Shown: piece after piece, positions 1 to 64,000 of the stretch
How positions within the stretch are numbered: the stretch's first letter is position 1
How the letters are laid out: each line of letters begins with the position of its first letter
Assembly (NCBI GenBank): GCA_030324005.1
Contig: JARDVH010000106.1
Span: 54,426,341 to 54,490,340 of the forward strand
DNA from: Negaprion brevirostris
Taxonomy: Eukaryota
Direction: 5' to 3'
Length of the DNA: 64,000 bases
Translations under genes and position numbers: made by a program
The notes under the pieces: generated by a model
Seen by the model: the letters and a program-made list of their open reading frames with translations, nothing else
Told to the model about the DNA's origin: nothing
Databases searched by the model: none

Positions 1-258
1 ACTGGTAGTAATCTTCCAAGAATCCTTAATGCTGGAAAAGTCCCAGAGGATTAGGAAACTCCCAATGTAACAGGGAGAGAGACAAAAAGGGTATCTATAG
101 GCCAGCTAGCTTAATATCTGTCATTGGGAAAATATTAGAGTCCGCTATAAAGGACGTAATAGCAGAACATTTAGTAATACATAATATAATCAAACAGAGT
201 AAGTTCAGCTTCATGAAGGGAAAATCATGCATAACAAATTTATTAGAATTCTTTGAGG
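1..258 (+). mobile_element. CR1-type LINE ORF2 fragment
   Basis: Degenerate YRPxSL and GKSCxTNLLEFFE motifs. Confidence 0.8.
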
Positions 259-884
259 CCTGTTGGTTTGTTCAGTGTAGAAAAAGTAGGAAAACAGTTA
301 GAATCATAAGTAGGATTTATGAGGAATTACATTGGTGATATAGTGCATGCTTTGTCAGAATTATCGTCTCTCAAAATGGCAGGCAGAAAATGTGTACACT
401 CACCTGCTGGAAGTGTGCTGCTTGCCATGTTGAGTGAGGACAAACATAAGCCATACTGTCCCTTTAGTCCATTTGCACGAGTCCTATCACATTCTTCAGT
501 TGTCTGCTACAACATTGGTTTCTAACACTGTAAACAGGGATAAGGGCACCCAAAATGCACACCTGAATTTAATTCCCAAAACACGTAATTTGCTATATTA
601 AACAATGAGCTAGGAGATGTCAGATTGTCCATAAGCCTAATCCACTTGTTTGCTATGTTTCAGAGGCTAGAAAACTATACATTATAAACATGATCATTTG
701 TCATCACACATCCTGACTTCTGGTGTGGTAGCCAGATTTAATTTATAAATTTCATTGTATAGAAAGTGACACATTGGGAGGCAGTGTCTGAGGCAACCCA
801 GCAGGTCACCAGCACCAAAGTCAAATGTCAGTTTTTTTTCAATGTCCTATGGTATGTGTTAAGGCACAGAGTAAAGATTGATAG

Positions 885-1590
885 TAACAATAAAAAGAAC
901 AAAGAACAACAAACAGTACAGCACAGGAACAGGCCCTTACCCAAACCAAACTTGCGCTGTCACATGATGCCTTTCTAAACTAAAGACCTTTCACTTTCAC
1001 AAGGTCCATATCCCTCTATTTCTTGCCTATTCCTATATCTGTCAAGATGCCTCTTAAACATTCCTATTGAATCTGCTTCTAACACCTCCTCTGGCATTTC
1101 ATTCCAAGTGCTTAACACCCTCTATGTAAAAAAAACTTGCCTCACTCATCTCCTTTAAACTTTCTCCCTTTTACCTTAAACCTAGTAATTGACACTAATA
1201 CTCTGACTATTCATTCTATCCAAGCCTCTCATAATTTTGTAAACTTCTAAGAGGTCACCGATGTCCAAGTGAAACCAAATCAGGTTTATCCAATCCCTCC
1301 TCATAGTTTATACCCTCTAAACCAGGCAACCTCCTGGTAAACCTTTTCTGTACCCTCTCCAAAGTCTTCACATCCTTTTGGTAATCTGGCAGCTAGAACT
1401 GCACACAAAATTCCAAATGTGGCTAACTAAAATTCTGTACAGCTGCATCATGATTTGCCAATTTATATTCTCTATACACTGACTAATGCCAGTGAAGGCA
1501 AGCATGCCATATGCTTTCTTGACCACCTTATCCACTTGTGTTGCCACTTTCAGGGAACAGTGGATCTGTACACCTAGATCCCTCTGTATG
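885..1590 (-). mobile_element. CR1-type LINE 3' fragment
   Basis: Reverse-oriented 3' tail (cagcacaggaacaggccct) followed by CR1 ORF2-like sequence shared with other copies in the window. Confidence 0.75.
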
Positions 1591-3056
1591 TTGCCATTTG
1601 ACTTGCAGCCAGTAACACCAGCAGAGCCTATAGAAAACTTCCTTCAAAAATGCCTTCCTACTAAAAAATAGTATGTTCCTTAAAGTATGATTGAAGAGCA
1701 GTAATGGGCTTAGATACAGAGAAAGTTATATCTGGAGACAGTAGTTTGATTTATGGCATAATCCTCCAGTCAGTCACCGGGCTCGACTACAAGCTACTGT
1801 AGACCATTTGTTCACTGCCATTTCATTTGACAGCACATAGATGTGATCTATTGGCATTTAAAATTCAAAAGTATTCTGTGCAAGTGACTAAACACTTTTA
1901 AATTATCCTCTGTATTCAAATCTATTACTTAAAATAATGTGCATGATATTTGATTTCATTTAGCACCAAGATCACATTGTTAATTAAAGTGAAGATCTTA
2001 CTTCGATGTCAGTGTGTCTCACCAGAAATGTGCGTATCTCCTGTGATGACAGGTTGGCCTGGGAACGAGTGTCACTGGATTTTTTTGTCACAGTTTGCTG
2101 ATGTTATGACAGAAACAAGTTTTTTTTTGCTGATTAGTGCATCTAATTAAACAGTGGCACTGTGGCACCCTCCCTGTAAAGCAAACCTTGAACCAAGATT
2201 TTTCTCATTTGACAGACCGTTATGTGAAGCTAAATTTAGTTTAATATGATAGAGTGTATGTAGGATTAAAAGTGTACTCCCATGATGTATTACAAGGCAT
2301 TATTGCAAGAAGTCAATCTAATTGTGGCCTTATTTGTGTTCTCCAAATACGTTAAAGATAGAGACGATTTTTGACTTGGTTTTAATTATTAATGGAAATA
2401 AGTTTTCCAGTAACTTAATTAACTCAGACAGGTGGATTAGTTCCATTTAGTAGAATTGATTAATTTGTTATCCCTAATCTTGCAACACCTAGATTCCAAC
2501 CTTATTAAAGACAGCGCTCTGTAACTGTGTTGCCAATGAAACTATGAAAATATTAATTCAAATTCGTATCATCCCTTATATACAGTCCGATACACTTGAA
2601 GAAAAAAATCAATGATTAAGTGTGATTATATGAAAAATAGTGGACAGATCATTGTCTCATTTCATATTTGGTCATTACAAGTGTTGTTCATTAGCTGCAG
2701 CTTGCAAAACTGTAGTGCAAACTGCTTTTTTAATTTGGATGGAAAGAAGTATGCAATGCTGAGTCCTCACCATTAGCTGAAATACTGCATGGAGATAGCT
2801 GCTTACATGTGTTTTTTTTTAAAGCCAATCTCAGTCACAAAATAAGTAACATTCAAACAATAAAAAAGTCAGAATATTTCACACAACGTTGTTTATGATA
2901 TTCAATGTAACACCCCATTCCAATCAACAAATCTAGTCATTGCACATTGAAATTAACTATTCTGATGCATACAATACTTTTGTTTCTCTGTATTAAAACA
3001 AAATTGCTGAACAGATCTGATTGATTCTTTTGTTGTTCCACATCGTTATTACTTGA

Positions 3057-3314
<258 letters not shown>

Positions 3315-3714
3315 TAAGGTAGACAGTGTGATTGTGGGAGGGCAGGCTAAGGGAATAAGAAATATTACCTCAATAATTAAAATTGATTTTCTTCCATAAA
3401 CTATGTTCCCAATATAATTGATAAAGGTGATTTCCTCACTCTGTTAGTTCATACATCNNNNNNNNNNNNNNNNNNNNNNNNNNNNNNNNNNNNNNNNNNN
3501 NNNNNNNNNNNNNNNNNNNNNNNNNNNNNNNNNNNNNNNNNNNNNNNNNNNNNNNNNCTGTTAGTTCATACATCAATGCACAAAATGTTTGAGATTCAGC
3601 TCTTTTTGCTATTAGCTATTACCTAAGTAATATGTCAAGATGTTGTAGTTAGAGAAGCACAGCATGCACATGATAAATGTGACACATTTTACCATTTTGA
3701 TTCTAAGTGCTGAA

Positions 3715-4104
3715 TCTGGACACAATTCAGACCTGGAAACCTATTCCCAGGTGTCCCCATATGCACTTAGCCTGAAAAAAAAATCGTGAGTCTGAATTGC
3801 ACTGCGGACAGGGCTTACCGCGCCTGAAACGCTACTGTTCCGAACGGAGCCTTCAACTGCGCGTGCACAGTAAAAAAAATTTGAAAAACGCTCCCATCAC
3901 ATTGCTTCCGGGCCGCATAAAGCCCCACACCCACAACATAACTGTCCCCCTTTACCTCCCACGCCCACCCCGCTACCCAGACTGATCACAACCCCCTGCC
4001 TGCTTTCCCCTCCACCAATCACCCGCAGAGTGGCAGCAGACACCCCCGCTCCTGCCCACCCATCAGAGAATGAAAGGGCCTCCCTCCCTCCTCCTTCATA
4101 CCAG
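3715..4104. mobile_element. GC/CpG-rich interspersed repeat, probably a non-autonomous DNA transposon, truncated by a gap
   Basis: Abrupt compositional shift and C-rich tract like those in other Harbinger-type elements here. Confidence 0.4.
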
Positions 4105-5009
4105 NNNNNNNNNNNNNNNNNNNNNNNNNNNNNNNNNNNNNNNNNNNNNNNNNNNNNNNNNNNNNNNNNNNNNNNNNNNNNNNNNNNNNNNNNNNNNNNN
4201 NNNNNNNNNNNNNNNNNNNNNNNNNNNNNNNNNNNNNNNNNNNNNNNNNNNNNNNNNNNNNNNNNNNNNNNNNNNNNNNNNNNNNNNNNNNNNNNNNNNN
4301 NNNNNNNNNNNNNNNNNNNNNNNNNNNNNNNNNNNNNNNNNNNNNNNNNNNNNNNNNNNNNNNNNNNNNNNNNNNNNNNNNNNNNNNNNNNNNNNNNNNN
4401 NNNNNNNNNNNNNNNNNNNNNNNNNNNNNNNNNNNNNNNNNNNNNNNNNNNNCTAGTGAACAACAATCATGATTTTTTTTGGAATGATTATGCTGAGATT
4501 TACACTCAGCAATCAGAATAGTTTGATGTCAGAGTTTAGCCAACACCATTCTGTGCTTTATTTGAGTAGTCATCTAGACTAGCAAGATTTATTGCAAAAT
4601 AGTGTGGAAGTTGATGTCACCATAACTAGGCTGCAGTTTTAATCATCAAGTCAACATTTCAGCAGGTCATACCTGGTTTAGCTGGTGTACCCACGTAAAC
4701 ATTGTCAAAATATGGATATTAGTTTGTTATGCCGACAGAACTGAAGCAGAAGCAGTGCTTCAATGCTGGATACATGCCCATTGCCTCACTGCTGTCAGCT
4801 TAGTGAGATAGAATATCTGCGCCGGTCAGCTACTGCTCATATATAATGCTGATTTTGCTGATATCCTATTAAATATCATTACACAAATGTAAAAGATGCA
4901 ATGTTTTAATCCTGTTGTGCTAAACCGAAAAAAAAAGTTTTTGCTGCCAAAACATCATTTGAAAGGCCTGATGCAAAGCTAAGTTAACTTTATGTTTTTC
5001 TTTTTTTTC

Positions 5010-5340
5010 TTGACTCTTTCATGGGATGTGGACATTGCTGGCAAAGCCAACATTTGTTGTCCATCCCTAATTGCCGTTGAACTGAACACCTCAGAGGATA
5101 GTTAAGTGTCAACCACAGTGCTGTGGGTCTGAAATTCTACGTACAGCAGACTGGGTAAAGATGGTAGATCACTCCCACTCAAAAAAAACAGACAGATTTT
5201 TATAACTTTTGATGATGGCTCCAGGTTTATTAATTGAATTTAAATGCAACCTGCTGCTGTGGTGGAATTTGACCCCAGAGCATTAGCCTGGGATTCTGGA
5301 TTACTAGCCCAGTGATATTATCACTATGCCAACATCTTCC
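5010..5340 (-). mobile_element. LINE 3' fragment
   Basis: Resembles 15985-16070 (..gacaaagccagcattt..gtcc..ttgaac..); typical elasmobranch LINE tail. Confidence 0.55.
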
Positions 5341-5799
5341 CTTATGAGTATGTTTGTTCCACTGGAGCGTATGCACATTCCACATCTTTTTAAAGAATGT
5401 CACNNNNNNNNNNNNNNNNNNNNNNNNNNNNNNNNNNNNNNNNNNNNNNNNNNNNNNNNNNNNNNNNNNNNNNNNNNNNNNNNNNNNNNNNNNNNNNNNN
5501 NNNCAAACTCAATCGGTGTTGTCATTGGCTCAAGGAGGAACTAAAACATCTATACAGGGCATTTTGAAAGAGAACCTTGTCTCTGGTGTAATGGATCCGA
5601 AGTGAAAATCAAACGAAAATGGATATACGATAAGTCAGTTTGAAAATCACACTTCACAGTTACCTGGGGAGTTCAGTGGTTTGTGTTCTGTACTCCTCTT
5701 TTGAGTTGATTTGGTTTTATATATTATTGCCACATGTGCTAACATACAGTGAAAAGAATTGGTTCTTGTGCGCTGTTGAGACAAAGCATACTGTTTATA

Positions 5800-6035
5800 G
5801 AGAAGGAAAAGGGAGAGTGAAGAATGTGGTATTACAGTCACAGAGTGTAGAGAAAAGTCGATTTGATGCACGGTAGGTCTATTCAAAAGTCTGATGGCAG
5901 CAAGGAAGAAGCTGTTCTTGAATCGGCTGATGCAAGATCTCAGATTTTTGGATCTTTTATTCCCGACGGAGGAATGTGGAAGAGAGAAAGTCCGGGATTC
6001 ACAGGCCCTTCATCATCCTGGCTGCTTTGCTGTCA
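5800..6035 (-). mobile_element. Non-LTR retrotransposon 3' fragment (Rex1/RTE-like)
   Basis: Antisense strand reads like a LINE ORF2 C-terminus (RFKNSFF..AIRLLN-like). Confidence 0.5.
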
Positions 6036-8320
6036 GCATTGATGTTCTGTTTCAATTGCCGCTCTATTTGTGCTCAGCAAAGGATTAAACATAATCTGAT
6101 TTTCTCTCATATTGAAAGTAAATCTGTTAGAATCAGCTGAATGAGGTTTGCTAGTTTATTTCAGCGCTGAAAATGTCACATATGTGACAGTTCAAGAACA
6201 AACACAGAAAGAGAAGGACAGTGAGAGGTTGCAAACTGCTGATGATAGAAGGTAAAATCTGGTAAAAAGCCAGCTTTAGTCATTTACATTTCCACTAAGT
6301 TATGAAACTTTTACCTCACAGTGCAATGCAAATCATTTGGAAATATTTATTTCCAGTTTCAAACCATCAGAGGCAAAGTGATAACTTTAGTGCAGTGTCC
6401 GTTGTATGTCGTCATTACCTCAACATACCATTGGTGTTGAACAAGAAGGTGCCGTTTTGCAGGAAAATCTTGTATATGGCAAAAGAGGCCTGGCGTGAAA
6501 ATTAAAATAACAAAAGAACTTGGTTAAATCTAATTGCAAAGCAAGTTGTAACTACAGGTCAGGAAATGAACTTATTCCTCAGATCAAAACTTCGAGGCGA
6601 ATATCAGTCATTTCCTTTTTGAACACATAAAACTTAGACTCGCCTCATATATTGTCCTTTCAGAAATGAAGATCCTGAACGAATTCAACAGGATACTTTC
6701 TTGTCATTTCTGGCAGGATATGGGGAAGACGAGGTGATTAACCACCGTGTAACTGGCGCTCGGACTTCATTGCAGCTCATTGTGTTCCTGACTGGATGTG
6801 ATTTGTGTTTGTCACACAGTTCGTGATTATCTGATCCAGTGAAGGAGTGGGCTCAAGCCATCTATGGCCTATCCCAGTTCTGTTTGTTTCTAATGAATTT
6901 CAGGGGAAAAAAAAGTATCAATAAATAACTTGAGTGTGATGTGTTTTAATGTGGTGGCCGAGCACTCTAAGATGCAGTGTTAAGATTCCGCAGAAGTGGC
7001 GATGCAAAACCCACCGCTGCCAAAATGCATCTCAATTTTGTCCTTCCCGTTGAAGTCCAACAATTCAGATTGACTAAAGGAGCGTTCACGGTGTTGTATT
7101 TTTTTTTCAGAAATAATGAGGGGTAACAGTGGAGATGTAGTCAGTTGTTGGTGTGAAGAATCTTATGTGGAATGGCTGGGGTTGACACGGTAGAGATCAC
7201 ACACAGGAACACAGGTGGAACAACAGGCTTGCAGACATTGAGTCTGTATTTCCGGCCAAGGAATTAAGGTGGTGGATTGGGATTTTCTAACAGAAGTACA
7301 AAGCCTGGCATGTATGTTTCCCATCACTCCTCATTGCAACTGTGGTTTTACTGAAATTTATTTGAAATGAAATAATGAATAAAGAGATAACTAACTCTCT
7401 CTGTTCAGCTTCCCCGNNNNNNNNNNATTTTGTTTAATTTTTCATTTAATGAAAACCTGCCCCACACCTTCTGTGAAGGGAGAAACAAGGTTAATCTTCA
7501 GGTGGATGAATTTATAAGAGAGCTGGAAATGTCAAAGATGTAAAACTCTGAAGAAGAGTCACATGAAACGCGTGTCAAATAATGCCACTTTCAAGTTGCA
7601 CCTTCTAGCTTTCTGCTCCCCACCTCAGATATCTCCACATCCGTCAAACGTCTCCTACCGAAAAACCCAGCATGCTCCTCACTCAATTGATAATGATACA
7701 CTTACTCCAGACTATGCACAACAATTGTAATTTTGCTGAATAGCAGCAGTGTAATATTTGCAATAATTCTGCTTCTGGCATTCTCATGTATCAACTGATG
7801 GATAAACATTATTTCCACAAAGTCCACTAAATTCACACTTATAAGCAGATTGTTATTTTTTAATTATAAAATGACATTAATTAATGCATGGAAATATGTA
7901 CAACATTGTTTAACTTTATTCTTAAGGGAGTGGGTATGGCCATTTCTTTTCCATTCTTGCATTTTTATATCTGTTTTCAGTTTGCCCAGCTCATTGACAA
8001 ACAAAATGGCATGTCTCATGGCCTTTTCCCAGGACGTTGCCCAATATCCCCAGAACTGGCTGCCAGGTGATGCCATTGATGACTTTTACCATCCCAGACC
8101 CCCTCCCCAACCCAGTATTTTTCCCCTTCTGTCTCAGCGTTACCTGTTGCACAGCTCAACCTTGTTTAACAGTGTCTGAATTGGGAATGCAAATTTGCAT
8201 CCATTCCCACTCTGTGACACTGAACAATAATTTGATGATGCTCAGTCCCAGTAGCGACCCAATCTGAACACATAAATAAGGGCCTAATGTGGCAACAAAT
8301 ACAGTAAGACCCAAACAATA

Positions 8321-8925
8321 GGCAGGACTTTTCCTATGGACACCTGAACCTCACTGTCAGGCTCAACTGGTGTTTCAGAAACGTTCACTGTGTGGGGAAT
8401 AGTTACTCATGTGACTTTGGTCAAAGCAGCCAATTAGTGATCGTAGGTCAGATCTGCTGTCCAATTAAGGAGGGACTTTCAAAGTTAGAGGGACAATCGG
8501 AATCATTTGTCTCCAGCTTGAAAGCAATAGCAGGCAGTAAAGGCAGGTAAGCAAGAGAGGCAGTGCTTTAAACTGGAAGCACCTCTCCCCAATTTTTCCT
8601 GAATTAATTTTTGTTTAAATGCTTCTTGCAGCTAGACCAATGCCAAGTCATGGGTAACCCCTCCACAGGTTAGCCTAAGGCTGCTGCTGCAAGAGATGAG
8701 GCAGGGAGGTCCTCTAACCCTACCTTGAGCAATAGTTCATTTGTCTGCCTGGGGAGAATGGCTCAAAGCAGCTAAGACTGCTCTTGTTACCTCTGAGAAC
8801 TTGGAGGCTGACTAGAAAATCTCAGTCAGCCTTCATTAATAGACCTTAATGTATGCTTAATTGGTCAACTGGCTCCTCTTCACATGCAGGCAGGTAATCA
8901 TGCAGTTCCCAACCCACCCATTATA
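8321..8925. mobile_element. Decayed Harbinger-type non-autonomous element
   Basis: Starts ggcaggactttt; 8815-8910 is similar to 20625-20730. Confidence 0.5.
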
Positions 8926-9209
8926 CAAAAATAATTGTTTTGTTGAAAGCTGAAGAAGTTTTCTTTAACCATTCTTCTTACATCAGTTTCATAAAATGTA
9001 AAATAATTGAAATAATTTCTGATGTTCATGCTGAATTCGCTGAGGGAAGATTAACTTTCTTTCAATTCAGTTTGATACATTAACATCCTTGACTACCACA
9101 CTCTGTTATGTCTTATGTTTTCTCTTGGAATAAAATGTACCTTTGAAGGGTACAGCACATTATTTTACAAATGCAAAGTTTTCCACAGATGCAAATCGTT
9201 CTATTCTTC

Positions 9210-9460
9210 CCCTTCTGGCCTGAACGTAGTGACTCACACATTGGACAACTTGGCCGTGGAGAATATCACAGCTGAGCCAAATCTTGTCGTCATCTAATGT
9301 CAATTTACATATATACACTGTAACTAATGGGAATCCTGACTCTTCAGTTACTTGGTGCTATGAATGCTGAGGCATTTGCAAGGCTCCCATCACTGTCCTT
9401 GATGAAATCAGCTCACTTTGCATGGACCAAGGTTTAAACCTGGAAGCAGCCTGGTCTACA
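9210..9460 (-). mobile_element. Old tRNA-derived SINE; same family as 24520-24800 in opposite orientation
   Basis: B-box-like ccaggtttaaacc head on the minus strand and body similarity between the two copies. Confidence 0.45.
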
Positions 9461-9689
9461 ACTTCATCTACATATTGCACTTATGAACCAATTCAAGTTT
9501 TCATTGCCTTTGTGGTGCATTTGAAGCAATTTGCTTGTCTGGTCGTAACTTCTAGAATTAGACATTTGTTGTTTAAAGCTTCACCATAAGGGTTTGAGCA
9601 TTACATTTGAAGGGTTCTTTGGGAGTGCATTTTGTCTTTTTGATTAAACATTAAACCAAGATTCCAGCCACCCATTGAAGTGGATATGG

Positions 9690-9945
9690 AAAATTTCAGA
9701 GTACTGTTCAAAAGAGCAAAAGATTTACCCTGGCAAATATTTATCCATCAATTCAGCTCCTAAAATAAAATTAATTAATCTCTTACCTTATTGCTATTAA
9801 TGAAGCTTTGCTGTATACAAATTGGCTCTGGTATTTGCCCAAAAACCAAGTGACTACAATTCAAAAGCAGTCAGTTCGATCTGAAGCACTGTGGAATATT
9901 CAGAGGATGTGAAGAATGTGATATATGTCCATGTTCTATTTATTT
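9690..9945 (+). mobile_element. Deu-domain (SacSINE1/AmnSINE-like) SINE remnant
   Basis: ..aatatttatcc..caaattggct..gtgactaca.ttcaaaag.. core, shared with 44490-44740. Confidence 0.6.
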
Positions 9946-10052
9946 TATGTTGACTAACAAGAAAAACCAGATGGAACTTAATAGTAAACTCATTCAGAAC
10001 ATCAGTGGGCACAAGTTGTAAAACTGCCTTCTTGATAGCCAGCTCACCTAAT

Positions 10053-10186
10053 AGAAAAATAAAAGCAAATTATTGCAGATGCTGACGTCTGAAACCAAAA
10101 GAGAAAACGCTGGAAAATCTCAGTAGGTCTGGCAGCATCTGTAAGGAGAGAAAAGAGCTGACATTTCGAGTCAGATGACCCTTTGA
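10053..10186. repeat. About 130-bp dispersed repeat, probably a Penelope-like terminal repeat; other copies near 11577-11700, 19890-19990, 37872-38010 (inverted), decayed at 7440-7570 and 22580-22645
   Basis: Shared gctggaaaatctcagcaggtctggcagcatctgtaaggagagaaaagagctgacgtttcgagtc sequence. Confidence 0.7.
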
Positions 10187-10309
10187 GTGGTACAGGAATC
10201 AAAACGCCAAGTGAACAGAAAACAGAAGTAATAATTTGCAAAAATATGGGGCATTGCACACAAGAAAATAATTTAGCACTTTGATGAAATCCATAAACCT
10301 GAGTCACAC

Positions 10310-11000
10310 AATTGTTACAGTACAGAAGGGGACCATTTGGACCATCATGTCTGCATCAGCTCTCTAAATGAGCAAATTACTGACTGACATTCTTCTACAT
10401 TCTCCTCTTAACCCTGCATATTCTTTCTTTTCAGATAACTGTCTAAATCACTTTTGAATGCTTTGATTGAACTTTGTGCTCTCAGACAGAGCATTACCGC
10501 AAACCACTCACTGTCTGAAACTTTTCCTCAAATTGCTTTTGCTTTTGCCAATTAGTTTAAATCTGTGCCCACTTGTTCTCAATCCTTTTGAAGTAGAAGC
10601 AATTTCTCCTTGTCTACTTTNNNNNNNNNNNNNNNNNNNNNNNNNNNNNNNNNNNNNNNNNNNNNNNNNNNNNNNNNNNNNNNNNNNAATTTCTCCAATT
10701 TGTCTTCATAACTGAAATTCCTCATCCCTGGTAGCAAGCTGGTGAATCTTTTCTACACTTTCTCTAATGTCTTCAAATCCTTCCTGAAATGCTGTACCTA
10801 GAATGGTACACAATCCTCCAGGAGAGGCCAAATTACTGTTTTATATAGATTCCACATAGACTCCTTGCTCTTGCATAAGCATCTATTAATAAAACCTAGA
10901 ATCTTGAATGCTTTGTTAACCACTATCTCAATCTGTCCAGCCACCTTAATTATGCACATATACAATGAGGTCCCTCTATTCCTCCATCCCCTTTGGATTT
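10310..11000 (-). mobile_element. CR1-type LINE 3' fragment
   Basis: Minus ORF reads KAFKILGFINR...LYKTVIWPLLEDCV (CR1 ORF2 C-terminus). Confidence 0.8.
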
Positions 11001-11410
11001 GCACTCTTTATATTATCTCTACATGGTTTCCCTACTTGTCATATCTTTAAGAGGAAGTCACATGATTTGATGGTGATGTTACTGGGGTATTTCAGAGGCT
11101 CCTGCTTTTAGTTTCAGTTTCTGTTCTGTGCAGTGCAGAGGACATCTTTCAGTAAACCTTGTTGTGTTAGTTTGAATCTATTTGTGCAAACCACATCTTT
11201 TTCTTTATGTTTAAAACCCACAACNNNNNNNNNNNNNNNNNNNNNNNNNNNNNNNNNNNNNNNNNNNNNNNNNNNNNNNNNNNNNNNNNNNNNNNNNNNN
11301 NNNNNNNNNNNNNNNNNNNNNNNNNNNNNNNNNNNNNNNNNNNNNCCTAGACCATTAATAAAAATCAGGAAAAGTTACACAGACTCCAAGCTTCCTCCAG
11401 GCTGTCCATA

Positions 11411-11571
11411 CCGGCGGAATTCTCTAGTCCAGTTTTCCTGGCAATGTGGGATTGGTTCAATGGGATTTTCCATTGACAGCAAGCGAGACTAAAGGATCCT
11501 GCCGCCAGCAAACTGCGCACCACTTCCCACCACGGAGAAAACTGCTGAGGAGAGGCCAGAGAATCTCATCC
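11411..11571. mobile_element. MITE-like element with imperfect terminal inverted repeats
   Basis: ggcggaattctctagtcc ... ggccagagaatctcatcc. Confidence 0.5.
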
Positions 11572-11709
11572 AATCTAAAAGCAAAATACTCCAGATATGG
11601 GAAATCTGAAATAAAAACAGAAAATGCTGAATAAATTCAGCAGGTCTGACCACATCTGTAGAGAGAAACAGAGTGAATGTTTTGGACCGACATCACCTTT
11701 TACAGCACC

Positions 11710-11990
11710 TCTACTGTCTGTTTCTGTCACTCAGCCAATTCCACATTCACATTCCCTTTTATTCCACTAGCTATAACTTTGCTCACTGTTTTATTGTGTG
11801 GCATTATATCAAACGTCTGTTGGAAGTCCAGGTTCACTACATCAACAGCCTTGCCCTCATCAACCCTCTCTGTTACCTTTTCAAAAAACTGCAGCAAGTT
11901 AATTAAATATGATTTTCCCTTAGGAAATTCACACTGGCTTTCCTTAATTAACCCACATTTGTCCATGTGAGAATTAATTTTGTCCTGATC
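11710..11990 (-). mobile_element. CR1-type LINE RT fragment
   Basis: GKSYLINLLQFFEKVTERVDEGKAVDVVNLDFQQTFD. Confidence 0.85.
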
Positions 11991-13082
11991 TATCATTCCA
12001 TGTTTTAGACTCCTGTTTCCCTACTCTGTTGGAGTTGCAGAATTTCATATTTTTAATTGGTTCCTATCAGTTGATTGACAGATAGGTGTGCATGAACTAT
12101 AGTTTACCTTAAGTGTTTTAGGTAGAAGGGAAAGAATGGTGATCAGTTTTCTGCTGACTACTGTAGTTTAAGGGGTTAATTCTAGTGGTATGATATGCAA
12201 ATGAAACACAGTGTACATCCTCACAGGAAGTGATGCAGTATCTCATGCTCTTGCTCCCCTTTGTTGAACCTCAGGGCAAGATGAGGCCCCAGTAAGTTGT
12301 TTCTTCATAAAGTTAGTGTTTTCCTTATCTTAGCAGAATCTGTAAATATTCTGCATTAGCACAAGACCAGCACTATTATATGGTGGCAGTGAGTGAAAGT
12401 ACAAACTTAGAAAAATTTCTGCCATTATCAGAATGCTTTGCAACATCATAGGTTTTAACCATGCAGAAGCATGGTTGAATTGGCACTGAGGATTTTCCAG
12501 ATATGGCACCGCATTGGGCCTCACTGTGAAGGAAGGCAGTGAGGAGGTCAGCATGGTATAATGTGCGATGGGTGGATGTGCAGACGATATCCTATTCAGG
12601 CAAGGGATTGAAAAAGAAAAAGCTGTCCATAAAGTAATAGCAGGTGCTTGATGCCCACTTGAGAAGCAAACACCATTGTTGAGCATTTTAAATTTAACAT
12701 ACATACCTGATGACAAGAACAGTGTATTGACGCATTTACCAATGACCTATATGGACTTTCTGTGGATGTAGCAGCTTAAAAGATGAACTAATCAGGGACG
12801 GAATTGTTATAGGAGTCTTAGATGAAGCATTGACTGACCACTTGCAGTTGATAGATGATTTAATCTTAACAATGGCAATTTAACTGAGCAGACAGGCTCA
12901 GATCAGGAAATAAAATTGATTGGTGATTCAAGGTGACAGGGAGAATCATATTCCAAAAATGACTGACTCAGTGGAGTATATTAAATTTAAAAGCAGGGAG
13001 GTGGTCAGTCAAAACTAGCGGAGGAAAGGACAGCACCCATCAACTACTCCAGCTAACTATAAGTGGTACCTATAAAATATCT

Positions 13083-13378
13083 ATAGAATCTCTACAGTGC
13101 AGGAGGTCTGCACCGACAATACTCCCACCCAGGCCCCATCCTTGTAATCCCACATATTTATCCTGTTAATCCCTCTGACACTAAGGGTCAATTTAGCATG
13201 ACCAATCAACCTAACTTGCACATCTTTGGACTGTGGCAGGAAACCGGAGCACCCAGAGGAAACCCACGCAGACACGGGGAGAACGTGCAGTCTCCACACA
13301 AACAGTGACCCAAGCCGGGGATTGAACCTGGCTCTCTGGCACTGTTAGGCAGCAGTGCCACTGTGCCACCATGCTGCC
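13083..13378 (-). mobile_element. HE1/V-SINE
   Basis: tRNA-like A/B boxes, V-domain core (cacgttctccccgtgtctgcgtgggtttcctc) and CR1-like tail. Confidence 0.9.
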
Positions 13379-13429
13379 TAAAGGTTTAGTTTCAACACAT
13401 TACACTTCAGCATTATAAAACATAATCTG

Positions 13430-15430
13430 CAAACTTCAGGCTTTATTTTCCATTATTGCATTCAGTGCCAGAAATCTTTCAGAGTCATTCAAGTTTGCTA
13501 GAAGGACTGGATTGATTTATATGTTACATGGATGATATCCTGACCCGTAGGTACACTGAGACTGAACATGGTACCAGAGTATGAAATGTGCGCCAACAAC
13601 TACAGGAAGTAGGGCTTACATTCAACAACAAATGCAAATTCTCACAGCTGACTGTCAAGTTCTGTGGGCATATTGTGGATGCATCTGGTGTCAGAATTGA
13701 TCCACAGAATGCAAAATATCACAAAGTTTCCAGTTCCTTGCCATATTACTGAGCTCGAGGGACTCATGAGTATGGTAAACCAAGTTGGAAAGTTCTTGCC
13801 CAAACTAGTTGTCAACAAAGTGCTGCTATATCAAGTGTTATGACAAGCCAATACATGGAGCTAGGAGAAAGCATTACAGAGATTTTTTGAGAAAATCCAA
13901 GTGCTGCTGATATCACCCGATATTATAGCTAAATATGACCCATTGTCATTGCTGCAGATGCATTTCCCACAGGATTAGTTGCTATACTCTTTCAGATATG
14001 GATGGATCGAAAGCATAGACCACTTTATTACACATCCCATTCACTGACAGAGACTAACAAGGAAATGCAACAATGGAAAATAAAGCATGAAGTTTGCAGA
14101 TTATGTTCTTGGTCTCCCCTTCAAGATAGAGACAGACCACAAACTCGTTGTTACACTCTTACAATCTAAGGAGTTAGCAAAAATGTCTTCATAAATACAG
14201 ATTGAGAGCAGGGATGATGCAAAGGTAGAGGATGTTCCAGGAAAACAGCGCAGCAGATGCTTTGTCCGATATCCCAGTGGCAAGGCCCAAAGTAGGTGAT
14301 TTAGGTTGAAGAAATAGAAACCTTTAGGTCAACAACAATCGCAACTCTACCAGCAACGACATCAAGGGCCGAAGGGCCTGTACTGTGCTGTAATGTTCTA
14401 TGTTCTATAACTACTCAGTGACTATGTAAGCAAAAATGCAGAGAAAACTGAGGAAGAATGTGCTCAGATGAGACAGCATTGCCACAAAGAATGGCCAGCC
14501 TACATACCACATTATCCCATTCTTAGACAGCACTACGAGCAGAGGGGACACCGCAGTCTAGCTGATGAGAAATTGGCAATTACAGGAATCTGGAGACTCA
14601 ATGTACTGAAATGATTGCACCAAGGACATCTGAACATCACAGGATGTCAAACCAGAGCAAGATATTCTGTTTGGTAGCTAGATCTCTCAAAGTCTTTATA
14701 AGAGATGATATCAAACTGTATTCCTTGTGTTTTTCGTCATTAAAAAACAACAGAATTCTTGATATCATCCTCCTTTCAGGACAATTGAAGCATTTTGGGA
14801 TGAACTCTTTGAACTCAGACATAAGATGTTCTTGGTCATAATAAATTACAAGTCCAGATGGATGGAAGTCGAGCAACTACAGAGTCACGCTCCTAAAGCA
14901 AGGATTATGTCATTGAAGGAGATACTTGTACACATGGAATCCAAAAACTTGTAATTTCAGACAATTGACTGTGTTCACCAGTGAATACTTTAAAGAGTTC
15001 TTGACATTGTATTGACTTGCCCATACTACAAGCTTCCAAGATAACATCAAGCCAGTGGTGAAACTGAAATTGGAATGCATGCAGTGAACACATTGCTGAA
15101 GAAGAACGATGACATCCAACTTGCACTTCTGAGGGTTCAACTCCATTCCTAAATGGCTTAGTGACATATGAACTCCTCAAGGGAAGATGACTGAGGACTC
15201 AATTTCCTGTTCTCCCACGTGCACTTAGTGAGTACAAGCTGATGACTGGGAAAAGTGATGGAAAAAGAGATGAGTATCATTTTAGTCAGCGTGCAACCTA
15301 CCATATCTCCAACTAGGAGAGCCAGGTTGGATCCGAGATACAGACAAGTGGTTGAATCACCATCATATCTGCACTCCTACTTCATTTAAATCAAAAATGG
15401 TATGTTGAGACACAACAGTTGTACCCCAAA
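13430..15430 (+). mobile_element. Degenerate Gypsy LTR retrotransposon pol (RT-RNase H-integrase)
   Basis: ICYMDDIL at about 13520, IAADAF, IETDHK, HQGHL, HGIQKLVISDN; many stops and frameshifts; short CR1 tail inserted at about 14360-14408. Confidence 0.85.
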
Positions 15431-15641
15431 GAGGCAACCTAGCAGTCATCCAAAAAGATAAGAGGTGCTGCATGCAAATTTTCCTACTGCCCAGCAGAGT
15501 CTAAGAGAACTCAAATCCCCAATCTTCTTAAAGAAGGAGAGGAGCTAGTTGGGAGATCTGTAAAACTGCCACAACGGTTGTTTCCATAAAAAGAAATGAA
15601 AGCCTGAGACTGGTGTGGTGGGCGGGGGGAGGGTGAAGAGA

Positions 15642-15970
15642 TGTAGTATGAGAGTTAATTTTAACTCGGTGATATGCTGAAGAGACACAGGGCAAATTTT
15701 CCCATTCTGCTCACCACAGGAAAGGTGGCAGGCGAGGGGCGGACAGACCATAGAAAAGTCCATTCACCTCAGACGGGATTTTTCCGGTTTTGAGGCGAGC
15801 ATGGTGGGAAAATCCCACCCACAGTACGCATCATCTCATGACCTTGCTCTTGTTGAGCCGCACAGTAAGATGAAGTTGCAGTAAGCTGTTTCTTTAAAAA
15901 GATCATGTTTTTCTTACCTTAGCAGCCTGAATCTTCTGTGTCAGCACAATGAGACCAAGAATATAATAAC
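15642..15970 (+). repeat. Probable 3' LTR of the upstream Gypsy element
   Basis: Purine tract (ggggggagggtgaagaga) directly followed by TGTAGT; no 5' LTR recognised. Confidence 0.4.
15690..15820. mobile_element. MITE family A (131 bp), 3-bp TSD ACA
   Basis: TIRs gggcaaattttccc ... gggaaaatcccaccc; reverse-complement homologue of 42263-42392. Confidence 0.8.
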
Positions 15971-16586
15971 GGCTACTTCCATTTCCCTGGGCATCATTGA
16001 CAAAGCCAGCATTTAGTGTCCATTCCTATTTGTCCTTGAACCGAGTGGTTCATTGAAAGATGGAATCACATGCGTTAGTTGCCATACAGAAGCAACCTCC
16101 TACACTGTGCAAAATGGGGATGAAAAGGATTGCTCTCAGTTGTGGGATGATCAGCATACTTGAAAATCTGACTAACATTCACTGTCTATAGACATCTGCA
16201 TGATAAAACGTACACAAATTTTGCTATTGAGCAGTTGTGCAGAAGAAAACAGAAATATGGAATACTATTTGTCTCTTGGAAAAAAGATACTTATATAAAC
16301 TTCTCATACACAAATACAGCAGATGGCATTTTTCTTAGTTTAATGAGGATACTGTGAACACTCTCTCAGAGTGTATCAAATATTATAAATGAACAAGGAG
16401 CAGGCCATTCAGCCCCTTGAACCTGCTCCACTATTTAATAAGATCTTGACTGATCAGATAGTAACTTCAAATCTGCATCCAGCCTACTCCCAATAATCCC
16501 TTACTTATCAAGGAACTGTGCACCTCTGCCTTAAAATTATTCAAAGACTCTGATTCCACAACCTTTTCAAGAAGAGAGTTCAAAGA

Positions 16587-16919
16587 GTGGCGCAGTGGTT
16601 AGCACTGTTGCCTCCCAGTGCCAGGGACCCGAGTTCAATTCTGACCTTGTGTCACTGTCAGTGTGGAATTTGCATGTTCTCTCCATGTCTGTGTGGGTTT
16701 CCTCCAGGTGCTCTGGTTTCCTCCCATAGAGCTAAAATGTGCAGGTTAGGTTGATTGGCCATGCTAAATTATCCCTTAGTGTCCAAAAATGTGTGGGTTA
16801 GGGAGATTAGCCATGATAAATTAGCCATGCTAATCTCAGGGAGATTACGTGGGGTTACGGGGGTAGGGCTTGGGTGTGATTGTCGTCAGTGCAGGCATGA
16901 TCTGCACTAGGGATTCTAT
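16587..16919 (+). mobile_element. HE1/V-SINE
   Basis: gtggcgcagtggttagcac A box, gagttcaattc B box, V domain, gggattctat tail. Confidence 0.9.
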
Positions 16920-17046
16920 GGCCAGAACTTTACCAGCACGCCTGCCCTGATTCCGGAGGCAGGCTCGGCTCGGAGAAAGGCATTCTCTGTTGGCCTCGGG
17001 CGGGATCATACAAACCTCGGGCGGACGTGCTGGTAAAATTCTGCTC
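16920..17046. mobile_element. MITE family B (127 bp), 3-bp TSD TAT
   Basis: TIRs cagaactttaccagcacgcctgccc / gggcggacgtgctggtaaaattctg; reverse-complement homologue of 46081-46207. Confidence 0.85.
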
Positions 17047-18381
17047 TATGACTCATGACTGAGTGAAAAACGTTCACCTCATCTCCATTTTAAATGAGTG
17101 ACCCTTATTTTTAAACAGTGACTGCCACTTGTAAAGCACTCTGGAGGAATATATCCCATCGGAAAGCTGCTAGAGTACCAAATAGAATACCAATCCCAAT
17201 CTTATTAGCAATCATGTGTCTAGTGCATTAGAAAGGATGAACATCAAATGTATTTCTACTTTGGACGGTCAAAAGTGAACTGTTGGGCTTTCACGAGTCC
17301 CAGTGGGTTAAGGTTCAGCTATGGATCACACAGATTTTGCTGAACCAAATCTTCTTAAATGTCTAAAGCTCCATATACCTCACACATGCTCCTCTGTAGA
17401 ATCATAGTTAAAAGATGAGTTTGCAATTTATGGTTGTTCTTCATTAATAAGCTGCAGATTGCCAAGTTCATGGCACTAGTGATTGCAATTGTACAATTTA
17501 CTCTATCCCTAGAATCACAGAAATCTAATACCAGTTAATTGCTTGGAGTTCTCTAAAGAAATAACTCCTTTAAAGCAGTTAGGTAGTCTGGGGACGAGCA
17601 CCATGACAGGTAGGTATTGATCCATGGATCAGTTCTCTGTCAGTGAGTTTGGCAGGTGACAGAATTTGTAGAGCTCCCCCTTGTAATCCAGTGATGATCT
17701 ACCTTTCTTGGCAGAAGTTTGAAACTGGATAAAGAGATGCCTTTCCATTACATCCTCTCTGAAGTCAACATTGATGACAGTGCTGCTTATAGATGATTGA
17801 TATTACATGTTAGCAGAGATTTAGAGAGAAAGACACAATAGCAAAACACCTTCCATACGCTTTCAGATCATGTGCAGTAGCTCGAGATGTATAAACTTGA
17901 GATTAGGACAATCTTCCAGAGAACTGAATTGGAAAAATAAATTACACCAGCAGTAACATGTGAGGGTAAGTACTCATTCTTTGTAGTAGTTACTCTGGGT
18001 AATGGAATTTCAAAATATTAAATCCATGGAGATTATACATTTAAACTGCAAGTGCAACTCCATGGCATCTTGCTTCCTAGCGTCACAAATGTCCTTTAGC
18101 TGCCAAAATGGTGATTGCTGCGGGTGCCCAGTATTTACATCTAAGCACATCAAACACCATTGCACTGAAGGCAGAAAACATCCACTAGAAACATGCAAAG
18201 TAGGCAGAATGTGATGTCAACTAGAGCACAACATTGATTTCATGTCAGCATGGCCATCTTAGAGCCCAACGTTTCAACTTAATTATGCACGGCTGAACAT
18301 GTGTTCAGCAGCAGGAAGGAGCCCGTACCAGTGCTTTTAAAGGGATCATCAACCACTTAGAGGTTACTTACTGATTAATAT

Positions 18382-18750
18382 GAATCATAGAATCTGTACA
18401 GTGCAGAGGGAGGCCATTTGGCCCATTGAGACTGCACCGACTCTCTGACAGTATTTGTGACAGAGCATCTTACCAAGGCCCATCCCCACTCCTCATTCCC
18501 TTAAACCCACACATTTACCTCACTGATCCCCTAACCCACATACCTTGGATACTAAGGGGCAACTTAGTATGGCCAAACCAGCTAACTTGCATATCTTTGG
18601 ACTGTGGGAGGAAACAGAGCACCTGGAGGAAACCCACGCAGACATGGGGAGAATGTGCAAAGTCCAGACAGTCACCCAAAGTTGGAATTGAACTTGGGTC
18701 CCTCACATTGTGAGGCAACAGTGTTAACCTGTGTGCCGCCATGCCGCCCC
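18382..18750 (-). mobile_element. HE1/V-SINE
   Basis: Full head, V domain and tail on the minus strand. Confidence 0.9.
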
Positions 18751-18919
18751 TATTTTCTGAATCTTGATGCAATTGTAGAATGTATCCCCCTCAGCTTGCA
18801 GTATGATCAGGAGAATTAACAGAGGAGGCATTAGACAAGATACTGGATGGTGACAGTAGAGGAATAGTGCTCTCAGAAGGAGGGCAGATCAGGCTAGGGT
18901 TTTCAGGAAACAATTCTCA

Positions 18920-19150
18920 TACCTGAATCTCAGAGACGTTTAATGTGTCAGACATTTGCATTTCATCATGGATGTCCTCATTGAAATCTAAGATGTGCTG
19001 CAGTTTCAGAGCAGAGGAAGTATTGCATTGCCTGTGGCTATGAAAGTGAACATAACTATGAGCTTTAATGTGTCTTGCACCTTTCAGACTGGAGCAAGCA
19101 ATATTTGCAGCATCTCTTCGTTTGCCATAAGCAAGGTTACTGGTTGCAGG
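18920..19150 (+). pseudogene. Harbinger (HARBI1-like) transposase remnant
   Basis: ALPVAMKVNITMSFNVSCTFQTGASNICSISSFAI resembles the Harbinger transposase motif xLxFYxSGSFQxxxGDxxxISQ. Confidence 0.6.
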
Positions 19151-20049
19151 CCATTCGTGCTCAGTATCTCACCACATGCAGACCCCATCTCTAACAAATC
19201 CTCGAATGTTCTTGCATAGTATTCATATCAGCTGGTGGTTTTGATGTGAGAGAGAGTTCCTGCTTCTTCACTCTCCACCTGCTCCTCCATTTTCTTCCCT
19301 TCCACCAATGCCTGGCCAGCTTGTAGTTCTTAAGCATTTGAAAAGCGAAAGGCAGTGAGGGTAAGGTTGAAAATAAATGGTAGGTCCTTACACCATTGGC
19401 ATCTTGTAACTTGGAAGAGTGTAGGATATTAGGAATATGCACAGTGTCACCTTCAGTGGCTTCAGAACTACCTCCAGCCATGACTTCAAGCTGCTCCAAA
19501 GGTGGTGAGCATCTTCTCCTCTATGGGTATAAGAGCAGACAGCTTGCCCCTTCCAGTTAGATGATGCTGTCTTCATTTATGTACCACCTTGTTCTGCAAT
19601 AGAAAGGGAATTGGTACAATTAAATTACTTGATGTGGCTACCATAGTTCAATATGGGCAGTGTGTGCAAGCTGTGAGTTGCCTGGCTTGCAGCAATGCTA
19701 AATATGTGATGGTGAGGTGAAGCTATGATCTTTAGGTATGTGTCTTAATTGACAGAGATTGTTGGCGGGTGATTATGGGGGTGTGATACATTGAGTAAAG
19801 TGCAAGGATCCTATTGTAATTAGTAGGATATGGCATTTTATCCCACTCCTGTGAGGTCTTTTCATTTCTTGCAATACTGCCTCCAGGTCCCAAAAGAGAA
19901 AATGCTGGAAAATCTCAGCAGGTCTGGCAGCATCTGTAAGGAGTGAAAGGAGCTGACGTTTCGAGTCCAGACGACCTTTTGTAAAAGCCTGCATCCAGGT
20001 TCTTAGGCTTAAATCCTGGCATTAACAGCCATGATTATCTGTCCAACTG

Positions 20050-20831
20050 CCTTCACAACATTCATCACAATACATAAGGGCCTCCCAGTCCCTTGTGGTT
20101 AGGTGAACCTCTCCTCCTTTCCACTTCCTGCACCAAGGCCTCATGTGGAAAACTGGAAAATCTTGGACAGCATTTACCTCCTGGGGTCAGGACACTAACG
20201 TGAAGATCAAATTCAGGTGCAACCCTGCATGGGGTTGGCAATCATCAGCCAACTTAATAATGACCAATTGGTGGTCAGAGGACAGGATCACTATCGAACT
20301 GGCTCATGAAACTAGAGGACCAAAAGGAGTCCTTCCAACACTGAAAGAACTTTTGCCTGCCATGTAGGTAAGGGAAGAGGTACCTTCTCAGCACCTTTTG
20401 ACAGAAGTGAGTAAAAGAAATGGCAACTGCTACACTGGACTATCATTGTGAAGGGCAAACCCCTCCATGCTGCAGCCTGCAGTCACAATTGTGCCTAGAG
20501 AGGTATGGTCATTGTGGGGGCCCTCAAAATGATGCTGCAGCACTGGTCCATGGTTTGCTATCGGGAGTTTATCTCCACTCAGCTACCAGAGTCTGGACAT
20601 CGCTGGGTGCCCATTGGCTTACTGTAAAATTCCAGTCAGCCTCTGATTAATGGTCTTAATTGGTCTCTTAACTGAGTTAATGAGCTACCAGCCACTAATG
20701 GGCAGGCAGTTGTTCTGCACCAATCAACCTCCAGGATATGATTGGATGTCGCCACCCTGAGGTGGGAAGCATCAGAAAGTTCCATGCCTGCCTTTGCTTC
20801 TGCCCCCCACATCAGCTCTAAAATCCTGTCC
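20050..20831 (-). mobile_element. Harbinger-type element end with a Myb/SANT-like ORF remnant
   Basis: Minus strand encodes EALVQEVERRR (about 20110-20145); segment ends in the TIR-like aaaatcctgtcc. Confidence 0.5.
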
Positions 20832-21367
20832 TTGGAGAGCTCTCTCTGTCAGTGCTGGTTGCACGTTACTTCATTTAAATTAACAGGCAGCACAAAGCTT
20901 GCATGTCCTTTGTATGAAAAGCAATGAGCATGGATTAATCGTAATCTCTGACCATGTATTCGGGGGTTAGCATCTGTGGCCTTAGAATGCTACTGCATAT
21001 TCAATTGGTACTGATCCCTCACAATATCCTGTGCTTTCTGAATGTCATTCTCAAAAAGCACTTTGAATCTGAAAACAGTGCTACAAGTGACCTTTCTCTT
21101 AATGGTTGTACTGCAGTCTAGAGCAGCTTTTGCAGAATATAAATATCTGGGGGTGAAAACTGATGGGAATACTTCCTGACCTCAATTCTAATTTAGAAAA
21201 TGTTAAGCACTCCACCATGGCCACACAATAAATACAGCTGTAAACTTTTGCCATATATGATAATGAGTGATGTCGCGCTTACAGAAAACTAGAACATTTA
21301 TTGATCTGCCTTTTAAAGCACTATTGTATATTTGATGTATTTGCTGGAGCACTGTGTGTTCATCTGA

Positions 21368-21523
<156 letters not shown>

Positions 21524-23060
21524 TAGGTCACACATCATTCCTACACACATCCCACAGTGTGCTGGGGGCCTTTGTGCTTGGTAAGCTCCATCCTCAGCAA
21601 CTATGCTCCATACTGTAAAACCTGGCTGACATTGACAAGAATAATGGTGAATAGTGCTGAGATAGGTACATTTTATTGGTGCAAAGATACATTCAACTAT
21701 GAAAAATAACAATGGATTCCTGGCCGAGGAAAGGTAGGATTTAAAACTGAAAATGCAACATGTAGAAGATGTGTGACTTAGAGTACTAAAGGTTAAAGAG
21801 GATTCAAGTAATTGTAATACCTGGTGAGGGTCAAGTTTCATTTGGCGCAAAAAATTTTGAGTACATCACTGACTGATATGAAAATTATGTATTGATACAC
21901 GCCAAAACTTTCTGATGGGAGCATGCCACATTTGCGCCTCTGTTTACATGGCTTAGTCAAATAGGTCAAGTTTTAAGTGGGGGTAAAAGTTTCATATGGA
22001 CAGAACTTCAATTTTAAATGAAATGAAATGTTTTGTTATGAATGTATTTGAGTAAATAGCAACCAAATATGATCCATGAAAGAATATGAATGAAAAATGT
22101 GGACATTTCCTTATATATCTTGGCTGTAAGGAAATAACTTCATTTCAGTTCTTCCCAAAATTTGATATTTTAGTTAACATCTGTCTGAAAACTACCATAA
22201 ATATCATAGTTACAATATACCATAAACAGAGAGAATAGCAGTTACCCTGAAACATAAGATATGCAACTACTGTTGAAAAGTTATTTAACACATGCAGTCC
22301 CTGCAACTGTAGATATATTTCAAATTCTTCATAAATGACATGGGAATCTCTGACTCGAAAGTAGAGTTCCCATGATTTTTAGGAGGTTTTTGTGGCTCTT
22401 CCTCCACACTGTCTGTCATAATTTTGGAGAAATACCCGCAGAAGCTCGTCACTATTGAGTTTTAACACTTCAGCTCAGCTAGGACAGGTTACCTGAGAAA
22501 ATTGACCTCTGACAGGCAATCAAATAATTTTCAGCCCGTTTAGCTCCCATCATCCAATATATAAAAAATACCTAACAGCCCGTCAGCAATTAAAGAAGGA
22601 AAAAGATGGGTTAATATTTTAGATGTCAACCCTTCATCAGAACTCCTGTATATAAAATAGAATCTCGATATTATGAGTGAAAACGGATTCACAGGACTTC
22701 AAGCAAATAGACAATGTGTAAAACAGGAATAAGATCACTTTTGATATTGTAAAGTGGAACTACAAAAATAATAATAAACATTATGTTTTGGGCTTGTATT
22801 TTACTGAAAATCTCAACAGCTTATGTTAGTGCTGCAAATTGTCAGCAAGCTATTATCTCTCATTCCAGTATTCTTAATTGTTTTCTTGCCATCAGAATAC
22901 ATTTGCAATGACAGCTAAGAAGTAATTAAACTAAGTTTAGCCTGCACCCCCGCTGAACAATACTTCTGCAACCACAAACTAAGTCTCACTGGAATTAACA
23001 GCATGTTGTAGTTTCAGGCATTTCTGGTCTGTTAAGGCTGAATGAAAAGAACATTATCAT

Positions 23061-23234
23061 CAGGTTTTACAGTATAGCATCTGTGTGTTTGTGATGGTTG
23101 CATGTGTATGTGTGTTGATGAAAGCTAGTTTATTTTCCTAACCAGGGTGGCTGGTAAACTGAATGTATAGCAGCCATGCATGTCAAACACGTTGGAGTTT
23201 ACCATCATCCACAGCAAACTGTGGGATGTCGTGT
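23061..23234 (+). promoter_or_regulatory. Intronic helices extending the Q/R editing duplex (partners at 21543-21624)
   Basis: caggttttacagtat (23061-75) is the exact reverse complement of 21610-24; tggagtttacc (23193-203) pairs with 21580-90 (one G:U); 23212-34 pairs with 21543-64 (one mismatch, one bulge). The helices are in correct nested order. Confidence 0.85.
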
Positions 23235-23248
23235 CTGATAGTTGCCAC

Positions 23249-23282
23249 TACCTTGGATACATGACAGTCAGCCCCAACCAGG
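23249..23282 (+). promoter_or_regulatory. Editing-site complementary sequence (ECS) for the GRIK1 Q/R site
   Basis: taccttg pairs with caaggta (21515-21521), catga with tcatg (21507-21511), and cagccccaaccagg with tctggtttggagttg (21486-21500). About 1.73 kb downstream of the exon, similar to the roughly 1.9 kb spacing known in mammalian GRIK1/GRIK2. Confidence 0.85.
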
Positions 23283-24519
23283 CTCTGCTTGTCTTCTTAA
23301 AGAGAGTCTTAAACAATTGTCAATGTGAACTTGTGGTACCCGTGGATGTAAGTTCATCATGCTTAACTCCTACTAATTATTGCAAAAAAAAATTGAGTTT
23401 TCTGTATGGAAAGTCTGTGGTCTTTGCATGAGAGCAAATGTTGGATTTTTATTGTGATGATCAGAGTTTCTCTTTCCTACAGACCATGAGCAAAGTCTGG
23501 ATCAGGATTGGCTGTCATGTCTGCCATAAGGCACTAAAGAGACTTCAGCAAGTACTGTCACTGGGCAGATCTGACCCTCACTAAATTTTAAATTTGCTGA
23601 CTCACTCCAAGACAAATTGTCAAATGGAAATAATTTTTATATTATTTATCCTAAAAACAAATCTGGCTGGTGAAAATAAAAGGATTTCAAAATTGAATAG
23701 AAAAGGAAATGTTTTTATGAAAATCCAGGTACATGCTGCACCTTTAAAACCTGTAGTTATGATTCCTTTGAGCGCAGAGATTTTTTGAAACTAGTTCAGC
23801 TTGTAATTTTAAAGAAAATGGCAACTGTAAAAATCTGAAAATACCCTTTAGCATGGCTATTGTGAATTAACAAGTATTGTTCTTGACAAGTATTCAGTAT
23901 TCTTTAACACTGAACCAAATTTCCTGACACCATAAAAAATCTTTTGCCTTTGCATCTAAATGTCTGCACCATGCAAACTCTCTTTTATTATTGCTAATTT
24001 ATTAATCCAGATTTAAAGCTACAATAAAACTACATCAAAGCTATCCTTCATAGATCACTGTGTATCCAATCAATTTAAGCCACTATAAAAATAGAATCTT
24101 GAGATCATAAAAGGAGACTTTCCTTGGACTTCCTACTGCAGGGTTAAGTTGTGTGTACCTTCTAAGTATGGCTCAAATATTAAACCTACTTCTCTATTTA
24201 TCTCTNNNNTACAGTAGTCCAGTTAAACAGGTTCTTCTGTCTGCAGGGCTCTGCCTGGAATCATTATTCACCTCTCCAATATTTCTGTCTTAGGGTTAAC
24301 TTCAGTTGCCTGTGTCACCTTGGCTGTTAACATGTCTTTTTGTTTAAATGAGATAATTTGATGAGGATGTTGGTAGAGGAATGACCTCAGGGCTGAGGGT
24401 GTAAACAATACCTGTTGTAAAAATGTAAAAATGAAGGCACCTGACAATTACTGATGTAATCTGGTTATGAGTTTTCCTCAAAGGCTTTTCCCCAAAGTAA
24501 AGATATTCCTGATACACTA

Positions 24520-24800
24520 CAAGCCATACAAGTCAGAAAGCTCTGGTCTGTTCAGCTGTGCCAGCAGCAGGAGTGCTAGAATAGGTCTCAATTATTCCTG
24601 ATCAAGAGGATGAAAGAGTCGGCCAGAGTTCCCACATCTGTTCACAATCCAGTTAACACAGTTGGGATATACACATCGGGATTGAACTTGGTTGTGACGC
24701 CACTGTGCTTCAATACCATGAAGCATGACCATTGGGGGAGGTCCCAGGGCATCAACTGCCTGTGGAACTGGAACCTAGCAAGGGTCAGAACCTTCAGGAG
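24520..24800 (+). mobile_element. Old tRNA-derived SINE remnant
   Basis: Similar to the reverse complement of 9210-9460. Confidence 0.45.
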
Positions 24801-25949
24801 AGGAGAGAAAACCGGAGGGAGAAAAAGGGAGAATTGTCTGGTTCACATGGTAAGTACACGCAGACATCTTGAGTGTAGATGGTAACTGGCTAGACCATCA
24901 ACTTACAGACACTGATTACCGTTATCTCATCTATTAATTGTATTACATCTCAACCTCTGTTGACCTGGGAGGCAACCCAATCCTTAAGTCCTTACTTTGA
25001 AATAGGAGTGAACGCAACCCATTGGGTCGCAAATAGGATACAATGACATGCCAGTTTTCTTTGATTTAGTAAATGAAGTGTCTGATCTCTTCTTAATGTC
25101 TATTCCGAATTTGGGTACCCTCCTAAATATTTGAGTACATTCATTTGTTTTTCAAATTAGCTTAAGCTTTCAAAATTCAATTTGTTTCTGTCCTTTCTTG
25201 TTACATTTCAGAAACAAATTATTTTAAACAGAATAAAGGAATTAATAACAAAATGTTGTTTGAAATACATAGTTTATATGGCAGTTGCCCAATGAAAATG
25301 GTTCTGAAAAGGAATGAAGATTGTCCATCCTTTTTTATATTTAATTCAATTGTTCACATTTCCCATAAAATATTTTTTGTTTGTCCAGGTGCTTTGTCTA
25401 CGTCTTGGAATGATTGAACCCTAAAGGTTTATGGTTCAAAAGGAGAAGGAGATTATTTGCCTCACCATGTCTATGGCTCTTTTCAAGTGCAATACAAAAT
25501 TAAACAATACTTTGCTCTCCGTGTAGCTCTGTACCTTTCTCTGTTTCAACCACTCATCCAAATTTTTCTTCATGTGTCAAAGTATCTCATCTTCCAACTG
25601 TCCTCTACATAAATACATGTCTTGTACTGTTTCTCCTCACTTCCTTAGAGATAATTTTATACTAATGAGCGCATGTCAACCGCCAACCAGTGGAATATTC
25701 ACTCAAGAAGACTCATCCTAATGATAAATACTATCAAATCTCCTCTTGGAAGTAGTCCCAGTACGCTAGGCGTATTCTCTTAACTAAAATTGCGCAGCCC
25801 TAGCATCATCGTGGTGAACCGAGACTGGTCTGATGTCCTAAAGCCTTATGCTGCTATTGTGTCTTCCTCAATGTTAGTACTCAATACTCAATTGTCTTCA
25901 ATGATATAGTGTTCATTGCAAAAATCATACTTGTACACTGTGTAAATGA

Positions 25950-26366
<417 letters not shown>

Positions 26367-27999
26367 TGATCATGAAAGTGATTCAAATACAAACAGTATA
26401 TACTTGAGATTTGTCTTATTCAGCTGGTTGGTTTTGGACATTGAGGTTACATGCAAGCTGGAGCTGTGATTTTAGCTGAGTGTTATGCCCTAAGTTGCTA
26501 CAGTCTTGTTATTCATTATCCAGAAGCTGTTATTCATTATCTAGAAGCAGCTTTGTGTAAAGCATGCCTAAACAACAGGAACTCTATTATTCCAGTCACT
26601 GAATTTGGGTTTTCTGCTTAATGTAGTTGCAGTTGTGGTTGAAAGTATGAAGGTTCATGTAATAGATTACATAGAATTTTGGAGTTTGCAAAACAGAGTA
26701 TGTTTTAGATCTCAGGTATAGAGTAGGACAATTATGGTTGGTGACAGGAACAAACAAATATTTAGCATATTTGTATATAAACCCTTTGTCCAAAGTTCAA
26801 ACACAGACATTAATCAGCATTATAAATGGTTTAATACCTCCTTTAAAGCAGCAAATAATGTCTATTGATGACTCCTAGTGATATCTTTTAGGCTGTGAAT
26901 TTAAGATATTTTAATTTACAAAGGACAAAATGAAAAGTTTACAAGTTCGCACTTCTAGTTCAAAACATCTCACTCACACAGCATGCAGCAGGAACTCAGA
27001 AGGCAAAGATCATTGAGTACTATAGGATCTTTCATCCATTTCACCAAATTTTCTGAAAGATCTGATGACTTCCAAGCCTTTGGCACATGAAGCTTTGTGC
27101 TTACAAGCACAGTAAAAGTTGTAGAATTGTCCTTAGGCCACTATAGCATGTTGCTTAAAATATAAAATGCAATTAGAGTGATATCACCAGATATGAAACA
27201 GGAAAAGAAGCAGATTTTTTGTGCCCACCTGGAATACCCCTGGAGGATCTGCATACACCTGATGTGAGGTCTATACTAAATTGGAGAGCAACACAATTGA
27301 TTTGGGCTTGCACTTTTGAAATATTTTGGTCCTGGGCATTCTTGTTTATTTGACCATATAAGGTTTAAGTGACAGTTGTCTTTTTGGTTGATATTTGGCA
27401 AACAGGTCTTGGCTTTAAAAATGCTTACTCTCATTTCACAGAATCAAGATATGATTACACACTGTGTATGCCCATTTAATCCATTTTGTCTGTACTCAAG
27501 AAGCAATTAGGCTTTACAACTCGGCAGAGATCACAATGTAAAATGCCCATTCCCATTCCAGCTACTGTTAAGAAATGATTACCAGGGTAAACTCTGTTGG
27601 GCTTTCAAAGCACATTTCATGAAAGCCCTAAGGGTGGCATTACACAAACAGAATCACCTCATGAAAATATATCGCACATTAACAAAGCTAACTGTAGTAC
27701 ACAAATACATGCCAATAGGGTGCATTCATTTAGATAAAATTACACCAATCAGTAAAGCAAGTTGTTGCATTTTACAAGTACTGACATGGAATTTTCATTC
27801 CAAATTTATTGCTCTGTTCTTGAAGGGTTATCTCCATTCTCTAACCAATTCTAAATATGTGGTTGATATGTGTCATCAATAAATATATGGTTTTCTCTTG
27901 AAGCTTTGTTCATTATGGAAAATTGAAAGCAATAAACAGATAATTCAATTTGTTGTCTGCAAGGCCTAAGGCAAAACAGAGCCTGGAAAAATGTACCTC

Positions 28000-28350
28000 C
28001 CAGTCCTTGTTGCAAAATCTGTTGGGTCACAGGGTGGGGGAGGTATTAGAAACATTAGCAGACTTTGGTTATCATTCTTGTCCTTAAACATTTTCACTTG
28101 TCCGTTTCATTCTATGCAGCTACCAACCTTATTTGAACTTCACTTTCTCTCCAAGTTCCCCAGATGCAGCAAGCTCAGTGCCCAGCTCTTGCAAATCTCT
28201 TTTTCAAATCCCTTCAGGCTGGCTGCCACTGTGTTAATGACATCAAGACTGCCTAGAGTCATGAATGATATCCTCCTGGTTGCAGCCTCTGATACCAATT
28301 CCTTCAGACACTCCAACAAGTTCAAATCTTGTCTACCCAGTTCCATCCCA
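28000..28350 (+). mobile_element. L2-type LINE RT remnant
   Basis: LHFLSK...RVMNDILL resemble L2 RT motifs LPFLSK and KVTNDILL. Confidence 0.55.
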
Positions 28351-28369
28351 TATGATGGGGGACGGTGGA

Positions 28370-29735
28370 GGCAGGGATTTTCTGCCCCAATTTTCAGCAG
28401 GCAGGAAGAGCCTGAGGGGACAGAGAATCCAAAAGGAGTCACAGCATGGCTTTTATACCAGCAGGATTTCCCTGCCCTTGGGAATTATGTAATGGGTTCC
28501 ACCATGATAGGTCTGTAATGCTGTTAACATTCATTTGCATCCCTTAGCGTTCATGTCGAGAGAGCTAGAATACAAGAGCAGGGATGAACTTCTAAGGCTG
28601 TATAAGCTCTGGTCAGATCCCACTTGGAGTATCATGAGCAGTTTTGGGTCCCGTATCTAAGGAAGGATGTGCTGGCCTTGGAAAGGGTCCAGAGGAAAGT
28701 CACAAGAATGATCCATGGAATGAAGAGCTTGTTTTTTGAGGAACGGTTGAGGACTCTGGGTCTGTACTCGTTGGAGTTTAGAAGAATGAGGAGGGAATCT
28801 TGTTAAAACTTATAGGATATTGCGAGGCCTGCATAGAATGGATGTGGAGAGGATGTTTCCATTAGAAGGAAAAATTAGAACCAGAGGGCCCAACCTCAGG
28901 CTAAAGGGATGATCCTTTAAAACAGAGATGTGGAGGAATTTCTCCAACCAGGGAGTGGTGAATCTGTGGAACTCTTTGCCACAAAAGGCTGCGGAGGCCA
29001 GGTCATTGAGTGTCTTTAAGACAGAGATGGATATGTTCTTGATTAATAAGGGGGTCAGGGGCTATGGAGAAAAGGCAGGACAATAGGGATGAGAAAAATA
29101 TCAGCCATTATTGAATGGCTGAGCAAACTCCATTGGCTGAAAGGCCTAATTCTGCTCCTATGTCTTATGGTCTCCCTGCTGTATCATTCCCCTACCTCGG
29201 CAGGTTTATAACAGGTTTTGATGAACAGGGACCTGGTGAACAGAACCCTCTTGGGGTCACACAGGTAAATTCAACTGCCAGGGGAGAGCAATATGCACGT
29301 GTAGTACTTTGACAAAGCTGGGGTGGGGGGACTCCCATTGGAGAGCTTTGGGGTATGGGTGTCGCATGTCCATACAGGGCAGATTCCCCTGGGGGGAGGT
29401 TGATGGGTAAGTCCAGTGTCTGCATGGGGGTGGCCTGGTGAGGTTAGTGGGTGGGGGGTGGGGAAGAGTTGTTCTCCAGGGTGTCCCATGTCCATGCAGA
29501 GAGAGAGGTCCTGTGTCCATTGAAGAATATTTTGTTTTTTTAAAGGGCAGTCTTACCTGTCAGGAGCAGAGGTTGTCCACCCATCATCATGATATGCTGT
29601 GAGACCCACCCTTCCTTTCTTTTCCCCCAAGTGTTTAAAAATACAGCAGGATAACCCAGAAAGGTAGCTAGTGGGCTGCCCTCTGCTTCTCCAGCAGGAA
29701 ATAATGCTCAGGAAAAAAATCAAAAAATTCTACCC
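28370..29735. mobile_element. Harbinger-type non-autonomous element split by a CR1 insertion
   Basis: Ends ggcagggattttt ... aaaaattctaccc; G-rich interior at 29300-29520. Confidence 0.5.
28545..29172 (+). mobile_element. CR1-type LINE 3' fragment
   Basis: LEYHEQFWVPYLRKDVLALERVQRKVTRMI...LGLYSLE and tail ggcctaattctgctcctatgtcttatg. Confidence 0.9.
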
Positions 29736-30559
29736 GAAGTCCTGATCATCTATCATTCCAATCCACATTAGTGCCATTTCCTCTAACACACTAAATTTAG
29801 AATCTTTCAATAGTCTCACCCCATTCTGTGTCTGCAACTTTTTCCAGCATTGCATCTTGTCCTATATTCTTGCACTCTGATCTTTCATGCATTGCACATC
29901 TCTTCACTGTACCACTGATAGCAGAACTTTCAGTTGTCTCAACTTCATTCTCTGGAACACGTTATAAACGCGTCTACTTTTTTATGTTTTTTCCTGCTTT
30001 TCTCGACCTTTCTTGGCCAAGTCTTTGACTGAAGAAAGAAGTTGCATTTATATAGTATGTTCCACAACATCAAATTGTGCCAAAGTGTTTCCAAGTCAAT
30101 TAAGTATTTGTTTTGAAGTGTTGTCACTGTTATCACTTTCTGTGCNNNNNNNNNNNTCTCCTGCCTACCCCCCTCATGTAAAACACCTTGAGATGCTTTC
30201 CATATTAAAGGCACTATACAACTGCAAATTTTTGTGATAATCTGTTTCCGATTGTCGCATTGCGCATATTTGAAATGGTTTTGGTCTTTTTCTACTATTA
30301 CACTTGAGATTCTAGACACAGAAGCTGGAGAGGTGGACTAATCTCATACATATCCCATCAAACCCTGCAGTGAAAAAGCAATCAGTTTCTTTGATGAACC
30401 AAAGATTCAGGACAGAGTCATGTATGTTATTGAGATTCTGCACTGTGCAACTCTCAAATAGGTTTTGGAAATAATTGAATGCAGAGATATATAAAAGAGG
30501 AATTTTTTGTTAAATGGAACAGAGATACAGCATGCTGATCCAGAAAAGATAAATCAATG

Positions 30560-31100
30560 GTCTAGTTTTACAAAAACAAATAATATGCTGGGTTACGTTA
30601 ACAGAGATAGAATACAAATCAAAAGAGGTGCTTTATTACTATATAAAGGCTGGTCAGACCCCATCTGGAGAATTATCTACAGTTCTGGCCACCTATGATA
30701 AAGTACAAAGGTAAACAATAAATGTATTGTATATCAGAAGTTTAGGCTATGATGAGAAGGAAGTGGGGCTTATTTTCTTTGGACAAGAGAAGACTTCAAG
30801 GCATTTTCATTATGTCTTGTAACAATATAGATAAATACAAAATGTTGGTGGAAGTAAAATGTTTTTTTGTGGCTAAGGTTTCAAGCAACAAGGGACAAAA
30901 GTTACAAATTAGGAGTGAAGAGCAAATCAAGAATTAGGTTTTCATCCAAATAATAATAGAGCTGTCCAGTGAAGATCATTGAAGTGAACAGGAATTTGTT
31001 TATTCTCCTGAAAGAGAAGTGATTGAAGGGTATCATAAAGCATGTGACCGCTTTGTCTTTCAAAGCACAATTGAGTCTAATAGGTTTTTACTGTTCCCAT
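30560..31100 (+). mobile_element. Highly decayed CR1-type LINE fragment
   Basis: NNMLGYVNR, GLFSLDKRRLQG. Confidence 0.6.
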
Positions 31101-32919
31101 TAACTCTGATGTGAGTAAGTTTGGGTGCAATTGTCACAAATGTGTAATTATGGTATTATAGATTTTTAAGGATAACTGTTTTAATGACATATTTCTGTTT
31201 CCAAAACTTTACAATCCATTTTTAAAAAGTATTTTTCAAAATGCAAGTTTGGACAAATGACATGCTACCTTCCATGTTTAGTCAAACCTCATCAGACCCT
31301 TATGTTTGGAGCTAGGCATGAAAAGTAATTAAAAATGAAAAGACTCCTCCAAGGATGTCCATTGAATTCTAAAAGGTGTGACAAACCCCTTTATTTCTGA
31401 AGGAACAGATGATGGGAAAGAACTTCAAAGGACCGCAACATAATTAATTTCTTTGCTTGGTGGAACAATACGTAATTAAATAAACATTTCAGCCATGTTA
31501 TGTTTTAGAATTGCATAAAGTCTATTTGAAAACAGCAATTTGTGTGCAAAATCACAAGAAGAACACTGAGAAACAACATCAGAGAGGGTTCTTGCCAAAG
31601 GAGTACAAGGAGGAAGATATTAAGAAATCAACTGCTATTCTGAAACCGCAGAATTAGTGAGAAATAAGAAACCTTCTCATGCTACCAAAAATCTGAAGAC
31701 CTAAAATTCTCTCCAAATCTGTTCCCAAAGTCAAAGATGGAGATGTAGAATCCTTCTTTACTGCTTTCAGTAAAATAGACAATCAGCTACACTAACCCCA
31801 GGAAGTATGGATACTGAGGATTCGAGGTCAGTTAACAGAAAAACCCAAGAGATGTTCTCTACAATGACACCTGAAATGACCACTGAAAACAAACAGAACT
31901 ATGGATTCAATCCTGAGTTTCTATGAACTCATGCCAGAGACATATTGCAGAGCTCCCATAAACAGCCCATGCAAACGCATCTGAAATTTGATAGAGTTAG
32001 ACAGATTGCATTCGCCATTGGCCTTATTGATGTAGCTTACATGTGATGGAAGAGAATTAGTGTAATTAGCGGAGTTCGAAAGTTATCTTTCTTACAATGT
32101 TAAAATGCAGCTTGAGGAACAAAAGGTTTTATCAGCAAGGACATCTGCCATGAAATCAAGGATTATGAATTGACTCACAGACCTCTGAATCAAGGAAGCA
32201 TTGTCAAATAGTTTGTATCAACAGGGAAAGGATAAGAGGGAAGCAGAGGGAAAGGAAAAGAGAATGGGGAAACATGTGAAACCCCTTCTCAACCTTGAAA
32301 AGAAGAAATGTTAAAGGCAGAGTTTTCGGACAATGTCCTGTAGCAAACCAGGTCACACAAATGCAAAAAAAGCCACAGGCAGTATTCAAATCTCAGTCAT
32401 CATTATCGTCACAACACTTTGTGCCAATGCAAAGGAAAGCACAGCGACCTATCAGAATTTTGTATGTAAAGGAGAAATGGTCCTCTGTGGTTCCATAGGA
32501 ACAGGAAAGGAGATTAGCATTCTCTAGGATATGGGTTCTTGACAGACACTGCTGGCAGGGAGAATTAAGAATTTGCCACACAGAAACAGGACAAATTCCA
32601 AGTGATAGTCAAAGGACTGGACTTTGAGGTACAATTGGTGAAAATTCATTTAAAGAGAGAACTCGTTACTCGGCTGATGACAGTGGTTTCAATCTCAACT
32701 TGCCCATGCAGAGGGTCAACTGTCTGCTAGAAAATTATCTCATAGTCTGGAAGGTGTTATTGAATGAAGCTCAGAAGTAGTCCCGAGAGGCTGAGCAAAC
32801 TGAACTACTTCAGTAACAGGAATGTGTAAAGTTGCAGACAGCTGAAAAGACTTCAGGATCCCTTCAGAGGTAAAGGATACAACCTACGAAAGTTGGAATG
32901 GCCAGGCTAGAACCCATAA

Positions 32920-34140
32920 AATTAAACAGATAGCATCAAAGTGTAGATGAGGGTAGTACAGTTGATGAAGTTTATATGGATTTCAGCAAAGCCTTTGACA
33001 AAGTCCCACATGGGAGACTTGTAAGGAAGGTAAATGCAGATGGGATACAGGATACTTTGACAACATGGATGCAAAATTGGCTCCATTATAGGAGACAGAG
33101 GGTGATGACAGAAGGCTGCTTTAGTGACTAGAAGCCATGTCCAGTGGCATACCACAGGGATCTGTGCTGGGTCTCTTATTATTCATCATTCATATTAAAA
33201 AACTAAGTGGAGGGTAGGTTTAGTAAGTTTGTGGATGACTCAAAGATTCGCTAGGTGGTTAACAGTGAGGTTAAGTGTCTTGGGCTACAAGAAAATATAA
33301 ATGAGATGGTCAAATGGGCAGATAAGTGGCAGGTGACATTTAGCCCTGAAAAGTGTAAGGTAATACACTTTGGAAAGAGTAATTTGGCAAGGACGTATTC
33401 AATGAACAACATGACACTAGGATGTTCTGTGGAACAAAGGGATGTTGGCGTGTTTGTCAATAGATCACTGAAGGCCAAGGGCATGTTAGTAGTAGGGTGA
33501 AAAAGGCATACGGGATACTTGCCTTTATCAATGAAGGCATAGATTACAAAACAGGGAAGTCATGTTGGAGTTGTATAGAACTTTGGTGAGGCCATAGCTG
33601 GAGTACTGAATGCAGTTCTGGTAACCACATTATAGGAAGGATGTGATTATACTGAAGGGGGTGCAGGGGAAATTCAGCAGGATTCTACCAGGGATGGAAC
33701 ATTTAAGTTACGAAGAGAGGGTGGATAGGCTTGCGTTGTTTTTGTTGGAGCAGAGAAGACTGAGGGGTGACCTGATCAAGGTGTACAAGATTGAGGGGCA
33801 TGCGTAGCGTGGATATGGAGCAGCTGTTCCCTTTAGTTGAAGGTTAAATCACGAGAGGACACAGGTTCAAAGTGAGCGGCAGAAGGTTTAGAGGGATATA
33901 AGGGAAAACATTTTTGCTCAGACAATGGTGACAGTCTGGAATGCATTGCCTGGGAGGGTGGTAGAGGTGAGTTGCCTCACATCCATTAAAAAGCACCTGG
34001 ATGAGCACTTGGCATGCCATAATGTTCAAGGCTACGGGCCAAGTGCTGGTAAGTGGGATTACATGGAAGGTCAGGTGTTTCACATGTGTCGGTGCAGACT
34101 CGACTGATTGAAGGGCCTCTTCTGCACTGTATGATTCTAT
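32920..34140 (+). mobile_element. CR1-type LINE (RT to 3' tail) nested in the LTR element
   Basis: YMDFSKAFDKVPH, PQGSVLG, KFVDDSK, WADKWQVTFSPEKC, tail ctgcactgtatgattctat. Confidence 0.92.
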
Positions 34141-34334
34141 AAAAATGCATAAACATATCCAGAGACAGTGAGGGGTATGCCAAATCAATTAAAAGAGGCA
34201 GAAAGGGGATCTGTTGAATTCCCAAATCAAAATGTCCTTTGGAAGGATTGAGATCTCAAAGTATACTTAAAGGGTTAACAGCTGGCCATGAACTAATCAG
34301 CTCTGACTGTCAAGAAGTAGTTGCACACATCAGT

Positions 34335-34514
34335 GCATTTTGAGTTTCGGCTATTTTTCTCCAACACTTTAAGCCTACCCCTTAACTTGCTAATTATGCA
34401 AATGAGAAGCTAAGGGAAACTGAACCTAATGCAAACCATGACTTTGATAAAATAATTTGTGAGTTCAGGGGTAGGCTTAAAGTGTTGGAGAAAAATAACC
34501 AACGCTCAAAATGC
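34335..34514. repeat. Inverted repeat with about 63-bp arms and a 54-nt spacer
   Basis: Perfect 31-bp core tatttttctccaacactttaagcctacccct / aggggtaggcttaaagtgttggagaaaaata. Confidence 0.9.
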
Positions 34515-35889
34515 TGCATCTGTCAATTTAGCTCGAAAAGAATTAAATAAGTCCTGATCTGAATGGAATGAGGAAAACCTGAGAGATTTGAAACTATTCA
34601 AAGGACAAACCAGACAAGAGTATCAGACATTCTTGCTAAAACATGAAAAGCATCTTAATGGCACACTTGTGTCAGCAAAAAGGGACTTAGACCAAAGCAG
34701 GAATGAGTTGATGGTACAGAAGGAGGTAATTGTTAACCTTCTCACTCAAAAGGGAGAATTTAAAAGGTTTAAGTCTGGAAAGTGGACAGAAAATGCCCGC
34801 AGGTGAAGATGCAGCAATTGATTTTGCTTTAGATTTGTCTGGCACATTCTTTGAAGCATCAATAATGGAAAAGTTACAGATAGTGAGCTCAGAGAAGCTC
34901 CAAAGTTACAATCTATGCAAACTGTTGTAAAAAAAAAGGCTGGGAAAAGGGAATCTACCAGATAGAAAATAATTGGGAAATAATAGAAAAGGAAGAAGAC
35001 AATAGGAAAGTGCATTGCGTCAGTTACTGTAATGTCAAACATTTGTATATATCTTTTGTTTTCTCGTATAGGAATACATATATTTCCATTCTTTCTGGGG
35101 AGGGGAAAGATGTCACAAACATGTAATTGTGGTATTAGAGATTTTCAGCACAGTTATTTTAAAGGCACATGTCTGTTTTCAAACCTTTGCATTGAGTTTT
35201 TAAAAANNNNNNNNNNNNNNNNNNNNNNNNNNNNNNNNNNNNNNNNNNNNNNNNNNNNNNNNNNNNNNNNNNNNNNNNNNNNNNNNNNNNNNNNNNNNNN
35301 NNNNNNNNNNNNNNNNNNNNNNNNNNNNNNNNNNNNNNNNNNNNNNNNNNNNNNNNNNNNNNNNNNNNNNNNNNNNNNNNNNNNNNNNNNNNNNNNNNNN
35401 NNNNNNNNNNNNNNNNNNNNNNNNNNNNNNNNNNNNNNNNNNNNNNNNNNNNNNNNNNNNNNNNNNNNNNNNNNNNNNNNNNNNNNNNNNNNNNNNNNNN
35501 NNNNNNNNNNNNNNNNNNNNNNNNNNNNNNNNNNNNNNNNNNNNNNNNNNNNNNNNNNNNNNNNNNNNNNNNNNNNNNNNNNNNNNNNNNNNNNNNNNNN
35601 NNNNNNNNNNNNNNNNNNNNNNNNNNNNNNNNNNNNNNNNNNNNNNNNNNNNNNNNNNNNNNNNNNNNNNNNNNNNNNNNNNNNNNNNNNNNNNNNNNNN
35701 NNNNNNNNNNNNNNNNNNNNNNNNNNNNNNNNNNNNNNNNNNNNNNNNNNNNNNNNNNNNNNNNNNNNNNNNNNNNNNNNNNNNNNNNNNNNNNNNNNNN
35801 NNNNNNNNNNNNNNNNNNNNNNNNNNNNNNNNNNNNNNNNNNNNNNNNNNNNNNNNNNNNNNNNNNNNNNNNNNNNNNNNNNNNNCATT

Positions 35890-37830
35890 AACCCTTTCAG
35901 CCTCTTTTGTCTTTGTCCAAATATATTTATATTTACATACTACCCCTTCTGCCCACAAGCCTCTGACTTCATAGGTCGAAGCAGTCTGGAGATCTTGCTG
36001 ACCGTCTCCTTGTGAGGCTTGGAAGATTGGTAGTTTCACTTTGGACCTGTTTTCTTCAATTTTGTTGGTCTTCGGTAAGAATTGCAGTACCTGATGTATT
36101 GTCTATTTGACTCAGAGTATCTGGATTTCCCAAGGAATGTGCCTTCAGGGATATGTATTAAGTAAGATTGTTGATTGTCATCCCTTTGGCTGATGACACT
36201 TTCTCTGCCTGGGTTCCTTATCCACACCTTGTCTTCTTTGTCCAGCCTGAGCAGGTTTCTGGTACAACACCTCCTATTATAAGTGGAGTTTGCTGCAGGA
36301 CTGTTCTCAAATTTAACCTTCTGATAGTTCTAGGCTGTTAACCCTAAGATGAATTTCTTGTGTAGCATAGGAAACTGATACGACGCCTTCTGCCCAGCAG
36401 CAGTTCAGATGGCGATAATCCACATTGCGGTAAATTAGGCCTGTACGTTCAAAGTGCCATTGGAAATCTTCAAGTCAGTATCAATAGTGGGAAAGCCCCT
36501 TTCTGCCTCACCATTGGATTGGGGTATTGCAGGGAACTCATGAGATGCTGGAATCTGTAACTTTCAGAGAAATTGTTGAAGCAATCGTTGACAAATTGTG
36601 GGCTGTTGTCGGATACCACCTGGTCCTGAATGCCAAATGTTGCAAACCCTTCTTTCAATAATCTAATGACTAACTCTATGATCTTTGTTTGTAAATGGCT
36701 CATTTTAACCCACCTGGAAAAGCAATCAATACAATGAGGAACGATTTGTCATTGTACATAAATAGATCCATTCCCTGACGGTCCCATGGTCTGGTATAGA
36801 ACTGAGTGGGGATAAGGGGCTTCCTTTGGATTTGTTTGTGCAGTGCACATACCAGGCAGTGTGAACTCATCTTTTCAATCACTCTTGATATTTCCGACTA
36901 TGTCACTGCAGCTTGAACTTGTGCTCTGCATTCTGCAATGCCTATGTGGCCTTGGTGGATTTATCATAAAATCTCCGAGCGGAATAAATTGAGAATTCCC
37001 AACTGTCCGTCGTACACCAACAGATCATCAATTATAGTGAAATGTTTCTGTTGTTTGAAGTAAATATTCATGGTCATTTCACTGGGGCCCTGCAGTGGGC
37101 AATCTTGCCGCATCATTGGTGGATGGAGATGCATTCCTCCTCCTGCAGATGCTCTTGGCATATCTGTTGTAACTTTATGGAGCTTGCTGGCAATTGTGTT
37201 GCCACAAACTGGGAATAGGACTCAACATCGTCAATAAGATTAACATTTTGTGTTATGGGATGGCCGTACTGTGGCTCTGATTAATTTGTCTGCAGCTTGC
37301 CCTGGACATTACACTGCCTTGTAAGCAAAGCGCGTCAGTTGCAAGCAGAATCTCTGGATGCTGGGGCATTCTGGTGAGTTTCTTTTCTTCCAGCAATGAG
37401 ACTAGTGGGTTGTGGTCTGTCTCGAAGAGTTTTTTCAGTCTAGTAATGTAGTCAGAGAATTTCTCACAAACTCACATGGCTATGTGACCTTCCTTCCCCA
37501 TATACTGCATATCTCATTTCAAATAGTGCCCAGACATCTAATAGATGGGTCAATGATACCTATTCAGTTGCTCTTAAAGCAGGACTGCCCCTAGTCTTAG
37601 AGATGTGGCATCAGCTACAATTGTGGTCAATCAGGATGGGTGATAGTGAGCCAGGCTATCTGATGAGAACAGTATGCCTTTAATCTGTTTGAAAGCTGGC
37701 TTCTGCTGTGCATCCCAACAGCATGCTTGGATCTTCTCCAGTAGTTGTATCGACGACTTGAGTCATGTTTGGCAGCTGATTTACCATACCCCAGGAATAC
37801 CTGAAGATCTGGAACAGCGACGAGGTTAGA
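35890..37830 (-). mobile_element. Degenerate Gypsy pol (RNase H-integrase)
   Basis: CLVCALHK...RPWDRQGMDLF; FATFGIQDQVVSDNSPQF; IVADATS. Confidence 0.85.
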
Positions 37831-38738
37831 AATGCTGTAATAGCCTTTGTTGTTTGTTGATCTGCCAAACCCAGCTTTGACAAAGGGTCATCTGGACTCT
37901 CAACGTCAGTGCTTTTCTCTCCTTACAGATGCTAACAGTCCTGCTGAGATTTTCCAGCATTTTCTCTTTTGGTTTCAGATTCCAGCAACTGCAGTAATTT
38001 GCTTTTATCCAGTACTTTGCTGACTTGCTCATTCCCAACTTTTAAAAGCACAGTATTACCTAAATTCTGAAAACATTTGAGGGCATTTCACAAGCAGCAA
38101 AACATACTTGTAAAAGTTTCCATCTGTGAGTTCTTTTGCTTAATTTTAAAGAATATAATTATAGTAAAGGAATGTGGAGACAGGAGTAAATTTATGAATG
38201 ATATGATTATATAAAATTAAGTCTGTTGCATCCTGAACTTTTTTGTTTGCTTAATTAGTCAATGGCCTGAAGATACAATTTGAAGTGTGTTACTACTTTT
38301 GTTACAGGTTGGTGCCGTCATCACACGCCATGCTTTGAAAGGGAAGGAGATTGGGATGCTTGTGAGAGCTATTTTTAAAGGTGAACACTCAAAGATAAAT
38401 AATATTTATGCATTACTTTCCAGTTTAAAGATTCAACAGATTCCCATGTTCCACAAGCACGTGTATTTGGTTAGAATAAATGCACATTGTTAGTGTTTTG
38501 CGTGCAGAAATAAACTAGGGACACATTTTCAGCACTATAAATGTTTTAATATAGTTTTGATGACAACTGAAAATGTCTCTTACTGATTTAGTACCGGCAT
38601 TTACATTGATTAGGTAGTAAATAAATGAAAAAAAGCATAGTGATCAACCTTCCTGTTAAGAACATACAAACACATGAGCTAAGAGCAGGTGTAGACCACT
38701 CGGCTCCTTAAACAGCTAAAGTAGATCATGGCTGACCT

Positions 38739-38927
38739 AGAATCATAGAAATCCTACAGTGCAGAAGGAGGCCATTCGGCCCATCAAGTCTGCACTGACC
38801 ACAATCCCACCCAGGACCTATCCCCATATCCCTACATATTTACCTGCTAATCCCGCTAACCTCTGCATCTCATGACTCTTAAGGGCAATTTCTTTTAGCA
38901 TGGCCAATCAACCTAGCCTGCACATCT
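38739..38927 (-). mobile_element. HE1/V-SINE 3' part (runs into a gap), nested in a CR1 tail at about 38660-38738
   Basis: tagaatcatagaaatcctacagtgcagaaggaggccattcggccc tail. Confidence 0.85.
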
Positions 38928-39964
38928 NNNNNNNNNNNNNNNNNNNNNNNNNNNNNNNNNNNNNNNNNNNNNNNNNNNNNNNNNNNNNNNNNNNNNNNNN
39001 NNNNNNNNNNNNNNNNNNNNNNNNNNNAGAGGAAGAGTCCTCCACACTGAGGTTCAGTTCAGATGTGTCTCTGGTTGGAGACACAGCATGAGAAACCTTT
39101 AAAGCGAATGATGTTGCAGCATATTGAGGTTTCTGTGCAATGACTGCTTGGCAGGCGATGGTCGGATGCTTTTACAGGGACTTGAAAGATGGTGGTTGGG
39201 TGTCTGGCCAGCCAGGGAATCGTATGGAGTTCTTTCCAGTTGGTGTTTAATGAGCAGGCAGTTTATTACTTGGCTCTCACCTAAATATACAGATATCAAA
39301 ATGATCACTTGATTTGTGTGACCTCCTTCTTCCACAGTAATTTCAAAAAGAACGTGTATCTGGCATAGAGGCGTAGCTTTTGTTTTATGGCTTATAATAT
39401 CCCTGTTAGCTTCTTAACACATCACCACCCATGTTGAGGAGCTTGTTTCAGGGAGCTTTTGTCTGGGCAGATCCTGTGACTCCACTACAAGGATAAGCTT
39501 ATCAAGATGCAAATCATCTCCATTTTTCCCTCAGTAGTCGCCTTTTGAAATAGACCTGGGCATTTCCAGATGTGAGATGGGTTTCCTAATGGGGTAATGG
39601 GTTTTGATCTCTGCATGTCTCCTGGATTTGGAATTATAATTTCTTTCCAATGGGGTGTGTGGTTTCACAAGGATGGAAGGAAAGGTCTTCTCTCTCGTAG
39701 CTGCTGTAGGAAGCTTTATATGGGAAGAGTTATATGATCTGTAGCAGCAACCTATCAGTCCAGCAGGAGTTCACTTTAAAATAACAAAAAGAGAATGAAG
39801 TTTGGTGTACACAGTTTAGTTTTGACATGTCAACATGCTGACGTTCGAAGTGGGGATTCCAGTACTGGGCTATTTTTACTGCATGCACTGGAGCACCTGC
39901 TTTCCTTCCACCACATTCCTGAGCCACAGGAACCTACTCCAGTTTGTCACGCTTTTCATTTCTC

Positions 39965-40218
39965 CTTCTCACTGTGTTATTGGAACCTGGGTTTGATTCC
40001 CGGTTTGGGTCACTGTCTGTGTGAAGTCTGCACGTTCTCCCCCATGTCTGTGTGGGCTTCCTCCAGGTGCTCCGGTTTCCTCCCACAATCTGAAAGACGT
40101 GCTGGTTAGAGTACATTGGCCCGAACAGGCGCTGGAGTGTGGTGACTAATAGATTTTCACAGTAGCTTCATTGCAGTGTTAATGTAAGTCTAATTGTGAA
40201 ACTAATAAATAAACTTTA
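39965..40218 (+). mobile_element. V-SINE variant with a different 3' tail
   Basis: V domain followed by ..ttttcacagtagcttcattgcagtgttaatgtaag..taataaataaact. Confidence 0.85.
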
Positions 40219-40554
40219 ATTTAAACTATTCTGTTGTCACCATTCATACATCCTCTGACCCTACCTTTCTTTTCTTCATTTGCCCCATTGCCAATCTTTT
40301 ATCCTTTGCACTTTTCATTGACAGTGCATTAATTGACCCTCTTGTTTGTCTCCACAATGAAACTGTCCTAGTAATTTCAAAAATGTGATTCAGGGTGCAA
40401 GACAAGAGCAAATTCTTTCTCCCAAGATCACAATTCAGATGTGTCTCGAGAATTGCTTGGTGGACAATTGAGAGAACCTTAGGTTACACGAAAATATTCC
40501 TCACGTAACCCAACTCTATCTGTGTAGCTGTCAGCTGCATGTTGAATATTTTTT

Positions 40555-40830
40555 TAAGTTTATTTATTATTGTCACAAGTAGGTTAACATTATGAAGTTA
40601 TTGTGAAAATCCCCCAGTCGCCATGCTCCAGTGCTGAGAGAGAATTTAGCACGGCCAATGAACCTAACCAGCATGTCTTTCGGACTGTAAGAGGAAACCA
40701 GAGCGCCCAGACGAAACCCATGCAGACACGGGGAGAACGTGCAGACTCCGCACAGACGGTGATCCAAGTCGTTCAGAATCAAACTTAGGTCCCTGGCACT
40801 GCAAGGCAGTAGTACTAATCACTGTGCCAC
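40555..40830 (-). mobile_element. V-SINE variant, same subfamily as 39965-40218, inverted
   Basis: Reverse complement shares the ccacaatctgaaagacgtgctggttag-type core and the tail. Confidence 0.85.
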
Positions 40831-41930
40831 TATTGGTATTGAGCTTTGACAGCTTGGTCGAGCTACTGTCCACCAAGAACGTTGGGTAGATTTCTTTCAC
40901 CTCAGCCTTGTTGAGTTGAATCAGATCGACACAAATGCAAAGCATTTGGTTTAGGAACCAGACCATTCTGGAAAACCATTCAGTCGGCTTAGTGATGGAG
41001 GGGGATGACTCCCATTTTGATTATCTCGCAAGTTGCAGCAAGACCTGTTTCATGAGTGGATGTGGTATCTTCCTTGCAATGAAAAGACACGTAGGTTTAA
41101 TATTTTTCATAATGATATCCTGTATTCTGTCACCCGAGTCCAGTGAATAGCTTTGGAAAATCTATTTTGACATCCTACCCAGATCCTTGCTGGTTGATTT
41201 TCCCAATCTTTTAGATGAGGTTGACATAGGTTTTTTTTGCCTCAAGAGAGAATTCTTGGTTTGTTTCTTCTTATATTGGAACATTGCTTGCAATGTACCT
41301 TGACCTGAAACTTAATTCCTCCTGGGTTGTAGATGGCTACAGACATTGTTTTACTTGTCATGGTTCTTCATCGGACAGGATTGCTACACTTGCTCCTGTA
41401 TNNNNNNNNNNTATCCAATTTGAAATCAGTGATCTGTCCATTTGTACAAATGTCGGTATTTTAGAAAGTGTACCCTAGACCTTTCATCTTGCTCAGGGAG
41501 CATGCTCTTCCTCTTTTTGGTGAGATGGCCTTGTGTGTGAAGGTTCTCTTGTGATCCTCTGTGTATCCAGAGAGTTTTGTCTTAACCATCCCAACAATGA
41601 AAGCAATCTGCAGTGCTTGCTGAGTACTATTTGCTCCTGTAGGGCTTTTTGGTGCCATGACGCTGATATGGTTTACTGACCTCTTGAGCTTTTGTTCTAT
41701 AACACACCATTTTTGCCCCATGTGTCTTTGAATGCTTTTGTTTAATAATCTGCATCATCACTGGGCATTTCATGAACCATGGTTTGTCCTCCATTCTTAG
41801 TCTGACCTTATTTTGCTGACAAACCTCTCATTATCTAACTAAGTGTATCCCCTTCTCCAAAGTTATCTTTGGATTGCAGTAGGTCACAAAAATCTGTATT
41901 TATTTTCTCCTCCAATCACTGGTCTGTTTT
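40831..41930 (-). mobile_element. Gypsy RT N-terminus/protease/gag remnant; probably the 5' part of the element at 35890-37830
   Basis: ARKIPHPLMKQV and CICVDLIQLNKAEVKEIYP motifs on the minus strand. Confidence 0.7.
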
Positions 41931-42262
41931 TCTCCCATGTTTGCTACTAATAGGTTGACTAATGAGCTTATCAACAGCAAATTAGGGAGAGAAACAGTCT
42001 CCAATTGGAGGAGCCTTGTGTACAGAGATAGGAGAGTGTGCAGAATTTTTCATGGCCATAGGAAGTGAAGGTTTGGCAGAGCTGCAGACTAGGAAGCCAG
42101 ATTTGGGAACCTGGGGAAAACAAGATCACATTGAGCCTGGGGAGGGCAAAGTTTCAGTGGGCTTGTGGAGGGCAAGTTCATATTAGGCCCAGGAACGCCC
42201 AAGTCTCATCAGGCCTGGGGAAGGAATGGTGCTGTGGTAACTATGTGAGAATGAACGACTGT

Positions 42263-42392
42263 GGGCAGGACTTTCCAGCCGTGCTCACCCCAAAACCAGA
42301 AATTTTCATCTGAGGTCAATAGACCTTTGCATGGTTCAGCATCCCCCCCACTCACTCCACTTCCCATGGTGGGCAGGATGGGAAAATTCCCC
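42263..42392. mobile_element. MITE family A (130 bp), 3-bp TSD TGT
   Basis: gggcaggactttcc ... gggaaaattcccc; homologue of 15690-15820. Confidence 0.8.
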
Positions 42393-42469
42393 TGTGTTGG
42401 GGAGGGAATCACTGTGTGCGAGGAAGGCAGTTTTGATCTCCTCATGTGAGGAAGAATGTTTTTGCTCTG

Positions 42470-42960
42470 GAGGGAGTGTAGAGAAGGTTCACCAGACTGA
42501 TGACAGAACTGATCTGTGAAGAGAAATTGAGTCGGTTAGGATTGTATTTCAGAAGTTCAGAAGAAAGAGGAGGGATCTCATGGAAATCTGTAAAGTTCTA
42601 ACAGGACTAGACAGGGTAAATGCAAGAAGGACGTTCCCAGTGGTGGGAATGTCCAGAACCAGGGGTCACAGTCTGAGGATACAATGTAGATAGTTTGGGA
42701 CTGAGATAAGGAGAAATTTCTTCACTCAGAGAGTGGTCAGCCTATGGAATTTGCTACCACAGAAAGTAGTTAAAGTCAAAACATTGAATGTTTTCAAGAA
42801 GCAGTTAGATATAGCATTGTGGTGAAGAGGATCAAAGGGTATGGGGGAAAGCGGGATCAAGCTATTGCATTGGATGATCGGCCATGATCAGAATGAATCG
42901 TGAAGCAGGCTCAAAGAACTAATTGGCCTCCTCCTGTTCCTATTTTCTCTGTTTCTGTGT
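42470..42960 (+). mobile_element. CR1-type LINE 3' fragment
   Basis: Collinear with 28690-29170. Confidence 0.85.
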
Positions 42961-42968
42961 TTCTGCAT

Positions 42969-43039
42969 GGAGGGAGGGACGAGGAACCGCGCGCGGAGGG
43001 AGGGACGAGGGACCGCACGCGGAGGGAGGGACGAGGGAC
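42969..43039 (+). repeat. GC-rich minisatellite, 26 bp x about 2.7
   Basis: Unit ggagggagggacgagg(a/g)accgc(g/a)cgc. Confidence 0.9.
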
Positions 43040-43477
43040 TGTGTGTGGGAAGGCCACAGTGTGGCGCAACTCCTGATGGCCCAACTTCACTGGGGTCACT
43101 TCCTGCAAGACGACACATTGTTCAGTGCAAGGTAGAGATAAATATCTGAACAAGTTGCAACTTACTTGAAATAAGTCATATGAATGAAGATTTTGTGGCT
43201 CACCACTTCTGTAACCCAAGCTGCCCTGGCTGTCGGTTATGTCTCCATCGTCGGCCCCCTCTGACTGCTCCACGGCATGCTCCTCACAGGGAATCAAGAT
43301 GGGATCCAGTATTCTCCCACTCCCTCCTATTATGGGCCATCTTCTCTTGCGGAGCCAAAAGAGGAGATTGAAAGCTTGATGGCTGGAAGATTTCAAGGTA
43401 TCAGGGGTGGGGGCAATCAGGTGGTGTCTGTCAGCACGATGCCTTGGCAGGGAATGCCAGCAGGGGTGGAAGCAAGT
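43040..43477 (-). mobile_element. Possible L1/Tx1-type LINE ORF2 remnant
   Basis: Minus ORF with LLFW..KRRW...EQSEG...LFRYL spacing reminiscent of the Tx1 ORF2 C-terminal region. Confidence 0.35.
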
Positions 43478-44489
43478 NNNNNNNNNNNNNNNNNNNNNNN
43501 NNNNNNNNNNNNNNNNNNNNNNNNNNNNNNNNNNNNNNNNNNNNNNNNNNNNNNNNNNNNNNNNNNNNNNNNNNNNNNNNNNNNNNNNNNNNNNNNNNNN
43601 NNNNNNNNNNNNNNNNNNNNNNNNNNNNNNNNNNNNNNNNNNNNNNNNNNNNNNNNNNNNNNNNNNNNNNNNNNNNNNNNNNNNNNNNNNNNNNNNNNNN
43701 NNNNNNNNNNNNNNNNNNNNNNNNNNNNNNNNNNNNNNNNNNNNNNNNNNNNNNNNNNNNNNNNNNNNNNNNNNNNNNNNNNNNNNNNNNNNNNNNNNNN
43801 NNNNNNNNNNNNNNNNNNNNNNNNNNNNNNNNNNNNNNNNNNNNNNNNNNNNNNNNNNNNNNNNNNNNNNNNNNNNNNNNNNNNNNNNNNNNNNNNNNNN
43901 NNNNNNNNNNNNNNNNNNNNNNNNNNNNNNNNNNNNNCCATGATCTTATTGAATGGCGGGGCAGGCTCGAGGGGCTAGATGGCCTACTCCTGCTCCTAAT
44001 TCTTATGTTCTTATTTTCTTATAAAGCTGCTCTCTGTGTGCCATCTCTCTGTAGTGTGATTGGCTGTGTGTATTGTTAATGTTTAAATGCAGCTGCCTCT
44101 TGTTAATGGCACATAGCTGTGGCCACTTTGAGTGAATCATGTACCTGGAGCCTCTGTACAGCTTGATTCACATGGAGGCTCTTTCATTGCACTGAGTGTT
44201 GAAATATTGCGATGTGGAGCACGCCTAAGAGACCGACATGGAACACTCCTGTTTTCTTACCATTACAACACTTGGACATATTTTAGGAAAACGCTGCCCA
44301 AAATACTTGTTTGATTTCTCTGCCATTTCCTTATTCCACATTATAAATTCTCCCATCTCTGAATGTAATGGACCCATGCTTGTCTTTGCTAATCTTTTCC
44401 TTTTCACATATAGAAGTTTTTACAGTGCATTTTTATATTTCTTGCTAAATTGCTTTCAAATTCTACTTTGCTTTTCCTTATCTGTATAT

Positions 44490-44740
44490 AAGCTTACAAT
44501 TTACTGCAGTATGAAGGGAATGTTGCCCTCTTGGAGGTGCCATCATTTATTCCTCACCCAAGATTACTAAAATAGGTTATCTGGTCATTATCACATTGCT
44601 CTCTGTTGGATATTCCTGTACACAAACTGGTTGCTGTATCTCCTGCTGTATAATTGTGAGTGCACCTCACAATTGGTTGTAAAGCACTTTGGGACATCCT
44701 AAGGTTGAAAGATGCTATGTAAATGCATGTGTCTTTTTTT
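44490..44740 (+). mobile_element. Deu-domain (SacSINE1-like) SINE remnant; minus-strand partial copies near 30030-30145 and 60560-60665
   Basis: ttatctggtcattatcacattgct...ttggttgtaaagcactttgggacatcct...gctatgtaaatgca. Confidence 0.7.
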
Positions 44741-45228
44741 TAAAGAGGGTTGAAGAACAACCACTGGGTGAAAATGGGATGCTTTCAAGCAACTGGTCCA
44801 GAGTGGGAAAGGTGAAGGCCTGGGTACAGGTGGCTCAGCCTCCCTTTTTCCCATTATTGGTGCAGCCCTGGTGAACTAGGGGATAGTTAAAGTGGTTTGA
44901 TATCATGGGGGAAGAAAAATATAAGAAAATACAAAACAAATCAGTATCGGCCACTTGAAGGAAACAGACGGGCTGATGCAAAGAAATCTGAGGCAATATA
45001 TTTTGGGAGGAAAGTAAGGAAAATTTACGTATTCTGAGAAGAATATGTGACCAGTTTAGAGATTTTGATCTTTAAACTTTGATTGTACACTTCTGAAGTT
45101 GGGTTGAAATCGTGTAGATCTTACACATTTTTTCATTAAAGTAACACCAATTATGTTGAAAAATGAGGCTCAGTTACTTTTATCCCATTGTAATACGTCA
45201 CACATAATGATTCCTTTGAATTTTGCAG

Positions 45229-45454
45229 AAATCTAAGATTTCAACGTATGAAAAAATGTGGGCATTCATGAACAGTCGGAAGCAAACAGCTTTGCTGAAG
45301 AACAATGATGAGGGAATTCAACGTGTTCTCACCACTGACTATGCCCTTCTGATGGAGTCAACCAGTATTGAATACGTGACTCAGCGAAACTGCAACCTGA
45401 CCCAGATTGGTGGCCTCATTGACTCAAAGGGATATGGCGTTGGAACACCTATAG
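45229..45454 (+). CDS. GRIK1: GRIK1 S2 exon: [75 protein letters not shown](G)
   Basis: Acceptor ttgcag, donor AG|gtataa; 226 bp; in frame with neighbours; [13 protein letters not shown] and GTPIG are GluK1-type. Confidence 0.97.
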
Positions 45455-46080
45455 GTATAACAATGATCTAATATTTAAATTTTCACCTAGTTAAAAGTAT
45501 ACCGTTACTTGGGAATGGTTTCACAGGGAAACATCTGGCCATTCGTGGGTAATATAGTTGGGGGTTAAGCAGTAGATGCTTCTGCATTTAATTTTGGGAA
45601 TGGTGCAATACATTAATCAGGAGGAAGTAAAGTAGGAAGAAGGGCTCAACAGCCATTTAAATAGAGTAAAATTCTCCCAATTATGCTTTTTGTTTGAATC
45701 CAGAAATTGCTCTTGGCCAAGTAACTCTGCTGCTTTAACTAACAGAATGTAACACCATCATGATCATTCACATCCATTGCATTGCCTTCCTTGTACAGTC
45801 CATGTCACCAGCCCCATAGTTAGCTATAATTCTTGCAATAATTTGTCAGTTCAGTGTGTGGGGAAACTGTACATTTGTATAATTATTTTAATACTTGTCT
45901 TGAGTAACTGACATTATCAACTGATATTATCCAGTCACTGTTTGTATCTCGATAAACTTCAGAACCCCATATTTTATCCAACTCCTGCTTTTACTACTTT
46001 ATTTCTAACCTTGACCTCCCTAATTCTCCAAAGATTCATTGAATCAAATGTGGCTCAAAATTTTGGATTCTGGTTTCATT

Positions 46081-46207
46081 GGGTGGAATTTTATTGGTAC
46101 GTCCACCCAAGGTTCATACGATCCTACCCGAGGCCAATGGCGAATGCCATTCTCTGAGCCTCACCCGCTCCCAGAATTGGGGCATGCACACTGGTAAAAT
46201 TCTGGCC
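46081..46207. mobile_element. MITE family B (127 bp), 3-bp TSD ATT
   Basis: gggtggaattttattggt ... actggtaaaattctggcc; homologue of 16920-17046. Confidence 0.85.
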
Positions 46208-47537
46208 ATTGTCTGCCTTTCAAGTCCATGCCCCTTCACCATCCCTTCACCATCTATAGGTAAAATCGTGATATTTCAATAAAAGGAACTTAATATACAT
46301 GGTAATGGTACAATTTTCCAGATTTTCTGCAGTTAAAGGAATGAAGAGCCATCACTATTTTAATCATGCCATCCTTTAATATGTATTTATTTCATCAATT
46401 CGCTGTAGGTTACATGAATTCAGTTACTTGTCTTATATTGTTCTCAGAGTATATTTTCAGTTTGTTTCTCCCAACTGAATAAGGAGAACATTTCTTTTGG
46501 CCCAGTGACCCCCAGAGCATGTTAACATTGGATTAATATTCATCAACAGATCCTGCTGCTTTTTGGCTAATGATGCTATGTCAACAAAATTTTGTACTGA
46601 ATTTAATGGTCATCACACTGGTCCCATCCTTTGACCAAAATTCCAATGGCAATCGTGCTGTAGCCACTTCAGGGAGCTGAAAGGTCACCAGGCGATTATC
46701 TGCCTGCTATTGGAGGTCCATGCCTATTGCATTAATGGCCACTTCTGGGACTGAAGTAGCCCCGGGACCAGGAGTAGCACCAAGAGACCTATAGGAAAGA
46801 TAAGTGGGGTGTGTAGTATGATGGGCAGAATCAGAGGCTTGGGGGAGATGCAGTAAAAGGGGCTAATTCCACCTATATGATATGCGACTGAAACACACCA
46901 TCCTAGAAAGTGATTCAATGTCTCATGATTTTACTCGCCCTTGCAGACCTCATGGCAAGGAAGCTTACAGTTAGAGATGTTCCAATAAAGTAAACGTTTT
47001 CCTTACCTCAGCAGACTCTGTAAATATTCAGCATTAGCGTAATGAGATAAAAAGTGTGGACATGCTGAGTCAGCTACGTGAGCCCCAGCAAGGGGGGAGA
47101 GGGAGTGCAGAGGATCAAGGTGGAGCTCAGGTATTTCAGCATGGCCAAAAATACCAACGGCGGTGGAAATGAGGCCCTTCAATACTTTTAATTTGCCACT
47201 TAAGGGCCCCAGTTGGCCTAGGGAGGATCTTCCCCACCACTGACTTAACCAGGGAGAGTCAGGAGAGTAACAGACTGTCCACCCCATGCCTTCTTACCTG
47301 ATTTAGCAAACCCCACCCAGCTTTCTGGGAAGAATTAAATTCCACCCCTTAGTGCTGAGGGTTAGTCCATCATATTCAATTTTGCTTTGGAATTTTATTT
47401 TTAAATTATTACGATTATTTATTTTAATTGAAAACAATGAGTAAAATATGCAGTAAAACTGAATGCAGTTGCAGGTAAACACAAAGTTTTCATTTCACTA
47501 ATTACTAGAAGAAACAGAGTCAAAATTAGTGTCTAAG

Positions 47538-47593
47538 TATATATATTTTATATATATATATTTTATATATATATTTACATATAAATTATATAC
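47538..47593. repeat. Interrupted (TA)n microsatellite
   Basis: Directly visible. Confidence 0.85.
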
Positions 47594-48269
47594 TGAATCT
47601 TGTCTCCTAGCATTGCTTGGAGAAAAATTCACATTGTTAGATAACCAGTTTTCTTTAAGGTCAAATCAATTTAATTGTTTGTAGCTACTAATTATTTTTT
47701 CCTGGTAGAACAACCTCTTTATGCGCAGTCCTCGTTTTATATGNNNNNNNNNNTTTTTATAATGAAGTTAAGTATCAAAAGCATTAATTTCCAAGAGTTT
47801 ATTGTGGCACCACCATTGAAATTTCAGTCATAATTACGAGTAAAAGTGGAGTTTAATTGCATAATTGCACTTCAGTCTTTTGTAAAACGTATTGCTAGTT
47901 ATGGAAGGAATTACCATGTCCAGTTGAGAAATGAAAAGAGCAGGGAGATGAAACCGAGTTGCATCAGTAATGATGTGCTGAGATGGTCAAATGAATGTAA
48001 ATGACTTACTATTCGAACACCAATTAATTTCATATTTTTATTGATTTTAATTATTATTTTATTTGCCTTTATTCGATAACAGAATCCTTAATTGAATATG
48101 GATGTACGATGGACTAATGTTGTAAAGTGCAACTTCAACCCCTGGCTTTGGACACCCAATCTTAAAACATGACCAAAGACTGTTAAGACTTGACTTTTTG
48201 TCTGAATGGCATCAAAATGAGCTGCAATCAGGGTTGAAAGAGCAAAAATAACTCCATCCTCCGTATCTG

Positions 48270-49360
48270 CATGTATCTAACTCTGGCCTCCTGAAGATTT
48301 TTGATTTTAATTGTTGCACTGTTGGTGACTGTGCCTTCAATTGACTAGACCTGAAACTTTAGAATTCCCTCCCTAAACTTCTCTGCCTCTCTACCCCTTT
48401 TACCCTTTTAAGACGCTTGTTAAAACATGTCAGTTTGCCTTCTGCCATAAAACTGCCTTATATGGCTCATGAATCAGGGCTTCATGATTCTCCTATGAAT
48501 TGCCTGGTGATTTTTTTTATATATCAAAGACACTATATAAATTCAACCTGTTGTTAAATTGGTGAGGATGTTCCAGCCATTGCGGATCAATTTGTTTCTA
48601 GATTAGAAATTCATTCTGCTCACTGATCTATATTGGCTCACTGTGAGGCCATGCTTCAATTTTAAAATTCTCATTCAAGTTTTGATGCCCCACCATGTCC
48701 TCTCTCTCCATGTTAGCCTTCTCCAGCCTTTCAACCATCTGAGATTTCAGTGTTTCTCTATTTGAGCCTTTTCAGCATCCCTGATTTCCATAGCTCCTGG
48801 ATTGTAACCAAGCCTTCAGCTACCTTGACCCTATGCTTTTGAATTGACTCTCCAATCTACTCTGCCTCACTTTCTGGGCAGCACATGGCGCTGTGGTTAG
48901 CATTGCTGCCTCACAGTGCCAGGGACCTGGGTTCAATTCCAGCCTTTGATGACTAGCTGTGTGGCGTTTGCATATTCTCCCTGCGTCTGCATGGGTTTCC
49001 TCCAGGTGCTCCGGTTTACTCCCACAGTGCAAAAATGTGCAAGTTTGGTTGATTAGCTATGGTAAATTGCCCATTCTGTTAGGGGGATTTGTAGAGCAAA
49101 ACATGGGGTTATGGCGATAGGGCCTGGGTGGGATTTTTGTTGGTACAGGCTTGATAGGCCAAATGGCCTCCTTCTGCACTGTAGGGATTGTATGATTCCT
49201 CTTTTAAGACATTCCTTAAAGTCTATCTCTTTGGCCAAACTCCTGGTCACATGTCTTAATATCTCTTTATGAGTCTTGAGATCAAGTTTTGTTTGGTAAC
49301 ACTTCTGTGAAGTACCTTGAGATTACTCCTACTAACAGAATAAATTCAAGTTGATGTTAT
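48270..49360 (+). mobile_element. Two adjacent L2-type LINE 3' fragments, the second split by a SINE
   Basis: Repeated gccttca...gaatt..ctc...ctctgcctc...tttaagac...ttaaa motif at about 48330-48430 and at 48810-48870/49200-49230. Confidence 0.65.
48876..49198 (+). mobile_element. HE1/V-SINE
   Basis: Full-length head, V domain and tail. Confidence 0.9.
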
Positions 49361-51969
49361 TTTTCTGATATAATCTAATGTTATGATTCTTGAATTGTCC
49401 AATTTTTCTGCCATCTTGGTTTACTGCAAAATGCCAAATTATCTCCAGTTTCAATTCTTGTTCCTTTGATTTCAAAGCAAACTCAATTATGGAAGGTCTG
49501 GTTCTCTAAACTAATTGTTTAGATTAATACATTCTTGCAATTATTTCTATTACTGATTTTTTCTTAATTTGTGCAAATAATTCCACATCAATTTCTTTGC
49601 CTATAGAAGTACCTAGTTACTGATTGTATTTTCTTTGCAGCTTTCTTATTCCCAGTTGCCAAAGCTAATTATCACTTTTTAATAAATTTGAAATCCTCTG
49701 TCAATCTATCCCTTCGAATAGTCGATCCCATTTAACAATTTTGAATTTACATTCCAGTTTTAGCTGTCCCAGTGTTGGCTCTAGTTTATCAATATTGCAG
49801 TGACCTCAATCAATCATTCACCAATTTTTTTTTTCCACCATGCACATTTTCCCTCCCATAGCCAGTTTCCAAAATGTATATTTCCAATACTGGGTTGCCC
49901 ACTGGGACCATCAGTAAGATATGGGTGCACTCCTCTAAATTTTCTGTCTGTTGGATTTAATTATAATGTGGGAAGTCTGCCCACAATTTCCAAATACATA
50001 TTCCAGTGGGAGAGACTTGAAGCTGGAAGTTCTCATTTCCCACGTTCCCCTGATCTTAGTTAAAGTGGACGGCAGCAGTTCAAGAAATAGGAAGGTTCTG
50101 CATCTTGCCAATCAGATTACAATATTTCCAGGTGAAGTGAAGGGACATTTTTCATTCCTCTCCCCATTCTATAAATCTGTGCTGCTTACTTCCCAAGAGC
50201 ACCTTGGGGTACTTTACTGTGTAAGCGAGTGTTTGAGCTGCCACTCCTTGGCCTGTACAGTCTATTTTGATGGGGTCCATGGGCCATGAGTAGAACTGTG
50301 CTTCCACTGCATAATCATCACGTGGAAATTATCCTACGGGTCGTCCCTGTCCCCACATTTACTTGTAGGCTTTATCTGTCATGCCTTCATAATATATTGC
50401 TATCATAACAAGCTGCTTTGAGCAGACAGTAGAGACTTCAATTTGTCACTGTCTCCATCTACCCATTGAAATCAAAAGGGCCCATCACGTTACTTTTTTG
50501 AGCTGAGAATTGCAACTTTAACTTGTCTATCTCCCTTGGATGCGTTGTATGGTCAATTTATTTCTGACTGTTCCATGTTTTACTTATTTAAGACTTTCAC
50601 AGCAGCTTGTGAGCCATTACACCTCAGCTCGATCTCCACAATCCTCCAATTAGTTTCATCTCTTTCTCATAAGGCTCTCAGTCTCGATGTGCTTTCTCAA
50701 ACTGCGTCTGTAACTGCCTCACTTAACTATAATATTTGAACTTCTATTGTTCAGCAACTAAGGCTCTAACAAGCCATGTGTCAGTTTGCTGTTTTGCAGC
50801 AGCCAACTGCTGCTTCAGTTTACTGATCTCTGTCTCTTTCTCACGCAACCGCTTCATACAACTGGTTATTGCTGTGGTATTACTTAACTTGGAGACATAC
50901 TTCCCTTGTCCCCTATGAGCTTCTTCCCAGTGCTGCTGATGAGTGGGTCCCTGAACCCCGGAAAACATTATCAGCATATTCTACCTATTTTGGTCACTTG
51001 CCATTCAAATACTCCTGGAATATCTTCTGCCAGCTTTGTATTTCACTAACAATTTTCTATCTGCCTTTGTCCACCCACGTCATTTGATTCGACATTATGT
51101 GACCAACAAATAGGCAACTTAACCATCGACCACCAGGGACACCAAATGTTGCCCTCGTCAACTGATGCCATGGACAAAGACTCTCAAATTCTCGAATTAT
51201 TGACAACACATCTCCTTTATTGTACTCTACCAAGTTACCAAACATCAAACTTCTTTATACACAAAGTATTTAACCCCTAACTTACTTTGGTGCAAGGTAA
51301 CTAACGTCTGACCTATTTTGTAATACAAACAAGTGTTCAAAAAGTATCAAAACTTCACAAAATATCCAAACATGTGACTTCGACTCAGAGATACTACCCA
51401 TGGCAAGACAAACTGATCAGATTCCCTGCTGATGGATTTTGTTCCAACGTGTCCGAGTCTTTCACAGTAGTTGATCCCGGGTTACTGCTGCCGATGTCTC
51501 TGTGCCTCTTCTCCTTACAGAGATCGTTTTAGCACTGATCATGCTTCCAACTACATGCTTCAAGAACAACCACTATCTTTTTGTCACAAATATTGAGATT
51601 CATCCCTCTATCAGAGGGTCGTAATTCTCTCAGGAACATGACGCATGGAGATCTGTGTCCAGTCACTGACTGTTCAGACATAACAGCCATTCTCCTGTCA
51701 ATTTCTGTGTTTGTGCCATAGCCGCACATCTTGATCTTTCCTGCGCCCACAAGCTTGAGCCTGATACAAAGCGAGCTCCTTCAACCATCAGGTTTTGCTA
51801 CTATCTTGACTTCGCTGGTGATTTTATGAAGCCACATATAAATTGATTCTAATTTTCTAGATGTATGTTTATGTAAATGTATTTCATCCTTATGAAACTC
51901 TGGAGGTAGCACTGTCACACACTTCTTAGTCTTTCCTTCTGCATTAAGCTTTCCTGGTGCTCTGGAATA

Positions 51970-52265
51970 CATAAGAACATAAGAACATAAGAAATAGGAG
52001 CTGGAGTAGGCCATCTAGCCCTTCGAGCCTGCCCCGCCATTCAATAANNNNNNNNNNNNNNNNNNNNNNNNNNNNNNNNNNNNNNNNNNNNNNNNNNNNN
52101 NNNNNNNNNNNNNNNNNNNNNNNNNNNNNNNNNNNNNNNNNNNNNNNCCCCTCATTCTTCTAAACTCTAACGAGTACAAGCCTAGTTTATTCAGCCTCTC
52201 CTCATAACTCAACCCCCTCAACTCTGGTATCAGCCTAGTAAACCTCCTCTGCACTCCCTCCAAGA
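51970..52265 (-). mobile_element. CR1-type LINE 3' end (contains a gap)
   Basis: LEGVQRRFTRLIPELRGLSYEERLNKLGLYSLE; (cataagaa)n tail. Confidence 0.9.
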
Positions 52266-53382
52266 CCAAAGCCATGCAGATAAAATAACTCATCTGTAAC
52301 CATGAGCAGGCAACCTCCTTCCTACCATAGTGAAAAAGCAAAGATATTACAAGGCAAAAGTCAAATCTGTAGCACCCAGCTTTTGGGCATTACAAGTGCT
52401 CTCAAAGGTCCAAAGTAGCACGTGTGGTGCAAATGTACACTTCTGGAGTGACTCGCTGTAAACACCATTGGTAAAGATGCTAGCACGTGATGAGCATCTG
52501 CCAATTTTATGCAGAAGAGCCAGATCATGATGGCAATCAGCATATAATGCTGATTTCATGCAGGCATTGCCCAATCATAGAAACAAACCTGAATGTGGAC
52601 ATTTTGTAGCAAATAACAATCATTGGAAAACACGTTGGGCCGCATGTAAATTTGGCTCCTGGGAGGGTGGGGAGGGTATGGTGAAGGGTCATGTCTGGCG
52701 CTACCCTTGAGTGACTTGGCTTTGTTGCCAGAAATGCCCCCTGGCACAGCCCAGACACTGCCCCTGACATTACTCCTGGTACAGCCCTTTTTCTGGCACT
52801 GCCCCCAGGGGGAAGTGTCAGTGGGGACTGCTGGAAAGGGGAGACTCGGGTGGTGAGGTCCACGAGACAAGGTTACCCATGCCAGAGGGTGGGGGGTACC
52901 AGCGAGAGGAGGGTGAGTGGGAGGTATTGGTAGAGGCATGTATAGAGTGGAGGGCACATCCTTATTTCTGATTCTTGAAGGTCAAGGCACCCTTCTGCAT
53001 GATTTTTAAAATTGAGCTTCAAAAAAATCCGGCATGAAAAGCCATGATTGGAGTCAGTGGCTACCTATCACATTTCCCACCTAAGTTAACACACAGTTGA
53101 CAAATGAGAAAAATGTTTTTCGTCATTGTTCAGCCCTTTGATATCAGGAATCTGCCTCATGGCCATTCTTCACATCACCTACAACACTTGGACACCGACT
53201 TAATCTGTGTCTGCATAATGCTCTGATTAGATTACATTTTGAAACTTGATACACTGTCAAACTTGATCATGACTAAATTATAAATTTATATTTTACTCCT
53301 TACAAAGTGCAAAGTTCTACTGGCTTTGGTGATGGTCAGCGAGCAGTGCTTCAACATGTTAAACATCGACTTTAATGTACTT

Positions 53383-53683
53383 GGGCAACATGATGGCACA
53401 GTGGCTAGCTCTGCTACCCCACAGTGACCAGGGACCCAGGTTCAATTCTGACCTTGGGTGATTGTCTGTGTGGAGTTTGCACTTTCTCCCTGTGTCTGCA
53501 TGGGTTTCCTCCCACAGCGCAAAGATGTACAGGTTAGGTGGATTGGCTATGCTAAAATTGACCCTTAATGTCAGGGGGACTAGCAGGGTAAATACATGGA
53601 ATTGCAGGGTTAGGGCCTGAGTGGGATTATTGTTGGTGCAGGCTTGATGGGCCAAATGGTCTTCTGCACTCTAGGGATTCTAT
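53383..53683 (+). mobile_element. HE1/V-SINE
   Basis: Head, V domain with small deletion, tail. Confidence 0.9.
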
Positions 53684-54317
53684 ACTTTACAGCTCTTTGC
53701 ATTAAATTTCACTTGTAAAATGAAGCTCTGTCCCCTGACTTGATATTTCTTTTCTGTGATTTCTAAATCTACTGTCCCTCCTGGTTTGGTATGACCTGCA
53801 CAATTTGAGCTCTGTGTACAGAGTTTACAAATTCATATCATTTTTGTAAATTAGCAACAGTAGGAGCGACCAATGGATAGTTTGCAGTTCCTAAAAATTG
53901 AATAAATCAGATTATTTAAATCGGTGTATTTACACAGTTCCAGAAAAAATTGAGCCTGAATAAAAATTGAATGAATGTATCAGATNNNNNNNNNNNNNNN
54001 NNNNNNNNNNNNNNNNNNNNNNNNNNNNNNNNNNNNNNNNNNNNNNNNNNNNNNNNNNNNNNNNNNNNNNNNNNNNNNNNNNNNNTGTTGGGAATTCATC
54101 CAAAATCCAGTCATTGCATGGCCCCCTTTGAACTCATTCAAGGAGATTAATTTTAGCGCATGTTTAAAAATAATAATCCTACTTTGAAGAGAAACACATC
54201 ATACGGGTTTAAGAATAATTATCTAAACTATCATGAAATTTAATTTCCTCATAATTCTTTCTCTGAACCAAGTAATATTCCAATATGAGTTTGCTGCATC
54301 TATATTTGTTCTTTTAG

Positions 54318-54568
54318 GATCTCCATACAGAGATAAAATCACAATCGCTATCCTGCAGCTCCAGGAGGAAGGAAAACTCCACATGATGAAAGAGAAATGG
54401 TGGCGTGGAAACGGCTGCCCGGAAGAGGATAACAAAGAAGCAAGTGCCCTCGGTGTTGAAAACATTGGAGGAATCTTTATCGTGCTTGCTGCTGGGCTGG
54501 TTCTCTCGGTCTTTGTTGCCATTGGTGAATTTGTATACAAGTCCAGAAGAAACAGTGATGTTGAACAG
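54318..54568 (+). CDS. GRIK1: GRIK1 S2/M4 exon: (G)[83 protein letters not shown]
   Basis: Acceptor ttttag, donor CAG|gtatgt; 251 bp; ends in phase 0 at the known C-terminal alternative-splicing junction (..DVEQ). Confidence 0.97.
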
Positions 54569-57500
54569 GTATGTCGGTGTGTTTTTGAAGGTAACAGTGT
54601 AAACGGTGCAATTAAGCATGACTGCCATGGGGTCTGTTAATAAACAAAATCAAATTTAAACTCAATGCAAGATACAGATTTGGCCACAGCCGTTGAGTAA
54701 CTTTCTAAAATATATAAATATACAGCAGAAAGAACTGGAACTAGAAAGTAACCACGTAACATGGCGAACTAATTGGCCCAGCTAGAAGATCTTAGAATGC
54801 AGAATTGAAGAGTGCTGCAACTTGACATTTTGCCTGCAAATCTATTCATGGGGCAAAACCCATTCACAGGTCAGATATGAAAAAGAGTTTGCATATCAGT
54901 GAAGTTGAGTTAAATTAATGTGTCTTAACTTATAATGGTGGTTCAAATTGGCCTCCTGTGCCAGATTAGTAGACAGTAGTTTGGTTTGCAAACGCATAGA
55001 TATGTTGTGAGGTGGAATTTAGAATGAGAAGTTTCATTTTACTGTACAGTACTTAATATGGTATCTTTATATAAAATGCAGTGATGTCTTGGGTTAGTAG
55101 CAGGACTTTGTGAAGCTAGGCTGCTCTAAAATAGTTTCTATTCAGTGAGAGGAAAGAAATAAGTTTCAACAATCTCACTTTTTGTGGGAAACAGTTGAAA
55201 AAAACCACTGTTGAATATTTTTTAAGTTTAAACTATTTTGAGCCTTTTAAATAATAACCAGAGTACAGGATTTATTTTTACACTTTTCCTTAAGTAAATA
55301 TTCATTAATCACAGGACTTGGCTGTTTGTTGTTAACAATCACTGAAGCCTCGACTAGAGGGCAGCAATGCTGACCGCAAATGATACTGTAGGTTGGTGGT
55401 GTATAAGTCAACCCAGCGTTTAAGTGCCAAAATGCACATTTAGGCCCCTACTTAGCGCATAGATTTACCCTCCACCCGAGCAACATTCCTCAGCTAATCA
55501 ATGCATGATTAAAGCTATACTTATAATAGGAGTTGGCTTCAATTTTGCAGCTCAGATGTATGTTTAAGATTACAGTCATCCTGTAAGCCAATGTATGAGA
55601 TTATGCAGGTGATGTGGTCATGTTGCCAAGAAGCTACTCAAGAATTTATAACATGCCCACAAAGAGCAGATATTGCAGGTCAGTTGATGATCAGAAATGG
55701 GTCTTCCTGCACCAACACTGCAGTTCACACTTTATGCTCAGCATATAAGTCGACCCCTTTTTTTGGAAGGATTCTTCAGTTATCTTAAGTTCAACTTATA
55801 CATTGCAATCTATGGTAACAAAACTCTGCTTTTGACAGCATTTTCTTTGATTTTGTTAACATTATAATAATATTTTTCTTTGAAAATTAGGGAACAGTAC
55901 TGTCAGAAGACAAGATTCTCTTCTATACGCACTGTCACAATTGATGTTTTTCATCATTTATCCCTATGAAACGTACATGGCCCTTAAAAGAGATGTTTAA
56001 AAGGACTCGAGGTAACCGGTTTGGGGCTCTGCGTACTGTTACCTGCACAGATCCTGGAAATGGGTCTTTTTTCTACTTTAAAACGTACACCTTCTCATAT
56101 ATTGCAGTATTTTTATTGGTTTGCCTTGACTCCAGAAAATAAATGTGTGTGTTCTGTCTATTGTTCACATCTCTCTTTCTTTCTGTCTCATTCACTCACT
56201 CTCTCTCTTTCTGTCTCTGTCTGTCTCACTCCCACCCTGCTCTTTCTCTTACTTACAACTCCAACTTTTTCAACAGGCTTAGCAGAATGGAGAAATGCTT
56301 TTCTTTATGATCCAGAATATGCAGTAAATTAAATGTTAATGGTCTGCACCAAATTGTAATTTTGAATTGTATGGAGAGCAGTGTTCCAAACCACTGTCAT
56401 GTTCTCAAATGATCAAATGAGTAGAATGTTAGCGTCTTTACGATCAGTTAGAAATTCTGCCCAATAGAATATTTATGTATTGCATACATTGTATGTTGCA
56501 ATGCAATTCTAGCAACACATTAACTGCAAATGACGTGAAGCAAAATTTTTCAACTTTTATTTTAAAATCTGGAAGTTCCCAGGCAGTTCTTTCGACCAAC
56601 CCTATTATTGGTAACACAAAATATCCCCAACAATTAGCAGGGCATTGCACTGCCCCAATTTGATGGTAGCAAAGATTGGTGGTCTAACTTAGTGTTGCCA
56701 ACTCGCAATGTGACTGCAGCTAAACATCAGGTTCACCTTTATCAATGTGCAGTGGCACTATGGCTGATGGCAGTGCTCTTTAATGGGGATTCTCAGCAGG
56801 GAGTTGCTGTGATGCCATCAGGTTCTCCAAGCTGCCAATCACATATAAAGGATTTTCACAGAGCCTGCAACAAGAAACTAAAAACTGCAAAATAAAACCT
56901 CTTTAAAAAGTGCTTACATCGAGCAAGTTAAAGTTTGGGATTTAGAATTCATGCAAAAAATTGATTTTAAATTCATTTTAAAAATCAGCTTAAAAATCTA
57001 CTGATTAATTATGTAACAGCATTCCACAATCATTATTTTTTCAGCACCATTTGTTTTTTTCATTAAAAATTATTAATCGCATTGCCCCAAAACGGTTACA
57101 CCTGATTGAAGAAGATGTAACTATTTAAGGAGTTTCAAATGGTGCTGTGAGAATGGGGAAGTTGAAATTCCCTTTATTTCAGTGATACCTGGCTCTGACA
57201 CAAAACAGCTTGTGTCAAACTGTTTGATTGTCTGACTACAATTTCAAGTTGTCATGCTAACCTGCGTAAGTCTCACATCCTGAGGACAAATGATGACAAA
57301 CACTAATGGTTCAACATCAACACTCACCCTGTCCCTGCAAGCTCCAGCCCCTGGTACTCTACAAGGCCAAATTACCATTTCCAAACCCTTTCAGCATCAT
57401 CTAAATGTTAGTACATTGAACGCAAACTATTGTATTTCATTTCCATTATGGGTTTTACTTTCAGAACTGTAGCTTTGAATAGTGCATTCTAATTGAATTA

Positions 57501-57696
57501 TTTTAAAGTGACATTTCTGCAGTATATGGCACTTAGCATGATCACCTGCTTCAATAAAGTGTGTTCATTTACTTCAGTTTTGAGTTAAAGCCACTCATAC
57601 CTTTTGCCTTTGCTGTTTAATTTTCTGTACTTTTGTCATTTTCTTTGCGATTTCTTGTGATTAAAGATATTTCTACAATTTTTTATTGCATGCAAG

Positions 57697-57846
57697 GCCT
57701 TTTGTTTCTTTTATGGATCACAATGTAAGCAAACTCATCCATCCTACTCTACATCTGGAACCACCATTTCCACAGAGTTAGAATGTGGCAAACTAATCCG
57801 GGAGGAGAGGCGATTGCGAACCCAGTCCTCCATCCACACTGTTTAG
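57697..57846 (+). CDS. GRIK1: GRIK1 alternative terminal exon, GluK1d-like: AFCFFYGSQCKQTHPSYSTSGTTISTELECGKLIREERRLRTQSSIHTV*
   Basis: Long T-rich tract, acceptor tgcaag (57695-96), 49 open codons in phase 0 then TAG. Closely matches the recalled human GluK1d tail (AFCFFYGLQCKQTHPTNSTSGTTLSTDLECGKLIREERGIRKQSSVHTV). Not in the ORF track. Confidence 0.92.
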   Translation, partial: AFCFFYGSQCKQTHPSYSTSGTTISTELECGKLIREERRLRTQSSIHTV

Positions 57847-57955
57847 ACAAAGCCGTGAAAGGTTTGTGCATAATGTACTTAAGGTGTTAAAAGGCAGTCG
57901 TGCACATTGTCTTTCAAGGAGTAATATAAAGGGACATCATTGACAAAACAGCTGC

Positions 57956-57961
57956 ATTAAA
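57956..57961 (+). terminator. Possible ATTAAA polyadenylation signal after the GluK1d-like exon
   Basis: Variant hexamer 110 nt after the stop; such hexamers are common by chance in AT-rich DNA. Confidence 0.25.
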
Positions 57962-59721
57962 TAAGTTGGAGTTGATATCCTTAAAGGATTTACTTTAGCA
58001 TTCAAATTAAGCCTCCTAAGATAGTTTGCTCCAACTTTAGAGTAGGACATCATGACAACCCTGATTTATTCTTAATCTGCAGTTAATATGAATTGGGATA
58101 ATTGCATTTTAACCAAAAGTAGTCAACTTAACATATTTCAACTTTTTTTTTGCAAACAGGTAGATGGAGAAGTAAACATAAATTGAAATAATCATCGATT
58201 CAAAGTGCACTCAGTATGTACCCAAGGAGACAATTTGGTCCATCCATTCCATCTTGGCTCTCTGCAGAGCAAACTAGTCAGCTCCATTCCCCCAATCTAT
58301 TCCCATAGCCTGGCAAGTTTATTTCGCTCAAGTGCCAGTGGGCACGACCACCATTTCCGCATAGTTTCTGCTGATCTTCCACTGTAATTACAGAGGTTGA
58401 TGAGGTGAACTCTTGAGGAAATTTCCAGCAAACATGTCTAACAAGTTGCCACTTTACCCCACATGCAATAACCAACTGCAACAAGTTAACACTGCATGTC
58501 CCATTTAATCAGTACTAGTAGCTTTGACAGGGGTACGTTTGAAATGGTTTTTCTTTATACTTTTCATAGTGTTGCTAATATTCCCTGAGCTACTGGCAAT
58601 ACAATATCAGTTAATCTGATGGGAGTTTGAATGGATGGCATAAGTATATACGAACTACAGTCAAAACTACTTGTTGGTTTGCAGTTATTTTCATAATTCT
58701 CTTTCCTTAATCATGAATGATGATGATGACAACATATAACCAGCACATTTCAGTGGAAACTCTCAGCAAATGTGGCCCTTCAAAAACAGAGTGTATCTCT
58801 TTCTTACATAATCATCTTCTGAATTGACGCAAGCTCCGCATAATCTTTTCTTATTGATTTTTCTGCATTTGTTACCTGTCACATTTGTATGAATGTCAGT
58901 GCGAGAAATGAGAATCTCTGTTCCACAGCTCGACAGTTTTCATTATATTGTGCAAAAAAAAAGAGTTGATCCAGACAATTGTTCATTGTGCCCAGATGCA
59001 AGCATGATGTTAAGAACAAGGAGATATCATTCAAAAAGTAATAACATTTTGGAAAAAGGGCAGGCCAGTACAGCATAAATATCAGCACAGTGTTCAAGGG
59101 ATAATTTAGTGTGATTCTGGAAAAAAGAAAAGTAAGCGAGATTGACCTATCTAAAATGGTAGTCTACATCAGGGCTAATTATTCTTTCCTGTTCCTAACA
59201 ATTCTTAAGTTTTTGATTTTTAATTTATATCAAATTCTGGATTTAAAAGATGCAAAAAAAAAGATGGAAGGCTTTATCTGTCATTCAGTGCTATCAATCA
59301 GCCAGTATTTTCAGTGTCTGACACTTGATTACAATTTTGTATCACGTGATTTTTAGATCAAAATACTAGCTTAAGTAGTAATGCTTGAAAGGCTAAAGAA
59401 CTCCAAGACAAGATTTTTTCCCAAATGACTTCAATCCATCAAGTGCATAGAATAATACCATTTTATCCTCTTTTTACCACCATCGTTCTGATGGGAAAAA
59501 TGTTGGGTACACAAGAGAATAATCTGCATTTGAAGTGGGACATCGATGTCTAATTGTCTTTGAGTTGAAATTCCTGACCCCTTAAGAATACAAATGCTAA
59601 AATGCTTCGCTGATCTCTATGTCTGTCCATTTAGGTTATCAATAGTTCACTGTGAAACTTAAAAGGTAATAGTGCATTCATCAGAGTCACATCAAAATTT
59701 TCACACTTTGATGGGAATCGT

Positions 59722-59850
59722 AGCCGGTATTCTCCAGTCTCATATTCACTACTGCTGGTGAGAATGGAGAATTTGGGCCTTAGCCAAATCTCTGTTCATT
59801 GCAGCAGGATTGGAAAATCCCAATGCGTGCGAGGTTGGAGAATTTCAGCC
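59722..59850. mobile_element. MITE-like element (129 bp)
   Basis: agccggtattctccagtctc ... gaggttggagaatttcagcc; flanks cgt/agt. Confidence 0.6.
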
Positions 59851-59984
59851 AGTATTAATCTCAAGTGACAAAGTATCAGCACCTCAACACTGGAGAGTTT
59901 CCATGACTCGGGAGCACAGTGATGACCTTTACCAGAGTTTCCACCAGAGAGTTTGACAAAAATCAACAATGTTAATTCTAGAAG

Positions 59985-60290
59985 AGCTAGGTTGATTGTG
60001 GACAAGTCCCCAGGACCGGATGGAATGCATCCAAGGCTTCTGAAAGAAATGGCGGAGGTGATAGTGGATGCCTTGGTGGTTATTTTCCAAACGTCGCTGG
60101 ATTCCGGGGAAGTGNNNNNNNNNNNNNNNNNNNNNNNNNNNNNNNNNNNNNNNNNNNNNNNNNNNNNNNNNNNNNNNNNNNNNNNNNNNNNNNNNNNNNN
60201 NNNNNNNNNNNNNNCATGATCTTATTGAATGGCGGGGCAGGCTCGAAGGGCTAGATGGCCTACTCCTGTTCCTATTTCTTATGTTCTTAT
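59985..60290 (+). mobile_element. CR1-type LINE, collapsed across a gap
   Basis: DKSPGPDGMHPRLLKEMAE before the gap; 3' tail after the gap nearly identical to 43938-44010. Confidence 0.9.
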
Positions 60291-61410
60291 TTCTAATTGA
60301 ACAGTTGCAACCCATTGTACAAGCAGACAAACAAGGTTCCATAGAAGAATAGAAGTGATCCTAGATTTTCAATGTATTGCCTTCAAAACTGAATAGTGAG
60401 GGAGTTGGTTAGTGCAGTCCTGACACTGCTGAAATAGAAGGGAGAAGTTTCAGTTCAAAGCTGAACAAATTTCAATATTAACAGATCTGAGGAAATCCAG
60501 TGTGTTCAATTATAAAGCGACAAAATCCCCCAACACAGATATTCACACAAAAAAAAATGCAAGTTTTCTATTTAAATCAGCCTCTTTCATGACCTTAAAA
60601 CATTCAAAAGCACTTTATGGCCAATTACATACTTCTGAAATGTAATCGCTGTAGTAACGGTAGCTTCAGGTAGATAGGGAAGGGATGACCTTGAAGTCTA
60701 CTCCAAAAATTAAATTCAAAGCTATTTAAACCATTCATATAAGATAAACCAAAAATGGCTGAATCAAACTGATTCGGAAGATTATATTCACAGAATAGAT
60801 TTATTCTACAGTGTGCCTCAACAAGATGTGACTCTTTCTCCATACTGCAATCTAGAAGCCATGGAAAGATATTAGTTCATGAGGATTGTTTTAGGAGTCA
60901 GTTCCAGTGATTGTTTGGGCAGAAAATATTTAAGTATGATAGACATTAAACTGTAAGATAAAATGCCTGCTTATGAGATTTCATGTATCAACATATCACA
61001 ACGCAGCAGTGTTAATCTGTTAAACTGTAGGTTGCATGCACCTCAGCTACTCAAATTCATCAGCGTGTACAATGTCATCAGATCCGGTAAGGTTTCAAGA
61101 TTAAGAGGAAACTTAATTCTGCCCATTGGCCAGAGCAGTACTCAGCTGAAGCATCAGTCATCAATGGGATACATTTTAGATCATGGCTCCAAGGTATATA
61201 GGGATGTTTAATGTAAATTTTGAAATGAAATTTTTACTCTCTACAGGCAAAGGAACTAAAGTCAGGGCTTCTTGGATGATTTAGGAGATAGAGTTTATAA
61301 TGGAACAAAAACAAAAGAGGTCGCATAATGCATTTCAGGTGAATTCTAGCTAGAATCAGGCCGAGACAATAGGTTGAAACGGGAAGTGAAGAGAAAAATA
61401 TGACCAGTCT

Positions 61411-61947
61411 CTCAGCACTTGGGACACAGGTTCATTTCCGGCCTCAGTTGACTGAGTCTGTGGAGTTTGCATGCTCTCCCCATGTCTGCGTGGATTTCAT
61501 AGAATCACAGAAACCCTTCAGTGCAGAGGGAGGCCATTCAGCCCATCAAGTCTGCACCGTTAACAATCCACCCAGGCACTATCCCTGTAGCCCCACATGT
61601 TTACCCTGCTATTCCCCCAACACTAAGGGGCAATTTAGCATGATCAATCAACCTAACCCACACACCTTTGGAGTGTGGGAACAGCCGGATGAAACACATG
61701 CAGACATGAGGAGAATGTGTAAACTCCACACAGACAGTGACCCAAGCCCAGGAATTGAACCCGGGTCCCTGGCACTGTGTTGTCCGTTTCCTTCATGTAC
61801 TCCAGTTTCTTCCCACACCCCAAAGGTGTGCAGGTTAAGTTGATTGGTCATGCTAAATTGCCCCTTACTGTCAGGGGAATAGCAGGGTAAATACATGGGG
61901 TTACAAGGATAATGCCTGGGTGGGATTGTTGTAGGGATTCTATGATT
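61411..61947. mobile_element. Plus-strand HE1/V-SINE containing an inverted copy (61498-61780)
   Basis: The outer SINE is split within its V domain by an antisense copy. Confidence 0.85.
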
Positions 61948-62039
61948 TTATGAAAAAGGAAATATGGGAAAACAATAGAAGCCATAAATCTTCTAACAGC
62001 ATGATTGTAAAAGGTTATTAAGGGAGGGATATTTATTTA

Positions 62040-63590
62040 GAGGCACAGAGCAATGCTAGAATATTTATGAGTACTTTATATCAGTGTTTATTAAGGAAGA
62101 GAATGCTGACAAAACATTAGAAGCAGAGATGTGGTGGAGATAATGGATGGGATAAAAATTGACAGAAACTTTATTCTGAAAATGCTGGCTATGTTTGAGA
62201 GAATATGTTGCCTAGTCCAGATAGTTTGCATCCCAGGATACTAAAGAAAATGGGGGCGGAGATAACATAAGGACTGGCCATGATTTTCCATTCTTGCTGA
62301 GATACAGAGTAGTGCCAGCGGATTAGGGATTGGCTAATGTTCAAGAAAGGGTTAAAGGACATTCCTCATAACTACAGGCCAGTTAGCTTAATATTACTGG
62401 TGGGTAAGGTTTAGCAACACTAATCAGAAAAAATTAACAAGTACTTGGAGAGGTTTGAGTTAATCCAGGCAAGACAGCACGGATGCAGTGGATAAATCTA
62501 TATGGATTTTAGAAAACAATTATAAAACATCACAAACAGGCTGGTTCACAAAATTGAAGCTTAAGATATAGGAGGGTCAGTGTCAACTTGGATAAAAATT
62601 TGGCTTAATGACATAAAACAGCGAGGTAAATGATTGATTTTCAGCTGGATGATAGTAGACAGTGGTGTCCTCCATAAGTCAGTGCTAGGACCACTGTTTT
62701 TTTGATGTATAATAAATGTCTTGGACATTGGAATACAGCGTAAAATTTCAAAGCTTGCTGATGATATCCAACTTGTAGGTGTGACAAGCTTTAAGGATGA
62801 TACCAATTGATTCAACAGGACATAGATAGGCTGGTAAAATGGGCAGCTAAGTGGCAGTTGAAATTTAGTAGAGAGAAGTGTCAGATGATGCAAGTTGGCA
62901 AAAGGAATGGAGAAAGGCATTTTGTATTTAGTGGCATATTTATAGTATGTAGAGATAGAAGAGCTTTGGAGCTCATGTGCATTGTTCTTAGTGGTGGGCA
63001 GGAGAGTCGTTATCTAAACATATGGGATCATAATAAATAGAAGTATTGAAAACAAAAGTAGGGAATCTGTGCTGAACCTTTCTGAAGCTCTGCTCAGGCA
63101 TAATTGATGTGTTGCTTCCAATTCTACTCACCACAATTTAGAAAATACATGGAGGCTGCAAAGGAAATTTACCAGAATGGCTCCAAGGATGGGAGAAATT
63201 AATTAAAAGCTTAGTTTAAAGAAGCTGGTGGCATAGGAGATTGAGAGGAGATTTGATAGCAGTGTAGAAGATGATAATGAGGTTAGATAAGGTAGAAAAA
63301 TAAAAGGAGTTCTCACTAGCTGCTGGTATGAGGTAAGAGGAAACCAGTTCAAGATTTTAGCAAAAATGGGAGAATGGAAGGAAAACCTTTTCATGCAACA
63401 AATGGCAATGATGTGGAATTCGCTGCCTATGAGGGTGGAAGTGGAGGTGATGAATGATTTCAAAAGGGAATTGGATAGTCACGAGGGAAATAACCTTGCA
63501 GGACTACATGGATAGTGGGGGCTGGGACTGATTGGTTTACTTTTCATGACATGGACTTAATCGGCCAAATGACCTCCTGCTGTGCTATAA
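62040..63590 (+). mobile_element. Decayed CR1-type LINE
   Basis: NYRPVSL, SKLADDI, LVKWAAKWQLKFSREKC and tail ggccaaatgacctcctgctgtgct. Confidence 0.85.
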
Positions 63591-64000
63591 TAACTGGCAT
63601 ATTTTATGGATGGTTTCAATGGTAAGTAGTGACTCTAAATATAAAAGCTGATTGGATTTACTTATGCAAACTGGACATCTTTCAGCATGTTAAAAATAAA
63701 ATAATTTATATATATTTCAAGGGCAGCAAAAGTCCATCAAGTTCATATGTTATCAGCCCATCACTAACAAATTTACTGCCATATAACACCTCACTGTGCT
63801 ACCTCCTTTCTGACTGGAGGAAAGCAGCTTTTGCACAGGTCAACTGCAGNNNNNNNNNNNNNNNNNNNNNNNNNNNNNNNNNNNNNNNNNNNNNNNNNNN
63901 NNNNNNNNNNNNNNNNNNNNNNNNNNNNNNNNNNNNNNNNNNNNNNNNNTCTCACAATCCAAAATGCTCAGATTATTTCCCCAATTGAGATTGGATTCAG

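Follow-up and report, generated by a model that had tools for sequence, protein, structure and literature searches.

C-terminal variants of KAR subunits other than GluK1d differ in ER exit and in PDZ binding, the ET-x-hydrophobic end of GluK1b and GluK1c binds PSD-95, and GluK1b has a basic retention motif (PMC4194049). GluK1d is usually described as found in humans only, as the preliminary description of the locus studied here had stated; PMC4194049 (2014), PMC10706347 (2023) and PMC13221535 (2026) all say so. The first of these declines discussion of the isoform on human-only grounds, and the last prints the human-only variant as 'GluK2d' within its list of GluK1 variants. Three further papers merely list the d isoform (PMC9916396, PMC6420428, PMC11540303).

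The human isoform appears as 'GRIK1 (d)' in PMC8257547. In human brain, its supplementary file 2 gives 54 reads for d and 1610 for b (3% of b); the human brain table lists the junction from the M4 exon to d, and no junction at the expected coordinate of a d donor, i.e. none from d to b.

Several other systems bear comparison. The GluK2b and GluK2c cassettes of GRIK2 resemble the d exon described below in that a cassette before the last canonical exon alters the C-terminus; GluK2b is a minor form, about 8% (PMC8257547, section 16). GCAUG upstream of an exon is associated with repression by RBFOX, but this pattern is only moderate and some GCAUGs are unbound (PMC11874969). In nonsense-mediated decay, a rule of 50-55 nt relates the stop codon to the last junction (PMC1854916). 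Here we analyse a stretch of 64 kb from the shark Negaprion brevirostris (hereafter the window), in which GRIK1 carries a counterpart of the human d exon.

Identity of the d exon

The features of the locus are collected in Table 1. An open frame of 49 codons and TAG, ending in QSSIHTV, indeed stands right behind an AG, and it is entered in phase 0, as the M4 exon closes on a complete codon. Such a frame is common by itself and follows 284 of the 3936 AG sites in the window (7%). Unlike the open frame alone, the match to the human tail is not a product of chance: 40 of 49 residues are identical to P0018 (NP_000821.1 or GRIK1_HUMAN, GRIK1 isoform 1) at equal length and with no gaps (E 5.7e-18), in agreement with the preliminary description. 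In a protein search with the d tail, 22 of 25 candidates were matches (best E 2e-22).

The host gene is GRIK1. The M4 exon shares 79 of 83 residues with human GRIK1; the paralogs score 85% and 67%, lie on other contigs and have different last exons. In frame behind the M4 exon follows the 49-residue tail, from AFCFFYG to HTV. We call it GluK1d because two details of PMC8257547 agree with it: the isoD junction sequence continues into AFCFFY, and the cited 'GluK1-d A870V' concerns residue 870, the first d-tail residue of the 918-aa human protein. By its sequence, the exon at 57697-57846 is the shark GluK1d exon of GRIK1, a known human isoform that is already present in gene models of other sharks.

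The codon at 57697-57699 is the site of human A870V, which PMC8257547 treats as SNP rs363503 or possible C-to-U editing. Alanine occupies this position in most tails and threonine in two rays.

A search of PDB sequences with the d tail returned one chance match (YY1, E 0.53) and no solved d tail. AlphaFold gives it a mean pLDDT of 49, with no residue reaching 70 and one low-confidence helix at 27-43, and this model was set aside. Elsewhere in this genome no d-like exon was found, only two weak matches with stops. The last introns of its GRIK2-like and GRIK3-like genes (100 of 4286 and 0 of 3402 bases are N) contain neither a d-like exon nor a match to the start of the GluK2b exon, and comparison of d with the 20 bases at either end of the GRIK2 cassettes showed no sequence likeness.

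Table 1. Features of the shark GRIK1 locus; positions refer to the window unless locus L014 is named.
Feature	Position	Strand	Basis or remark
GRIK1 exon common to all tails (M4 exon)	54318..54568	+	end of S2, M4, proximal tail; splice sites, contigs in 4/4 runs
Donor GT of M4 exon	54569	+	phase 0
Second acceptor and 17-codon tail ('e')	55891..55944	+	joint 54568>55891, translation
TGCATG (RBFOX motif)	57687..57692	+	-10..-5 of d acceptor; shark vs L016
Acceptor AG of d exon, A at -3	57695..57696	+	sequence; joint in X1
GluK1d coding part	57697..57846	+	49 codons and TAG; translation, homology, dN/dS
Untranslated 15 bases of d exon	57847..57861	+	X1 and X6 contigs end here, join b exon
Donor GT behind d exon	57862-57863	+	sequence, contig ends
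First half of 12.5-kb d-to-b intron	57862..64000	+	GluK1b last exon lies beyond the window
GluK1b last exon, coding part	L014:6388-6543		12.5 kb downstream of d; would be 3' UTR once d is included

Transcript structure

Transcript data consisted of contigs from runs of relatives of N. brevirostris, presumed to be RNA, of unspecified tissue; the GT..AG joints in these contigs show splicing. Of 14 runs listed, X1, X2, X3, X6 and X9 were used, and four runs were aligned to 54100-60100. The junction from 54568 to 57697 was looked for, as had been suggested, and is present as a GT..AG joint in one of four runs (X1), in a single contig whose shorter side of 27 letters falls below the 31-letter bar for a bridge.

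The supposed terminal nature of the exon did not survive this comparison. Both contigs that cover the 3´ end of d (1192 nt in X1 and 778 nt in X6) stop at 57861 and resume in the GluK1b exon. At the b-exon acceptor start X1 and X6 contigs of the same length and depth, and their loose ends of 165 and 124 letters match the end of the d exon. The join of d to b thus comes from two runs of two studies, and it makes d a cassette of 165 nt, 57697-57861. The joint is absent from the DNA-like run X9, which crosses the d-to-b intron. Runs X2 and X3 lack contigs over the d exon, and X2 also lacks them over the b exon; both runs are uninformative on d use. Read-through of the d stop into b, conceivable as 165 is a multiple of three, was considered and rejected, since a second in-frame stop comes next.

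The X1 contig ends at L014:7413, within the b exon and 20 nt past the AATAAA at 7393, and the d-to-b junction is therefore likely to be the last one. The d stop lies 15 nt before the donor (16 nt before a similar donor in L016, the non-shark DNA copy described below), whereas in a poison exon the distance from stop to last junction would exceed 50-55 nt. With the stop this close to a probable last junction, d mRNA would escape decay.

In X1 and X6, d runs unbranched into b with no direct path from M4 to b visible, and d is thus not minor in these two runs; the missing path has limited meaning, since rare forms drop out of contigs and sharks do have annotated b isoforms. Human GluK1d has the same gene, donor, phase and length, but in human brain data the d exon is minor and its junction with M4 is the only one listed, which implies a last exon, whereas in shark it is spliced on to b in two contigs of two. 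As the human table lacks the d-to-b junction, the cassette form may be absent from mammals, which may use d as a last exon instead. The intron before d also differs in length (about 1348 nt in human and 3128 nt in N. brevirostris).

Human GRIK1 has GluK1c and GluK1a exons about 400 nt upstream of the b exon. In shark, a motif scan of L014:5400-6387 with up to 4 mismatches found neither a GluK1c-like nor a GluK1a-like exon, a weak negative since 435 bases of the intron are N, and no protein in the d-tail comparison set matches the c and a motifs. GluK1c and GluK1a may be younger than b and d.

Between M4 and d lies another acceptor. The joint 54568>55891 occurs in four of four runs from three studies and is the only one listed from the M4 donor in X2, X3 and X6. 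Cover continues past 55891 for up to 1.8 kb, in X1 at least to 57724, into the d exon. AATAAA/ATTAAA hexamers stand at 56138, 56328, 56891, 57062, 57553 and 57660. The 17-residue 'e' tail is absent from all proteins in the d-tail comparison set. The 55891 form may be a short-tail isoform of sharks, or it may be decay-prone if the donor at 57862 is used. Further downstream, 59750-60100 is a repeat, probably a shark SINE, over which the contig depths of three runs each add up to thousands.

Conservation of the tail

One of two loci found among 56 candidate stretches, L016, provided a single non-shark DNA copy of the exon, with a bird/turtle-type protein; the other, L017, proved to be a chance match and was set aside. 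Shark and L016 are identical at 120 of 150 bases, and the mismatches fall 8, 1 and 21 on the three codon positions (Fisher p 8e-9; bootstrap pN/pS 0.05-0.30). Only three of them lie in the first 24 bases. For this one sequence pair dN is 0.087 and dS 1.03, a ratio of 0.085. The excess at third positions and the low dN/dS indicate that purifying selection acts on the d protein; together with tail conservation across vertebrates, they bear out the constraint that had been postulated.

The comparison with the b tail depends on distance. Against five tetrapods, the shark d tail retains 40-42 of 49 residues (82-86%) and the b tail 25-29 of 51 (49-57%), which makes it unlikely that the d tail is noise. 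In comparison with three further sharks and rays, b is the better kept of the two, with 40-47/49 for d and 48-50/51 for b (b: 49/51 to Stegostoma, 50/51 to Heterodontus). The b tail ends in ETIT in sharks and rays, and in ETMA, ETVT or ETIA in the tetrapods examined; judging by sequence, the final Thr of the shark/ray tail may weaken PDZ binding.

Among 20 distinct d tails, 22 of 49 positions are invariant. When the most diverged tails are included, what is left of the core is AFxFFYG with portions of the S/T-rich stretch. The cysteines, mentioned in the preliminary description of a tail with conserved function, do not form such a core, as each of C3, C10 and C30 is lost in some lineage: C3 is replaced by S in Heterodontus and by G in Dromiciops, C10 is missing from the tails of Ascaphus, Nanorana, pika and platypus and from the teleost-type tails (see below), and C30, constant in all 20 distinct tails, is S in teleost-type ones. 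H47 and T48 are invariant in the same 20 tails, which were picked by their N-terminus, and the diverged tails of platypus and Dromiciops still end in VHTV.

Distribution among vertebrates

Named proteins with a d tail, mostly computed gene models, come from sharks, rays, sturgeon, lungfish, axolotl, frogs, tortoise, lizards, birds, platypus, a marsupial and many placentals; among the matches listed, the names include neither a lamprey nor a chimaera nor any invertebrate. Presence in cartilaginous and bony fishes places the d exon before their split, and the proposed ancient gnathostome isoform, found from sharks and rays to mammals, is thus upheld. Close counterparts are the annotated 'X2/X4' isoforms of GRIK1 in sharks and rays, for example in Stegostoma (XP_059506338.1), Heterodontus (XP_067896624.1) and Hypanus (XP_059824099.1), which have the same tail (40-47/49) and at the protein level no difference of kind. 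Many non-mammalian gene models already contain the exon, which lowers its novelty.

A shortened and diverged d form occurs in the teleost Coryphaenoides (P0117, partial). One identical tail of 41 residues is shared by four proteins (P0122-P0124 and P0126), which we call teleost-type by likeness only; it has an acidic end and lacks C10, C30 and HTV. Its identity in four proteins suggests that it is constrained in its own right. The search that yielded these tails gave 16 matches, namely 10 d tails, 2 unrelated sequences and 4 long multi-stretch ones, which were left out.

The statement that the isoform is found only in humans is contradicted both by gene models across jawed vertebrates and by junction reads of rodents. 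Supplementary file 4 of PMC8257547 gives d and b reads of 7/136 in rat, 8/230 in mouse, 3/75 in chimpanzee and 5/331 in macaque, and the rodent queries share their 20 exon bases with those of primates. Evidence against the human-only label was therefore on record in 2021, though only in a supplement. Section 16 of the main text leaves the rodent d reads unmentioned; figure S13D and Table 2 of the paper may state the matter more openly. Of the two causes the preliminary description had offered for the apparent absence in rodents, missed detection stands, in the form of missed notice, and by the junction reads loss does not.

The d acceptor

The strong pyrimidine tract described for the exon was not confirmed: positions -20 to -4 contain 65% pyrimidines, compared with 76% for the M4 exon and 82% for the b exon, and A stands at -3 where both of these have T. 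A richer tract (75%) lies 37-97 nt upstream of the d exon, behind another AG. The d acceptor (AAG) is weak.

Within this acceptor stands TGCATG. The final 11 intron bases before d are identical in shark and L016, and the remaining intron does not align. Frames reading into the d exon carry A-C-K before it in four of five cases, as TGCATG predicts, and the fifth resembles a gene-model joint; the frame of P0118 has A-C-K too. The teleost-type frames have A-C-K at the acceptor in none of four. A conserved UGCAUG just upstream, as in RBFOX-repressed exons, is thus present in shark and L016 and is not in register in the four teleost-type frames. The d exon resembles RBFOX-repressed exons in position and conservation of the motif, though binding and repression are here only predicted. 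Among titles listed from the open-licence literature, no report of RBFOX repression of the d exon was evident.

A second site deserves mention. In Bos, Gekko, Turdus and Pontoporia, the exon of the gene models begins 9 codons later, at the position of 57724 (27 nt into the d exon). There L016 has CAG behind a T-rich stretch (L016:2028) and shark has CAA. From sequence, a second amniote acceptor that drops AFCFFYG together with C3 is possible.

Possible function and regulation

The reading we lean towards is that d is a stop-bearing GRIK1 cassette of 165 nt between the M4 and GluK1b exons, which likely serves to swap a trafficking or anchoring tail and is likely damped by RBFOX. The joins of M4 to d and of d to b are seen in contigs of related organisms. 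Upon inclusion of d, the mRNA would escape decay and yield a full receptor, with the b exon left as 3´ UTR. The receptor would then lose two elements of the b tail, its PDZ end (ET-x-hydrophobic) and its basic retention motif, and gain from the d tail AFCFFYG next to the membrane, a stretch rich in S/T and, except in teleosts, the HTV end.

It is rather probable, by analogy, that the d tail alters trafficking or anchoring of the receptor; d receptors would presumably travel or be held differently, with unchanged gating. The open-licence literature yielded no functional study of the tail. A class I PDZ ligand has Ser or Thr at -2 from its end. The d tail has His at this position and the b tail has Thr.

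Whether RBFOX damps inclusion of d through the UGCAUG in the weak acceptor appears to us an evenly balanced question. The protein, bound inside the AAG acceptor, might block its use in RBFOX-rich neurons. Such damping would explain why, in bulk data from mammalian brain, the d junction reaches only 1.5-5% of that of b, and also its neglect. Against it, d is not minor in X1 and X6, and repression is not evident there if those samples are neural.

What the tail is conserved for can also be imagined differently. Its job might be membrane anchoring through palmitoylated cysteines, close to the original idea of a function of the Cys-containing tail; we judge this unlikely, for C3, C10 and C30 are each replaced in some lineages, and C3 is present in most tails, not all. 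Still, AFCFFYG is the best-kept block, teleost-type tails included, and C3 corresponds in position to the cysteine near the beginning of the last exon of GluK2a (R-S-F-C in the GRIK2-like gene of this shark), which we take to be C858 of GluK2. Palmitoylation of GluK2 occurs at C858 and C871 (PMC4194049).

Somewhat less likely still is that the HTV end acts as a phospho-switch, binds either 14-3-3 (mode III) or a PDZ domain of atypical type, and so drives ER exit. The constancy of H47 and T48 and the VHTV of platypus and Dromiciops speak for such a switch, as does the association of 14-3-3 with GluK5 and GluK2a in forward traffic (PMC4194049). Mode III, R-x-x-pS/pT-x-COOH (PMC4760375), is matched only in part, however: T-x-COOH is present, with Ser instead of Arg at -3, and teleost-type tails do without HTV altogether. 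A predicted complex of the unphosphorylated d tail with a fragment of this genome's 14-3-3 reached a median of 0.12, compared with a mark of 0.34, and counts neither way.

We consider it improbable that the exon matters as RNA, in which case it would reduce the output of GluK1b as a regulatory or poison exon and its peptide would be incidental. The conserved acceptor motif, the few mismatches in the first 24 bases and the low abundance in mammalian brain would suit this, and the neighbouring 55891 acceptor would give a decay-prone form if the d donor is used (stop 1917 nt upstream). But 21 of 30 mismatches sit at third positions with dN/dS far below one, the d stop lies 15-16 nt before the donor, and Rfam has no match in 54000-60000. 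Finally, that the isoform is ancient but decayed in rodents, which would leave the human-only label half right, is hardly tenable: no rodent-named d protein stands among the 15 listed of 568 main-cluster members, but rat and mouse show d reads in shares like those of human and chimpanzee, and the rodent query bases equal the primate ones.

Implications

To return to the cassette with a swapped tail, a bolder version of it, which we hold to be doubtful though worth stating, would make d an ancestral, RBFOX-gated and decay-proof cassette of all jawed vertebrates. In some cell types, such as those poor in RBFOX, or in entire shark tissues, it would be a main form of GluK1. Its tail would be held tighter than that of b because it binds a putative conserved partner, and kainate-receptor research would have ignored it for three decades under a wrong label. 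The open-licence literature contained no paper on conservation, cassette use or an RBFOX motif of the d exon.

Taken together, what is gained is the correction of a label and an isoform open to testing, rather than a system of a new kind. Two concrete handles on the regulation of d are offered by its conserved acceptor motif and by the donor downstream, and since rat and mouse splice the exon, its function can be tested in standard models.
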